A DNA stretch of 64,000 nt from Eledone cirrhosa (lineage: Eukaryota). Made by a program: the position numbers and the translations under genes. The notes below the pieces were generated by a model, which worked only from the letters and a program-made list of their open reading frames with translations, was not told the origin of the DNA and did not search any database. This document shows, one piece after another, positions 1-64,000 of the stretch (position 1 is the first letter of the stretch; each line of letters opens with the position of its first letter). Location of the stretch: NCBI GenBank assembly GCA_964016885.1, contig OZ024740.1, positions 286,812,001 to 286,876,000 on the forward strand, written 5' to 3'.

Positions 1-224
1 AGGGAGTGCCTTTAAACTGGAGATCAGGATCAAATGTTTGCAACAGAGTTAACTTTACTAAAACACCCAAATTCCAGGTTTGAGTGCTAAACTAGATGAT
101 GGCTTAAGTTTATCATGCAAAATTTAAGACAAACCAATGAAGGAGCCTCCATCTGATCCTTCAACATGCTACAAATATATCTGGATATGATGACTTAGTG
201 TGTGTATACATGTGTAGTCATTTG

Positions 225-590
225 TCATCATCACCATTTAATGTCCATTTATCCATAATGTCTCATTATGAAACAAGTTCGATCAGATAACCATACGTTG
301 CTCTTACAGAACCGTTTCTGGTTTGGTTTCTTTGGCTGGATGCTCTTCCTAACACCAGCCACATTAACAGTATTGACTAGGTGCTTTTTGTTATATCACC
401 ATCATGACCACTTTACAAGGGTGGACTGGGCGCATTTTGTCATGTCACCCACATGACCATCTTACAGGGTGGGCTGGGTTCTCTTATCACCATCATGAGC
501 ACCTTACATGGTTGACTAGGGACTTTTGTTTTGTCACCAGCATGACCACCTTACAAGGTAGACTGGGTGCTTTTGTCATGGCAGCAGCAT
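225..590 (-). mobile_element. Degenerate RTE-related SINE/non-autonomous element with ~45-bp internal tandem units
   Basis: (CAT)n tail, the 'ctggatgctcttcctaacacc' motif shared with the RTE 5' region, and 4-5 imperfect 'gactgggtgcttttgtcatgtcacc..catgaccaccttaca' units. Confidence 0.6.
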
Positions 591-689
591 TATGAGGGGG
601 CGGGGCTGCGGGTTTGGAGTGTGTCCTACTTTCCACGCTTATATGTAGGGGTTGAGCGTGCTGATCCCTCTTATGCCCAGTTTCTCTTT

Positions 690-1690
690 TAGTTTATTTA
701 CGCTTTGTCATTTGTGCACACTACTATTACACATCCATTGAAGCATCCATTTCTTTTTAATTTTCATAGGTCCTCTGCACACAATGCCCAGGTCTCACTT
801 CCATGCAGCATTGCTGTTTGTACACAAACATCATACAATCTGCCTTTCATTTTAAGCCACTAGCATTTAAACCGGCCGTATCTGGCCAGAATTCTCTCAC
901 CTTTTTGTGTTTAAACCGACTGTAACTAGCCACTCATACTGATGTTAAGGTATTGTTCTCAAAATAAATACTATTAAAATCTCATTATGTGAGATGATTA
1001 CATGAGGTAAAGCCTTTGCCATGAAAATACACTAGAATATATAGTGTAATGTAAAGGGTTAAGGGAAAAATTCTTTGTAGTTAGCAGCGGTAGTAACTCC
1101 CTGAACTTTTTCCGTCCTGTTCTCACTCTGGCTACTGTACTGTCAGAACACCCACCTCTACTGCTAATTTGGTCACCCAGGTAACAAAAGCTGACAACTA
1201 CTTCTACGGAGCCTTCTAAGCATTTAATTGGGCTTGTTTCTTGTAAGTTCGGGTTGCTTACTGCTCCCATGTATCTACCACATATAAAACCTATTTTCTT
1301 TGCTAACCTGCCTGAAATCCTACTACATAGTTTGCATTTGAATTTCTACCCACTCCCTTCCTGTACAGTGAGCAAAGTCATTTCCCTGAAGGACTCAAGG
1401 CTCTGTTTTCTTTTCTACTTACTAGGACTTTAGTCTTTACCATGTTGACTCTAAGGCCTTTTGATTCCAAGCTATGCTTCTAGGTCAGGAATTTCTTCTC
1501 TAATTCTGCCATGGATTCAGCTCTAAGGGTTAGATCATCGGCATATAGTTCCCATGGGCAGCCAGTTTTTAACTCTTCCGTTATGGCTTGCAGGACAATA
1601 ATAAACAGGAGGGACCTAAGAACAGACTCCTGATGGACCCCCACTTGTGCCCTAAATTCCTCACTATAATCATTGTTAATTCTAACCTTG
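690..1690 (-). mobile_element. RTE LINE fragment (RT C-terminal part), degraded
   Basis: Minus-strand peptides 'VGVHQESVLRSLLFIIVLQAITEELKTGCPWELYADDL' and 'SFCYLGDQISSRGGCS..RVRTGRKKFRELLPLL' match the RTE at 62934-64000. Confidence 0.85.
856..1058. mobile_element. piggyBac-like MITE nested in the RTE fragment
   Basis: TTAA at 852-855 and 1059-1062; body matches the copies at 11957-12161 and 34455-34656. Confidence 0.75.
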
Positions 1691-2039
1691 CTGGATGCCC
1701 TTCCTATCACCAACCACTTTACGGAGTGCTCTGGGTGTGTTTATTGTATAGATCATCAATACTAGGAAGGTTGTCATGTCTTTAATTGAAAGGTCTTTCC
1801 AACCCTTTTTTTGGCAAGCTTTCTACAGCTGGATGCCCTCCCTAGCACAACTACTCTACAACATGTATTGGGTGCATTTTCATGGCACCAGCAGTAAAGA
1901 GGTTGTCAGTCATTGTCTTCATTGAAGAACCCTCTCTACTCTACAGGGAGTGGGAAGAGAAGGAAGATTAGTATCATGTTATGGGTATGTGATTAGTGTG
2001 GTAGGATTTGACAGGGTGATGAGTATGGGGGAAAGGAGT

Positions 2040-2400
2040 TTAAGATTGGCTGTCCATGAGTGCATTTGTATGCTCATGACCTGGTTCTTGCAGCTGAATC
2101 TTTGAAAGAGCTTGAAAAGAAATTCCTGTTAGAATCTAAAGGGTTCAATAAACTTAGCTTAATAAGTTGGAAAGAGCAAAAGACTCTGATCCAATCAGGG
2201 AAGTAGCCATGCTTAATATAAAGAAAAGTAAATAGAAACTCATTACAATGTATTCAATTAAAAGTATGGGTACACAACAGGTGTAGTAAGATTATAAGCA
2301 GGCTAAGAGAAAATGTAAACTTTGCATGTGGCAGTTGCACAGGAATAATGTAGTAAGAACAGCTATGAAAGGAATCTTTTCCAAACCCCAGAAGGTACCG
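2040..2400 (+). mobile_element. Highly degraded RTE LINE fragment (YADD region and PHD finger remnant)
   Basis: 'tttaagattggctgtccatgag..tatgctcatgacctgg' and later Cys-finger codons align by eye to 6901-7240. Confidence 0.65.
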
Positions 2401-2964
2401 TATTTAGCATGGTTTCTAAGAGTGGATGTGCTTCCTAACATCAACCACCTTACAGAGTGTGCTAGGTGCGGTTTTTGTGACACCAGCACTACTACTTAAT
2501 GAGATGTACTGAGTGCTGCTTATCATGGTATCAGTACTAGTTGTGTTTTCATATTTTTAGAATGTTAGGATAGAAGCCAATTCAGAAGCACACAGCTTTT
2601 AATTGAGGAGTGCAGTTATGAAACCTAGTTACCTTTTTGAACATTTATGTTCTGCTAAGATGCCTTATATTGCATTTACAAGATCTCAAAAATTTACAAG
2701 ATCTCAAAAATAGACTACAAAAGTTAAAACAAAGTAACAAAATTGGTTCATATATATATATACATATTGTTTCTGAAGATAAACAGCAGAATTAGTCAAG
2801 GCTAATACTATGGAGTTGCTTAATTTCTATCTATTAGTCAATATTCGATGAAATCTTAAAACAATGGATTACATACTTAAGCCTTATCTTATTTGTTTTC
2901 ATTGTTCAATTTTGCATTCACACACACACACATGAACTCATATATCTATCTATCTACCTATCTA

Positions 2965-3651
2965 TCTATATATTACTAAAATTCTGTGATTGATTGCTTG
3001 CTTGCTTGTCTGTAATGTAATACAGCCAAAAGGGTGCATAATGGGAAAATACTTTGAAAGGAAGTTGCCCCTGACATGGGAATACAAATGGAGTTGCCCC
3101 TGACATGGGAATACAAATGGAGTTGCTCCTGACATGGGAATACAAATGGAGTTGCTCCTGACATGGGAATACAAATGGAGTTGCCCCTGACATGGGAATA
3201 CAAATGGAGTTGCCCCTGACATGGGAATACAAATGGAAGTGGGGTTTTCTGGGTACCTTCATAAACAGAGAGAGAGAAGGATAAAGAGAAAGAGATAGTT
3301 GTTGTCAGAGAGAGTAGATTGAAAAAGAGACATAGAGAGTGGGAGAATGGAAAAGAGAGAGCTGGTGTATATATATATATATATGTGTGTGTGTGTCTAT
3401 GACCAGTGTATATAGATCACAGATACACACACACACACACACACACATATACATGTATACAAACACACATTTATATATATATATATATATAAATATACAT
3501 ACACACACATATATATGGGTCTTCCAGTTTCATTTCACATTATATCCATGTATGTGTATATTTTAATTATTTATAAATTAATTTTAGGTGAACATGATTT
3601 TTTTTTAATATTTGGAAGTGAACATGACCCAACGGGTCACAGGTGGTCTAG
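2965..3651 (+). mobile_element. Non-autonomous Helitron-like element, copy 1 of a tandem pair
   Basis: 5' TC-TATA start; 3' hairpin tgaccc-aac-gggtca followed by CTAG|T at 3648-3651; homologous to 3652-4307. Confidence 0.7.
3063..3236. repeat. 29-bp minisatellite, 6 tandem copies
   Basis: Unit agttgc(c/t)cctgacatgggaatacaaatgg repeated six times without spacers; only one unit in the sister copy (~3874-3902). Confidence 0.95.
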
Positions 3652-4307
3652 TATACTACTAAAACTCTGTGATTGTGTGCTTGTCTGTAATTTAATTGTT
3701 TCTACTTTTGGCACAAGGCCAGCAATTATCCCAGTGTACCACTGGTACTTTATTTTATCGACCCCGTAAGGATGAAAGGCAAAGTTAACCTCGGCAGGAT
3801 TTGAACTCAGACCATAAAGGGCCGTAACTCTTTGGTGCAAATGGGAGCATAATGGGAAAATACTTTGAAAGGAAGTTGCTCCTGAAATGGGAATACAAAT
3901 GGAATAAAACAGTTTCACGTAAATCCGAGCCCGGGTTCCCAAGATAGAGGTTTTTCCGGGTACCTTCATAAATAAAGAGAAAGTGATAGTGGTTGTGAGA
4001 GAGTAGATTGAAAGAGAGAGAGAGCGAGATCTGGTGGTGTTGTTGAATGAAATTTTAAAAGGTGACTTCAAAGAATCGAATACAGCATTACTGTAGGTAG
4101 TTCAAATTTGATGACTGAATATTAAATCATATGCATCATATAACTTGTGTTAGGACAGGATGTGTGTAGCGAAACACACACACACACACGCACGCACGCA
4201 CGCACACACACACACACATATTCCAATTTCATTTTACATTCCATACATGTCTGTATATTTTAATTATTTTTAAGTGAACATGACCCAATGCATCACGGGT
4301 GGTCTAG
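3652..4307 (+). mobile_element. Non-autonomous Helitron-like element, copy 2 (with a SINE inserted at ~3692-3830)
   Basis: Starts immediately after the CTAG of copy 1 ('tatactactaaaactctgtgattg'); ends 'gacccaatgcatcacgggtggtCTAG|T'. Confidence 0.7.
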
Positions 4308-4499
4308 TATATTTTTTTTTTTTTCCTTCTTTTCGGGTTATAGTTACTGTCGCTCAGAGAGTGGGATTGGCTCAGTGCACAGTCTTTCCTCACTTTAAAA
4401 ATATTCTTCACGGACAGGCGTTGCACGATTGAACTAATTAATAATTATTAATAGTGTTGTTATTATTATTGTTATGATCATGCTGTAAAATGGAGGGGT

Positions 4500-7400
4500 A
4501 GAGAGGGCTCTCTCTAGTACTGGTGGCACGAATAAAAGCACCCAGTCCATGCTGTAAGTGGTGTTAGGAAGGGCATCGAACCAGTATATATACTATTGCC
4601 AAAAACTATGAGCACAACAAATAAGAATTGCAACAATTGCGTCAACAGCAATAACACTAACCACGTTAGGGCTGCGTATGGTAATGGGGTGGCTGGTGCA
4701 GCCATAGGCGAGAACCCCCCGGCCGTCAAGAAATCGCACAACAACAAGAACTGCGTAAACAGCAATAACACTAACCATGTTAGGGTTGGCACGGTAGTGG
4801 GGTGGCTGGTGAGGCCATGTGCGAGAACCCCCCTGACCGTCATTAAGCAATCGCACTACAGGAAAAGGAACAAGAATATGAAGACGTCGCATCTCAGAGT
4901 TGCAGCACTTAATGTTGGCACTCTAACAGGTAGATCTGGAGAGATAGCGGAGATGCTGGAGAGAAGGCATGTGGATGTGTGCTGCGTGCAAGAGGTGGGA
5001 TGGAGAGGTGCCTCTGCGAGACTAATCGCAGGCAAACATCTTAGTGATAAGCTTTTCTGGGTGGGTATTGATGATGGGTTAGGGGGAGTAGGCATTTTCC
5101 TGGCTGAGAGATGGATCGATAAGACAATAGAGGTAGTTCAAGTTAGTAATAGAATGATTAAGCTTAGATTAGTTGTAGGCAAGAGACTACTGACAATCAT
5201 ATCTGCCTATGCTCCCCAGGCAGGCCTAGGTAAAGAAGAGAAAGACTGCTTTTATGAGCAACTTATACAAATAGCTGCAATGACAGAGGACGGAGACATC
5301 GTTATGCTAGCAGGGGACTTCAATGGTCATGTTGGACAGCTCCAGGGTGGTTACACTGGGGTACATGGTGGGCACGGTTATGGATCAAGAAATGAAGGAG
5401 TGAGACTTCTTGAATTTTGTGATGCAAGTGCACTAACCATTTGCAACACTAACTTCTAGAAACCTGCCAACCACCTAATAACCTACAAATCAGGCGAGCA
5501 CATAAGCCAGATTGACTTCTTGCCAGTTAGGCAGCGGGACAGGCAAATGGTGTCAAATACCAAGGCATACCCCGGGGAAGAATGTATCCCACAGCATAGG
5601 TTAGTCGTTAGTGATATCTCAGTAAGCAAGAGACGGAATGAGACATACAGGAAGGTGTGGAGAAGAAAGGTCTGGAAACTAAAAGACCTTTTACTAAAAT
5701 ACAAATTTAGGAAAGCCCTACAAGATGTGAATGACGAAAAAGAAGACGATTTAAAGTTGTATGACATAGATGATAACTGGAATTTCTTACGTGACAACTT
5801 ACTGCAGGCTACTGAAGAAACTTGTGACTGGAGCAGAGCTCCAACCAGGCAGAGAGTGACTTGGTGGTGGAACAGCATGGTAGATAAGGCCATTAGAGAC
5901 AAAAGACTAGCATAGAAGGCTTGGAAAAATGGTGAGAGTAGAGAAGGATATACAGCCGCTAAGAGAAGCTAGATGTCAGGTGTACTTAGCACGCAGGGAG
6001 GCTGAGAGTAGGAGATTTGCCAATGTTCTGCGATGGAAAGATCAGAGACGTGTAGTGTGCCACATTGCAGTGTGTCAGTGCAAATCAGGATGTTGTTGGA
6101 GATAAGTGTGTCCGGAATGATGCCGGTGTACTTAGTGTCACGAATGATCAAAAAAGGGAGGCCTGGAAATGTCATTATGAGAGACTGATGAATGGGACAG
6201 AGAAATTACCCTCAGTAGATCCGACAGAGGGGCCAGCTATTGAGATTGACGAATATAGGGTCCAAGAGGCGATTAAGGAAATGAAAAATGGTAAGGCCGC
6301 TGGACCGTCGGGGATAGTTGCTGAGATGCTGAAGGCATCGTGGGATGTAGGCACTAAACTGGTTGCATGCATCATCAATCAAGCTATATATGGCGATGTC
6401 ATACCCAAAGACTGGTGTAGCAGTATTCGCATAAGTTGCTACAAAGGTAAAGGGGATGCTCTGGAGAGGAATTATAGGGGCATAATACTGATGGATCAGG
6501 TTATGAAAGTGGCAGAAAGGATATTAATGCAACTAATTAGAGAAAGGGTCAAACTAGATGAGATGCAGTTTGGTTTTGTGCCTGGGAAAAGTACAACAGA
6601 TGCCCTCTTCTTAGTGAGACAATTACAAGAGAGGTTCTTAGAGAAGAATAAGCCACTATACTTAGCTTTTGTTGACCTAGAGAAGGCCTTTGATAGGGTA
6701 CCCCAATCTGTCATCTGGTGGTCCCTAAGGAAACTAGGTGTTGAGGAATGGCTTGTGAGGACAGTGCAAGCTTTGTACAAAGGTGATGTCACTAAAGTGA
6801 GGGTAGGAATGGAGTTTAGTGAGGAATTCCAGATACAAGTAGGAGTTCTGTCCTCCGCCCGTTCGTGTTCATTATAGTCCTCCAAGCCGTAACAGAGGAG
6901 TTTAAGACTGGCTGTCCATGTGAACTTCTCTATGCTGACGATCTGGTTCTTATAGCAGAATCAGTAGAGGAGCTAGAGAATAAATTCTAGCTATGGAAAC
7001 AGCAATTGGAATCAAGAAGACTGAGAGTGAACCTAGCTAAGACAAAAGTATTGCTGAGTAGAAAAGAGGACAAAACTCTGATTCTGTCAGGGAAATGGCC
7101 ATGTTCGATATGCAGAAAAGGAACTGGCATAAATTCTATAAAATGTACACAATGCAGATGTTGGGTGCACAAGAGATGTAGTGGGATAGCTGGCAAACTA
7201 ACAGGTAGGGAGAAATACGTATGCAGTAGATGTACAGGGAAATTTGACAGTAGAAGTCGCATTGTTAGACACATTTTTCAAATGCAGGTGGGTGCTATAG
7301 GAGTGGTTGATAGCTTCCGGTACCTAGGAGATCAGATTAGCATGGGAGGGGGATGTTCCGAGGCCATAGTATCTAGAATAAGGACGGGTTGGAAGAAGTT

Positions 7401-7843
7401 TAGGGAGCTGCTTCCTCTGCTGATGAAGAAGGGATTCTCCCTGCATACGAAAAGTCGGTTATATGATGGTAGTGAGACATGAGCAGCAACTGCAGAGGAT
7501 ATGCGACGGCTGGAGAGAAATGAGGCAAGCGTGTTCCATTGGATGTGTAATGTCAATGTGCGTGAACAACTGAGCATGGATGTGTTGAGAGGGATAGATT
7601 GTAGTGTGCGGGAGAGGAGACTGCGATGGTATGAACATGTGATGCGCATGGAGGATGACTGATGGGTGAAGAAGTGTGGAGGAAGACCACAAAAAACATG
7701 GGCGGAGGTGGTGAGAACAGACCTCAGATCGCTGAAGCTCACGGTGATGACGACGAAGGACCATGATAAGTGGAGAGATGCTGTGCTGAATAGAATCCAT
7801 CCCACCCTTGCAAGCAGGGAAAAGCGAACGTAAAATGATGATT
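4500..7843 (+). mobile_element. Near-full-length but disrupted RTE-clade LINE (AP endonuclease + RT + PHD-type finger)
   Basis: APE motifs 'LNVGTL','CVQE','AYAPQ','GDFNGHVG'; RT motifs 'QFGFVPGKST','FVDLEKAFD', YADD at 6931-6942; C4HC3 finger; (ATG)n tail; several stops and frameshifts; 5' boundary approximate. Confidence 0.93.
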
Positions 7844-8185
7844 ATATATATATAAAGGAATAAAAAATGGCGAAGACAAGAAAATGAACAAATACAGACA
7901 GTCCCATCTCATCAGCTGACAGCTAAAGATACATTGTTTCAGTGATTTAAGATCAATACAACTGGCTCTAGAACACAAGGGAAAGTGGACAAAAGACAAG
8001 ATGATAGTCTTAATGACTATTTACAAACAAGAGAAAATTTGCCACTAACCCATGATCTTATATTCAGATTTTCACCTTCAAATTCTACGTAAATACGGTT
8101 CCAAAATATCTGGAGTGATTATGTCATAATGAAACACTGTTTTTCTACATTTTCTATATCATCAGGAGTTAGTTTTATTTATGCA

Positions 8186-9134
8186 CTAGCAGTAAAGCCC
8201 GGCGTTGCTCGGGGTCGCTCAGTAGCTGTGTTAAAGTTACAATGTTAAGTTTCTTTCTTGGCTTAAAAACTGTAGTGTCTACTGTGCAGACTTGCATGTG
8301 GTGTTTTTGATTAATATTCCCTCAACCAACAATATGCCTTATGAAGTTAAGAAAACATAACGATAACCCGAATGTTATAACAAAAGAGGATGCTGGGGAT
8401 AGAAACTGCACTGGTTATTTATTAACAAAGATCGAAAATGTAAACACTGCAACGCAGAGAAAAACATTAGCGTAACCAAATTATCAGTTATGTCTGTCTG
8501 CACGACTATCTGTCTGCACGCCTATATCACCTCTCTGCACGACTATCTGTCTGCACGCCTATATCACCTCTCTGCACGACTGTCTATCTGCACGCCTATA
8601 TCACCTCTCTGCACGACTATCTGTCTGCACACGTATATCACCTCTCTGCACGACTGTCTGTCTGCACGCCTAACGACGAAATATTTGCTTGTTTTACGTA
8701 GTCTTTAAATAGACTTGTTTTCAAGTAAAAATATTGTTTTAAAATGCTTTTAAATGGAAATGAAGCAAAACGGAAGCTTAGTGTTCGAACTGATGAATTT
8801 TGCAGGTCAATATTTTGCTGGCTCGACAACTGTTCGTGTATTGTGTTAATGTCATTTTAAACGCTGAGAAAGCCAGCGTAATTTTTTACGTAAGACGCTC
8901 AATGTAAACAGAACAAAGGGAAATAACTGATAACTTACGCTCAAAAATCGATACATTATATTCGATTTCGTCACATAGGGTGGGTCAATTTGAAATTTTT
9001 TTTTTTCCGATGTCTTCGCTAGGGCTCAATGTACAAGTATAGCAATTTCGGTGCAATTCCGTGAGAGATTCTAAGAGGAGATGTGTGCCAAAAATCGATA
9101 GACAGACAGACAACCACAGTTTTATATATATAGA
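8186..9134 (-). mobile_element. Non-autonomous Helitron (DINE/HINE-like)
   Basis: Minus strand reads A|TCTATATATATAAAA..(GTCT)n.. and ends with hairpin cccgagcaacgccggg then CTAG|T; inserted between A and T with no TSD. Confidence 0.85.
8492..8670. repeat. ~37-bp compound minisatellite inside the Helitron
   Basis: Repeating 'tctgcacgactatctgtctgcacgcctatatcacctc'. Confidence 0.9.
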
Positions 9135-9679
9135 TTGCCTTGAGAATATTCTCATAAAGTTTTATTATTTGAACTTTTTAATACATAAATATCTACTACA
9201 CATTAACGCATACACGCATGCGCATACATAAACACATGTGCACTGACTGTTTTTCTTTGTAATCATATTTTTCCTTTCAATCTTATGTTTTATTTTTCTT
9301 GTTCTGCCTCCTCTCTCTCTTGCTTGCTGTCTTTTCCTCTCCTTTCTACTCTGAATCCTTATACAGTTGAGAAACTTGAAACTTTATAAAACAGATGAAA
9401 TGGTAAAAAAGACATTATGTAGTGGATTTGTAAAACAAAAATTATACTCTAAACAACACTTAAAATTTTTTAAATATCAAAATATTAAAACTTCAAAAAT
9501 ATTTTCTCTACTCACGAGAATTTCAAAACTAGAGTTATAATGTGTGTTTTAGCTGCCTTGGCTTATAAATGGAGTTTGGATTTTTGTCCGTTTCTCAGTT
9601 CTATTTGAGTATACAAAGTACTTACTGTTCATCTATTATTATAGTCGTGTATGTTGGGATGACTACATTTCATATATAT

Positions 9680-9960
9680 CATCACCATCATCATCATCGT
9701 TTAACTTCTATCTTCCACGCTAGCATGGGTTTAGACGGGAATTGTCCCACTTGAGGCAAGATTGGTTGTCTCGCTCGTATGGAACTGTCTGGCATGTTTT
9801 CTACGGCTGGATGCCCTTCCTAACACCAACCACGTTTACAGTGTGGACTGGGAGGATTTTACCATGTTACCTACACAGCCACATTACAGCGTGGACTGTG
9901 TTTTTTTGGACCTCATTTATTTAGGACTGGATGTTGTGGTACCAACATAACTTTACAGAG
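9680..9960 (-). mobile_element. RTE-related SINE (family C); further copies at ~18405-18575 and ~22870-22955
   Basis: (CAT)n tail, 'tttaac.tc.atcttccacgctagcatggg' and 'ggctggatgcccttcctaac' shared between copies. Confidence 0.65.
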
Positions 9961-10029
9961 AAAGAGGTGGGGAGTTGGGGGAGGGGGTGCATATTTGATT
10001 AAGAGGTGCCTACTGACTGTAGGTTTCGC

Positions 10030-10895
10030 TTTGTACTTAGGCAAGGCGGGTTTTCTGTATTACTGCATGAGGCCAAAGATCTCAGTCTAGTGAGATTGTC
10101 TTGGAGAGGTGTAAGTGTGTGAGGTCGGAATTTATCAAATCGTCCCAGGTTTTTCTGGGTCTGCCTACTCCGTAACTTCCGTCAATTTTGATCGCCCTGC
10201 ACTTTTTTATACAGCTGGTGTCTTTCATGCGCATCACGTGACCATACTAACGTAATCTTCTCTCGAGTATTACACATCCAGCGGAGCATGCATGCTTCGT
10301 TCCTCTCCAGTCTGCGTAGATCCTCTGCACACAATGCCCATGTCTCACTGCCATGTAACATAGCTGTTCGTATGCAAGCATCATACAGTCTGCCTTTCCT
10401 TTTTAGAGAGAAACCTTTAGCGGCCAATAGTCGTATAAGCTCTCTGAACTTTTTCCATCCCATTCTGACTCTAGCTAATGTACTTTCTGAGCACCCTCCA
10501 CCATTGCTGATTTCGTCACCCAGAAGGTGTTCACTATTTCTATAGAGCCATCTGGGCAATAGAAGGAGCTAGTATCCTGTGGGCACTTGCTACTTATTGC
10601 ACCTGAGCACCGGCCACATATAAAATCTACATTCTTAGATAGCTTACCTGTGATCCCACCACATCTTTTATGCACACATACTTTGCATTTGGGACATAAA
10701 ATGGAATTTCTGCCTACTCCTTTCCTACACACTGAGCATGGCCATTTCCTTCCTACATACTAGAACTTTAGTCTTAGACAAGTTAACTTTAAGGCCTTTT
10801 GATTCTAGGCCATGCTTTCATGTTTGGAATTTCTTCTCTAGTTCAGCCATCGATTCAGCTATGAGCGTTAGATCGTCTGCATAGAGAAGTTCCAT
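10030..10895 (-). mobile_element. 5'-truncated RTE LINE fragment
   Basis: ORFs 10182-10559 and 10475-10732 (PHD finger, 'GWKKFREL','LHGSETW') match the other RTE copies. Confidence 0.9.
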
Positions 10896-11956
10896 ATATA
10901 TATATTAGAAACTGGAATTTGCCATCGAAATGACAAGAGCTCAGCCGTCAGGCCTCGACTCTCTCTCCTCTAATATAGTTACACTCTACTATCCCTAGTA
11001 TTGAGTCTCCGCTGAATAATGATCTTACTAGTTTAAAACTTGTAAAATCCTTATATATAAATACATGACAATTTCAGTTTATGTTTAATAGTTTATGAAA
11101 TATGCTAAGTTCCCTTCCTTTAGACCTACTTTTATTGTCATAATGTAATTAATTCAACCTTGGAGAAGTGATATTTTTTATTGTGAACCGGACACCGGAT
11201 GACCTACTTTCAGTGTCATGTTTATCCAATATAAAGTTTAACCTTCTGCTATTTTTTCTAGTTTACCTACTTCATGATATTCTTTTATAAGAACAGTGAC
11301 ATCAATGTTGTGTTTGTTTTAAACTTGTAAGATTAAAGCTGTCCTTGTCACAAAACAAGTACCACTATCCTGAAAATTTTGCAGATTCTAAAATCCAACG
11401 TTCAATTTTTCTTCTTGACAACTTTGTATAAAAATCATTGTGTTTCAACCTCTAAAATTAGTTAACCACACAAATGCTGCAATCTGATATTCCATAACAT
11501 GAGTATGCAGTTTCTATGGCTTCTATTGTTTCACTCATTGTTCGAGAAAAGCAGTGCTACATCTGAAAATATCTGCTTTTCCACCTTTGGAGGATATGAA
11601 ATGGATAAATACTCGTGAATTTTTTTTTTTTTTTTTTAATATTAGCACCATTATCATGAAGTTTGCAACTGTTCGAAGTTCCAGGAACTTTCAGTAGTAT
11701 CCTATCCTCTACCTGTCCATGTTGTCTACCCATTGCCAGTGGGCTCATTTTATAATGTATTAAATATACATATCCCCTTTTTCTTACATTTGTATTCCAT
11801 GAAGTCTAAATAAAACCTTTAGAACATTTTTGACTGATCATAACATTCATGTGACAAACAGATAAAAGAGCTATACAATTATAATGTCGACTTTGACAAT
11901 ATATTCCCTAAATACTGAAAACAATCTGTGACAGTAAAAGTAAAATGTGACTTTAA

Positions 11957-12161
11957 CCCTTTAGCATTTACATTACTCTATATTTACTATTGTATTTTCA
12001 CGGCCTTATCTCACATAATTATCTCACAAAATATCAAATCTATGAGATTTTGATATTATTTATTTTGAGAACAATACCTTGACATCAGTATGAGTGGCTG
12101 GTTTGAACAGACTTTGGTGAGAGAATTCTGGTCGAATACAGATGGTTTAAATGCTAAAGGG
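11957..12161. mobile_element. piggyBac-like MITE
   Basis: TTAA TSDs (11953-11956, 12162-12165); TIRs CCCTTTAGCATTTA / TAAATGCTAAAGGG. Confidence 0.85.
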
Positions 12162-12241
12162 TTAAAACAGGCCTTTTTTTTTTTTTTTTTTTTTTCCAGT
12201 AAAGTTCTTGTGTCTCAGAAGGTAAATCATTATCTTTTCAG

Positions 12242-12306
12242 GTGGAATTTTTGAAAGTTATGTTCCTCCTGAAGGTGATGGTAAATCAACATTAATTTCT
12301 TCTGAG
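12242..12306 (+). CDS. MRPL45: MRPL45 (mitochondrial large ribosomal subunit protein mL45) internal coding exon
   Basis: ttttcAG|..|GTaatt; encodes GIFESYVPPEGDGKSTLISSE, the conserved 'YVPPEGD' motif of mL45. Confidence 0.92.
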
Positions 12307-14498
12307 GTAATTGACTAGTTTTTTTGGTTTTTTATATCAAATATTGTTCAAATATCTATTTTAGTATTAGGATATTTTCAGCTATAATTTTAAATAAGAA
12401 CTGTATGTTAAGTTTCTATCTTAGTAATGAAATAAATAATGTTAGTAAATCCCTCAAAATTCTTCATTAACTAATTGAAATACAATCATGAAAGGGTTAA
12501 GTGGAGGCTAATGTATTAAATATAATGCAACAGCAGCAAAAAAAATGTTTACCATTATTATCATCATCGTTGTTTTAACATCTGCTTTCCCTGCTTGCAA
12601 GGGTTAGATGGGTCTACATAGACCAAGTCAGTACTGAAGCAGAGCCACTGATCTCCCAGACAAGCCAGGGATCTATGCCTCCCTTATGTATGGTATCACA
12701 TTCCACCAAGTGCACAGGAGGGGTTGTTATGTTTTTGATACAATTGATGGTCCTTCTAGCCCTTTATTGTGCCAGATGTCTATAGCTGAATGGCCTTCCT
12801 ATCACCAACCACTTTACAGCATGTACTGGATGCATTTGTCATGTAGGTCACCAAACACTAGGGAGGCTGTCATGTCTTTGACATGACTGAAGGTCCTCCC
12901 AATCCTTAATGAATTACAATTACACCCATAATGAAGAGAAAAATCATTAACTTTAATGATTAATTCATGTCAAGACACAAAAGAAGCAAGTCCAAAATTT
13001 AAATTGATTCAAAGTTATATGGAGAAATAAGTGAAGAGTGAGACTCATCTTTGGTAGATATGACAACTCTGGACATGCTTTCTGTCTTATTATATCTCTT
13101 CAGCAAAGCAGATTCTTGCTAATATCTACATGATCCTAGGTAACTTGACAGAATAATAAAGATTTTGAATAGGAAACATTCGCTGATTTGGCTACTTAGA
13201 ATAATGAGAGCAGACAACCACAGCTGATACTGATGGAAAGTTAGTTGTTGGGGATTAAATTTCTGTAGGCTTTAGGAAATTGTGTAAAATAACTCAAAAT
13301 TTCAAAATGTTATAAACACTACTCCAATATCATAATGTGACTGGAATTACCAGTGACGTTTCTGATTTTAGATATATTCATTTTTTAATAGAAAGATATG
13401 CACATCTATGATAGTGATAATACTTTACCAATTTATCAGTGTAAAAATCAGGTCAAGTGTAATCATTTCAAAGATTCCAGTCACTAAGTACAATTGTTTT
13501 TACTCTTTATTAAAAATGTAATTTTTCCTATTGTTTGAATTTATCAGTTGTATTTTGACTAAAGGAACATTAAAATAAAATTCTATTGAACAATTGCTAT
13601 CAATAATCTTTGGTTGTTATTAATGAATCTTCTTGATATTAGAGAAATAATTCTTTTGTATTTTGTTTTGTTTTTTTTAATCAGAATGTTAAGAATTTTA
13701 GTATTAAATAGAAAATTGCAGAAATTATTTCTTAACATGTATATTTTAAACTACTATTTTTTCAGTAGATTTATCCTGGGTTCAATCAGTAATTTATCAT
13801 GTAATTAGTAATTAATTTTTTTTTTATTCAAAGGTATTTTTTAAATCTCTTTAACTAAGTCATAGTTATTAACTGTAAGTGTAATCAGTGGTTATAGTGA
13901 GATTCATTAAGATATTTCCTATATGTGCTGTTTGATAAGATTTGAAATTTTAAACTCTCTTCCATACATAATTGCATTATTAAATGAACATTAGGGCGGT
14001 GGATTGGCAGCATATGTTCAGAGTTCAAATCCCGCCGAGGTTAACTTTGCCTTTCATCCTTACGGGGTCGATAGAATAAAGTACCAGTAATACACTGGGG
14101 TGATTGCAGGCCTTGTGCCAAAAGTAGAAACAATTATTAAATGGAACATTGGAAGCAATGAAGTAGTAGAATCATTAGGGTATCAGACTAAATGCTTTAC
14201 AGCATTTAGTTACAGTCCTTTATGTTCTGAGTTCAAACCTGCCCAGGTCAACTTTGCCTTTCATCTATTTGGGGTCGATAAAATAAACTACCAGTCATGT
14301 ACTGAGATCATTATAATTAACTCTTCCTTCTTCCCCAAATAGTTGGTCTTATACCAAAATTAAAAACCATTATTAAATGGTGCATTTTCTCTTTCATGCA
14401 AAGTTGTTATATAAAGTTAATGAAATATAGGACTAAATCATTGGCAGAAATTTACTATATAACAATAATAAAAAGTAAATAATCTTGTCAGTTTTAAT

Positions 14499-14687
14499 AA
14501 TTGTTTCTACTTTTGGCACAAGGCCAGCGAAATACCCAGTACATTACTGGTACTTTATTTTATCGACCCCATAAGGATGAAAGGCAAAGTTAACCTCGGC
14601 GGGATTTGAACTCAGTCCGTAAAGGGACGTAACTGTGCTACAAAGCATGACGTCCAACCCTCTACCGATACTGCCAATCCACCACCC
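14499..14687 (-). mobile_element. SINE family A, full copy with TSD; other copies at ~3692, 13994, 20627, 21431, 21600, 36135, 39790, 41690, 61713
   Basis: B-box-like gagttcaaatcc; central 'gcctttcatcctta.ggggtcgataaaataaagtaccag' (resembles Meta/MESC-type SINE central domains); TSD ttgtcagttttaataat on both sides. Confidence 0.85.
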
Positions 14688-14974
14688 TTTGTCAGTTTTA
14701 ATAATGAGTGTTCCAGTTGTTTATTCAATAGAAAAGCCTACTTATTAAATTAACATATATGTAGTTGAGCATTCCACAGACATAGTATACCCATAACATT
14801 ATTCTGAGAGATAGTCAATAGTGCAGGGTGGAAGGATAGTACTCACCAGTGCCAGGAAGGGAAGGTGTAGTGATGGTGGATGGGGCATACGTGGGTGTGG
14901 AGAGAGTAGCTACTAGAGTTCGATAGTGAGCGTATCTAAGGGATTTAGAAGGAGCAGAGAAAAATCATTAGTTC

Positions 14975-15258
14975 AAATCCCACCGACAATTACTAATTTT
15001 GTCGCTTATTTTAAGATTCACTTCTTTAAAATTTTCAAATGTCAACACTTCATAAACAGTTATATATTTCCGTCAATGGATTACATTACTGATTACATAA
15101 GACAGTGTAACGCAGTCTTCGTTCAATTTCTGTGTATATTGTCAATTACGATTTTATTTGATGTATCATATCTACATGTATATATACTTGCGTATAATAT
15201 CAATATGCACACTACCCAGGCTAGCAGAAAACCACCTGAAGGGTGGTTTTTCTGCTAG
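14975..15258 (+). mobile_element. 5'-truncated non-autonomous Helitron (same family as 42236-42693)
   Basis: Reverse-complement match to 42236-42545; ends in a palindrome terminating CTAG|T. Confidence 0.75.
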
Positions 15259-15388
15259 TAATTTTAATAATAAAGAAAGCAGATGTTAAACGATGGTGAT
15301 GATTATGAATCTTAAGAGTGTGCAATTACTTTTATATTATTTTATTTTTGATTGGAACCATTACTATTTATAGAACTTTTCATTTCAG

Positions 15389-15540
15389 GGTGCCAAACAA
15401 AGGTTTAGTGGTCTTGAGAAAAAAGGAAAATCATTTTTAGATTTGCGTAAAATCAGAAAATATTTAGAAGGATTTGATGTTAAAGATTTTTCTCAGCAGG
15501 CACAAGATATAGTTATTGAAGCTCAGACTCTATTACAAGA
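15389..15540 (+). CDS. MRPL45: MRPL45 coding exon
   Basis: tttcAG|..|GTAAGT; GAKQRFSGLEKKGKSFLDLRKIRKYLEGFDVKDFSQQAQDIVIEAQTLLQ; phase fits the neighbouring exons. Confidence 0.92.
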
Positions 15541-15989
15541 GTAAGTGTGAAACATTTATTTATTTAAATTTAGTTATTGCCATCTACCCCTATTTAATCC
15601 CTAGCATGTTTGTATCATTTTACTTTGTTAAAATCTGAAAGTTTGTAATCCAGATAAATCCAACACCCCCCCAACATTTTCATATAACATATATTTTGCC
15701 ATTCCTGACTGTTGTTTCCCCTCTGATGAGAGTTTTCTTATTTTCAATGATTCTAAACTGTAAGGGTCATTCTATTTCCTATTTGTAGTCCCTGCCACTA
15801 ATAAAAAATATCTGTGAAATTTTAAGTAGCATCATATATGACTTGTAAATTTAATTAATTACACGTTTTAGCACCACCACCTGGCCACAGGGCTTTTAGT
15901 GGAGTTGACTCTGTGGCAAGCATTTAGTTTGAGGATATTTTCCCCACTCTTTCTTTTCACTGAAAAGTGTCATAGGTACTGCCTGTCTC

Positions 15990-16310
15990 TTTCTGACTTA
16001 CATGAAAAACATTGTTCACTTCTTACATTTATTTTGCTACTTTTACTCCACTGAGACAATTATAGAGTGTAGTTTTACTTTTGAATACTCTTCTGATATT
16101 ATATTGCTCACAGATGCATTGTATGTTCTCAAGCAGACTCTTACAATAAGACAGAGTCACAATAGATACCAGTTTTATCTTTACCTCATTCTTGTGAGTG
16201 GATGCAAGTGTTAAGCATTGTGGTGGGTATATATTTTTGAAAGAATGTTTTATTTGGGTGGTATATTGTTTATAAGCATTATTTGTAGACAAACTGGTTA
16301 AAATACATAT
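15990..16310 (-). mobile_element. Degraded Penelope-like element fragment (Penelope/Poseidon-type RT-EN linker)
   Basis: 'LSYCKSLLENIQCICEQYNIRRVFKSKTTLYNCLSGVK' resembles the LPY.KG.SE.I.R....NIR.VFK...TL...L..VK linker of PLEs. Confidence 0.55.
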
Positions 16311-16866
16311 AAAGTAAAGATTTATGAGATCAGTCTGAGCAAGACTGTGTGTGTATATTGCACCTGAAAGCAGATGAAGACTAAACCATTCAAAATTCCT
16401 TTTTATAATATCCTTTTTAAAAATATAGAAAAGATGTGGCTTATATTATAAGAAAAATGTTTTCATTGGTATTAATAATTCCTCTAAAATATGTATCCAT
16501 CATATTTCATCATTTCCATGATAAAATGTACTCAATACACTGTAAAGTCCAGGAACTTATGTAAGCAAGATGCAGGGCTCCAGTCCAACAACATATATAT
16601 ATTTTTTGAAAATATGATTCTTTGTTGCATTTTTCCTTTGGAATATTGTACAAATATATCAAATATAAAAGGCTCTGTCAATTTATCAATTTTAATTATG
16701 TCATTAGCTATGAACATATTCATTCATTGAAAGCAAGTCGAAAAACCACTAATGAGTTTTGTTCAGATTTAGAATATGTGTACTGTGAAAATGGAAATCA
16801 TATGATATGGGATAACAGTTCCCTGAATGTCAAAGAACAACATTAGAGTCTATGGTAAATGAAATA

Positions 16867-18035
16867 CGAGGTGGTATCAAAAAGTTCCTGGACTAGTTAT
16901 GTTTAAAAAAAACTAATATATTTATCTAAGTTTTAACATCATCTCCTTCGAAATAGTCACCTATTTACACTGGTTACAACATTCCTGCCACTTTTAGAAT
17001 CTGGCCTGGAAGTTGTTTTCTGTAAGCAGGTCGAGGACCTTTTGCGATTTGCTCTGGATCTCAGCAACGGTGTTAAAACAACGATCTTTGAGCTGCATTT
17101 CAGCTTGGAGAAGAGATGGAAGTCTGCAGGTGCTAAATCTGGTGAATAGGGTGGGTGCAGAAGTGATACAATGTTGTTTTTAGCGAGATATTTAGGAGTG
17201 AGGACAGCTCAGTGACAGGGTGCATTGACATCTTGAAGAATCCAATTCTTTGCGTTCCATAATTCCAGTTGCTTTCACAGAACATCCCCCCCTCAAACAC
17301 CTCAAAATGTTGCAGGAGAACTCTCAATTGATGGTCTGGCTCTGGGATGAATTCTCGAAAAAAAACAATGAGCATGCTCTTGATTGAGCTGCAGCTCTGT
17401 CGTGCCTTCTTCAGTCATGGAGATGACGGGCTTTTCCACTGTGTCAACTGCTGCTTTGTCACCGGAGCTGATCCTTGACATGAAGGATGAATCATCAGTG
17501 GCATGCTGACGGAATTCTTGACAGACTTCGACACAATGTTCTTTCTGCTCAGTGGTCAGCAAACAGGGGACAGACTTGGCAGCAACACACCATGTGTTCA
17601 ATTAAGACATTAGGATTGCCTGCACGAACCCATAACAGACCAACAACAGCAGCAGTATTGTTGATCGTCTTTCAGAGACATTCTTCTGCTTTTGAAGTGC
17701 TCGTACCTCCCCAAAACATTGCATATGACCCATTGCCTTATCGCTGTAAGCTTGCCAAAGCATGCTGTATGTCTCTGTAGTAGACTTCCTAAGTTGAACG
17801 CAAAATTTCACATTGGCTCTTTGTTCCAACTTTCTGTTCATGACAAAATTGCAGGCTACAGCATATATGTGATCACAAAAACACAAATTTCACAACTTGT
17901 GAAGTGAACACCTCAATGTCACTTGGCACACTGGCGCATGAAGGTCACTGATAGCTCTCACTGCGTGCGCAACTGTGTGTTGCCATCTGTTACTGCATTA
18001 CTGAACTAGTCCAAAAACTTGTTGATACCACCATG
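16867..18035 (-). mobile_element. Internally deleted, decayed mariner transposon
   Basis: TA-flanked TIRs (cgaggtggtatcaaaaagttc / aacttgttgataccaccatg); peptides 'EQRANVKFC','AAKSVPCLLT','HPPYSPDLAPADF'. Confidence 0.9.
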
Positions 18036-18203
18036 TAGCTGATGTATATAGTATAAACTGAGAATCCCATCAGTAAACCTAGCATAGTGTTCAGCTTAAT
18101 ATCACTGCTACTATTGAATAAGAATCAATATATTATTTGAATTGACAAATATATATTTAATTATTCATGTTTTGTTTTATTTTATTCACTGTTTTAATTA
18201 AAG

Positions 18204-18258
18204 CATCAAGAAAAATGAGGAGCGTTTACATGAGCTTGTGACCGAAAAGGCATATCCT
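18204..18258 (+). CDS. MRPL45: MRPL45 coding exon
   Basis: aAG|..|GTAAGT; (D)IKKNEERLHELVTEKAYP, matching mL45 'RLHxLVTE'. Confidence 0.88.
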
Positions 18259-18621
18259 GTAAGTATAGCAATTTTATAAACAAGTTACTTAAAAATATAT
18301 TGTGCTTCTGTGAGTGCATTCATGTGTGTATGTACTTTTGTGTATGAACATATATTCAGAGAGAGTGTTTGCTTATGAATAACTATACAAACACACACAC
18401 ATATATCATCATCATCTTCGTTTAACGTCCATCTTCCATGCTAGCATGGGTTAGATAGGAGTTGTCCCACTTGAGGCAAGGTAGGTCGGGTGACCGTGTC
18501 TCGCTCATATAGGACTATCTGGCAGGTTTTCTACGGCTGGATGCCCTTCCTAACGCCAACCACATTTACAGTGTGTATGTATATATATATATATATACAC
18601 ACACACACATATATTCATTTG

Positions 18622-18729
18622 TTATGTCTAAGTAGTAAGTCTTGTTACTCTGGAGTTTCACCTCGCAGGATCATGAAACAAGTGTGCAGGTGAAACTCCA
18701 GAGTAACAAGACATACTACTTAGCCATAA
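18622..18729. repeat. Hairpin with a 36-42 bp near-perfect stem and 24-nt loop
   Basis: 18628-18663 vs the reverse complement of 18688-18723: one mismatch in 36. Confidence 0.9.
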
Positions 18730-20264
18730 TATATCAATATTTAAATTCTACAGTTGGGCTGTCAGGTATAGTTGCTAAGATGCTAAAAATATGCGACATG
18801 AAAGCTCATATGCTAATCACATGCATTGTCAATAGGTAGTGCAAGATGGTGTCATATCCAATGACTGGTGTAGTAACAACTTTGTCAATTGCTACAAGTG
18901 CAAAGCATATGTTCTAGAAAGAGGTAACTATAGACGCTGATAGATCATGTCAGGAAAGTTACTGAAAGAGTTATAGCACAGTTGATTAGAAACAAAATTA
19001 GTCCAACCCATGCCAGCATGGAAATACGGATGTAAAATAGTGATGATGAGATACAGTTCAATTTTGTGCCAAGAAGAGGTGTTATGGATGCCCACTTAAG
19101 CCTCTATATCTAGCATTTAATGACCTGGAGAAGGCCTTTTTCTATGTATATCATCATCATTTTATATCCTTTTTTCCTGCTAGCAAGGATTGGATAGTTC
19201 ACCACAAATCAAGTTAATATATAATTGGAGCTACTGACATGGACAGGAACCACACATCTTACTTACATTTGTTCCTGTACTTTATAGAGTATAGTGGGTA
19301 GATTATATCATGGTATAAGCACCAAGGAGGTTGTCATGTCTTTCACATAACTAAAGAGTCCTTTGACCCTTTGTTTGACAAGTTTTTTACAGCTGGATGT
19401 CTCTTCTAATACTAACCCCTTTACAGTGTATACTGGGTGTGTATAATTAGGGGGATCTTAGAAATATATTTCAATATGGACCAAAAAAGGTTACAAATTA
19501 AAAAGAAATGGTTTAAGTATTGAACTTATATAGTGTTAATATAGCTGAATTGAAGATTTATTTGATTTTATTTCTTCTTTTTTTTTTTTTTTGTAAAATT
19601 TTACTCCTTTCATTATCGGAGCATTAAAGTATTTTTATTGATAACATGTATTTATTGCTAATATACAAATGAGAATTTTTTTTATTTAATATTATTTTAA
19701 ATTAATAACTATTTATATCTATTTTTTAAATTAGCATTGATTTCCTTAATTTCTATAAGTACCATGAATTTTTAAAAAAATTAAAATAATTATTTTATGT
19801 ATGTAATATTACCTCATGTTAAAGTGACCAAAGTATATTTCATTGAGCATGTTTTCCCTGCTAGCAGGTAAAACAGATGTTAAATGAAATGGATAAATAT
19901 AATATCCTACCAACCTCTTTACAATGTGTACTGGGTGTAGTGATCTACATGATAAATGCATTCAGTAAACTCTGTAAAGGGATCAATTATAAGGGCATCC
20001 AGCTGTAGAAAGCTTGTCAAACAAAGAGTTGTGAGGACCCTTCAATTGTGTCCAAGACATGACGTCTCTAGTGCTCGTGCCACAATAAAATGCATTCAGT
20101 AGGATATAGAACTGTATATAAGCGAGATGCAAATCTCTGATCTGTCTGAGAGGTCAGTAGCCCCGCTTCAGTACTGACTCAGTCAATGAAGGCCTCTCCA
20201 ACCCTTGCTAGCAAGGAAAGTGGATGCTAAATGATGATGATGTTTATATACGAATGTCATTGTG

Positions 20265-20607
20265 TCATCATCATCATCATCATTTCATTTTACGTCCACT
20301 TTTCCCTGCTTGCAAGGGTGGGACGGGAACTGATTCTGGCTTGATTTCTACAGCTGGATGCCCTTCCTAACACCAACCTCATTTACAGTGAGTGGTGGGT
20401 GCTTTTTTGCCGTGGCACCTCCACGACCACTTTGCAGTGGAATGATAAGGACCCCAGTCCCTATCATCTCATTTCTACAGCTGAGTAAACTGGAGCAATG
20501 TGAAATAAAGTGTCTTGCTCAAGGAAACAACACATCACCCAGTTTGAGAATTGAACTCACAACCTTTCGATTGCAAGGCCAATGCTCTAACCACTAAGCC
20601 ATGTGCG
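20265..20607 (-). mobile_element. tRNA-derived SINE family B (RTE-tailed)
   Basis: Reverse complement of 38113-38497. Confidence 0.85.
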
Positions 20608-20898
20608 TATTAATATATATATATATAATTGTTTCTACTATTGGCACAAGGCCAGCAATTACCCCAATACATTACTGGTACTTTATTTTATCGACCCCGT
20701 AAGGATGAAAGGCAAAGTTAACCTCGGCGGGATTTGAACTCCCACCATAAAGGGGTGTATCTCTATGCTGCAAAGCATGGCGTCCAACCTTCTACTGATA
20801 CTGCCAAAATGGCACAACAGCCTTTACTGATGCTGAAAAGGAAGGTGCATGGAAGTACTGTTATAAAAGATTAGTGTTGAATAAAAATAAAAATGCAC

Positions 20899-20941
<43 letters not shown>

Positions 20942-22308
20942 TTTATGTCGAACCAATAGAAAAACCAGCCATCCAAATTGAATTGACAACAGTACCTCTC
21001 CCTGACACAAAGCTGAAGCTGTATAGTTTTATTTTATTTTTAATTATCTAATATTAATTAATCTAGTTCATTTATTTTTCTATTTTATTTTATATAGTTA
21101 ATTATGAAACATAGAGGTTGGGAATAGTATTTATGATTGATAGAAGTTTGTACATTGTTTTATTCTGTAGTTGTTAAATATTTATGACTAACCAATGGAA
21201 CATTTAATTATATATACTGACATGTAGAAGTAATTAAATTAACACATGTGGGAGTAATTCTATATCTGGCAATTTTAAGATGTTAAATTAAGTCAATAAG
21301 CAAGAATGTTATTTTAAGTGAACAATTGTGATCAATGTATATTTAGTTTGTTAATATTCTTTTAGGTATCAAATGCTATAAAGACGTGACAGATGTTTCA
21401 TTTTTGTCTATATTATTTATTTTTATTCAGGGGCAGTGGATTGGCAGTATCGGTAGAGGGTCGGACGCCATGCTTTCCAGCATAGTTACGTCCCTTTACG
21501 ATCTGAGTTCATCCTTATGGGGTCGATAAAATAAAGTACCAGTAATGCACTGGGTAATTTCTGGCCTTGTGCCTAAAGTAGAAACTATTTATTTATTCAG
21601 CATAGAGTTACGCCCCTTTATGGTGTGAGTTCAAATCCCGCCGAGGTTAACTTTGCCTTTCATCCATACGGGGTCGATAAAATTTAAGTACCAGTAATAC
21701 ACTGGGATAATTGCTGGCTTTGTGCCAAAAGTAGAAACAATTATTTATTTATTCGACTAAATTCTCTTAAATATGAATATGCCGATGAATATTATTTATT
21801 GGCTTGCCTTATTTTATGATCATATCAAGTTTATATATCCCATAGTTGATGTAGTTGAATGCTCTATTCTATTGGGTCAATATATACTTAAAGATATAAT
21901 GTTAATTTTGATGTGAGATAAGTATTTGAATGTATTATATTTCTTCTGGAAGTGATTTTTAGACATAACCATTTTAAAAGAACGTATTATTGAGGTAAGA
22001 CAACTAAAACTGTTATTTATGTGATTGGTAGAGTATTGTTTACACTTGAATGCATTATTCATTGCTGAGGAGGGGCAGTGTAAGAACGGGTAAGAATGGG
22101 TGGGGTAGATAGAGGAGGGCGGTGCATATTAGATGTATGCTTCAATTCTTGCACATGGAAAGGCGGGTCTTCTCTATTATATCATTACACCCAACTCTAT
22201 ACAATAATAGCATTATATTTACATGATTGCTCACTTCCTTAGTAGATACACATTTTATAACAGAACCTAACTATTAACCTCTAACTTTTCATATGTTGCC
22301 TTACTCAG

Positions 22309-22458
22309 GAATTAACTCATGGACTTGATCTGAAAACTTGTTCCTGGAAATTTGTTGGTTCCCTTGAACCTCCTCGGGTAGTTCATGTTCGTGTGACTGA
22401 AATGTTAAGTAAAGAAAACCTTTATGCACAGATGACAGTTCGCTTACACACACAACAG
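22309..22458 (+). CDS. MRPL45: MRPL45 coding exon (Tim44-like domain)
   Basis: ctcAG|..|GTcagt; ELTHGLDLKTCSWKFVGSLEPPRVVHVRVTEMLSKENLYAQMTVRLHTQQ. Confidence 0.95.
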
Positions 22459-22554
22459 GTCAGTATTCTAAACTTATAATGGAATATGTCTTCTCTATTG
22501 GTTTCTTTAAAATATTGCTTTTATAAATATACATGTATTATATTTCTTTAAAAA

Positions 22555-22790
22555 TCACAAGATTAAAGACCACATACTGCAATAGCCTGGGATTCAAAGG
22601 ACCCCAGCTCTGTAATAAGCTGAGATATCTACATGCTGTACATGTAGATGTTTTCAAGAGACATCTAAACATGCTGTTGATCAAGATCCCAGATGAACCC
22701 ACAGCACAAAGTGAAGCACAAATAAGGGCAGCAACAACAAACTCCCTTTTGCATCAATGGCCAACCAAGGAAAGCTGGCTGTAGAAAGTG
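22555..22790 (+). mobile_element. CR1/L2-group LINE C-terminal fragment
   Basis: 'NSLGFKGPQLCN..VDVFKRHLNMLLIKIPDEPT..RAATTNSLLHQ', typical of the ORF2 end in this group. Confidence 0.65.
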
Positions 22791-22867
22791 TAACGTCAAT
22801 GATAATGCACCAGCATGTTCGCTGGTGCACGTAATAGAGTCATATATATATAATATATAATGTGGGT

Positions 22868-22910
<43 letters not shown>

Positions 22911-23067
22911 TTCGTTTAACGTCCATCTTCCACGCTAGCATGGGTTAGACGGATAATAAATATTACCCAATTAGAAGTATGAAAATAGCTCAATGTAAAA
23001 TATCAAGTATATTACAGAGCCAAAATACAATATAAATGACAATCAAAGATTATTTAAAACATTTAAT

Positions 23068-23114
23068 CACTTACAATCGTTTCATCCTAGCACAAGGCCG
23101 GGATCATCAGAGTA
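23068..23114 (-). ncRNA. Minimal type I hammerhead ribozyme motif (core intact)
   Basis: TACT-CTGATGA-TCCcGGC cttgt GCTaGGA-t-GAAAC gatt GTA-AGTG: both core boxes, stem II, short stem III, GUA cleavage triplet and stem I are present; one extra U precedes GAAA. Confidence 0.65.
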
Positions 23115-23440
23115 GATAATAAAAATCAAACACAAATATAATATCAGAACTTTGTCACAAGAACATTTGGAGAATACATAATATGGGAGGCTAGATAAGG
23201 ATAAGTATCAACATTTATATAAGATATAAGATAACAGAGTTGGAAGAGGCATAAGGAGAATAGGAGCAGATAAAAAAAGCATTAAAAATAAATAAAAAAC
23301 ATGCTGTTACAGAAATTGTAAAATATGCTGCTACAGAAAGGTTAAGTAGCAGCATTTATATGTTCCTCTTCTTATGCCTCTTCCGCCTCTGTTATTGTGT
23401 CAAAATTCTGATATTATATTTGTGTTTGACCTTTATTATC

Positions 23441-23487
23441 TACTCCGATGATTCCGGCCTTGTGCTAGGATGAAACGATTGTAAGTG
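23441..23487 (+). ncRNA. Second copy of the hammerhead motif (U4C core variant)
   Basis: TACT-CCGATGA-TTCCGGCCTTGTGCTAGGAT-GAAACGATTGTA-AGTG. Confidence 0.55.
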
Positions 23488-24100
23488 ATTAAATGTTTGA
23501 TGGTCATTTATATTTTATATTGTGTATATATATAAACACATACACACATAATCTACTGATATAATAGCCAATGTGTATTTGTCCATCACACGCATTAGAT
23601 GACTGAAGAAGGAAGGGGCGATGACAAACTACAGAAAGCAGCGACTAACATTGGCTGTTATAATTATGTGAGAGTTTGTGTGTATATTTGTCTTTGTATA
23701 AATTATATTTAAATATAATATTTGTGTGAGTGTATGTCTGTTAGTGTGTGTTTATTTAGAAAGGTACATACACAACAGAATTACAAACACATACACATCT
23801 ACACATACATATATATAAACAGACACACTTAGAAAGAAATAATTATTACATACATACATATCTATGTGGTGACTGAGGAAGGAGGAGAGTGAGAAACTAT
23901 AGAAGTCCAGTGTTCAAAGATTTGTCACACTTGTGTATGTATATGTGTAGCGAATTGACTACACACATTGTTTATATTACTTGAGTGAGTGAGCACAAAG
24001 GAACCAACCAAAAACCCAACAAACAGCACTCATTTATCTCTTTTTTATATTATGTATAGATATAACAATTAGCTGTTATACAGTATATATGATATATGTA

Positions 24101-24432
24101 TCATCATCATTTTACGTCCGCTTTTTCCCTGCTTGCAAGGGTGGGACGGGAACTGATTCTGGCTTGATTTCTACAGCTGGATGCCCTTCCTAACACCAAC
24201 CTCATTTACAGTGAGTGCTGGGTGCTTATTTTCCCTGGCACCTCCACGACCACTTTGCAGGGGAATGATAGGGACCCCAGTCCTATCATCTCATTTCTAC
24301 AGCTGAGTAAACTGGAGTAATGTGAAATAAAGTGTTTTGTTCAAGGAAGCAACACATCACTCGGTCTGAGAATTTAACTCACAACCTTTCGATTGCAAGC
24401 CCAATGCTCTAACCACTAAGCCATGTGCCTCC
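24101..24432 (-). mobile_element. tRNA-derived SINE family B (RTE-tailed)
   Basis: Reverse complement of 38113-38497; its head abuts the Tc1 TA site. Confidence 0.85.
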
Positions 24433-24440
24433 AATATATA

Positions 24441-25987
<1,547 letters not shown>

Positions 25988-26670
25988 TATATATATATAT
26001 ATATACATATATCATCATCATCTCAAAATTAATGATATTGCTCAAGAAAAATCTCATCAGGCTTTGTGATTACAGTTTTTACAATCATTTGAGACAATTG
26101 TAAATTTCCAACCGTGATATCCTAGATCTTAATACTGTAGTTACTGGGAAAATATGAGAGACTCATATTTTCTGTTATTGATAAATTGCCAGCTTCATGT
26201 AAAGCTATAGGCCCTTACTAGTAAACCTGTGGCATTAATAATGATGGCAATATCATTGATTGTATTTAATTTTGGAGTCCAGGATTGGTATGCCATATAT
26301 ATAAGGATTAGCAGAAATATGAACAATCAAGCAAACTGGGAAATTTGTGTTTTGATAAATTGATAGTTTGCATAAGAGAAACCTTATAATTTTAGTTAAT
26401 TACTGACATATGGAAGTGATTAAAGATAAGAATGATATTTCTAGGATATGGTTACATAAATGTTTGACATATGTACAAATGACATGCAGGATTAAATATA
26501 TGAGTAACATTGGAGAAATAACAATTCATAGAAAAAAATGTAGGATTAAAACCCAGGACCTTGAGATTGGAAAGTGAAAGTCTTTTTAATGACTGAGATA
26601 GGAAATGCCTTGGGTATGTTTGAGTGTGTAAATTCTAAAAGGTTACACCCACATGTATATATATAATAGA

Positions 26671-26800
26671 TTCTGTTTCCGCCCTGCCCGTCTCCTCAAT
26701 CTTTCTATTTATTCTTTAATTTCTCGTTCTATTTTATGATGAAGGACTAGCACCCGAAACATTAAGACTCATTTCCTACTGTATCAAACATAAAACTAAT
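26671..26800 (+). mobile_element. Solo terminal-repeat fragment of the Neptune-like PLE with a degenerate hammerhead
   Basis: Homologous to 38953-39140 (-) and 28234-28360 (-); ATGATGA-aggactagcaccc-GAAAC-atta at 26736-26764. Confidence 0.65.
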
Positions 26801-28233
26801 AATAGATTTCTTCATTGTACTGTGTCATATTATTTCTATTTGTCTTTTGCATACATAATATACACACACACACACAATTCAAGGATAGGAAATTGTCTAG
26901 ACAAAGGTATCCACATATGCATGTTTGTACAATTATATAGGCACAATGACATAAGAAGATCAGAGTAAAGTTGTTAGAAAATCGATTCTTACCTTCCATA
27001 TACATATATATATTCATAGATGCATTGCCAAAGAAAAATCAGCTAGCAAGTCAGAGTACTTACATAGATGGTAAAATTCCGATTATTTCCAAATCAGATA
27101 GCAAGTAAAAAGAACTTACTTAAATATGGTAAAATTCCAAAATTTCAATATTTCTATACAGCTGTTTCATGAGTGCAAGAGAAATTTTAAATAGAATGCA
27201 CCAAGTTAAATAGTGTGTGTTTTTATTTTGGGAAAATCATTTTGCCAATAAAAACACATGCTTTATTTGGCTTTAACTTCAGCTTTATTATTATTAGTTA
27301 TTAGTTATTTCATTATTCGTCCTTCTCTGTTCCTCCTCTTTTTTCTGGTCTTACTTTGTTTACTCAAACAAGATAGAATAAACAAAATAAGACCAGAAAG
27401 AAGAGGCACAGAGAAGAACAAATAGTCATTGAGGAGGTCACAAAACATGCAGTAATGTGATTGGCATGAGTAAGGGCATCCAGCTATAGAAAAAGAAGCT
27501 AAAATCATATTGTATGAACAAAACATAATCACCCAATCTGTCTGGCTTCGTAACGACCCCTCTAACCTATACAAGCACAGAAAATAGACATTAAACAGTG
27601 ATGATATTATATCAAATTTTACAATTAAGCCCTTGAAAGCAGAAAATGTGCAACATGAGATGATATTGCAGCTAATGAGATTTTAATTCTGAAACGTTGC
27701 TGATTTCAAATTGTAATTACCATGTATATTCAAATGAATATACATAGCCTTGCTGTTGTTATTAATATTTAATATTCAATTTGCATTGCTATAATCTTCT
27801 ATAAAAAAAACTGTTTTCTGCATCAGGTAAGCTACTTAAGGGCATCCAGCTGTAAAAATACAGTTCCGTTTCAGTAAGGTACAGCATGGCCAACTGACCA
27901 AACTTGTCTCATAACATAGACGACCCATCTAACCCATGCAAGCATGGAAAAAATATATGTTAAATGATGATATTATATATATATATACACACACACACGC
28001 GTGCGCACACACACATACGCACGCACACACACACACGAAAGACAACCTCTCAGTGCTGGTGCCACTATGAAATGCACTTGGTAGAATGTGGAACCATATG
28101 TAAACAAGATGCGAGCCCCATCCTGTCTGGGAGGTCAGTAGCCCTATTTCAATATAGACTCGGTCTGTGATGACCCATCTAACCCTTGTCAGCTAGGAAA
28201 GTGGACATTAAATGATGATACATATATATATAT

Positions 28234-29905
28234 GTAAAAGGTAAACAGAAATAACAACACAATCGGTACAGTATATGAAAGGAATATATTAGTTTAACGC
28301 TTGAAATAGCAGGAAAAGGGTCTTAACATTTAGGACGGGCAGGGTGGAATGAAAAAAATGCTTTTTGAGAAAAATAACAAGTCCATTCATGTTGTCATCT
28401 CTTGGAAAACTTGGTGCTGGCATTTCGTGTATGATATACTTTTTTAGAAAAGTGAATGATGGAGCGCGTCTACCTGAAATGGAAAATAAAACATTTTGTA
28501 TATAGAGATATACATGTGCGTGTGTGTATTATTGTACGTCCATATGAAGCTAAGAGGATATGTATGTGTATAAGTAAAAGATGTGTGTGCTTGTAAGTAT
28601 GAAGCTGTGAGCAAAAGTATGTTAATATAAGGGAGTATGTATGTGTGTATACAGAGCTGTGAAAGGAAAAGTAGAGGTGTGTGTGCGTATTTAGTTGGTC
28701 TGTATCAGCTATAAGAGTATGTTTCTGACCATAAGAGAGCCATAGGAATCTAGGGTGAATGTACAAGCACGTGTGTGATAACGAACGTATATGTGTAATA
28801 TTAAAGAAATTGGGGAGGGGAGTTGAGTCCATGAGGGAAACAGGACCCAAGGCGGAAAATCAGATTCTCTTCAGTCCTGGTACGCAAGGCCTGTGATCCA
28901 TGATGTAAAAAGACACCAAGGACTGAGACATGTAGGGAAGAGTGACCTGGGGAACGGAAATGATGGGCAACAGTAGTATCCATACCGAGTTGTATATCTC
29001 TCAAATGTTCAGCAAAACAATCCACCCAACAGCGTCCCATTTGTCTGATGTATAAGGAGCCGCAAAGGAAAATCCGGAGGGCATAGACAAGATGGGTGGA
29101 GGTACAGGTGAAGGAGTTGTGGATACGGAATGAACCATTGATGCCTGTGAGAGTGGTGAGGTTGGAAATGAAAGGACAGGTGTTACAGCAGGGACAAGAA
29201 CAAGGATGAGAGCTGGGTGGAGTCATGGGAGAGGACAAGAAGAAACTGCATACCAGGAGGTCATGGAGATTACGGGCGCACTTAAATGCAGTGGTAGGTG
29301 GGTTAGGAAAAAATTGAGAAGTGACGGAGTCAGAAAAGGAGCTGTGGAAGGAATAGAATATGTCGTCGGAGAGGTAGGGTGATGGGGTGGTAGGAGAGAG
29401 TGAAAGGAAGGCGGGTGTTGGGAGGACACTTGTCAAAGTAGCTTGGATCAGCGTGGGGGAAATCCATGCTGGATGAAGCAAGAGGCCATGTGAAGGGAAT
29501 GGGTTTCAAAATGGTTGTCCTGGCTACAGAGGAATTGGGAGTAGGGTATGGAGAGTTTAGTGTGGATTGGATAGGAGGAGGTGAAGTTGAAGTAAGAGTG
29601 GTTTTATAGAAGATGGAAGTAGAGAGGGTGTGGTGAGTGTGATCAATAGAGAGAGAGATATCAAGAATTGGAGACAGGTGGTGAAGGTGAGAACGAGATG
29701 AAAAGATTGAATAAAAGAGAAAGCAGTCAAACTGTTCACGTGATAGAGAGGTGGCGCCGATACAGTCGTCAATATAACAACCGTATAGCTCAGGAGTAGG
29801 TCCAGTGTACTGGGAGAAGATCTAAGCTTCAACATAGCCAACAAACAAGTTGGCATAGTTCAGACCCATTCTAGTTCCAATCGCTACCCCAGAGACCTGC
29901 TTGTT
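28234..29905 (-). mobile_element. 5'-truncated Penelope-like retroelement (Neptune-type): RT, Cys linker, GIY-YIG endonuclease
   Basis: 'QVSGVAIGTRMGLNYANLFVGYVE','YIDD','CSCPCCNTC','LVYALR..CGSLYI..MGR..F.EH','VAHHF','LIFRLGSCFPHGLN'. Confidence 0.9.
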
Positions 29906-29999
29906 AGAACTCACTGGAAAAGGAAAGCCCTTTATACACGTATACATGGGGCAAATAAGCCAGCTGAGTTCTTTAACACTACTGTGTTACATGAGGAAA

Positions 30000-30555
30000 T
30001 GGCAACCATCAACTACATAGATATAAAAAAGGAAGATATAATATCAGCCATAGATGAAATGAGACCAAATTCAGCAATCCTCCTAAAACATGCAAATAAA
30101 TCTTAGAAAAACCACTGCAGAACCTCTTCCAAAGTTCCTTTGCAAGTGGTAAACTACCCAGAAATCTAAAATAAAAAAAAAAGCATATGTCTTAGCCATA
30201 AATATGGAAGCAGAGCAGATGCTACAAACTGTCTCTTTGGCCTCACATATCAGAAAAAGTTATGGAACGAATCATCAGAAGGAAACTGATCTCATTCTTA
30301 AAGGAAAATGGCCTACTAACTGACCCCCTGCATGGCTTTTGCCCAGGAAGGAGCTGCCTTACAGCATTATAACTGGGTACTGAAACAGCTGTTAGACTGT
30401 TCGATTATGGATATAATATATCTCAACTTTGCAAAGGCATTCAACAAGGTTGATCATGGAATGATGTGTCACAAACATGTAGTTTCGGCATATTTGGAAA
30501 ATTAGGTGAATGGCTTCATGACTTCTTAAAAGACTGTTGTAGCCAGTAGGGCCCT
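30000..30555 (+). mobile_element. CR1/L2-group LINE RT fragment, degraded
   Basis: 'HGFCPGRSCL','DIIYLNFAKAFNKVDHG','GIFGKLGEWLHDFLK'. Confidence 0.8.
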
Positions 30556-30561
30556 CTCTGG

Positions 30562-31130
30562 ATCGTACTCAAACACTCATGATTCATTTCTTGCAATTAC
30601 TTTATCCAAGAAATTTGGCTCAATTTCGTGTCTTTCAAGCAAATTCTGACAAATTTCCAACCAATCTGTCTTTTGCTCCCCAGACAAGTGTCTGGGCACG
30701 TGTTTTGCAAAAAATGTTCACATGTGCAAATGGTCTGTTAGAATTCTGTGAACTGCATTTTTATCCAAGCCTGTTTCTTCTGCAATCATCCTAATACTTA
30801 ATCAGCTTAATCAGCAATCTTTCACCATCAGCACTTGCGCCACTTCCACATTTTGATCATTTTGGGATGAGATTGGCCTACTGGAACAAGGTTCATTTTC
30901 AACATTTTCTCAGCCCTCTTTGAAAGCTTTGTGCCACTTAGAAACCTTACTTCTCGATAGAGTGACATCTCCATAAGCTTTTGTTAAAAAACTAAATGTT
31001 TTAAGTGGCAGATTTGTTGAGTTTCACACAGTATTTGATTGCATGCCATTGTACGATATTTTCCTCTATCATAAACATAGCAGAGGTTATAAACACTTGA
31101 AACAAGTATGTATGTGCAGCCAAGGTCATG
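30562..31130 (-). mobile_element. Mariner transposase N-terminal remnant
   Basis: 'QWHAIKYCVKLNKSAT','KAYGDVTLSRSKVSKWHKAFKEG' HTH region. Confidence 0.75.
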
Positions 31131-31379
31131 ACCAACATGCCTATACACATTGAGGTGCTGCAATACCATGTTGTACCTAAGAAAATCAGTGCAAGAAAAC
31201 TCACAACCCAGTGATGTAGCTATGACGAAGCATGTAAAAGCCACCTCTAAGCAAGCCTAGTCTTTTGGGGTCTGAGAAAAGTACCAGATTGGTGATTGGC
31301 ACAAATAAGACCACCAAAATACTGCAATATGGCTAGACACAACAAAGGCAGTCATATTGCATCATCCTTCACACTGATT

Positions 31380-33532
31380 AACAAGGGATGCATTTAGGCC
31401 TTAGATAGAGGGGCCTGTTCAAAATATATATTACATTCTCCATCTCATGTTGTAAAAACTGGTAATGTGCCTGTGACCTGTCATAGGACGCCCGGGAATG
31501 ACACTAAGATTATGGATCGCAAGACCCCAAAGTGGGTTCGGAAGAGAGAAAACTGTAACCATTGGAACCTGGAACATCACAAACCTTATAAGTAAGGAGC
31601 AGGAACTAGTGGTGGGACTTGATGTTACTGGCTAGATGTAGTTGGGGATTCTTCAACAAAATTCTGTGGCTCTGGTACTGTAGATTTGGATGGGGAGATG
31701 GAAACTCCACTATTCGGGTGTGATACCAGAAATGACTGCATAGGTGGGAGTGGTGATATGCATCCAAATTCTCCCTTAGCAAACTGAGGACAGTGAAATG
31801 AAGTAGACTGTTTAAATCAGCTGTTATATGTGGTGGGTAAAGGCGGTTTGGTGTGGTGCTAGGTGGTCAGGAGAACCCCTTGGTTCAATCAAGGGGTTAG
31901 ATACCATCCAAGCAAAGAAAGAGGCCTACAAAGCATACCTGCTTTCAGGAGCGCATCTGGGGTTCTCCTTTCTTCAGAGAGGTGCATCCTTACAAGATGG
32001 AGATAATACATTGCTGATCTCCTAAACCCAATCACAACAGTATCTTCTGATATACATAAGGTACATCTGGAAGCGATGACTAACCTCTCAGAGGCTGAGG
32101 TCACAAGAGCAATTAAAGAGCTCAAATGTAGCAAGGCTGCTGGGGAGGAAGAAATTCAGCCTATGGTGTTAAAAGCCTTAAATAGAGAAGGTATTCTCTG
32201 GCTGACTCTTGTGTGCTGGGTAGCATGGATCTCTGAAAAGGCACCTAAGCAATGTCTGTCAAGAATGATAATCCCAATTTTCAAAAAGGGAGACAAGAGA
32301 GATTACTCCAATTTCTAAAGAACTTCCTTGTTAGGCCTCCCCAGTAAAGCCTATGCTAAGTGCCTGGCAAAGAGATATAGGGTGATTGACAAGTCCAAGC
32401 TCGCTCATGAACAGTGTGGTTTTCCCAGACGCAGCACAGTTGACCAAATATTCACACTGGCAGGTATTTAATAAATCATGGGAGTACTGCCAAGAGGTGT
32501 ATTCTTGCTTTATAGACCTCAAAAAGGCTTACAACTACATTCCACGGAACCTGCTATGGAAGTTACTACAGGAGTATTGGATCAATGGACAGCTTCTTGT
32601 TACCTATACGAATGCCCAAATATTTATGTTCAGATAAATGGTACTAAATTTAAAGCATTTAGTGTTGGGGTTGTCACCTCTCCTGTTCATAATCTTTATG
32701 AACAGGGTTGACGTGCATACCCAGGTTGGAAGTGGTATCAGGATCAATTGGCTGGAATTTGCAGATGACATGGTATTACTTAACTCATCAGAAGGTGATC
32801 TCTGATGTGCACTTCATAGGTTTGATGCCAAGTGCTGCACGGCTGGAATGAAAATCAGTGGTGTGAAGACAGACATTTGTCCTCTCAAGGAAGCCTGCGC
32901 AGTACACCTTACATGTGAGGGGAGTTCCACTGAAGCAGGTGGAGAAGTTCAAGTATCTCGGGGCCATGATGGCTGGCAGGAGGCTGAATTAAGTGCAAGA
33001 ATTGCATGAACTGGTGTAGTAATGTGGCAACTTCAGCATTCTGTAATCAGAAGAAGGGAAGTAGGTGTAAAGCCAAACTCACTATCTTTGATCCAGTATT
33101 CGTATCAACTTTTACCTATGGTCATAAAGTTTAGGTAATGACCGAAAGAATACGATCATGAATACAAGTGGCCGAAATGGAGTTTCTCTGAAGGGTCTTT
33201 GAAGTAACATTACTTAAGAGTGCAGAGCTCGAAGAGTCACTCCAAGTAAAGCCACTACTTCTCGAAATTGAGAGATCACAGCTCTGATACTATGGGCATG
33301 TGGTTAGAATGTCTCAGGAAAGAATTACTGGACAGATTTTACAGGCAAAACCAACTGGCAGGAGACCCAGGGGTAGACTCTGAGCATGATGGTTAGATAA
33401 CATCCGTGAACTCAGCTGGTCTTGCTTGGGGATCCAGCTGGATCAGTTAGAGACGGTTGCTTCTGTCAGGAGTGTTTGCAGAGACTTCCCCCACGACCCT
33501 CTCATGAATAAGTTGGCAAAGAAGAAGAAAAA
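31380..33532 (+). mobile_element. Old RTE-clade LINE (Expander/Rex3-like), distinct from the PHD-bearing family
   Basis: 'GTWNITNL','KAAGEEEIQP','IPIFKKGD','CFIDLKKAY','FADD','EKFKYLG','GRRPRGR'; (GAA)n tail. Confidence 0.85.
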
Positions 33533-33533
33533 G

Positions 33534-33568
<35 letters not shown>

Positions 33569-33880
33569 TACCCTTCATTATGTATATGACACCATGGAAA
33601 AATGGACATTAAATGATTTATATATTAAGAATGAGAGATTGAAGATTCAGATTAATATAACATCTGTTTCGCAGATAACCAGCTTGCAACCTTAAACGGT
33701 TACAATCGTCTTCTACCCTGCGATCAATATGCTCATCTCTTATATGTATAAGGAGAGAGAGAAAGAGATAATATAATTAATTTATTTTTCAAATTACGTT
33801 TTATTCTGAATATAACCAATATATAAACATTTTAAAACGTATAAAGTAAATTTTTTTTAAATTTCATTTTTGTTTTTCAG

Positions 33881-34162
33881 TGTCTTGCAATTTATGATCG
33901 GTTTGGTCGTTTAATGTATGGTGATGAAAACCTTGTAAAAGACGTCTTGGAATATGTTGTGTTTGAAAATCATATATCAAATATATATGGTCAATGGAGA
34001 ATTCATGGAAAGATAATTCCAGAATGGATGCCGTCTAGAGACCCTATTATTCAAACATATCAGTTGCCTAAATTTGAACCTATTGAAGAGGAGATAGAAG
34101 AAAATAAACAGGATGACAAAGAAAATACAAAAGAAAATCAGGAACAGTATGCAACTGCCTAA
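33881..34162 (+). CDS. MRPL45: MRPL45 terminal coding exon
   Basis: Strong acceptor tttttcAG; [49 protein letters not shown]..stop. Confidence 0.97.
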
Positions 34163-34204
34163 ACTGTTAGACACTGAATTATTGGCAGAATTTTTGTATG
34201 GTTT

Positions 34205-34210
34205 AATAAA
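34205..34210 (+). terminator. Polyadenylation signal AATAAA of MRPL45
   Basis: Overlapping AATAAATAAA ~42 nt after the stop codon, followed by T-rich sequence. Confidence 0.6.
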
Positions 34211-34454
34211 TAAATAGAATATAATTTATTGATATTATCTATTATGTTGCTTTTAATTGTTCCTTCATTGATTTAGAAGAAAAAATGTCTAAAAATAGGT
34301 AAATTAATTCATGTGTTTATAGTATCTTTACTAGTGGACAAATTACATTGCATAATAAATAGTAATCAACACCACAAAATCAGTAGTACTACAAAATGTG
34401 GATTTCTTAAGTAAATCAAATCTATACTCCTAATGGTAATTCAAAGTGACTTAA

Positions 34455-34656
34455 CCCTTTAGTATTTAAACTGGCCATATCCGGCCAGAATTCTCTCACC
34501 TCTTTCTCTTCAAACTGTCCATAACCGGCCACTCGTGCTGATGTTAAAGTATTGTTCTCAAAATAAATATCAAAATCTCAAGAATTCATTATGCGAGATA
34601 AACCCTTTACTGTGAAAATACAATAGTATATATAGAGTAATGTAAATGCTAAAGGG
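34455..34656. mobile_element. piggyBac-like MITE
   Basis: TTAA|CCCTTTAG..CTAAAGGG|TTAA. Confidence 0.85.
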
Positions 34657-35366
34657 TTAAGTACTAGCATAGTTATAATAAATAAATTCCACTAGATTTT
34701 TCTTAAATAGCATCAGCTAGTATGCTAAATGTGTATACTCTGGATCTTTTCATCATGCTAAATGCATTTATTTTATTCATTTTTAGTATTTATTTTATTA
34801 TTAATTTCATCGACACAATCATTACCAACAATGTTTTCTTTTAAAATATATCTGTGCAAAGTTTTGTTTTTTAAAATATAAATTATGAAGAAAGTCCCGG
34901 ATTAGCTTATTTAAATAATATCCAAATTCCTCAATTTAGTCAACCTTGTAACAATAACATATATCATCTCAAGTATGTGTGTGTGATTTGATGAACCAGT
35001 TGGCTGTTTCTGTTGTTTTTTTTTCAGATAACTAAGAAATAAGTTGTCACTTTGTTGACAGATGTATTTCCCATTCGGTCAACTTGTACTATTCTTTGAT
35101 TAGGGCGATTTGCTGCCAGGACTGACGCCAATCCTGTAGACCTGTTGTCTGAAGGTCATGATAACCATGCCTGGGGGCAGACATACATGCACACACCCTA
35201 ATATATAATTCCACCCCCTCTCCACAATTATTCTATCTCAAGTTGATCAAGCAGATACACATAGATACGCAGACACACACATACATGTAAACACTCACGA
35301 AACCAGATATCTACACACACAACCACTCCCTAACAATTAAAATAAAACAAACACTTAAGTGAAGAG

Positions 35367-35478
35367 ATGGTGTCAAATACCAAGGCATACCCCGGGGAAG
35401 AATGTACCCCACAGCATAGGTTAGTCTTTAGTGATATCTCAGTAAGCAAGAGACGGAATGAGACATACAAGAAGGTGT
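35367..35478 (+). mobile_element. Isolated 112-bp internal fragment of the RTE LINE
   Basis: Matches 5547-5658 with 3 substitutions. Confidence 0.9.
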
Positions 35479-36748
35479 AGGCATATATAATTACTGTATG
35501 GCAAAGGTATCACATAAAATAACATAGGTTTACAAGCATATCAAGCAGGCAAAGATGTTTGTGTATTAAAATTAGGAGTTTATTGTGGATGTAGTGTGAT
35601 AATTGTTTCTGTAATGTTCAAATGTGCATGTGTTGAGAGTATTAATATTATTGTTTTCCATTACATTGGTTATATTTTATTTTAGTGAATGTTTTTAATT
35701 AGTTACAGCTATGGATTGTATATTGGTCCTATTATATTGATATCCAGGGTTCGAGTTGTTTTTAGAGTGATTTTTCTAACGGTTTAATTTCCGGAAGTGA
35801 GTTTGATATCTATATTAAGGGGAGGTAATTAGCGATTAATTTGTATATAATAGAAAAAATGTATAGTTGTTTACAGCTCCAATTAGTTAAATTCCTTGTG
35901 CTAATATACATTATATTGTGTTACAAGTGAATCCCTTTTATATAATGCTATTTATTTATATTTAATTTTAAATACAATCTATTTTCCTATAATACATTAA
36001 AGGTCTCATTATATTGTTATGTATCTATTACTGAATAAAATATAAGTAAGCTATAGAAAAAAATGTATAGTAGTTTACAGCTCCAATTAGTTAAATCTCT
36101 TGTGTTATTAATATACATTATATTATGTTATAAAGGCGGTGGATTGGCAGTATCGGTAGAGGGTCGGACGCTATGCTTTGACGTATAGAGTTACGGCCCT
36201 TGCCATTCTGAGTTCAAATCCCGCCGAGGTTAACTTTGCCTTTCATCCTTACGGGGATCGATAAAATAAAGTACCAGTAATGCTCTGGGTAATTGCTGGC
36301 CTTGTGCTAAATGTAGAAACAATTATGTTATAAGTAAATCCCTTATATATAATGCTATGAATTTATATGTGCACCCAGCACTCACTGTAAATGAGGTTGG
36401 TGTTAGGAAGGGCATCCAGCTGTAGAAATCGAGCCAGAATCAGTTCCCGTCCCACCCTTGCAAGCAGGGAAAAAGCGGACATAAAATGAAATGATGATGA
36501 AATGTCTTGTTATATTATTATCTATCCATTACTGAATATAATATAACTAATAGTAGTTATATTAAATGGTGGTAACTTTATGTTTATTCCTAATAGTTAT
36601 TGTTGAGTATAAGGTTTGAGATAAATAGGAGTTAAGTAGAGGAATGAGCTGATCATAGTGTGATGCTGTGGGGATAATTATATGCTGATAAGACCTAGAG
36701 ATGAAGTGTTAATGGTGGTGAGGAATTCAGATCTGGCATTGTTACATA

Positions 36749-37200
36749 CTAGCAGCTAGATTTAAAGTTATGGAAAGAGTGTCGGTGGTAGTGTTGGCAG
36801 ATGGAAAAAATTTCTGATTTTCTATTTAAGAGGTCTAGTTTAGAATAGATTATAATGCGGGTCTCTAGAAGACAGAGGTTACATAATTTATTAGGTGGTT
36901 TATACGATGCGGCCCTATCTATTACTTCCCATTGAAGTGTATATGGTCTATTCCTAGTTTTCAGAGAGTATATGTAGTTAGATAAAGAAGTGGAGTTGGC
37001 TAGATTGCGATTTTTGAAAGTGTGGAGATGTGAGTTATATCTCGTCTTGAAGTTGTTTGTGTTGACTGTGCATGAGTAAATGATGTCTTTGATTAAGCAA
37101 TTTTTATCTAAGGGACAAGTTCTATTTGTTTTACAGTTACAGTTATTCTGGTTGTTTGCTTGCCAGTTACTATGTTGTGTAGATGCCTGGTTGATTATTG
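36749..37200 (-). mobile_element. Penelope-like element C-terminal endonuclease (Hydra-clade-like), 5'-truncated
   Basis: CxCx5Cx5C ([15 protein letters not shown]), 'IIYSCTV','FKTRYNSH','LQWEVI','CNLCLLE','LLNRKSE..CQH'; YIG half of the motif missing; abuts a (TA)n tract. Confidence 0.8.
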
Positions 37201-37206
37201 TGTAAT

Positions 37207-37212
37207 TTATAT

Positions 37213-37274
<62 letters not shown>

Positions 37275-37329
37275 GTATGTATATATATATGTATGTATGT
37301 ATATATATATATATATGTATGTATGTATG

Positions 37330-37360
<31 letters not shown>

Positions 37361-37381
37361 ATATATATATATGTATGTATG

Positions 37382-37440
<59 letters not shown>

Positions 37441-37667
37441 ATATAAATATATATATATGTATGTATGTATATATAAATATATATATATGTATGTATGTAT
37501 ATATAAATATATATATATGTATGTATGTATATATAAATATATATATATGTATGTATGTATATATAAATATATATATATGTATGTATGTATATATAAATAT
37601 ATATATATGTATGTATGTATATATAAATATATATATATGTATGTATGTATATATAAATATATATATA

Positions 37668-37698
<31 letters not shown>

Positions 37699-37718
37699 GT
37701 ATGTATATATATATATAT
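37207..37718. repeat. Compound (TA)n/(TATG)n microsatellite with a 30-bp higher-order unit
   Basis: atataaatatatatatatgtatgtatgtat x7 exact at 37441-37650. Confidence 0.95.
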
Positions 37719-37789
37719 AAAAGTGGTTACACAACGTTAGTTCACCTTACCGAGAACAATTGTTTCACACATACACACACATATATATT

Positions 37790-38075
37790 CTAGGGCGGGT
37801 AAAATTCCCAAGATCCATGGACGAGTTCTCTCCAGCGGTCTCTGTCCCTCATTATCGCTGCCGTGTCCTGCGTCTCCAACAGACTAGTGTCTGTCCTTAG
37901 GGCATCAACATACGTTAACCTTGGTCTTCCTCTTCCAGTGCAATGTCAACTCTGGATGTCGGTGAGCATGTCCAGCTAACCTCAGTTTCCTCTGACACAG
38001 ACCAAGAAACTCACTCAGATGGTGGATGGGTGCTACACGAGAATGCTGAGGATGGCTCTGAACATTAATCAGTAT
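37790..38075 (-). mobile_element. 3' end of an RTE-group LINE
   Basis: 'RKLRLAGHAHRHPEL','GRPRLTYVDALRTDT','MRDRDRWRE'. Confidence 0.75.
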
Positions 38076-38112
38076 ACACTGAGAATATATATATATATAT
38101 ACACACATACAT

Positions 38113-38497
38113 GGAGGCACATGGCTTAGTGGTTAGAGCATTGACCTTGCAATCGAAAGGTCATGAGTTCAATTCTCAGACTGGGTGATGTGTTGTTTCC
38201 TTGAGCAAGACACTTTATTTCACATTACTCCAGTTTATTCAGCTGTAGAAATGAGATGATAGGACTGGGGTCCCTGTCATTCCACTGCAAAGTGGTCGTG
38301 GAGGTGCCACGGCAAAAAAGCACCCAGCCCACACTGTAAAGTGGATGTGTAGATGCCACAGAAAAAAAGCACATACCACTCACTGTAAATGAGGTTGGTG
38401 TTAGGAAGGGCATCCAGCTGTAGAAATCAAGCCAGAATCAGTTCCCGTCCCACCCTTGCAAGCAGGGAAAAGCAGACGTAAAATGATGATGATAATG
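38113..38497 (+). mobile_element. tRNA-derived SINE family B, full copy
   Basis: A box tggcttagtgg, B box gagttcaattc, CORE-like 'ccttgagcaagacactt', RTE 5'-like segment, RTE 3' tail and (ATG)n. Confidence 0.88.
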
Positions 38498-38952
38498 ATA
38501 TAAACACACACATATATACATACACACACACATATGCGTATATATATATATATATATATACACACACATATTGGAGGAGAATTTACTGCTATTTCTAGCA
38601 CAGAAATACTGTCTCTTTCATGCTACCAATATATAGAGAAGGAAACACTACACTTCTCACTCAAATTACCTCCTCCTCTCTCTAACTAACTAAAATGTTT
38701 GTTGTCAGCTGCCCTGACATCTGACTCACTTTCTCTCTCTCACTACCTCTTATTCTCTCTATTTGTATGTATACTTCTATCTATCATCCCTCATGCTATC
38801 TATATAGAGAGAGTGAAACACTACTTCAGCTCTCACTCAGTCCACTAACTGAAACATAATGTGTGTATTTCTGTGTGTGTATGTGTGTTTCTGTATGTCC
38901 AACAACTAACTAAAGCTTACGCACACATATGCGTAGATACACACGCACGTGT

Positions 38953-39140
38953 GTAAAAGGTAAACAAATAACAAAAATAACAAAACATACGGCACAATAC
39001 ATGGAAGGAATACATTATTTTAACGCTTGAAATAGCAGGAAGAGGGCCTTAACATATCGGACGCTAGTCCTTTATCAGAAGGAGGAATAAGAAATTAAAG
39101 AAGAAATAGAAAGATTAAGGAGACGGGCAGGGCAGAATCG
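38953..39140 (-). mobile_element. Solo terminal-repeat fragment of the Neptune-like PLE with a degenerate hammerhead
   Basis: CCTT-CTGATAA-aGGAC tagc GTCC-GATAtgtTA-AGG at 39047-39082; flanks match 28234-28360. Confidence 0.7.
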
Positions 39141-40151
39141 TAAAAACTTTTTTTTACAGAAAAATACTTATAAAAAAGAAATTTGTACGTTGACTGCTAA
39201 AAACACTAAATAAAATTAGTAATAATGAAGGTTTTCTGTGTGTTTTCATCTTATATGACCTCCGATATGCTTGCAATCAACTTTTTCTCCAAAAGCGAAA
39301 TGGGGAGGGGGGCTCAGATCTTTAAAATCTACTAAATGTCTGAATGCTTGTGTAATACCTTTTATCTACATCAAATATTGGTACATGCAATTTTCATGTT
39401 CATATAGATTATTACAGGTCTATGTAATAATGATGATCTACGTTTGGTTTGTGTAGATTATTACGCAATGAGGTAGGCACTGCAGATAATAGATATTGTT
39501 TACTGTCTCTTCTTATACAGAAACTGCGTAATATGATGGCTGTAGCTTGAAAAAGTCTGTCTCCCCCATACTCATATTTAGAACAGGTTGGTAGTTGGGT
39601 TTATGGAGTATGAGTCAGGAAATATAGATGATGTCTGAAGTAGGAATTATGGATGATGGCTTAGATCTAGTATAGACATTTAGTTTGTAATTAGCTTTGT
39701 TTTAATGAGTGTATTAGTTACAAGTTTGGCATTCGATGGTCTTATCTACTGAGTCTTTTGTTTATTAATGGCTTTGTTTTCGGAGTACACAGCATAGAGT
39801 TATGGCCCTTTACGTTCTGAGTTCAAATCCCGCCGAGGTTAACTTTGCCTTTCATCCTTATGGGGTCGATAAAATAAAGCACCAGTAATGCACTGGAGTA
39901 ATTGCTGGCCTTGTACCAAGAGTAGAAACAATTATTTATGTATAAGGACATTCTGTGATTACTTTGTATTATTCTAGGAGTATCTACATTCAGATTTATG
40001 TATTTGATGGTCCTATTTGCTTATTTACATAATGGGTTTATTATTGTTTTTTCTGGCATAAGTCTGTCTTTCTAAAACAATGAAGGCTTCCTTAAATCTT
40101 GCATTCAATTATTATTACACTAATATAACTATCAGCTCTCATATCATTCTT

Positions 40152-40599
40152 GTCAAAAGTACAATAATGATTCAATCAAGGAAATAGATAAGTTCTATTA
40201 TGTAGACTACCAATCAATTTCACAACTGGAGATTTAGTGTTGGCTGAGAGTTTGCAGAATGTTCCACATGATATGCAACAGAGAAACTTGATGTTTTCCT
40301 AAAAAGAAACAATCTACTTTAATTCAGTTTATCTTTGAAATGTATTACCTATCAATTAGATCACATTAATCTTTTTCTTTGTCAGTTCTATTTTTCATTG
40401 CTTTAGAATAACAAAACCTTTGAGACATGTATCATAAAATATTTCTTTTTAGGAAAACATCAAGTTTCTCTGTTGCATATCATGTGAAACATTCTGCAAA
40501 CTCTCAGCCAATACTAAATCTCCAGTTGTGAAATTGATTGGCAGTCTACATAATAGAACTTATCTGTTTCCTTGATTGAATCATTATTGTACTTTGGAC
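40152..40599. repeat. Long inverted repeat (158-bp arms, 132-bp spacer)
   Basis: 40152-40309 vs the reverse complement of 40442-40599: 5 substitutions. Confidence 0.95.
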
Positions 40600-42064
40600 T
40601 AAACAATATTTTCCCATTGTCAGACTAGTTGAAATGTCATATGCCACCTGTGCAATCATTAGTTTCTTCCTATTCTTCCTAGAAATCATTGAACACTATA
40701 CCTTTTATCTTTATCTTAGTCACACTCAGTTTTATATTTTATGGTGAAGTACCTTTTTAATGTAAATCAAGTTATTTTATTAAATTCTAACCATCTGCAT
40801 GGAAGGATTTATAAGGTCTTTCAGTAACTCTCTTGTATTATACAAATTTCTTACATTGGCACTATGTTACATATTTTAGCAACCTTGGATGGATGAAAGA
40901 TAAAGCTGACCTTGGCTGGGTTTGAATTTAAAACAGAAAAACAGAACTAAATACTATCAACAATTTTATTCAGTACTCTACCAGTTCGACTTCCTTGTTC
41001 TGACATATTATAATGACACATGGTGCCTGTCATTAAAAAAACTAGACTAATATTCTGAAAGGTATGTTTCATAGAGTCAAACCCATTATGTCAAGCTTTC
41101 AGTCAAGACATCTTATTTTCTGTTAGACCTCTCAAATTTAGTATTGCTTTCGATTTAGTCTTAAAATAAGTCCAATATGCAGCAACTGCTGTAAACAAAT
41201 TTTATGAGCAGCCATTTGTGAAAAAGCATGAACCTTAGGATAGACTATAGTTTAGTATTTTTTTTTCTTGAAATGCAAACCTTGACATCAGTATTTACAG
41301 TAGGCTACATAATAAAATAGAAGGAATTTGTAGTTTACTTGAAGCATTAAAATAGATTTAAAATAGATGTTGATTTATACCAAACATCTTTTCATCACTA
41401 TAGAACTATCATTTAAAGAGTAAGTAAATCACAGTCAAGAGTTCATTCCAGATTCAATATTTGTTAAAAAATATGTTTATGTACTTTTGAAATTTTTTTT
41501 CTTTCTATCAATTAGTCAAGCAGAATTGCAATTGCAATGGTCCATTTTGGGGCCTCCAAAACTGTTGGGAGAGAAGACAGTACCATGAAATCAGAGACTG
41601 GGTGATATGTTGTTTCCTTGAGCAAGACACTTTATTTCACATTGCTCCAATTTACTCAGCTGTAGAAATGAGATTTGAACTCAGATGCCATTCTGAGTTC
41701 AAATCCCACAGAGGTTAACTTTGCCTTTCATCCTTACGGGGTCGATAAAATAAAGTACCAGTAATGTACTGGGTAATTGCTGGCCTTGTGCCAAAAGTAG
41801 AAACAATTATTCTTAACTCTGAAGCCGAGAATCATTCAGTTTCCTAAATAGAATATTAGTCTACAACTCCATTTATACCATATACGTGGTTTTGTCTTTG
41901 CGTTTAATTGTTCTCATCGCTCCACATAACGACGTATTATCTTCACTTTTTTTCCGTTCATTGCCAGGGAACGTCTTCACAAACCAAAGTAACATCTTCC
42001 AGTTTTCCTTCGGTTGCAACATTTTTCGAAATATTTACTTCTGCGTTCACAGATTGATTTTTTT

Positions 42065-42115
42065 AGTTTCAGAAGATCCCGTTAAGGGTGAAAGCAGCGA
42101 TTCTTTGCTTAAACT
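42065..42115 (+). ncRNA. Hammerhead-like motif (U4A variant) in a short repeat also found inverted at 43279-43396
   Basis: AGTTT-CAGAAGA-tCCC gttaa GGGt-GAAAGCA..TGCTT-AAACT: stems I, II and III can all pair. Confidence 0.5.
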
Positions 42116-42235
42116 TTAATCTGTTATTTTAATAAATATTTACTCTAGGGTTCTTATATATTTGATATATATATATATATTTATCCTTATCGAGCTCTCT
42201 TTGGATTTTAGTCTTCACATTTATTATTATTACTA

Positions 42236-42693
42236 CTAGCAGAAAAACCACCTTTGGGGTGGTTTTCTGCTAGCATGTGTAGTGTGCATATTGATATTAT
42301 ACACAAGTATATATGCATGTAGATACGATACATCAAATAAAATCATAATTGACAATATACACAGAAATTGAACGAAGACTGCGTTACACTGTCTTCTGTA
42401 ATCAGTAACGTAACGACTATTATATATAAACTGTATTAGGAGAAAATTAGTGATGGAAATATTTATTTAAGCGATCGCTAACCAGAAGTGTTGACATTTG
42501 AAAATTTTAAAGAAGTGAATCTTAAAATAAGCAACAAAATTATTTATATTTAATCAAGAATAACGAAATTTAGTAGATAAATTATGTAATATTCATTTAT
42601 TATTTATTCACAGTAATCCAACTTATTTTACAAACGGGACAAAAAATATATTCTGGAGGCAGACCCACACTCCTTAATTTATTATAGTTCAGA
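42236..42693 (-). mobile_element. Non-autonomous Helitron with a terminal palindrome
   Basis: Minus strand A|TCTGAACTATAATAAA..CTAG|T; second copy at 14975-15258. Confidence 0.78.
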
Positions 42694-42694
42694 T

Positions 42695-42743
<49 letters not shown>

Positions 42744-43092
42744 ATCTTACTCCCTCCCCTTTGTTCTGCAGGCCAGTTCAGCCCCCCCCCCTTCTTTTAC
42801 GAAGGAATTTAACCATGTACATGACATCCCATAATCATTGACCACTGCCTGTGACAGTCAAGAAAAACAACAATTTTTAGGATTGTTTGATTTAATACTT
42901 CTACTTTGTTTTGATTGCATGTCCATATATAGACTGTACCCCTTGATAAGTTCAGCTGCGTCCCTACCGTCCTAATACTACTCAGCCATTGGGGTCCTGA
43001 CTCTTTTCCTATTACCCACTCTACTACCCTAAGTATCGAGTACTCTGGTGCTTTATGGTCCACCTGGTTTCTTACCTTACCACTCTTTCTTT

Positions 43093-43131
<39 letters not shown>

Positions 43132-43238
43132 TATATATACACACATATATATATACACACACACACTCATATATATATATATACATATATATATACACAC
43201 ATATATATACACACACATTTATATATACATATATATAC

Positions 43239-43273
<35 letters not shown>

Positions 43274-43434
43274 TATATAATAATAATAAATTTGAAGACT
43301 AAAATCCATATATATATATATACACATATGTAATTTATTAAAATAACAGATTAAAGTTTAAGCTAAGAATCGCTGCTTTCACCCTTAACGGGATCCTTTA
43401 TATATATATATATATTATATATATATACACAAAC

Positions 43435-43471
<37 letters not shown>

Positions 43472-45151
43472 AGTAGAAGGGATATTTAATTTGTTGGAAA
43501 TCCGACAAATATAAATGTTTATAACTGAGTTAGAACACTGAACAGGTTTCTGGAGTAAATATTCAATGTATATATATGTATATATATATATATATGTATA
43601 TATATATAAAATATTAAAAAAATAATGAATAAAACAAAGAAACAGTTCCTTATATTAAACAAAAAAAGTTCATTATTTTACGATCGTTTCTAGGACATAT
43701 ATGTGTTAGAATTGGCATGCATATTCAAAAGATCTATGTACAAAATTATACAAACTATCAAGGAGAATATACATACCATCACATATTTTTGAATGCATCT
43801 CTTCTTTCCATGATATCCGGATTACATTGAGTTCTTCATACGGATTGGACACTACCGTAAACTTTTGGTAGATTTATCTACACATATATATATATATATA
43901 TATAGCCTGTAAGCAAGCCTCAAAGAAATCCTTTTTGGGGCTATTCTGTCATTCCTGATTATGCTGCATAACTGTGTTGCTTATAACTAATATAAGGGTA
44001 ATTACTGTCACTTACACTGATTATCTCAATTATGGTGTCTATCTATTTCTCTACTAACAATATACATAGTGTACCCATTCCAATGCTGTTACCCATCTAG
44101 GAAAATTCTTATTTGAGAACCTTGCTCACAAACAGCTGTTCAAGTTCTCTTTCATCTTAACTTTTATACACAACTCTCACCTACTTGTCTTTACTCTAGC
44201 TTTTTACAATCTCTCCAGCTCTACCTTTCATCATATCAACATTGGTAGTGGCAGCCATAAAGTTCTGTGTCTGAAAAGAAAGGGAAAGTTTTCATTGGTT
44301 GGGTTGCATGATGTCTGTTAGCATCTGAAAGTTAGAGTTGATGGGATAACTCAATGACAGTCAAAGAGTGCTCATACCCACCTAACTATCCCGCTACTGT
44401 ACATAGCACAGGCATAAGCTCAGTTGATACAGCAGTTTTCATTGATTTTGTAATTGATGAGTATTTGGCATGGTTGTTTTATGGCTGGATGTTATTCATC
44501 ATCATCATCACCATTTTTTACACTTTACAGGGTTTAGACAGGCTGTCACATACTATGGCCAGATTAGTTATTTGATTACATGTTGGCTTGGTTTCTACAG
44601 CTGAATGCTCTTCTTGATGCCAACCAACTTACAGTGTGTACAGAGAGCATTTTATTGTAATGCCTGCACTACCAGTGTGAACTGGTTGCTTTTCATCATA
44701 GCACCAGTATGGCCATTTTATAGGATTGACTAGTTACTTTTTGTTGTATCACCAACATTTTACATTCTACAGAACAGGCAGGATGCATTTTATTGTGGCA
44801 GTAGTACTACCTCATTACAACACTAGGTTACTTGGTGTGTCCTTGGTCAGGCTAGGGAGACATTGATGGGAATGTGGTGGCTGTAAAATATATTACTAAT
44901 GAGTTTACAGCTTCAACTGTATTATTGTGCCACTGGCATCAAAGAGTTTTTCAGCTAGGACTAAAGAGTCCTCACTACACTGTATTACTTTATATTTAGA
45001 GCATTTCCTCCCTTAGATCTGTTGCCTTTGCTGTGGCTTACAGAGTTCATATCTCTTGGGAGATTTAGGAAAGGCCTTTTTGTTTGAAGTGCTCAATTTC
45101 CTAGACAGGTTGCCTTCACCATAACCCAGAAACCTGATTTTACCATCAAGT

Positions 45152-45960
45152 TAATAATAATAATAATGAAATTATTGTGTACAGTGCTCGGGTGCACTAC
45201 AACTCATCAAAGGTACATGTATAGTACATAGAATAATGTACAAATGTCAGGAAAGTGAACAGTGTATGAGTTACACACAGATACATGCATGCGTGTGTAT
45301 GGAGGGAAAACATCAGGTGTAGTGTTGGCGAATTTCAGGAAGCATGGAGGTTTTAAAGGATGTAGTGTCCCAGCAAGTAACAACTGATGCAGGTAGTTTG
45401 TTCAATGTTTCAGCAACTCTGAGCGTGAAAAAATGTTTCTCAAAGTCATGGGAGCTGTGCTGTTTTCTGACTTTGTAGCCATGCCCATGGGTGTTAGACA
45501 CATGGAATTCAAAAAGGTGCTCAGCGTTGTTGTTGGAAAGATGGTTAATAATTTCGCTGGTGTCTACCAAGTCAGTTGCCAGACGTTAAAGTTTCAATGT
45601 ATCCATGCCCAAGGAAGCAAGGCATTCAGAGTATGGTAGATGCCTGATGGAGGGTATTCGCTTGGTTACACGTCTCTGAACAGTTTCCAGGAGGTCAATA
45701 TTCTGAGCAAGATAGGGGTTCCAGACTGGTGATGCAAATTCTAAGTGTGGCCGCACCATAGCTATATACAACTTTCAACAGATAGCTGGAGAGCGGCTGA
45801 CAAAAGTCTTGCTGAGTGATGCTAAGACACCCTCAGCCTTCTTGACAATTTTGGAGACATGCTTCATCCAAAACAAATCGCTACTGACAGTAATTCCCAG
45901 GTCATGTTCACAAGAAGAGTTCTTGAGATTAGTGTTGTGGAGGGAGTATATGGACGGTGG
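45152..45960 (-). mobile_element. CR1-clade LINE 3' end
   Basis: 'MVRPHLEFASPVWNPY..LETVQRRVTK','HGYKVRKQ..KHFFTLRV..NKLP'; 3'UTR and (ATT)n tail. Confidence 0.9.
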
Positions 45961-46381
45961 TTTTTAAACATTTTTTTTTTTAATGGAGGACTTTAGCTAC
46001 TAGGAGTAGCCGTGAAAAAAAAAGTCACTTTTATGATGCATGGGTAGAGCAATTGTCATTATGAGTGTATGCATGTAGGGGGTTGGCACAAGGGGATTGA
46101 TCTGATTTGGAGCGAAACTTTTTACATATTGGTACATAGAGAGGGCTTCTTATTCAACACCAGGGTAACTTTTGTGATAATTTAAATAGATTAATGGTGG
46201 CTGGTGTCTGTTTTGGTTATGTTGCAGTGCAGGGTGGAGGGAGTGGCAGGTTTTCTGGATTTGTATACCATATTTATATAGGTCACCATATTGAGAAAGT
46301 ATAACAAATATAACATTTTCAAGTCTAAATATATATATGTATATATATTATTTTATTGGTTTCAGTCATTGAACTGTGATC

Positions 46382-46430
46382 ATGCTGGGGCACTGCCGTC
46401 ATATAATATATGACGGCAGTGCCCCAGCAT
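46382..46430. repeat. Perfect 24-bp-arm palindrome
   Basis: atgctggggcactgccgtcatata-a-tatatgacggcagtgccccagcat. Confidence 0.97.
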
Positions 46431-47899
46431 ATAGTATCTTCAACTACCAGTCTCTCTTAAAATTGGTGCTTATAATCAATATCATTTAATCAAGGAGTCA
46501 TACATCTCCCCTTTGATGGGTTAACTTTCACTAAACATAGTCACTTACCCGCCCCCAGTAGGCATGACTGCGCGATGAAGAAATATTGCTTTGAAACCAC
46601 GTGGTTCTGGGTTCAATCCCACTGTATAGCAACCTTGGAGACATATTTTTAATCATAGACAAAGGTTAACCAATACATTGTAAGAAGAACTTGGTGGAGG
46701 GAAATTGTGCGTAAATAATAAAAGTTAGCGGGCTTCACGGCTGGATACACAGATATAAAAACAAAAACAAACAACAAAAAAACAACGCTCGGTAAAATGA
46801 TGACATATCTGTCAACCTGTGTTGTCAGAGTCACAAAAGATTTGCGGTGTTATATAAGCGACCGCAACATGATAAGAGTCGAATAACTTTTATATACAAT
46901 GTCAGGGTTGGGAATCCCATCGACCTCGATTTCGCCCGCATTCATATTTGAAACCGCCCGCTAACGAAATATGTCTTTCTCAAAAAAAAAAAAGAAAGTA
47001 GGAAAAACACAAAAAATATAAAAAAAGAAAGAAGGAAAAACAAAAAAAATTACAAAAAAAACGTTTAAATCTTAAAATTATAACAGTAATTTATTTATAA
47101 ATCTTAAAATTATAACAGTAATTTAATTAAGTTCATGGATTTGTAAAATTGAAAATTCATTTTTTGTTTCTAAGTATTTGCGATTTTCTAGTTACTAAAA
47201 ATAAAAATAAAAAATTCCCCATTTTCACTTTATATAATTTGTCTTCTATTATAAACGTCATTCACATTTAGAATGCATTTTAGATATCAACCATTGCGTG
47301 ATTTGAACTCATAGTCATACCGACGATCTAACGTTTCTGCCTGTTTGTTCCAACTGCTAAAAATATCAGTCAAATCCCTCAACCCAACGGAAAAATACGT
47401 CAGACATTGTAGTCCTACATATACAAAAAGACGGGATGGTCTCGATTGGAACACCATAGAGTATAGGTGTGGTCAATCAGGGTTGACCTGGGCTAAGTAA
47501 CAACTCGTTTGTCATCTAGATATCTTCATTAATGTTGCAAAATAGCCTAATAAATTGGACCTCAGTATATTACATAATTATTTTTTATATTGCAAGAACA
47601 GACGTAGAAACTCGTGTACTTACGATAAAGCATTTATAAGCATTTTATCAGTTATATTTGTGAGGTTTTATTTTTCATTATTTTTTTTTTTATTATTTAG
47701 ACAAAGATTTCGCTTATTCTAAATTTAATAGTATTCTAAAAGAAATTTTATAACCACTCGTAACAAATTTCTTCACTGAACATATCTTGTTCACAATAGC
47801 GCTCTTCCTATTATTTTTTGTTAAAACAAATACATCTTTCCTTTGATTTGATTTTGTGTACTAGCTATTGAATTGTTCTGATATCAGATCAGCTGTTTT

Positions 47900-48950
47900 C
47901 AAAACTTTAAGTCAAGTGAAATTAAATATTGAATTCTGTTTACTTCCTTACATCAGAGTTAGATAAACATAGGTTTCAATTAAATCATTTACAATTGTAG
48001 ATACACACCCTTCCGCTTTAACAACAAAACTAGACGATTATCTTCCCGTGTTTTCATATGAAACTGCTAGACGGCAATTTACATGACGTCATTGACTGTG
48101 GAATTCCGTGCTGGATGCAGAAGCTTGCCAGGAGTGGATGTCGGTAAATTGCGTGTTGAAATTAAATGACTTTGCTGATTCCTTATTAATTTGTCCTTTT
48201 TTCCCGAACCCCAACCTATTTTTAAAAGCATGTTTATTAGTTAATTGTCACTAAAAGTTTTTCTGTAATTTTAAGATGTATAGAAAACAATATTTGTATT
48301 ATGTCTTACCTCAAAGTTATTCCTTTTAGTGAGGAAGTAGTGCGGAGTAATTGTCTTCCGCTAAATGAAGTTAGTCCCAACACTTTCTCTTAAAAAATGA
48401 CTTACTAGGTATTACATGGATTCTAAAATTTTAATCCCCATAGTTGATTGATATTGTTTATTTGATACATTTATCATTCTCGTTCGTTGTTGTTGGTAAT
48501 CTATACTATAAAAGTACACGAGTTGCCTTCTCACCACTAATTAACATATTGCTAGTGAAACTGGCTATAAATATCCAAGTCATTTCCATGCCTAAAATAG
48601 CACGACTTGTAGATTTCTCCTCAGCCAGATTTCAACTGGTTAGTAAAAATAGCATCAAACCACCGATATTTTTACTTCGCTTTTCTCTCATATTGAAGTA
48701 TGACTTAAGTTGAAAATGTTCGTCATTAGTAAGCTTGTGTATATAAACACAGCCGGATTTGTTTGCTGTGTTTCTGTTAGGAATGGCGTTATACAACTGG
48801 AAGGAGTTGTTGGCAAGCAAATCTGATAGCTACCAACATCGGCAACTAACACGTTTTAACAGTAAAAATTCCTTCTTTGCTCTAGTGTATTTTGATTGCT
48901 GTCAAATTATATTTTGAAAGTTAAAACTCTTTTATTGTCTGTGTTACCTT
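47900..48950 (+). promoter_or_regulatory. Candidate MEF2 promoter/enhancer region
   Basis: Repeat-poor and visibly CpG-retaining; palindromic CRE ATGACGTCAT at 48083-48092; MEF2-consensus CTATTTTTAA at 48216-48225; near-consensus sites at 48565, 48591 and 48643. Confidence 0.45.
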
Positions 48951-49049
48951 ATTGTATGTTATTGCACGTTGAACCGTCACCTGTCTTGCTTATATATATA
49001 TATATATATTATATATATATATAAGCATACACAAATATATACACACATG

Positions 49050-49102
<53 letters not shown>

Positions 49103-49362
49103 GTGTGTATGTAGTTAATTATTGACACATAATATGAGGAAGGGTTATTATATAAATGTCGATCTAACGTATATTCACATTATACAGAAGCAACATATGA
49201 AAATTTCCATATTTACTGTCAGCAAAATTATTAGATATCCGGAACCGAAATTTGTTGTTGATATATATATATATATATTTATTAAAGATTTAGTCTTCAA
49301 ATTTATTATTATTACTATATATATACACATATATATATATCAAATCTTAATTTCTATTACAG

Positions 49363-49538
49363 ATCGTGGGTCAGTTTTATTTCCACGTGATAGGTGTTGG
49401 TGTTTTGCTTGTCGAATTGGGCACTCTTGATAGTTGAAACGTAATATCAACCAACATTTGGATTTATATAAGAAAAAAAAATAGCCTATTTTCAATACCT
49501 AAATTGGTTGTCTTCTTTTCCTCTGGTTGCAGTTTAAG
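49363..49538 (+). other. MEF2: Candidate non-coding 5'UTR exon of MEF2
   Basis: tttctattacAG acceptor, consensus AAG|GTAAGT donor, no ATG in 176 nt; the first coding exon has its own acceptor at 55125-55126, so an upstream exon is expected. Confidence 0.5.
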
Positions 49539-50401
49539 GTAAGTCGACAGTTTATTTAATTTTTTTTTTATTTCAAGTTAAAGGGTTAACTGTTTAATAG
49601 CAATCAGAATCATTTTTTTTTTCGTCATCTATAGTCCATAGTTAAAGTATGTTATATGACGTTATATTAAGGCGGACTGCTCTGACTTCCTCAATTGGCT
49701 AACAGAAGCTCACTTACACACAGACAAGAATCCCATTTTCCTTTTTAGTCCATCCTTACATATTTGGACTCTCCCTTAATCACACATGCATATTCAGGCA
49801 TAAACACGCGAACTTCTGCAAACTGAATTGTATTGTTTTTCTTATCCCTCCCAACTTTTGTTTTATTTAATTATTTTCCTCAAAGTTTAATCTTTCTGTT
49901 TAACGCCTCAGATTTCCCGAGTAGTTTGAAATATATTTTGATGAACTAAACAGGGGGGGTCGATTGCATTTGTGGTGGTGGTGGTAGTGAAGATGATGCT
50001 ATACATATGTGTGTGTGCAAATTGCTATACAGACATTGTCAATTTTACACTCTTCGTCCGTTTTTTTTACATGCTTGAGTTGAACGGGGTTTGTTGAAAC
50101 TGCTCTTGCCACAAAGTATTGAAGTTTCATTTTATCGCTGTATGTATGTATAATACTTTTTTGTAGCTTTCTAAACATTTTGTAAATATTCAACTTTTTT
50201 TTTTTGTTAAAAAATCCAGATAATGCATATTTCTCTCTCTTTCTCTTTTTCCATAGTAATTATACTTAACTGTTGGGAATTTTGTTCTGGTTGGGTCAAA
50301 ATTTAAAACATTTTATTTTAGTTTGCGAAAAAAATCCGCGATCAGGGTTTTCTCTGAAGTGTCGTCATCTATATATATATATATATAATCTGGCTCTGTG
50401 C

Positions 50402-50445
<44 letters not shown>

Positions 50446-53400
50446 TACACTGCTTGATTAAAAACTTTTAGAGGTAATCCCCTCCCCTTCTCTGATTTAA
50501 GTTTCTTACTTCGTCTTCCTTCACTACTATAAATTTTATAATATACAGAGCGTATTTTAATATTTACAAATATTTCCTGAATATACTCGCTTTGTAGAGT
50601 ATGAGTGCACGCGTGTTTCTGAATGGTTATATAAAGTATAATCATATTAATTGCCGGAAACTATAGTGATAACCTGCAATGCCTAGAGCCACACCAGTTG
50701 AAAAAACAAGTTAGGCGTGTTGGTATGTGTGTGTGCCTTAAGAAATAACTGTTTCGCGCAAGGTCTACCGGTGAAGGGCACTGTCGCAACATCAGTTATT
50801 TCGCACTCCTTATGGCACGCCAATATACCTCACTTACTTGAGCCATCTAGAAACCTGTTTGTGGTCTTTTTGTTTGCTAGAAATAGCAGCCAAATCTCCC
50901 CAATCACATTCTGCCATCTTAAAAAAACAAACAAAAAATTAGAATATGTAGTCCTAAGTATACTGTCTGAAAAAAAAGACGGGATGGTCATGGTTTTAAA
51001 AATATATATCTTGATCATAACGTCTTTTCGATCAGAACCGACCTGAGGATAAATAACTACAGACTCACTTTCTTTTCCGTTTTAATTATATAAATATTGT
51101 TGTATTTTACTTTTCGGCTGTTTCTGCATGCTTGACTAAGTTAAACTCTATTTGCAAAATCTCAACACCTTACGATTTCTCCGAAATGCCTCTTATTCGT
51201 GTTTGCCTTGAATCTTGATCTTTGAAGAAAAAAATATTGTCTATTTTCAATTACTTATTTAAAATAACATAGAAATTCAGTTAAAAATAAATTGTGTTCG
51301 TATAATAAATATTTCCCAACAATATTAAGTAGTTCAACACCTGATCGAACAGACCTAAGAACATAGGCATTCCAGCCGTGGCCAACCTCCCCAAAAGGGG
51401 ACTGCATTATGTCCTCCCTCGCTTTTAAAGAGTCTTAAAGGAGGTTTAACTGCTATTTCTAACACGAATTGTTGCTACGTTTGTAACTCGATCAGATAGT
51501 TAAATATTATATCTATCTTCCACTAGCAGACAGTTTAAAACAAAAAAGAAACTAAACTGTTTATTCAAATAAATATTCCAATCGTAAGTATATTTACTAC
51601 TGTCAAGAAAGATTATTATTGTTACTTCACGTATGAACTCCTTCTTTCCATACGTATTTTCAGTTATTGGGCCCAAAGACCATATATTTTCATTGGGGGG
51701 TAAATAGGAATTTGGAATGTATGTTTTCTCATGTATGGTAACAACGAAGCGTCGAAATGAAGTAACAAAGTGAAACTGTTAGCGATAGACGAAAAGGCTA
51801 CCGCTTTCACAATTTTATATTTCCATTAATGCTCAAAAGTATTATAAAATATTTTAAAGATTCTCAATCTGTAATTTGAAAAACCCCTGAAATAAAGTTT
51901 TATACAAAAATTACTAACTTCTGTTGTAGTCATATGATAAGTCTTAAACTTTCAAAGTTAACCTTTAAAAAAAGTTAATTTATTTCATATATATTTCCCT
52001 TCAACCAATTTTTAAGACTAAGCTGTTTCATTGCATATTTTGTCCATTATTATCGACATTTTAATGCCTTATGAGATGGATGGAATGCTGTATACCATAA
52101 CACCACTCATCTGGATCTTTTATTATTTCATTTGTGGTGCCCTGTTTACTAAGATCTTCACTGACAGCACATAGCATTTTCTTTTCACTCAGCAAGACTG
52201 TTCATGCCCATTAATATCCAGCCACTCTCTCAGCTCACCTGTGCTCCTTTTATTCAGTTTAATGTAAATACATTCAATGGATTATGCTCATGCCTTTTCT
52301 AATACCTGGTTTTGCAACAGCCACCTCTACCACTAATTATATGACCTAGGTAACAGTTACTATCTATTGAACTAGTTGAGCAGTTGGTTGACTTTTGTAG
52401 TTATGGTTCCTAGTTGGTCTATCAGAGTTTGCTGCATCTTTCATTTAGTTTTTGTTTGCATTAAATTCCTACCTACTCTCTTATATATTGAGCAAGAGGA
52501 GATTTCAGGTAAACACTGTAATCCAATAACAAAATATTTGTAAATTGTAAGTGACTTTGCTGCTTACAGCAGTAAGCTGTGTTTTCTGATGTGATTTATT
52601 TACAAATATGTGTATTATATTAAGTGTTTTTTCTTCCAGAGATAGGAAGAGCACTTGTGAAAGGAATTCTTTCAAATGTCTAAAATGCTTCTTAGAGGTA
52701 GTTGACAATTTCTATTCCCTTGGAGTTGGGTATCCTGAATGCATAATAACCAGAAGAATGGTTTGGAAAAAATCTAGTGAGCTATTACTTACTTTTGCTG
52801 GTATTAAAGGGTTTCTCTCTCCAAGTTAAGGACATTATATGAAGATTGATAGTGTATAGTAACAAAACCTTTACATCTGCCTTTTTCATGCTTGCATGGG
52901 TTGGCACGGAACTTTCTGGGGGCAGGTTTTTCTTTGGCCAAATGCCCTTTCTGGTGCCAACCCATACTTTCAAGTGTAGTATATATAAAGTGTTAACATT
53001 TGTCGAACTGCTATATTCCAGGATGTATGGGGAACAAGAATGTCACCATTGGCATGTTTAAAGTGTTTATATGATGTTTTGTGGCAACTGGTATACAAAG
53101 GTTACTCTAAGAAAAATATCTTTTTAACTGTAATCCAAACTTCTTCATCTTTTGAGTATTTTCTGTGTAACAGTAATAGTTCATATAGATATGTTGTAGT
53201 TAATAGGAAAAAGATGTCTTTGTTATTCAAAGATTTTATTTTTATAAATATTTAAATTGTATTTAATGTTTGAGTAAATATGCATAATTTTTATTTTCCA
53301 TAGTGTCCTTTCATTGATAATTTATTTCTGTCACTAGTTGTTATTATTAACTTTGTTAGCTTAAATCCTATCAAGTCTTTCATAACTGTATTAAATGAGT

Positions 53401-55140
53401 TTAAATTGAATAGTTTCTAGTTTCTTTAATCTAAAACTACTCTTTAATATATTTAAGAATTGACTAGTCCTTGAAATTAGTATTTCCTAAAGAGCTGCAA
53501 TTGGTAATGATTTTACATTTCATTTCAAGTTTTGTTTTAGGTAATTGATGTGTTTGTGTTTCAGATTACTCAGTTTAATGACTGTTTTTCCGTAGTAACT
53601 TCTCCATGTTTCATTCTTGTCATTTACTTTGTGAGACCCAATGTTTTTGGATCTGACCTACCTTCAGTCTTCTTTTATACATTATTGTCTATTTAATTTC
53701 TTAACTCTTATTTCCCCATATTGTAATATTTCACATTTATTATCTAATTCACTACTTTATCACATCAACATTTTATATACAACATTATATAATCATCATA
53801 TATAGAGAGAAACTCTACGTTCGGTGCTTCACCCCTATATCTATTGTGTTTGGCTGATGTGAGATAGATTACTTCTAGATAGGATACCTGCCTGCAATTT
53901 TCCTAACAGTTTTGGTTCCCACTGTCAACATTTGGGTTAACTGAATCATGAATTTCACTTTCACTGCAGGCATTTCATTGTATATCCTGTCCAAAGAAAC
54001 AGTGAACTTGTAAGCACAAGTATTTATTTTGCCTCTATAGAATCCCATAGTCAATAGATAGGCGTTTTTTGTTTATTCAAACTACTAAAAACTCCTGTAC
54101 TAAATAAACTGAGCCATTGAGAGTAATGATTTTAGCCATGGATACAACATGGTTCCGAGACATGGATTGTCTAGTATCCTAATAAGTTGGCTAACTGCTG
54201 CTCTATGTAGATATTTTTATATGTATATCTCTCTTTCTCCTTCTTACTTGAGGAATGTGAGAAACAGCAACTTCAGAATACAAATAGCCATCTCTCAGCT
54301 TCAACTTTCTATGTTAACATGGATTATCATGGTCTGAGTCAATTAGTATTACTTGCACTTGCTGCTTTCCTGGTTGAGTCATTGTTCTTTTATGTTCCAT
54401 TTTAGACATGGCTTTCTTGACAGCTGCAGTACAGAGTGTATTGGATGCAGTTTATCATGTTACCAGCACTAGAGCAGTTTTGTTTTTGTCAATACTAAAA
54501 GCATTCTCTATCTTATGCTGTCTCCATTCATTTGTCAACCACATAGCAATGTTCTAGGTGCATTTTATTGTGGTCCCAGCTTCAGTTTATTCATGAAGCA
54601 AAATAAAATGCTATCTGATAGTTGTAGTTTTATGGTATTTAGTTAGGTATTCTCAACACCTTAAACTCTGTTTGGCCAATCAATCTGGTCTGTGCTTTGA
54701 TTAGGAGGCTTAAAATCCTGTCCATATTGCTGGTTCTGTATTAAGAAAGGCGGCTGTAGTTAGTACCCAGCCAATGCATTTAAAAGTTAGCAAAGGCCCA
54801 GATTTTTTATTTATGGTAGGAAGCTATATTGTTAGTACAACTACTCTGTTGATGCCTGAGATACATGGAGTTATTGGCCACCAAGGGTGGACTTGTGTTG
54901 GAGTAGTTCTTGATAGAGCAGTTCCATTATTTGGTGGCCTGCTTGGGTGGCTGACTTCATTTGTTGCCCTGTTTAACACCACCATCTTGCCTTTGGGTTC
55001 TTTCAGCATATTCCACTCTATGTAAAAAGGAAATACATATACAATCCTACAAAAATGTAACTGATTTAAAATCGAAATTAACATATTAAAGATAAACGTT
55101 TTATTTATTCCATACTTCTTTTACAGATCAGATTTGCATA

Positions 55141-55194
55141 ATGGGTAGAAAAAAGATTCAGATAACTCGTATAAACGATGAACGGAACAGACAA
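55141..55194 (+). CDS. MEF2: MEF2 first coding exon (MADS-box N-terminus)
   Basis: MGRKKIQITRINDERNRQ|GTAAGT; acceptor 14 nt upstream of the ATG. Confidence 0.97.
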
Positions 55195-56214
55195 GTAAGT
55201 GATATATTTTTCAGGATCTTTTTGAAAATGAAAATTTGTTGCTTAATTTTCATGCATATTTAAACCACAATGCACGTTCATAACTTTGTATCAAATTGTG
55301 TTCAAATATTTTACAAATGTGAAACCAATGTATATTTTAATCACACTTAAACATATTTCTTACTAGAATAGTTTATACTGCAAGTTGTAAGGATTTAAAA
55401 GCAACATCAAAGATGAGCCTATGACTAACTTTGGGATTCTTTAAGAAAATAACAGAATAATTACAATAGTTAAACCACTCAAAAACTATGAAAAGTCAAG
55501 AAAGAGATTCTTTCCTTTTGCTGAACAAATACTGGTTTCAAATTTAAAATATATTGGGACAGACAATAAATAGCCATCTCAAAATATTTTCAGTTAAATT
55601 CTTCATGACATGAACTTTAATAGTTTACTTCAAACCTAACCTTATCATTTTATTGGACTAAGGTTATAGTAGGAGATCCTTGCTCAAGGTGCCATGCATT
55701 GACTAAATTTGAACACATGGTTCTGAAGCAAACTTCTTAACCACACAGCCATGCCTGCACCTGAAGAGATTCATTATCAAATAAGCATCAATGAGAAAGA
55801 ATGAAATTTCTTTTTTATAAAGAGTTAATAAATATTGCTATAGTTTGTAACATATTTTACTAGTATAATAATAATAATAATAATATTAAAGTAGAATATA
55901 AACTATAACAAGAGTTAAAAGAAAACACCACATTATATAGATAGTCTGAGAAAAAGTCAAAGGAGCTCAAGTCAGAATTTTCGAGTTGGTTGTGAAAAAT
56001 GATTTGAGACGAGAAAAAAACAAGCTTCTTAGATCAAGCCTAATAAAGTTCAAATCAATATTAACTTTATTAAGAGAAAACAGTGTGTACAACCCACAAA
56101 AGTTGGTGGCTGAACATTACTGATCCAGAAAGATTACAAATCCTATTATGATAGTTTGAAATATGGATTTTAAGTCTCTACAATGTGATACCAGCATGAA
56201 ATCAAAAGGTGCTA

Positions 56215-56790
56215 GGAGGTGGACTTTCATGAAGCGCAGCCTCTGGATCTACGAGCCACACAAATGTAGCTGTGGATCCACTAGACTCTTTTTGCCTCCA
56301 CTCACTGTCACTACAAGTACTGGCTGCCTTCCACGCCATGCTGCTCTCAACAAAGTCATAAAGCATGGATTGGTTGCTGCAGGCTTCGCCCTCCCAGCTC
56401 AAGCCTGCGGGGCTGGACCAAGGCTACGGCAAAAGGCCAGACTGCATGATTATCTTCCCATTCCATAGTGGTAAACCCCTCATCTACGATACCACATACA
56501 GCGATATATTCTCCAGTGGCAACCTGGTGCAGTCTGCGATTAACCCAGTCTCAGCTGCACTTTGGGCTGAGATGGGTAAACTCTCCAAATATCAGTCACT
56601 CTCCAACAGGCTTGCAGTCAAGCCTCTAACAGTGGAGACGTCTGGTGTCCTCAGCCCTAGGGCCACCTCCCTAATCACCACCATCAGCACAGAGTTGGCT
56701 CCCTGCAGGTGTGAGCTTCACAAGCTGGAATGGCTCTCCTAGTGCATCTCCCGCACCATCTTCCAGGGAAACGCCTTCTCTATTCTGTTT
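56215..56790 (+). mobile_element. CRE-clade non-LTR retrotransposon remnant (zinc knuckle + restriction-like endonuclease)
   Basis: 'HKCSCG..RHAALN','GKRPD..PFHSGKPLIYD','KLSKY','VETSG','QGNA', with frameshifts. Confidence 0.75.
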
Positions 56791-57618
56791 GCTGGGGCTG
56801 TTGTGGGGTGGCCAGGGCTTGGGTGCCATTTGCTCATAATAGTGGGAGAGACAGAGGCAGTGACAATGGGAGTTTGGTTCCATTGTGTTCGGACCTGGTG
56901 TATATGTATATATTTATTTACCACACCACATTTTATTCATGTGCATGGATGTACAATATTAATTAATCACCAAGGTTACATGACAATACAAAAATGTAAT
57001 GGAATTTTAACGTCCAAACAAACTGGGTCTTCAAACACTAAAGACCTGATGTGTTTATCAATAAAGAAATATATGTCTCATCAATGCTTAAAGACCAAGA
57101 TTTGAGTAAACTGATAGTTGCTCAGAACTTGTGTTAAAGTTCTTAATGTGGCAAAGGAGAACATGTGATTTAAATTAATAGTTAGAGCACTGGGTAAAGG
57201 TATGTAGTCTAGTGGTTATGTTGTTGGTCTCAGGATTATATGGCTATTGGGTCGATTCCTGGACCGTGTGGCATGTTGAGTTCCTGAGCAAGTTGCTTTT
57301 GTTCATGTTGCTTTTTATGACAGGACTTGGGTACCTAACATTAAAACACATGAGAAACCTCTTATAAGATGCAATGTTGTAGGAGGTTAGTTAAACCTAC
57401 ATGGGTGTGAAATGTCTATTTTTCTTTTCCAGAGCATTAGGCTTAATTTCTGAAAAGATTCCTATCTATCATAACTACATTGCTTGAAACTGTTATTCTA
57501 AGAAAACTACTTTCTGTCTGAAGTTTTCAAACCTGGTGGAAAGAGACAAGTTAATATTTGTATTGTAGTGACAAACATAAACATTGTAATAATAATAATA
57601 ATTAATTATTATTTTCAG

Positions 57619-57822
57619 GTAACTTTTACAAAGCGTAAATTTGGACTTATGAAAAAGGCTTATGAACTCTCTGTGCTGTGTGACTGTGAAATTGCACTGA
57701 TAATCTTCACAAGTGGAAACAAATTGTACCAGTATGCTAGCTCCGATATGGACAAAGTACTGCTGAAGTATACTGAGTACAATGACACAGTAGTCAGCCA
57801 AACTAACAGAGACATTGTAGAG
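57619..57822 (+). CDS. MEF2: MEF2 coding exon (MADS + MEF2 domain)
   Basis: [68 protein letters not shown]; 204-nt exon with AG/GT boundaries. Confidence 0.98.
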
Positions 57823-59895
57823 GTAATATTTAATTTTTTTATCTCCCAGCTTCCAAATCAGATTTAACTATAGTTATTGTTTATGCTGGTGAGATGGCAC
57901 CCATTATCCCTCAAATCTTGCCAAAATCAACTTTGCTTTTCATTCTTCTAGGGTCAATAAAATAAAGTACCAGTCTAAAATAAAGTACCAATTGATGGAA
58001 TTGTTAAAGAATGAGATAGGATGCTTTGTGGCATCTACCCCTGCTATGTGCATTCTGAGTTCAAATCCCACCTCTTTCTGGCAGGAGCTGCAACCAGCAG
58101 ATAGTATTAGCAATAGAAAAACCAATAGAAACAATATTTACAATATTTCCTTCGTCTGGTCTAATAATTGGCTCTTTTCTTTTCCTGTTTTTATTGCACA
58201 GTGGCTAGAGTTTGCAATGTTTAATGTTTCTTGCCATTAAGAGAAATATATTGTCTAAGGATGTCTACAAAAGATTGGAAGGATATTAGTATGATTCTAA
58301 GAAAATACCATTCAAAACTGAGGGAGTGTTATGAAATTGTTATGAATTTGACATCAAATGTCATAAAACAGAAGTTTCAGAATATTTATTGATTTCCTAT
58401 CTGTTATGTCACTATTTTTGGCTTGTCTTATTAACCATTTCATTAACATATTTCTAATGAAAAACTATTTGAATTAATTTATGAGGAATTTTATTAAAAT
58501 CAATAATTATTTCATTATTAAGATGGTATTTGTAACCTAACAAAAAGGTTTAAATTATGTTGGAAGGTTATAATTTAAATGGGAACCCTTTAAAATGCAC
58601 TGTTGTGTTTTATAGAACCAAAGGCATGTTTAGGGCAGGTTGTTATCAAAAAGGTTAAATAATACTGCTACTAGTATCTAGTGTCTATCTCTTCTATAGT
58701 ATCCCATGTTAAGATTTATGTGCAACACTACTAATTGATGAAATATTTCTCAATTGTATAATACTTAGCACATTAGAAACTATGAAACTATGTGAAATTA
58801 TTAACTCATTTCTGGAGCTAAAGTGTGAACAAAGGATTTCCAGAAGATAGTAGTTCCAAGAACAAATTATTTAATGTGAAATTTTAAGTGTGAGATATGG
58901 GCAGGATGATGGTGAGGAATTGGTTGAAATAGTTGGGTTGCATAAATGTATATAATATGCTAGTTCAAAGGAGTAGGAAACATTGTAGTAACAGTAAAAG
59001 AGACAGAAGAAGAGCACGATGACTTAGTGTGCTAGTGTTTCTGGTATTTTAATGAGTGAAATTTTGTCAGTCTCGTGTATGGTCAAGTTTTGGTTGTAGT
59101 GTGGAAGGCATGTGTCTGCTGATCTGTTCAATATATGTGAGCATAGGTTACTATTTCAAAATTTTTATTTGTTTTTAGATAATTAAATAAAAATGATAAA
59201 CTATTATAATATTTGATGAGTTGCATAACATTATATTGAGGAGCACCATTAAAGATTTCATGTTGTTTGTATAGTACAATCAAACAGGTAGTCCATCTTT
59301 TTATACCATACAAACAGGAAGAGTTGAGCTCATTATTGCAACCAGGTTAATTCTAACACTTAGTGTAGCAGATTTTACTTGCTGCTTAAGGAGACTGGGG
59401 TGTTCATTATTTTATTGACAATCAACTTGATTGCCTGTAGCAGTCAGTTATATAAATTTAATGTAATAGATATTTTCAATCTATGTTGGATTTAAATAAT
59501 CATTGAACTATTATCAGAGTGGCTATTGTGATGGGTTTATGCATCACATAACAGTCCCTTATCAAATATTATTATTATGCTGGTTTTCTAAACGTTTTTA
59601 TGTTCTTTTAGATTCAAATGCCTATATTTGAATGGATAAAACATAAAATTAGTTAGTATCTTCACCTATTTGAGAGTTCTTATATTGTACTGTACTATAA
59701 TGATGCTGGTTGAGGTTGTGGTGGCAGCTATTTCATACATCATTCATACATAAAAGACGAAATTGTAAAAAGGAGTGTGGTAAAAACAAGAATGGGTGAA
59801 AGACATTACATAATAGATGTAAAAACAAGTTTAAAAATTGATAGATTCAACATACAAATAATTATAATAATAATAATTTTATTACTCCATTTTAG

Positions 59896-60024
59896 CTTTT
59901 GAATAAGAAAGACAAAGGTAATGATAGTCCAGACCAAGAAGATGAATATGTACTGACTCCTCACACAATGGAAAGCTATAAACGAATTGATGCTGAATAT
60001 GCTAGAGTTATGCAGCAACCACCG
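59896..60024 (+). CDS. MEF2: MEF2 coding exon (alpha/HJURP_C-like region)
   Basis: LLNKKDKGNDSPDQEDEYVLTPHTMESYKRIDAEYARVMQQPP; ttttAG / GTtagt. Confidence 0.9.
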
Positions 60025-60452
60025 GTTAGTATTTTTTTTAATGAATTTTATATTGACACTTTCTGACCATATTTCTAATGAAAGACTATATGATTTTCAA
60101 ATAATTTTGAAAATGAAAAATTTGGAAGGATTTAGCAATATAATTAAGTTTTTTATTATTATGCTGGTATTTGGAGGGTATTTAGATAAAATATAAACTT
60201 TAAAATAAACAGGTTTATATAATAGAATCTGGGGCAGTTTGGTATATGAAGGGTTAATTAATGAAAATAATCTTGCAATTTTTGTTGCTATCACTGGAAT
60301 AATGTAGATACAATTGTCTAATGTCTATTGAGAGAGGTTTGTCCCTTATTATCTCTTTCTTTCAATCTATAATTATGTACAATCTGCTATACTACTGCTC
60401 TTGTCTATCTTTTCCATGTGTATGATTTTAATGTTGACCATTTTATTTTCAG

Positions 60453-60675
60453 CAACAAACTCCAACTTCAGTGACTTCTTATCCTTCGGTTCCTACTTCT
60501 GTACCTGTAGGTAACTTCTCAATCCCTAATTCTGCTATAAACAGTTCTCAGGCTGCTCCATCTGTGTCAGCTACAACTGGTCCCAATACAGTTCTTTTAT
60601 TACCTTCTAATCAGAATGGCCAATCTACAATTTCTGCAATACAAGCTAGCTACAGTCCTGTGCCTTCCACATCAG
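60453..60675 (+). CDS. MEF2: MEF2 coding exon (S/T/P-rich)
   Basis: ttttcAG|QQTPTSVTSYPSVPTSVPVGNF..PSTS(g)|GTaaaa; frame consistent with neighbours. Confidence 0.8.
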
Positions 60676-61078
60676 GTAAAAATGATAATTTTTTACTTTT
60701 TATAAAAAAAAATTTTTTGTAATATTTTTAATATGATTCAGTGAAAATAGAGATAAATTTGTTTTCATTTAATGATTTTGTGTGATAAACTTTTCTACTG
60801 GTTCAATCCAAACTTGAAGCTATAGATCACAGGGATTTATTTGGAATATTCTTTGATCTCTAATTTTTAAAGTATTTTTTGTGTTTATTTGAAGCTGAAA
60901 TAAACAAAATTATTGCATATAAATGTATAAATTTTCTAATTCATGTTTGCATTGAAAAACCTGTAAAAGTATTTATGTATTATATGGATTAACTAATTGT
61001 TAAATGAAATCTTTTATGATGTATCTTTAACTGAAATGGATTATTTTCTCATTTGTAATACCTATTTCTATTTTAAAG

Positions 61079-61344
61079 TATCGCTCTATTCAGGTTCAAA
61101 AAGTGGTGGAGATTCATCCAGTTCTCCAGTTACTGCCACTCGTTCTCTACAGATACCATCCCAAGCCACAGAAGACAGCAATTCTCCTGGAGCGCAATCT
61201 TCACCTGGTCCGTCTTTAGTTAATACATTGGTTAACAATAAAGATGTCACTGACTTAAGTACTACTAGTGCAGGACACTTACTACAAACTAAATCAAGAC
61301 CAGATTTAAGAATACTCATACCACCAAAGATGACCAATGATAAT
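61079..61344 (+). CDS. MEF2: MEF2 coding exon with MAPK docking motif (alternative acceptor at 61094)
   Basis: ..SPGAQSSPGP..KSRPDLRILIPPKMTNDN|GTGAGT; 'RPDLRILIP' matches the MEF2 D-domain. Confidence 0.85.
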
Positions 61345-62725
61345 GTGAGTATTTGAATTTTTGTATTGCTTTTTTGTTAATCATCATCATTATGTTTTAC
61401 CATGGATTGGGCTTTAAAAATCTTTACTTCCTCTGAATTCTTAAAAAAAATTTTTTTTATTGAATGTAATTCTATTTAACTTAAATGTTGTTTGAAAGAA
61501 GAAAAATGTCCTTGCTATTGCAGTCTTAATACTGAGTATGTTACAATATCTGTAATAGTTAAACTAGTATTTACAATTAATAGGTATCTTGGTGGAAACC
61601 TACTAGTTAAATTCATGTCTTGTACTCCTGTCTGAAAGTCCATAAGCTCAAAGCCAATCCCTTACAATTATATTTTAACTTTGCCTGTCTTAGTTCACCT
61701 AGATGCAAATAGGTGACGGTGGATTGGCAGTATCGGTAGAGGGTCGGACGCCATGCTTTCCAGCATAGTTGTCTCTTTACGATCTGAGTTCAAATCCCGA
61801 CGAGGTTGACTTTGCCTTTCATCCTTACGGGGTCGATAAAATAAAGTACCAGTAATGTACTGGGTAATTGCTGGCCTTGTGCCAAAAGTAGAAACAATTA
61901 TTGTTTCCTAGAATCAATAGAGCATCTGATAGAATGTTTTACTGTATTTGTTTCAATACTGTGCACTCTGAGTTCAGATCTTGCCAAGATCAACTTTGCC
62001 TTTCATCCAGTGTTGATAAAATACATTACTGGTCAAGTATTGGGGTCAATATAATCGATTTTCTTCTTTCTTCAAAATTGCTGGCTTTGTGCCTAAATTA
62101 GAAGCTATTATTTCTTCCTAGTTGAAGTATTAGCATTGAGAATGATATCAACTATAACTATACATTCATAGAGAAATATAATATTAGAGAAAAAATTAAT
62201 TGTTGTAAGCAAAGATATTATTTATGAAAATGTTAATAAATTTGACAATTAATGCTCAGAAGATGTTATAGCTGGATGGACTCAGAGGTATATGAAATAG
62301 AAAGACCCATAAATCTGCTAGTTGTAGGTTCACAGAGATATTTGATAATGTGCATGCTAAAGACGAGACAGATACCTATAACTTACAGAACAAGTCTCTG
62401 CAAGGTAACTTGCTGCAAGCCAAAGACAATAAGTATGACTGGAGTAAGGTACCAATGAGACATGGTGGTGTAGTGGTACAGTAGATAAAGCCATAAAAGC
62501 TAAGTGACATGTCTGAGAAGATTGCAAAAGATGAGAGAATAGGAAATCTGCTAACTTAATATTTATAAAATAAAATTGCTATAACTAATGATTATAGTGG
62601 AGAGAAAAAAAAGTTTCCATCTACTGACTTTGAGTGTGTAGGTGTTTTTATATTTCATACATTTATTGGTGGTTAATTATTGCTTATTTTATTTAGTCTA
62701 ATATTTTTGTAATGTTTATTTGCAG

Positions 62726-62816
62726 AATATTCGTGGAGGCATGAGTGCCCTGGATACACCTGTTGTATCTGTAGCCACACCTGGAAGTACAATGACTAAT
62801 CCGTCCCAATTGGCAG
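62726..62816 (+). CDS. MEF2: MEF2 coding exon with conserved TP phosphorylation motif; gene continues beyond the window
   Basis: ttgcAG|NIRGGMSALDTPVVSVATPGSTMTNPSQLA(g)|GTaatt; 'TPVVSVATP' is the p38 target motif of vertebrate MEF2A/C. Confidence 0.92.
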
Positions 62817-62933
62817 GTAATTGGAATCGTTCATTTTTTTTAAATACAAATTTCTTTATGTGGCTACATTAACCAGTTGTTAATCAGACTATCAATTTCT
62901 CTATATATGTTTCTCTATATATGTTTATATGCT

Positions 62934-64000
62934 TCAGCATGTACCCATGGGAGGTCGGGTACCCTGTATTACTGCGTGACGCCAGAAGTCACGGTCGTGT
63001 GTCATTGACTTTGAGAGGTGTAGTTGGGTAAGGTCGGCTTTTATCACCTCATCCCAAGTCATCTTGGGTCTCCCCACTCCGCGGTTTCCATCAACTTCTA
63101 GTGCTCTGCACCTTTTTATGCAGCTGTCATCCTTCATACGCATCACATGTCCATACCAGCGTAACCGCCTCTCCTGCACGCAGCATTTGATTCCTCTTAT
63201 GCTCAGTCTCTCTCTCAATTCATTTATGCTTTGTCGTTCACGTATATTACTGTTACACATCCATCGGAGCATGCAGGCTTCGTTTCTCTCTAATCTACGT
63301 AAGTCTTCCACCTTCAGCGCCCAGGTCTCACTACCATGCAACATCGCTGTTCGGATACACGCATCATACAGTCTGCCTTTCATTCTGAGGGAGAAGCCTT
63401 TTGCAGCTAGCAGTGGTAGTAGTTCCCTAAACTTCTTCCATCCCGTTCTTACCCTAGTTATTGTACTTTCTGAGCACCCACCTCCGTTGCTAATTCGGTC
63501 ACCTAGGTAGCAGAAGCTGTCTACTGTTTCTACAGGGCCCTCCCAGAGATTGGTGGTACTTGTTTCCTGTAGCTGTTTGCTTGCTGTTTCAGCACAGCTG
63601 CTGCATGTGAATCCTACATTCTTAATTAAGCTTCCTGAGATCCCGCTACATCTCTTGTGTACCCATTGTTTGCATTTGGGGCAAAGAATGGAGTTCCTAC
63701 CTACACCTTTCCTACATACTGAGCAAGGCCATTTCCCTGAGGGGATCTGGGTTCTGTTTTCTCGTCTACTTATAAGGACCTTAGTCTTTGTCATGTTGAC
63801 TTTGAGGCCCTTTCTCTCTAGTCCCTGCTTCCAGGTTTGGAATTTATTCTCTAGTTCTACCATAGATTCAGCTATGAGTGCGAGGTCATCAGCATACAGG
63901 AGTTCCCATGGGCATCCGGTCTTAAACTCCTCCGTTATTGCCTGCAGGACTATGATGAACAGGAGAGGGCTAAGAACAGAGCCCTGGTGGACCCCAACCT
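62934..64000 (-). mobile_element. Young RTE LINE (RT C-terminus with PHD finger), antisense in a MEF2 intron, runs off the window
   Basis: Uninterrupted frame from the window end: 'VGVHQGSVLSPLLF..YADDL..WPCSVC..WVHKRC..CSSC..YLG..LRWYGHVMR..GRPKMTW'. Confidence 0.95.

What the first reader, a model, noticed from the sequence alone, without database searches (positions are those of the whole stretch)
23028..23515. Intronic ~490-bp foldback carrying two oppositely oriented hammerhead ribozyme motifs
Seen: the segment folds back around ~23340. Each arm has a minimal hammerhead (CTGATGA/CCGATGA..GAAAC-gatt-GTA) pointing outward, the unit has no ORF, and it sits between microsatellites. Established: Penelope-like elements carry minimal hammerheads in terminal repeats, which can be inverted, and such minimal motifs are thought to work as dimers. 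Inference: a non-coding ribozyme-bearing foldback unit in which a transcript of either strand contains one ribozyme plus its own antisense. Cleavage would then compete with long-dsRNA formation (ADAR/Dicer substrate) inside MRPL45 pre-mRNA. If the unit recurs, it would be a small ambisense retrozyme-like mobile element.
Basis: partly seen in the sequence, partly recalled or inferred. Interest (0 to 1): 0.75.

Follow-up and report, generated by a model that had tools for sequence, protein, structure and literature searches.

The report
Decayed two-armed Penelope retrotransposon stump
This hairpin in an intron of the MRPL45 gene is two cut-short ends of a Penelope-type jumping gene joined back to back at a junction found nowhere else in the genome; the layout is already described, and its ribozyme motifs are predicted to be blocked by the hairpin itself.

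Summary
The foldback and both outward-facing minimal hammerheads are real and lie in an MRPL45 intron. It is not a recurring unit: the junction occurs once in 3 Gb. Each arm is the 5'-truncated 3' end of an old, abundant repeat whose longer copies carry reverse transcriptase and GIY-YIG endonuclease remnants with Hydra-clade Penelope motifs. Head-to-head pairs are routine: 11 of 28 pattern-picked loci of this family, and 26 of 66 insertions of a young sister family, all with different spacings. One arm ends short and the other carries a tail in 22 of 22 and 20 of 20 pairs, as here. The same layout, with hammerheads on both strands, is published (Penelope-13_HM, PMC8557442 supplement). The arms are 4-5% decayed; the core is predicted more than 99% paired in either strand's transcript, and the two motifs cannot dimerise in cis. 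No cleavage or RNA data. This scan noted similar foldbacks before on other DNA. Side results: a CCGA (U4C) core in 1,912 identical young copies, and an excess of near-equal truncation points (p about 0.0005).

The parts
22309..22458 (+). MRPL45 exon upstream of the host intron
   Evidence: phmmer to mL45 residues 172-220, E 2e-10 to 3e-11
22842..22859 (.). TA-rich run, left flank of the insertion (inferred target)
   Evidence: sequence; family tails end in TA runs
22860..22869 (-). last 10 nt of the element's tail, displaced by the SINE-like piece
   Evidence: matches the family tail end
22870..22952 (-). 83-nt 3' piece of a very abundant SINE-like repeat with (ATC)14 tail, inserted later into the tail
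   Evidence: TRF; 3 other copies in the window; summed depth above 300,000 and over 1,500 loose read ends at 22952; the label SINE is recalled
22953..23021 (-). tail of the long-ended arm (element positions about +51 to +118 from the cleavage site)
   Evidence: aligns with tails of family copies
22953..23348 (-). left arm: 5'-truncated 3' end of the Penelope-like element, from position -306 to the tail
   Evidence: 18 of 375 positions (4.8%) differ from the family majority
23068..23114 (-). minimal type I hammerhead motif, CTGATGA core; predicted cut after 23072
23325..23355 (.). head-to-head junction (3-nt overlap at 23346-23348) forming a small local hairpin; unique in the genome
   Evidence: 117-nt contig across it with 0 mismatches at single-copy depth in runs X1, X2
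23346..23514 (+). right arm: shorter inverted 3' end of the same element, tailless, with three internal deletions
   Evidence: 6 of 161 positions (3.7%) differ from the family majority
23441..23487 (+). minimal type I hammerhead motif, CCGATGA (U4C) core; predicted cut after 23483; sense to MRPL45
23525..23534 (.). TA run, right flank of the insertion
   Evidence: sequence
33884..34159 (+). MRPL45 exon downstream of the host intron
   Evidence: phmmer to mL45 residues 222-296, E 1e-25

Best explanation
The foldback is two 5'-truncated 3' ends of an old Penelope-like retrotransposon (likely Hydra clade) joined head to head at a unique junction, likely made in one insertion event and now decaying neutrally, with ribozyme motifs predicted to be inert. 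Inferred mechanism: the GIY-YIG endonuclease cut both strands of a (TA)n target; each 3' end primed reverse transcription at one of two fixed internal start sites of the element RNA (here about +50 and +137 past the hammerhead cut site), on RNA that was not cut at that site; both cDNAs stopped early and were joined through microhomology. The hammerhead is doubled only because it lies within about 140 nt of the element's 3' end. Later a SINE-like piece landed in the tail and microhomology-bounded deletions shortened the arms. In MRPL45 pre-mRNA the unit would form a long dsRNA hairpin that buries the sense hammerhead.
For: Shown: most top hits cover only query 3-328, the left arm plus centre. 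Longer copies continue upstream into GIY-YIG endonuclease and RT remnants (L031, L032, L073, L075), 55% identical over 154 aa to the intact 832-aa ORF of a young sister family. Junction unique. Six head-to-head pairs among the first 100 of 120 exact 22-mer matches, spacings 60-579 nt, all different. Inverted partner in 11 of 28 pattern-picked loci including the window, often too short to hold the hammerhead. Tail on exactly one arm in 22 of 22 two-armed old-family loci and +47/+208 ends in 20 of 20 young pairs. Young family: 26 head-to-head joints in 66 clusters, 0 tail-to-tail; junctions show 1-9 nt overlaps or short locally templated inserts. Arm-arm difference 13 of 169 equals about the sum of each arm's decay. 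Literature: inverted 5'-truncated copy, one-sided tail and (TA)n targets (PMC8557442, PMC3846280); both strands cut and extended, two RT start sites define the tail, uncleaved RNA is the template (PMC11167929); paired min-HHRs 100-700 bp apart on opposite strands (PMC4209133).
Against: No pre-insertion allele or target-site duplication could be read (TA runs). The integration steps are inferred from insertion anatomy and from another clade's in vitro data. Clade assignment rests on motifs, not a tree; the element is 4.2 kb against the under 3 kb typical of Hydra. Both arms share the minority GATT loop (24 of 100 listed matches), which could mean a subfamily template, parallel CpG decay or arm-to-arm conversion. 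6 of 20 young single-hammerhead loci showed no partner arm and 3 mapped poorly. Inertness is a folding prediction only.
Confidence: 0.92

Rival explanations
1. A small ambisense, retrozyme-like mobile unit that transposes as a fixed foldback.
For: Two motifs on opposite strands and many similar two-armed loci in the genome.
Against: Junction unique at up to 3 mismatches; every pair has a different junction and spacing; retrozymes are direct tandem repeats of hammerhead-bounded monomers (bioRxiv 2026.07.22.740005, part 1), not found here; arms extend past the cut sites to the element's own ends, so the unit is not bounded by cleavage.
Confidence: 0.02
2. A single copy inserted and the second arm arose later by local inverted duplication or fold-back repair, unrelated to integration.
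For: Small hairpin and microhomologies at the junction; both arms share the GATT loop and T after the core.
Against: The right arm keeps family bases that the left arm has lost or changed (23124, 23125, 23109), ends at the family's fixed short end rather than at a random place, and the short/long rule holds in 22 of 22 and 20 of 20 pairs.
Confidence: 0.04
3. The insertion has been co-opted as a regulatory switch in MRPL45 pre-mRNA (editing or splicing state releases the hammerhead to cut the intron).
For: The sense hammerhead keeps all core positions of its family; the hairpin would be a long dsRNA with an A-C mismatch at 23109/23446 (ADAR preference for A-C mismatches is recalled).
Against: Even alone, the motif's hammerhead fold is 6.2 kcal/mol above its best fold; minimal hammerheads need a same-strand partner (PMC4209133) and none is present in the window; decay looks neutral and shows 0 A>G among 24 substitutions.
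Confidence: 0.02

Closest known systems
Hydra-clade Penelope-like elements, especially Penelope-13_HM and Hydra-1_Obim (Craig et al. 2021, PMC8557442; passages, section 11 and supplement part 2 read)
   Same: C-terminal GIY-YIG EN with CxCX5C linker, no CCHH, CxxC and CxH motifs; DKT and RW(K/R) in the sister ORF; (TA)n targets; 3' type I hammerhead, many with T opposite T at the base of stem II; Penelope-13_HM is listed with a 5'-truncated inverted copy and a hammerhead on each strand.
   Different: Unit 4.2 kb with a 1.4-kb 3' non-coding part (Hydra generally under 3 kb); tails of about 87 and 161 nt against 30-40 nt; CCGA core where all 26 listed Hydra rows have CTGA (their descriptor favours CTGA); the Hydra-1_Obim hammerhead as listed is a different sequence, so this is another family.
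Inverted-pLTR insertions of Penelope/Poseidon elements (Adineta vaga, PMC3846280, passages; Anolis PAc, PMC11167929, parts 1-2 of 4)
   Same: Head-to-head inverted 3' ends, palindrome or microhomology at the junction, tail on one arm, two RT start sites.
   Different: Different PLE clade; here the copy is truncated so far that only 3' ends remain.
Minimal hammerheads of metazoan PLEs (Cervera and de la Pena 2014, PMC4209133, parts 1-2 of 4)
   Same: Short stems I and III, palindromic loop 3, extra nucleotide at the base of stem II, mostly solitary copies, some pairs 100-700 bp apart on opposite strands.
   Different: U4C core is the family's majority state; the window's loop has decayed from GATC to GATT.
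Metazoan non-LTR retrozymes (bioRxiv 2026.07.22.740005, part 1 of 5)
   Same: Non-coding, type I hammerhead, PLE-related.
   Different: No direct tandem monomers; arms are stumps of a coding element; junction unique.

Membership tests
EN+ Penelope-like element | RT plus C-terminal GIY-YIG endonuclease linked to the repeat | tested here: met
   EN remnants 1 kb upstream of the hammerhead in L031, L032, L033, L073; RT remnants in L073, L075. Pfam gave no RT or GIY-YIG hit for the 832-aa ORF; Atlas neighbours at 0.96-0.98 carry HTH_animal, GIY-YIG, RVT_1.
EN+ Penelope-like element | partial tandems forming pLTRs with hammerheads | tested here: met
   Sister family: 8 same-strand neighbours 4172-4201 nt apart; hammerheads either side of the ORF in L063. 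Not seen for the old family itself.
EN+ Penelope-like element | inverted 5'-truncated copy with a tail at one end | tested here: met
Hydra clade | CxCX5C linker, no CCHH, CxxC and CxH flanking E and N | tested here: met
   Read by eye in translations of the old family and the young ORF
Hydra clade | RWK and DKT motifs, GxKF/Y not conserved | tested here: inconclusive
   RWR, DKT and GFKT in the sister ORF; this region was not recovered for the old family
Hydra clade | (TA)n insertion preference | tested here: met
   ends run into TA repeats
Hydra clade | length under 3 kb | tested here: not met
   sister family period 4185 nt; the paper says 'generally'
Hydra clade | phylogenetic placement of the RT | not tested
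   no named reference proteins in hand; the 120 listed homologues carry no informative names
Minimal type I hammerhead | core nucleotides and three stems | tested here: met
   core present (U4C on the right arm); 95.6% of 45 cells paired over 5 sequences, 1 compensatory pair, not beyond shuffles (189 of 500)
Minimal type I hammerhead | palindromic loop 3 allowing a double hammerhead | tested here: inconclusive
   GATC in 76 of 100 family matches; window GATT pairs only through G-U wobbles (-5.8 vs -11.1 kcal/mol for the young family); the double hammerhead is the best dimer fold for the young family but not for either window arm
Minimal type I hammerhead | self-cleavage | not testable with these tools
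   needs an assay
Non-LTR retrozyme | direct tandem hammerhead-bounded monomers | tested here: not met
   no tandem array at the locus; no same-strand pair within 2 kb among the first 100 exact matches
Non-LTR retrozyme | recurrence as a fixed unit | tested here: not met
Non-LTR retrozyme | abundant circular RNA | not testable with these tools
   no RNA run listed

The most novel reading that the evidence does not exclude
These foldbacks record the default integration chemistry of Hydra-clade Penelope elements: one enzyme complex primes both strands of the target break on a single RNA, one strand always at the short start site and the other always at the tail start site, so both cDNAs often stop at the same RNA break. 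The strict short/long pairing (20 of 20, 22 of 22) and the excess of near-equal 5' ends (5 of 20 within 15 nt, 0.9 expected) would be its genomic footprint, and a young family with intact ORFs and 1,912 identical U4C hammerheads would make it testable in vitro, including whether the palindromic stem III serves to pair RNAs rather than to cut.
Probability: 0.35. Interest if true: 0.45.

Novelty: new member of a known kind. Interest (0 to 1): 0.15.

Why it matters
As a locus it matters little: one of hundreds of decayed stumps. It explains a recurring first-stage signal (twin outward hammerhead foldbacks) as a by-product of Penelope integration. The useful by-products are a young family with many intact 832-aa ORFs, a strict one-short/one-tailed rule and coupled truncation points that bear on the open question of how Penelope elements make inverted insertions, and a natural U4C hammerhead core kept in a recently active element.

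Tried and rejected
Rfam scan: no hammerhead family at E <= 1, only chance miRNA hits. Pfam does not recognise the EN remnants or the 832-aa ORF. Run search: no RNA holder listed, so expression, editing, small RNAs and cleavage ends were not examined. Reads and contigs laid are dominated by other family copies; they support the junction's existence at single-copy depth, but X1-X3 are one sample and may be the source of the assembly. Editing fixed in DNA: 0 A>G and 3 T>C among 24 substitutions, rejected. Covariation test on 5 sequences was not significant. Assembly artefact rejected (arms differ at 13 of 169 positions; junction contig). The paper of Lunse et al. on dimeric cleavage is not held; only its title and a review's passages were seen (PMC6765202). 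Lookup of earlier notes by sequence gave one unrelated hit. No tree was built. In one search, copies not spanning the core were dropped (57 kept); two of 57 loci (L102, L103) gave no probe hit and count as unpaired.

Full report
Observation. The inverted repeat is real: a 109-nt core at 94% complementarity plus two smaller paired blocks, folding at z = -26.5. A motif scan of both window strands found the two hammerhead shapes at 23110 (minus) and 23445 (plus), plus two loose matches elsewhere that I did not pursue. No ORF of 100 aa overlaps the unit. The flanking plus-strand exons match consecutive parts of mL45. The genome has 3.0 Gb; that it is an octopus-type genome is my inference and that of earlier notes, not a tested fact.

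What the arms are. A DNA search of the own genome gave 881 candidates, 40 scored; most top hits cover only the left arm and centre. Read on the minus strand this is the 3' end of a repeat. Longer copies run about 1 kb further upstream into an endonuclease-like frame with CxCX5C, CxxC and CxH motifs and no CCHH, and two loci also hold RT remnants. Searching with that frame found a young sister family with many 832-aa open frames, which carries RWR, DKT, a YRDD RT motif and the same EN, 55% identical over 154 aa. These are the published marks of the Hydra clade (PMC8557442, section 11). Pfam did not recognise the ORF; the Atlas placed it among RT/GIY-YIG clusters. The clade call rests on motifs, not a tree, and the 4.2-kb length exceeds the usual.

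Does the foldback recur as a unit? No. The junction 27-mer has one match at up to three mismatches, the window itself. An exact 22-mer from the hammerhead has 120 matches; among the 100 listed there are 6 head-to-head pairs with spacings 60, 145, 327, 398 (the window), 434 and 579 nt. Of 28 distinct pattern-picked loci, 11 including the window have an inverted partner, often only a piece of tail. The young family has 1,912 identical hammerheads; the first 100 form 66 clusters with 26 head-to-head joints spaced 135-6,247 nt, 8 tandem neighbours about 4.2 kb apart and no tail-to-tail joint. Twin outward hammerheads are therefore a routine product of this element type. The literature says so too: an inverted 5'-truncated copy and a one-sided tail are typical (PMC8557442; PMC3846280), paired minimal hammerheads 100-700 bp apart on opposite strands were reported in Schistosoma (PMC4209133), and Penelope-13_HM is listed with an inverted copy and a hammerhead on each strand (supplement).

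Anatomy of this insertion. The left arm runs from element position -306 to the tail; the tail is split by an 83-nt SINE-like piece at 22870-22952, and its last 10 nt lie at 22860-22869 next to a TA run. The right arm starts about 15 nt nearer the 3' end, overlaps the left arm by 3 nt at the junction, lacks 87, 71 and 12 nt at places bounded by short repeats, and stops at the family's short end before a TA run. The arms differ from the family majority by 4.8% and 3.7% and from each other at 13 of 169 positions, with C>T and G>A commonest and no A>G, as expected from independent neutral decay. A 117-nt contig spans the junction without mismatch at the depth of the single-copy exon in two runs of one sample, which may be the assembly's own source.

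Mechanism (inferred). In 20 of 20 young two-hammerhead pairs fetched (20 of the 26), one arm ends at +47 and the other at +208; of 20 single-hammerhead loci 9 had a short main arm with a tailed partner, 2 had irregular partners, 6 had none detected and 3 mapped poorly. In the old family the tail is on exactly one arm in 22 of 22 two-armed loci among 57 examined. Junctions show short overlaps or locally templated inserts. In vitro, an Anolis Penelope protein cuts and extends both strands and starts at two internal sites that define the tail, using uncleaved RNA (PMC11167929). Together these support double priming from the two ends of one break and a microhomology join. The two 5' ends lie within 15 nt in 5 of 20 pairs against 0.9 by shuffling (p = 0.0005; within 35 nt, 7 against 1.7, p = 0.00008), which suggests both cDNAs often stop at one break in one RNA; self-priming at the junction, proposed in PMC3846280, is an alternative. 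In five searches and the passages read I saw the one-sided tail described but no count of a strict short/long rule; earlier notes of this scan mention two fixed outer ends.

The ribozyme. The fourth core position is C in 36 of 55 family copies and T in 17, and the other CpG decay product (CCAATGA) occurs in 8 of 57; the young family has CCGAAGA in all 1,912 exact copies. So CCGA is likely ancestral and the 'canonical' left core is likely a deamination. U4C lowers activity in vitro yet supports a viroid in vivo (PMC3088659 passage). For the young motif the double hammerhead is the best predicted dimer; for the window arms the hammerhead fold is 6.2 and 7.6 kcal/mol above the best fold and the dimer does not form it. 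In the foldback the antisense arm is made first on either strand and the core is paired with probability above 0.99 except at one mismatch. The two motifs lie on opposite strands, so one transcript cannot supply the dimer. Minimal PLE hammerheads are inactive as monomers and weak as dimers (PMC4209133). Cleavage of MRPL45 pre-mRNA is therefore unlikely; editing of the hairpin is plausible and untested.

Verdict. Observation confirmed; interpretation partly supported; an ordinary decayed insertion of a known kind. bioRxiv supplements were closed and the PDF figures of PMC8557442 were not seen; they may hold further Hydra junction detail.

Noticed in passing
G000, e.g. L063:2616-7047: Young Hydra-type Penelope family, period about 4.19 kb, intact 832-aa ORF in many copies, 1,912 identical CCGAAGA-core hammerheads; a good substrate for biochemistry.
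   Followed up: partly
L130-L149: Excess of near-equal 5' truncation points in the two arms (5 of 20 within 15 nt) and locally templated junction inserts (L118, L140).
   Followed up: partly
window 36761-37114, minus: Another Hydra-type endonuclease remnant, 64% identical to the young ORF, next to a long TA-rich array (37208-37719).
   Followed up: partly
window 28801-29505, minus: Remnant that looks by eye like a GIY-YIG Penelope of another clade; no Pfam hit.
   Followed up: no
window 24434-25994: Tc1/mariner copy with long terminal inverted repeats and a broken transposase in the same intron.
   Followed up: no
window 27314-27424: 110-nt purine/pyrimidine hairpin with chance miRNA-model hits, no other analysis.
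   Followed up: no
window 57502-57864 and 60997-61356: Exons of a MEF2-like SRF-type transcription factor (Pfam SRF-TF); the MEF2 label is recalled.
   Followed up: no
window 4536-7482: Broken LINE (AP endonuclease and RT frames by eye, RTE-like; label recalled).
   Followed up: no
L074:9229 minus; L068:571; L064:7063; L074:8942 minus: Further hammerhead families near these loci, one with the CCGAAGA core and a third palindromic loop (AATT).
   Followed up: partly
family tail, window 22953-22972 with 22860-22869: The old family's tail ends in a short stem-loop, as the Anolis RT start region does.
   Followed up: no
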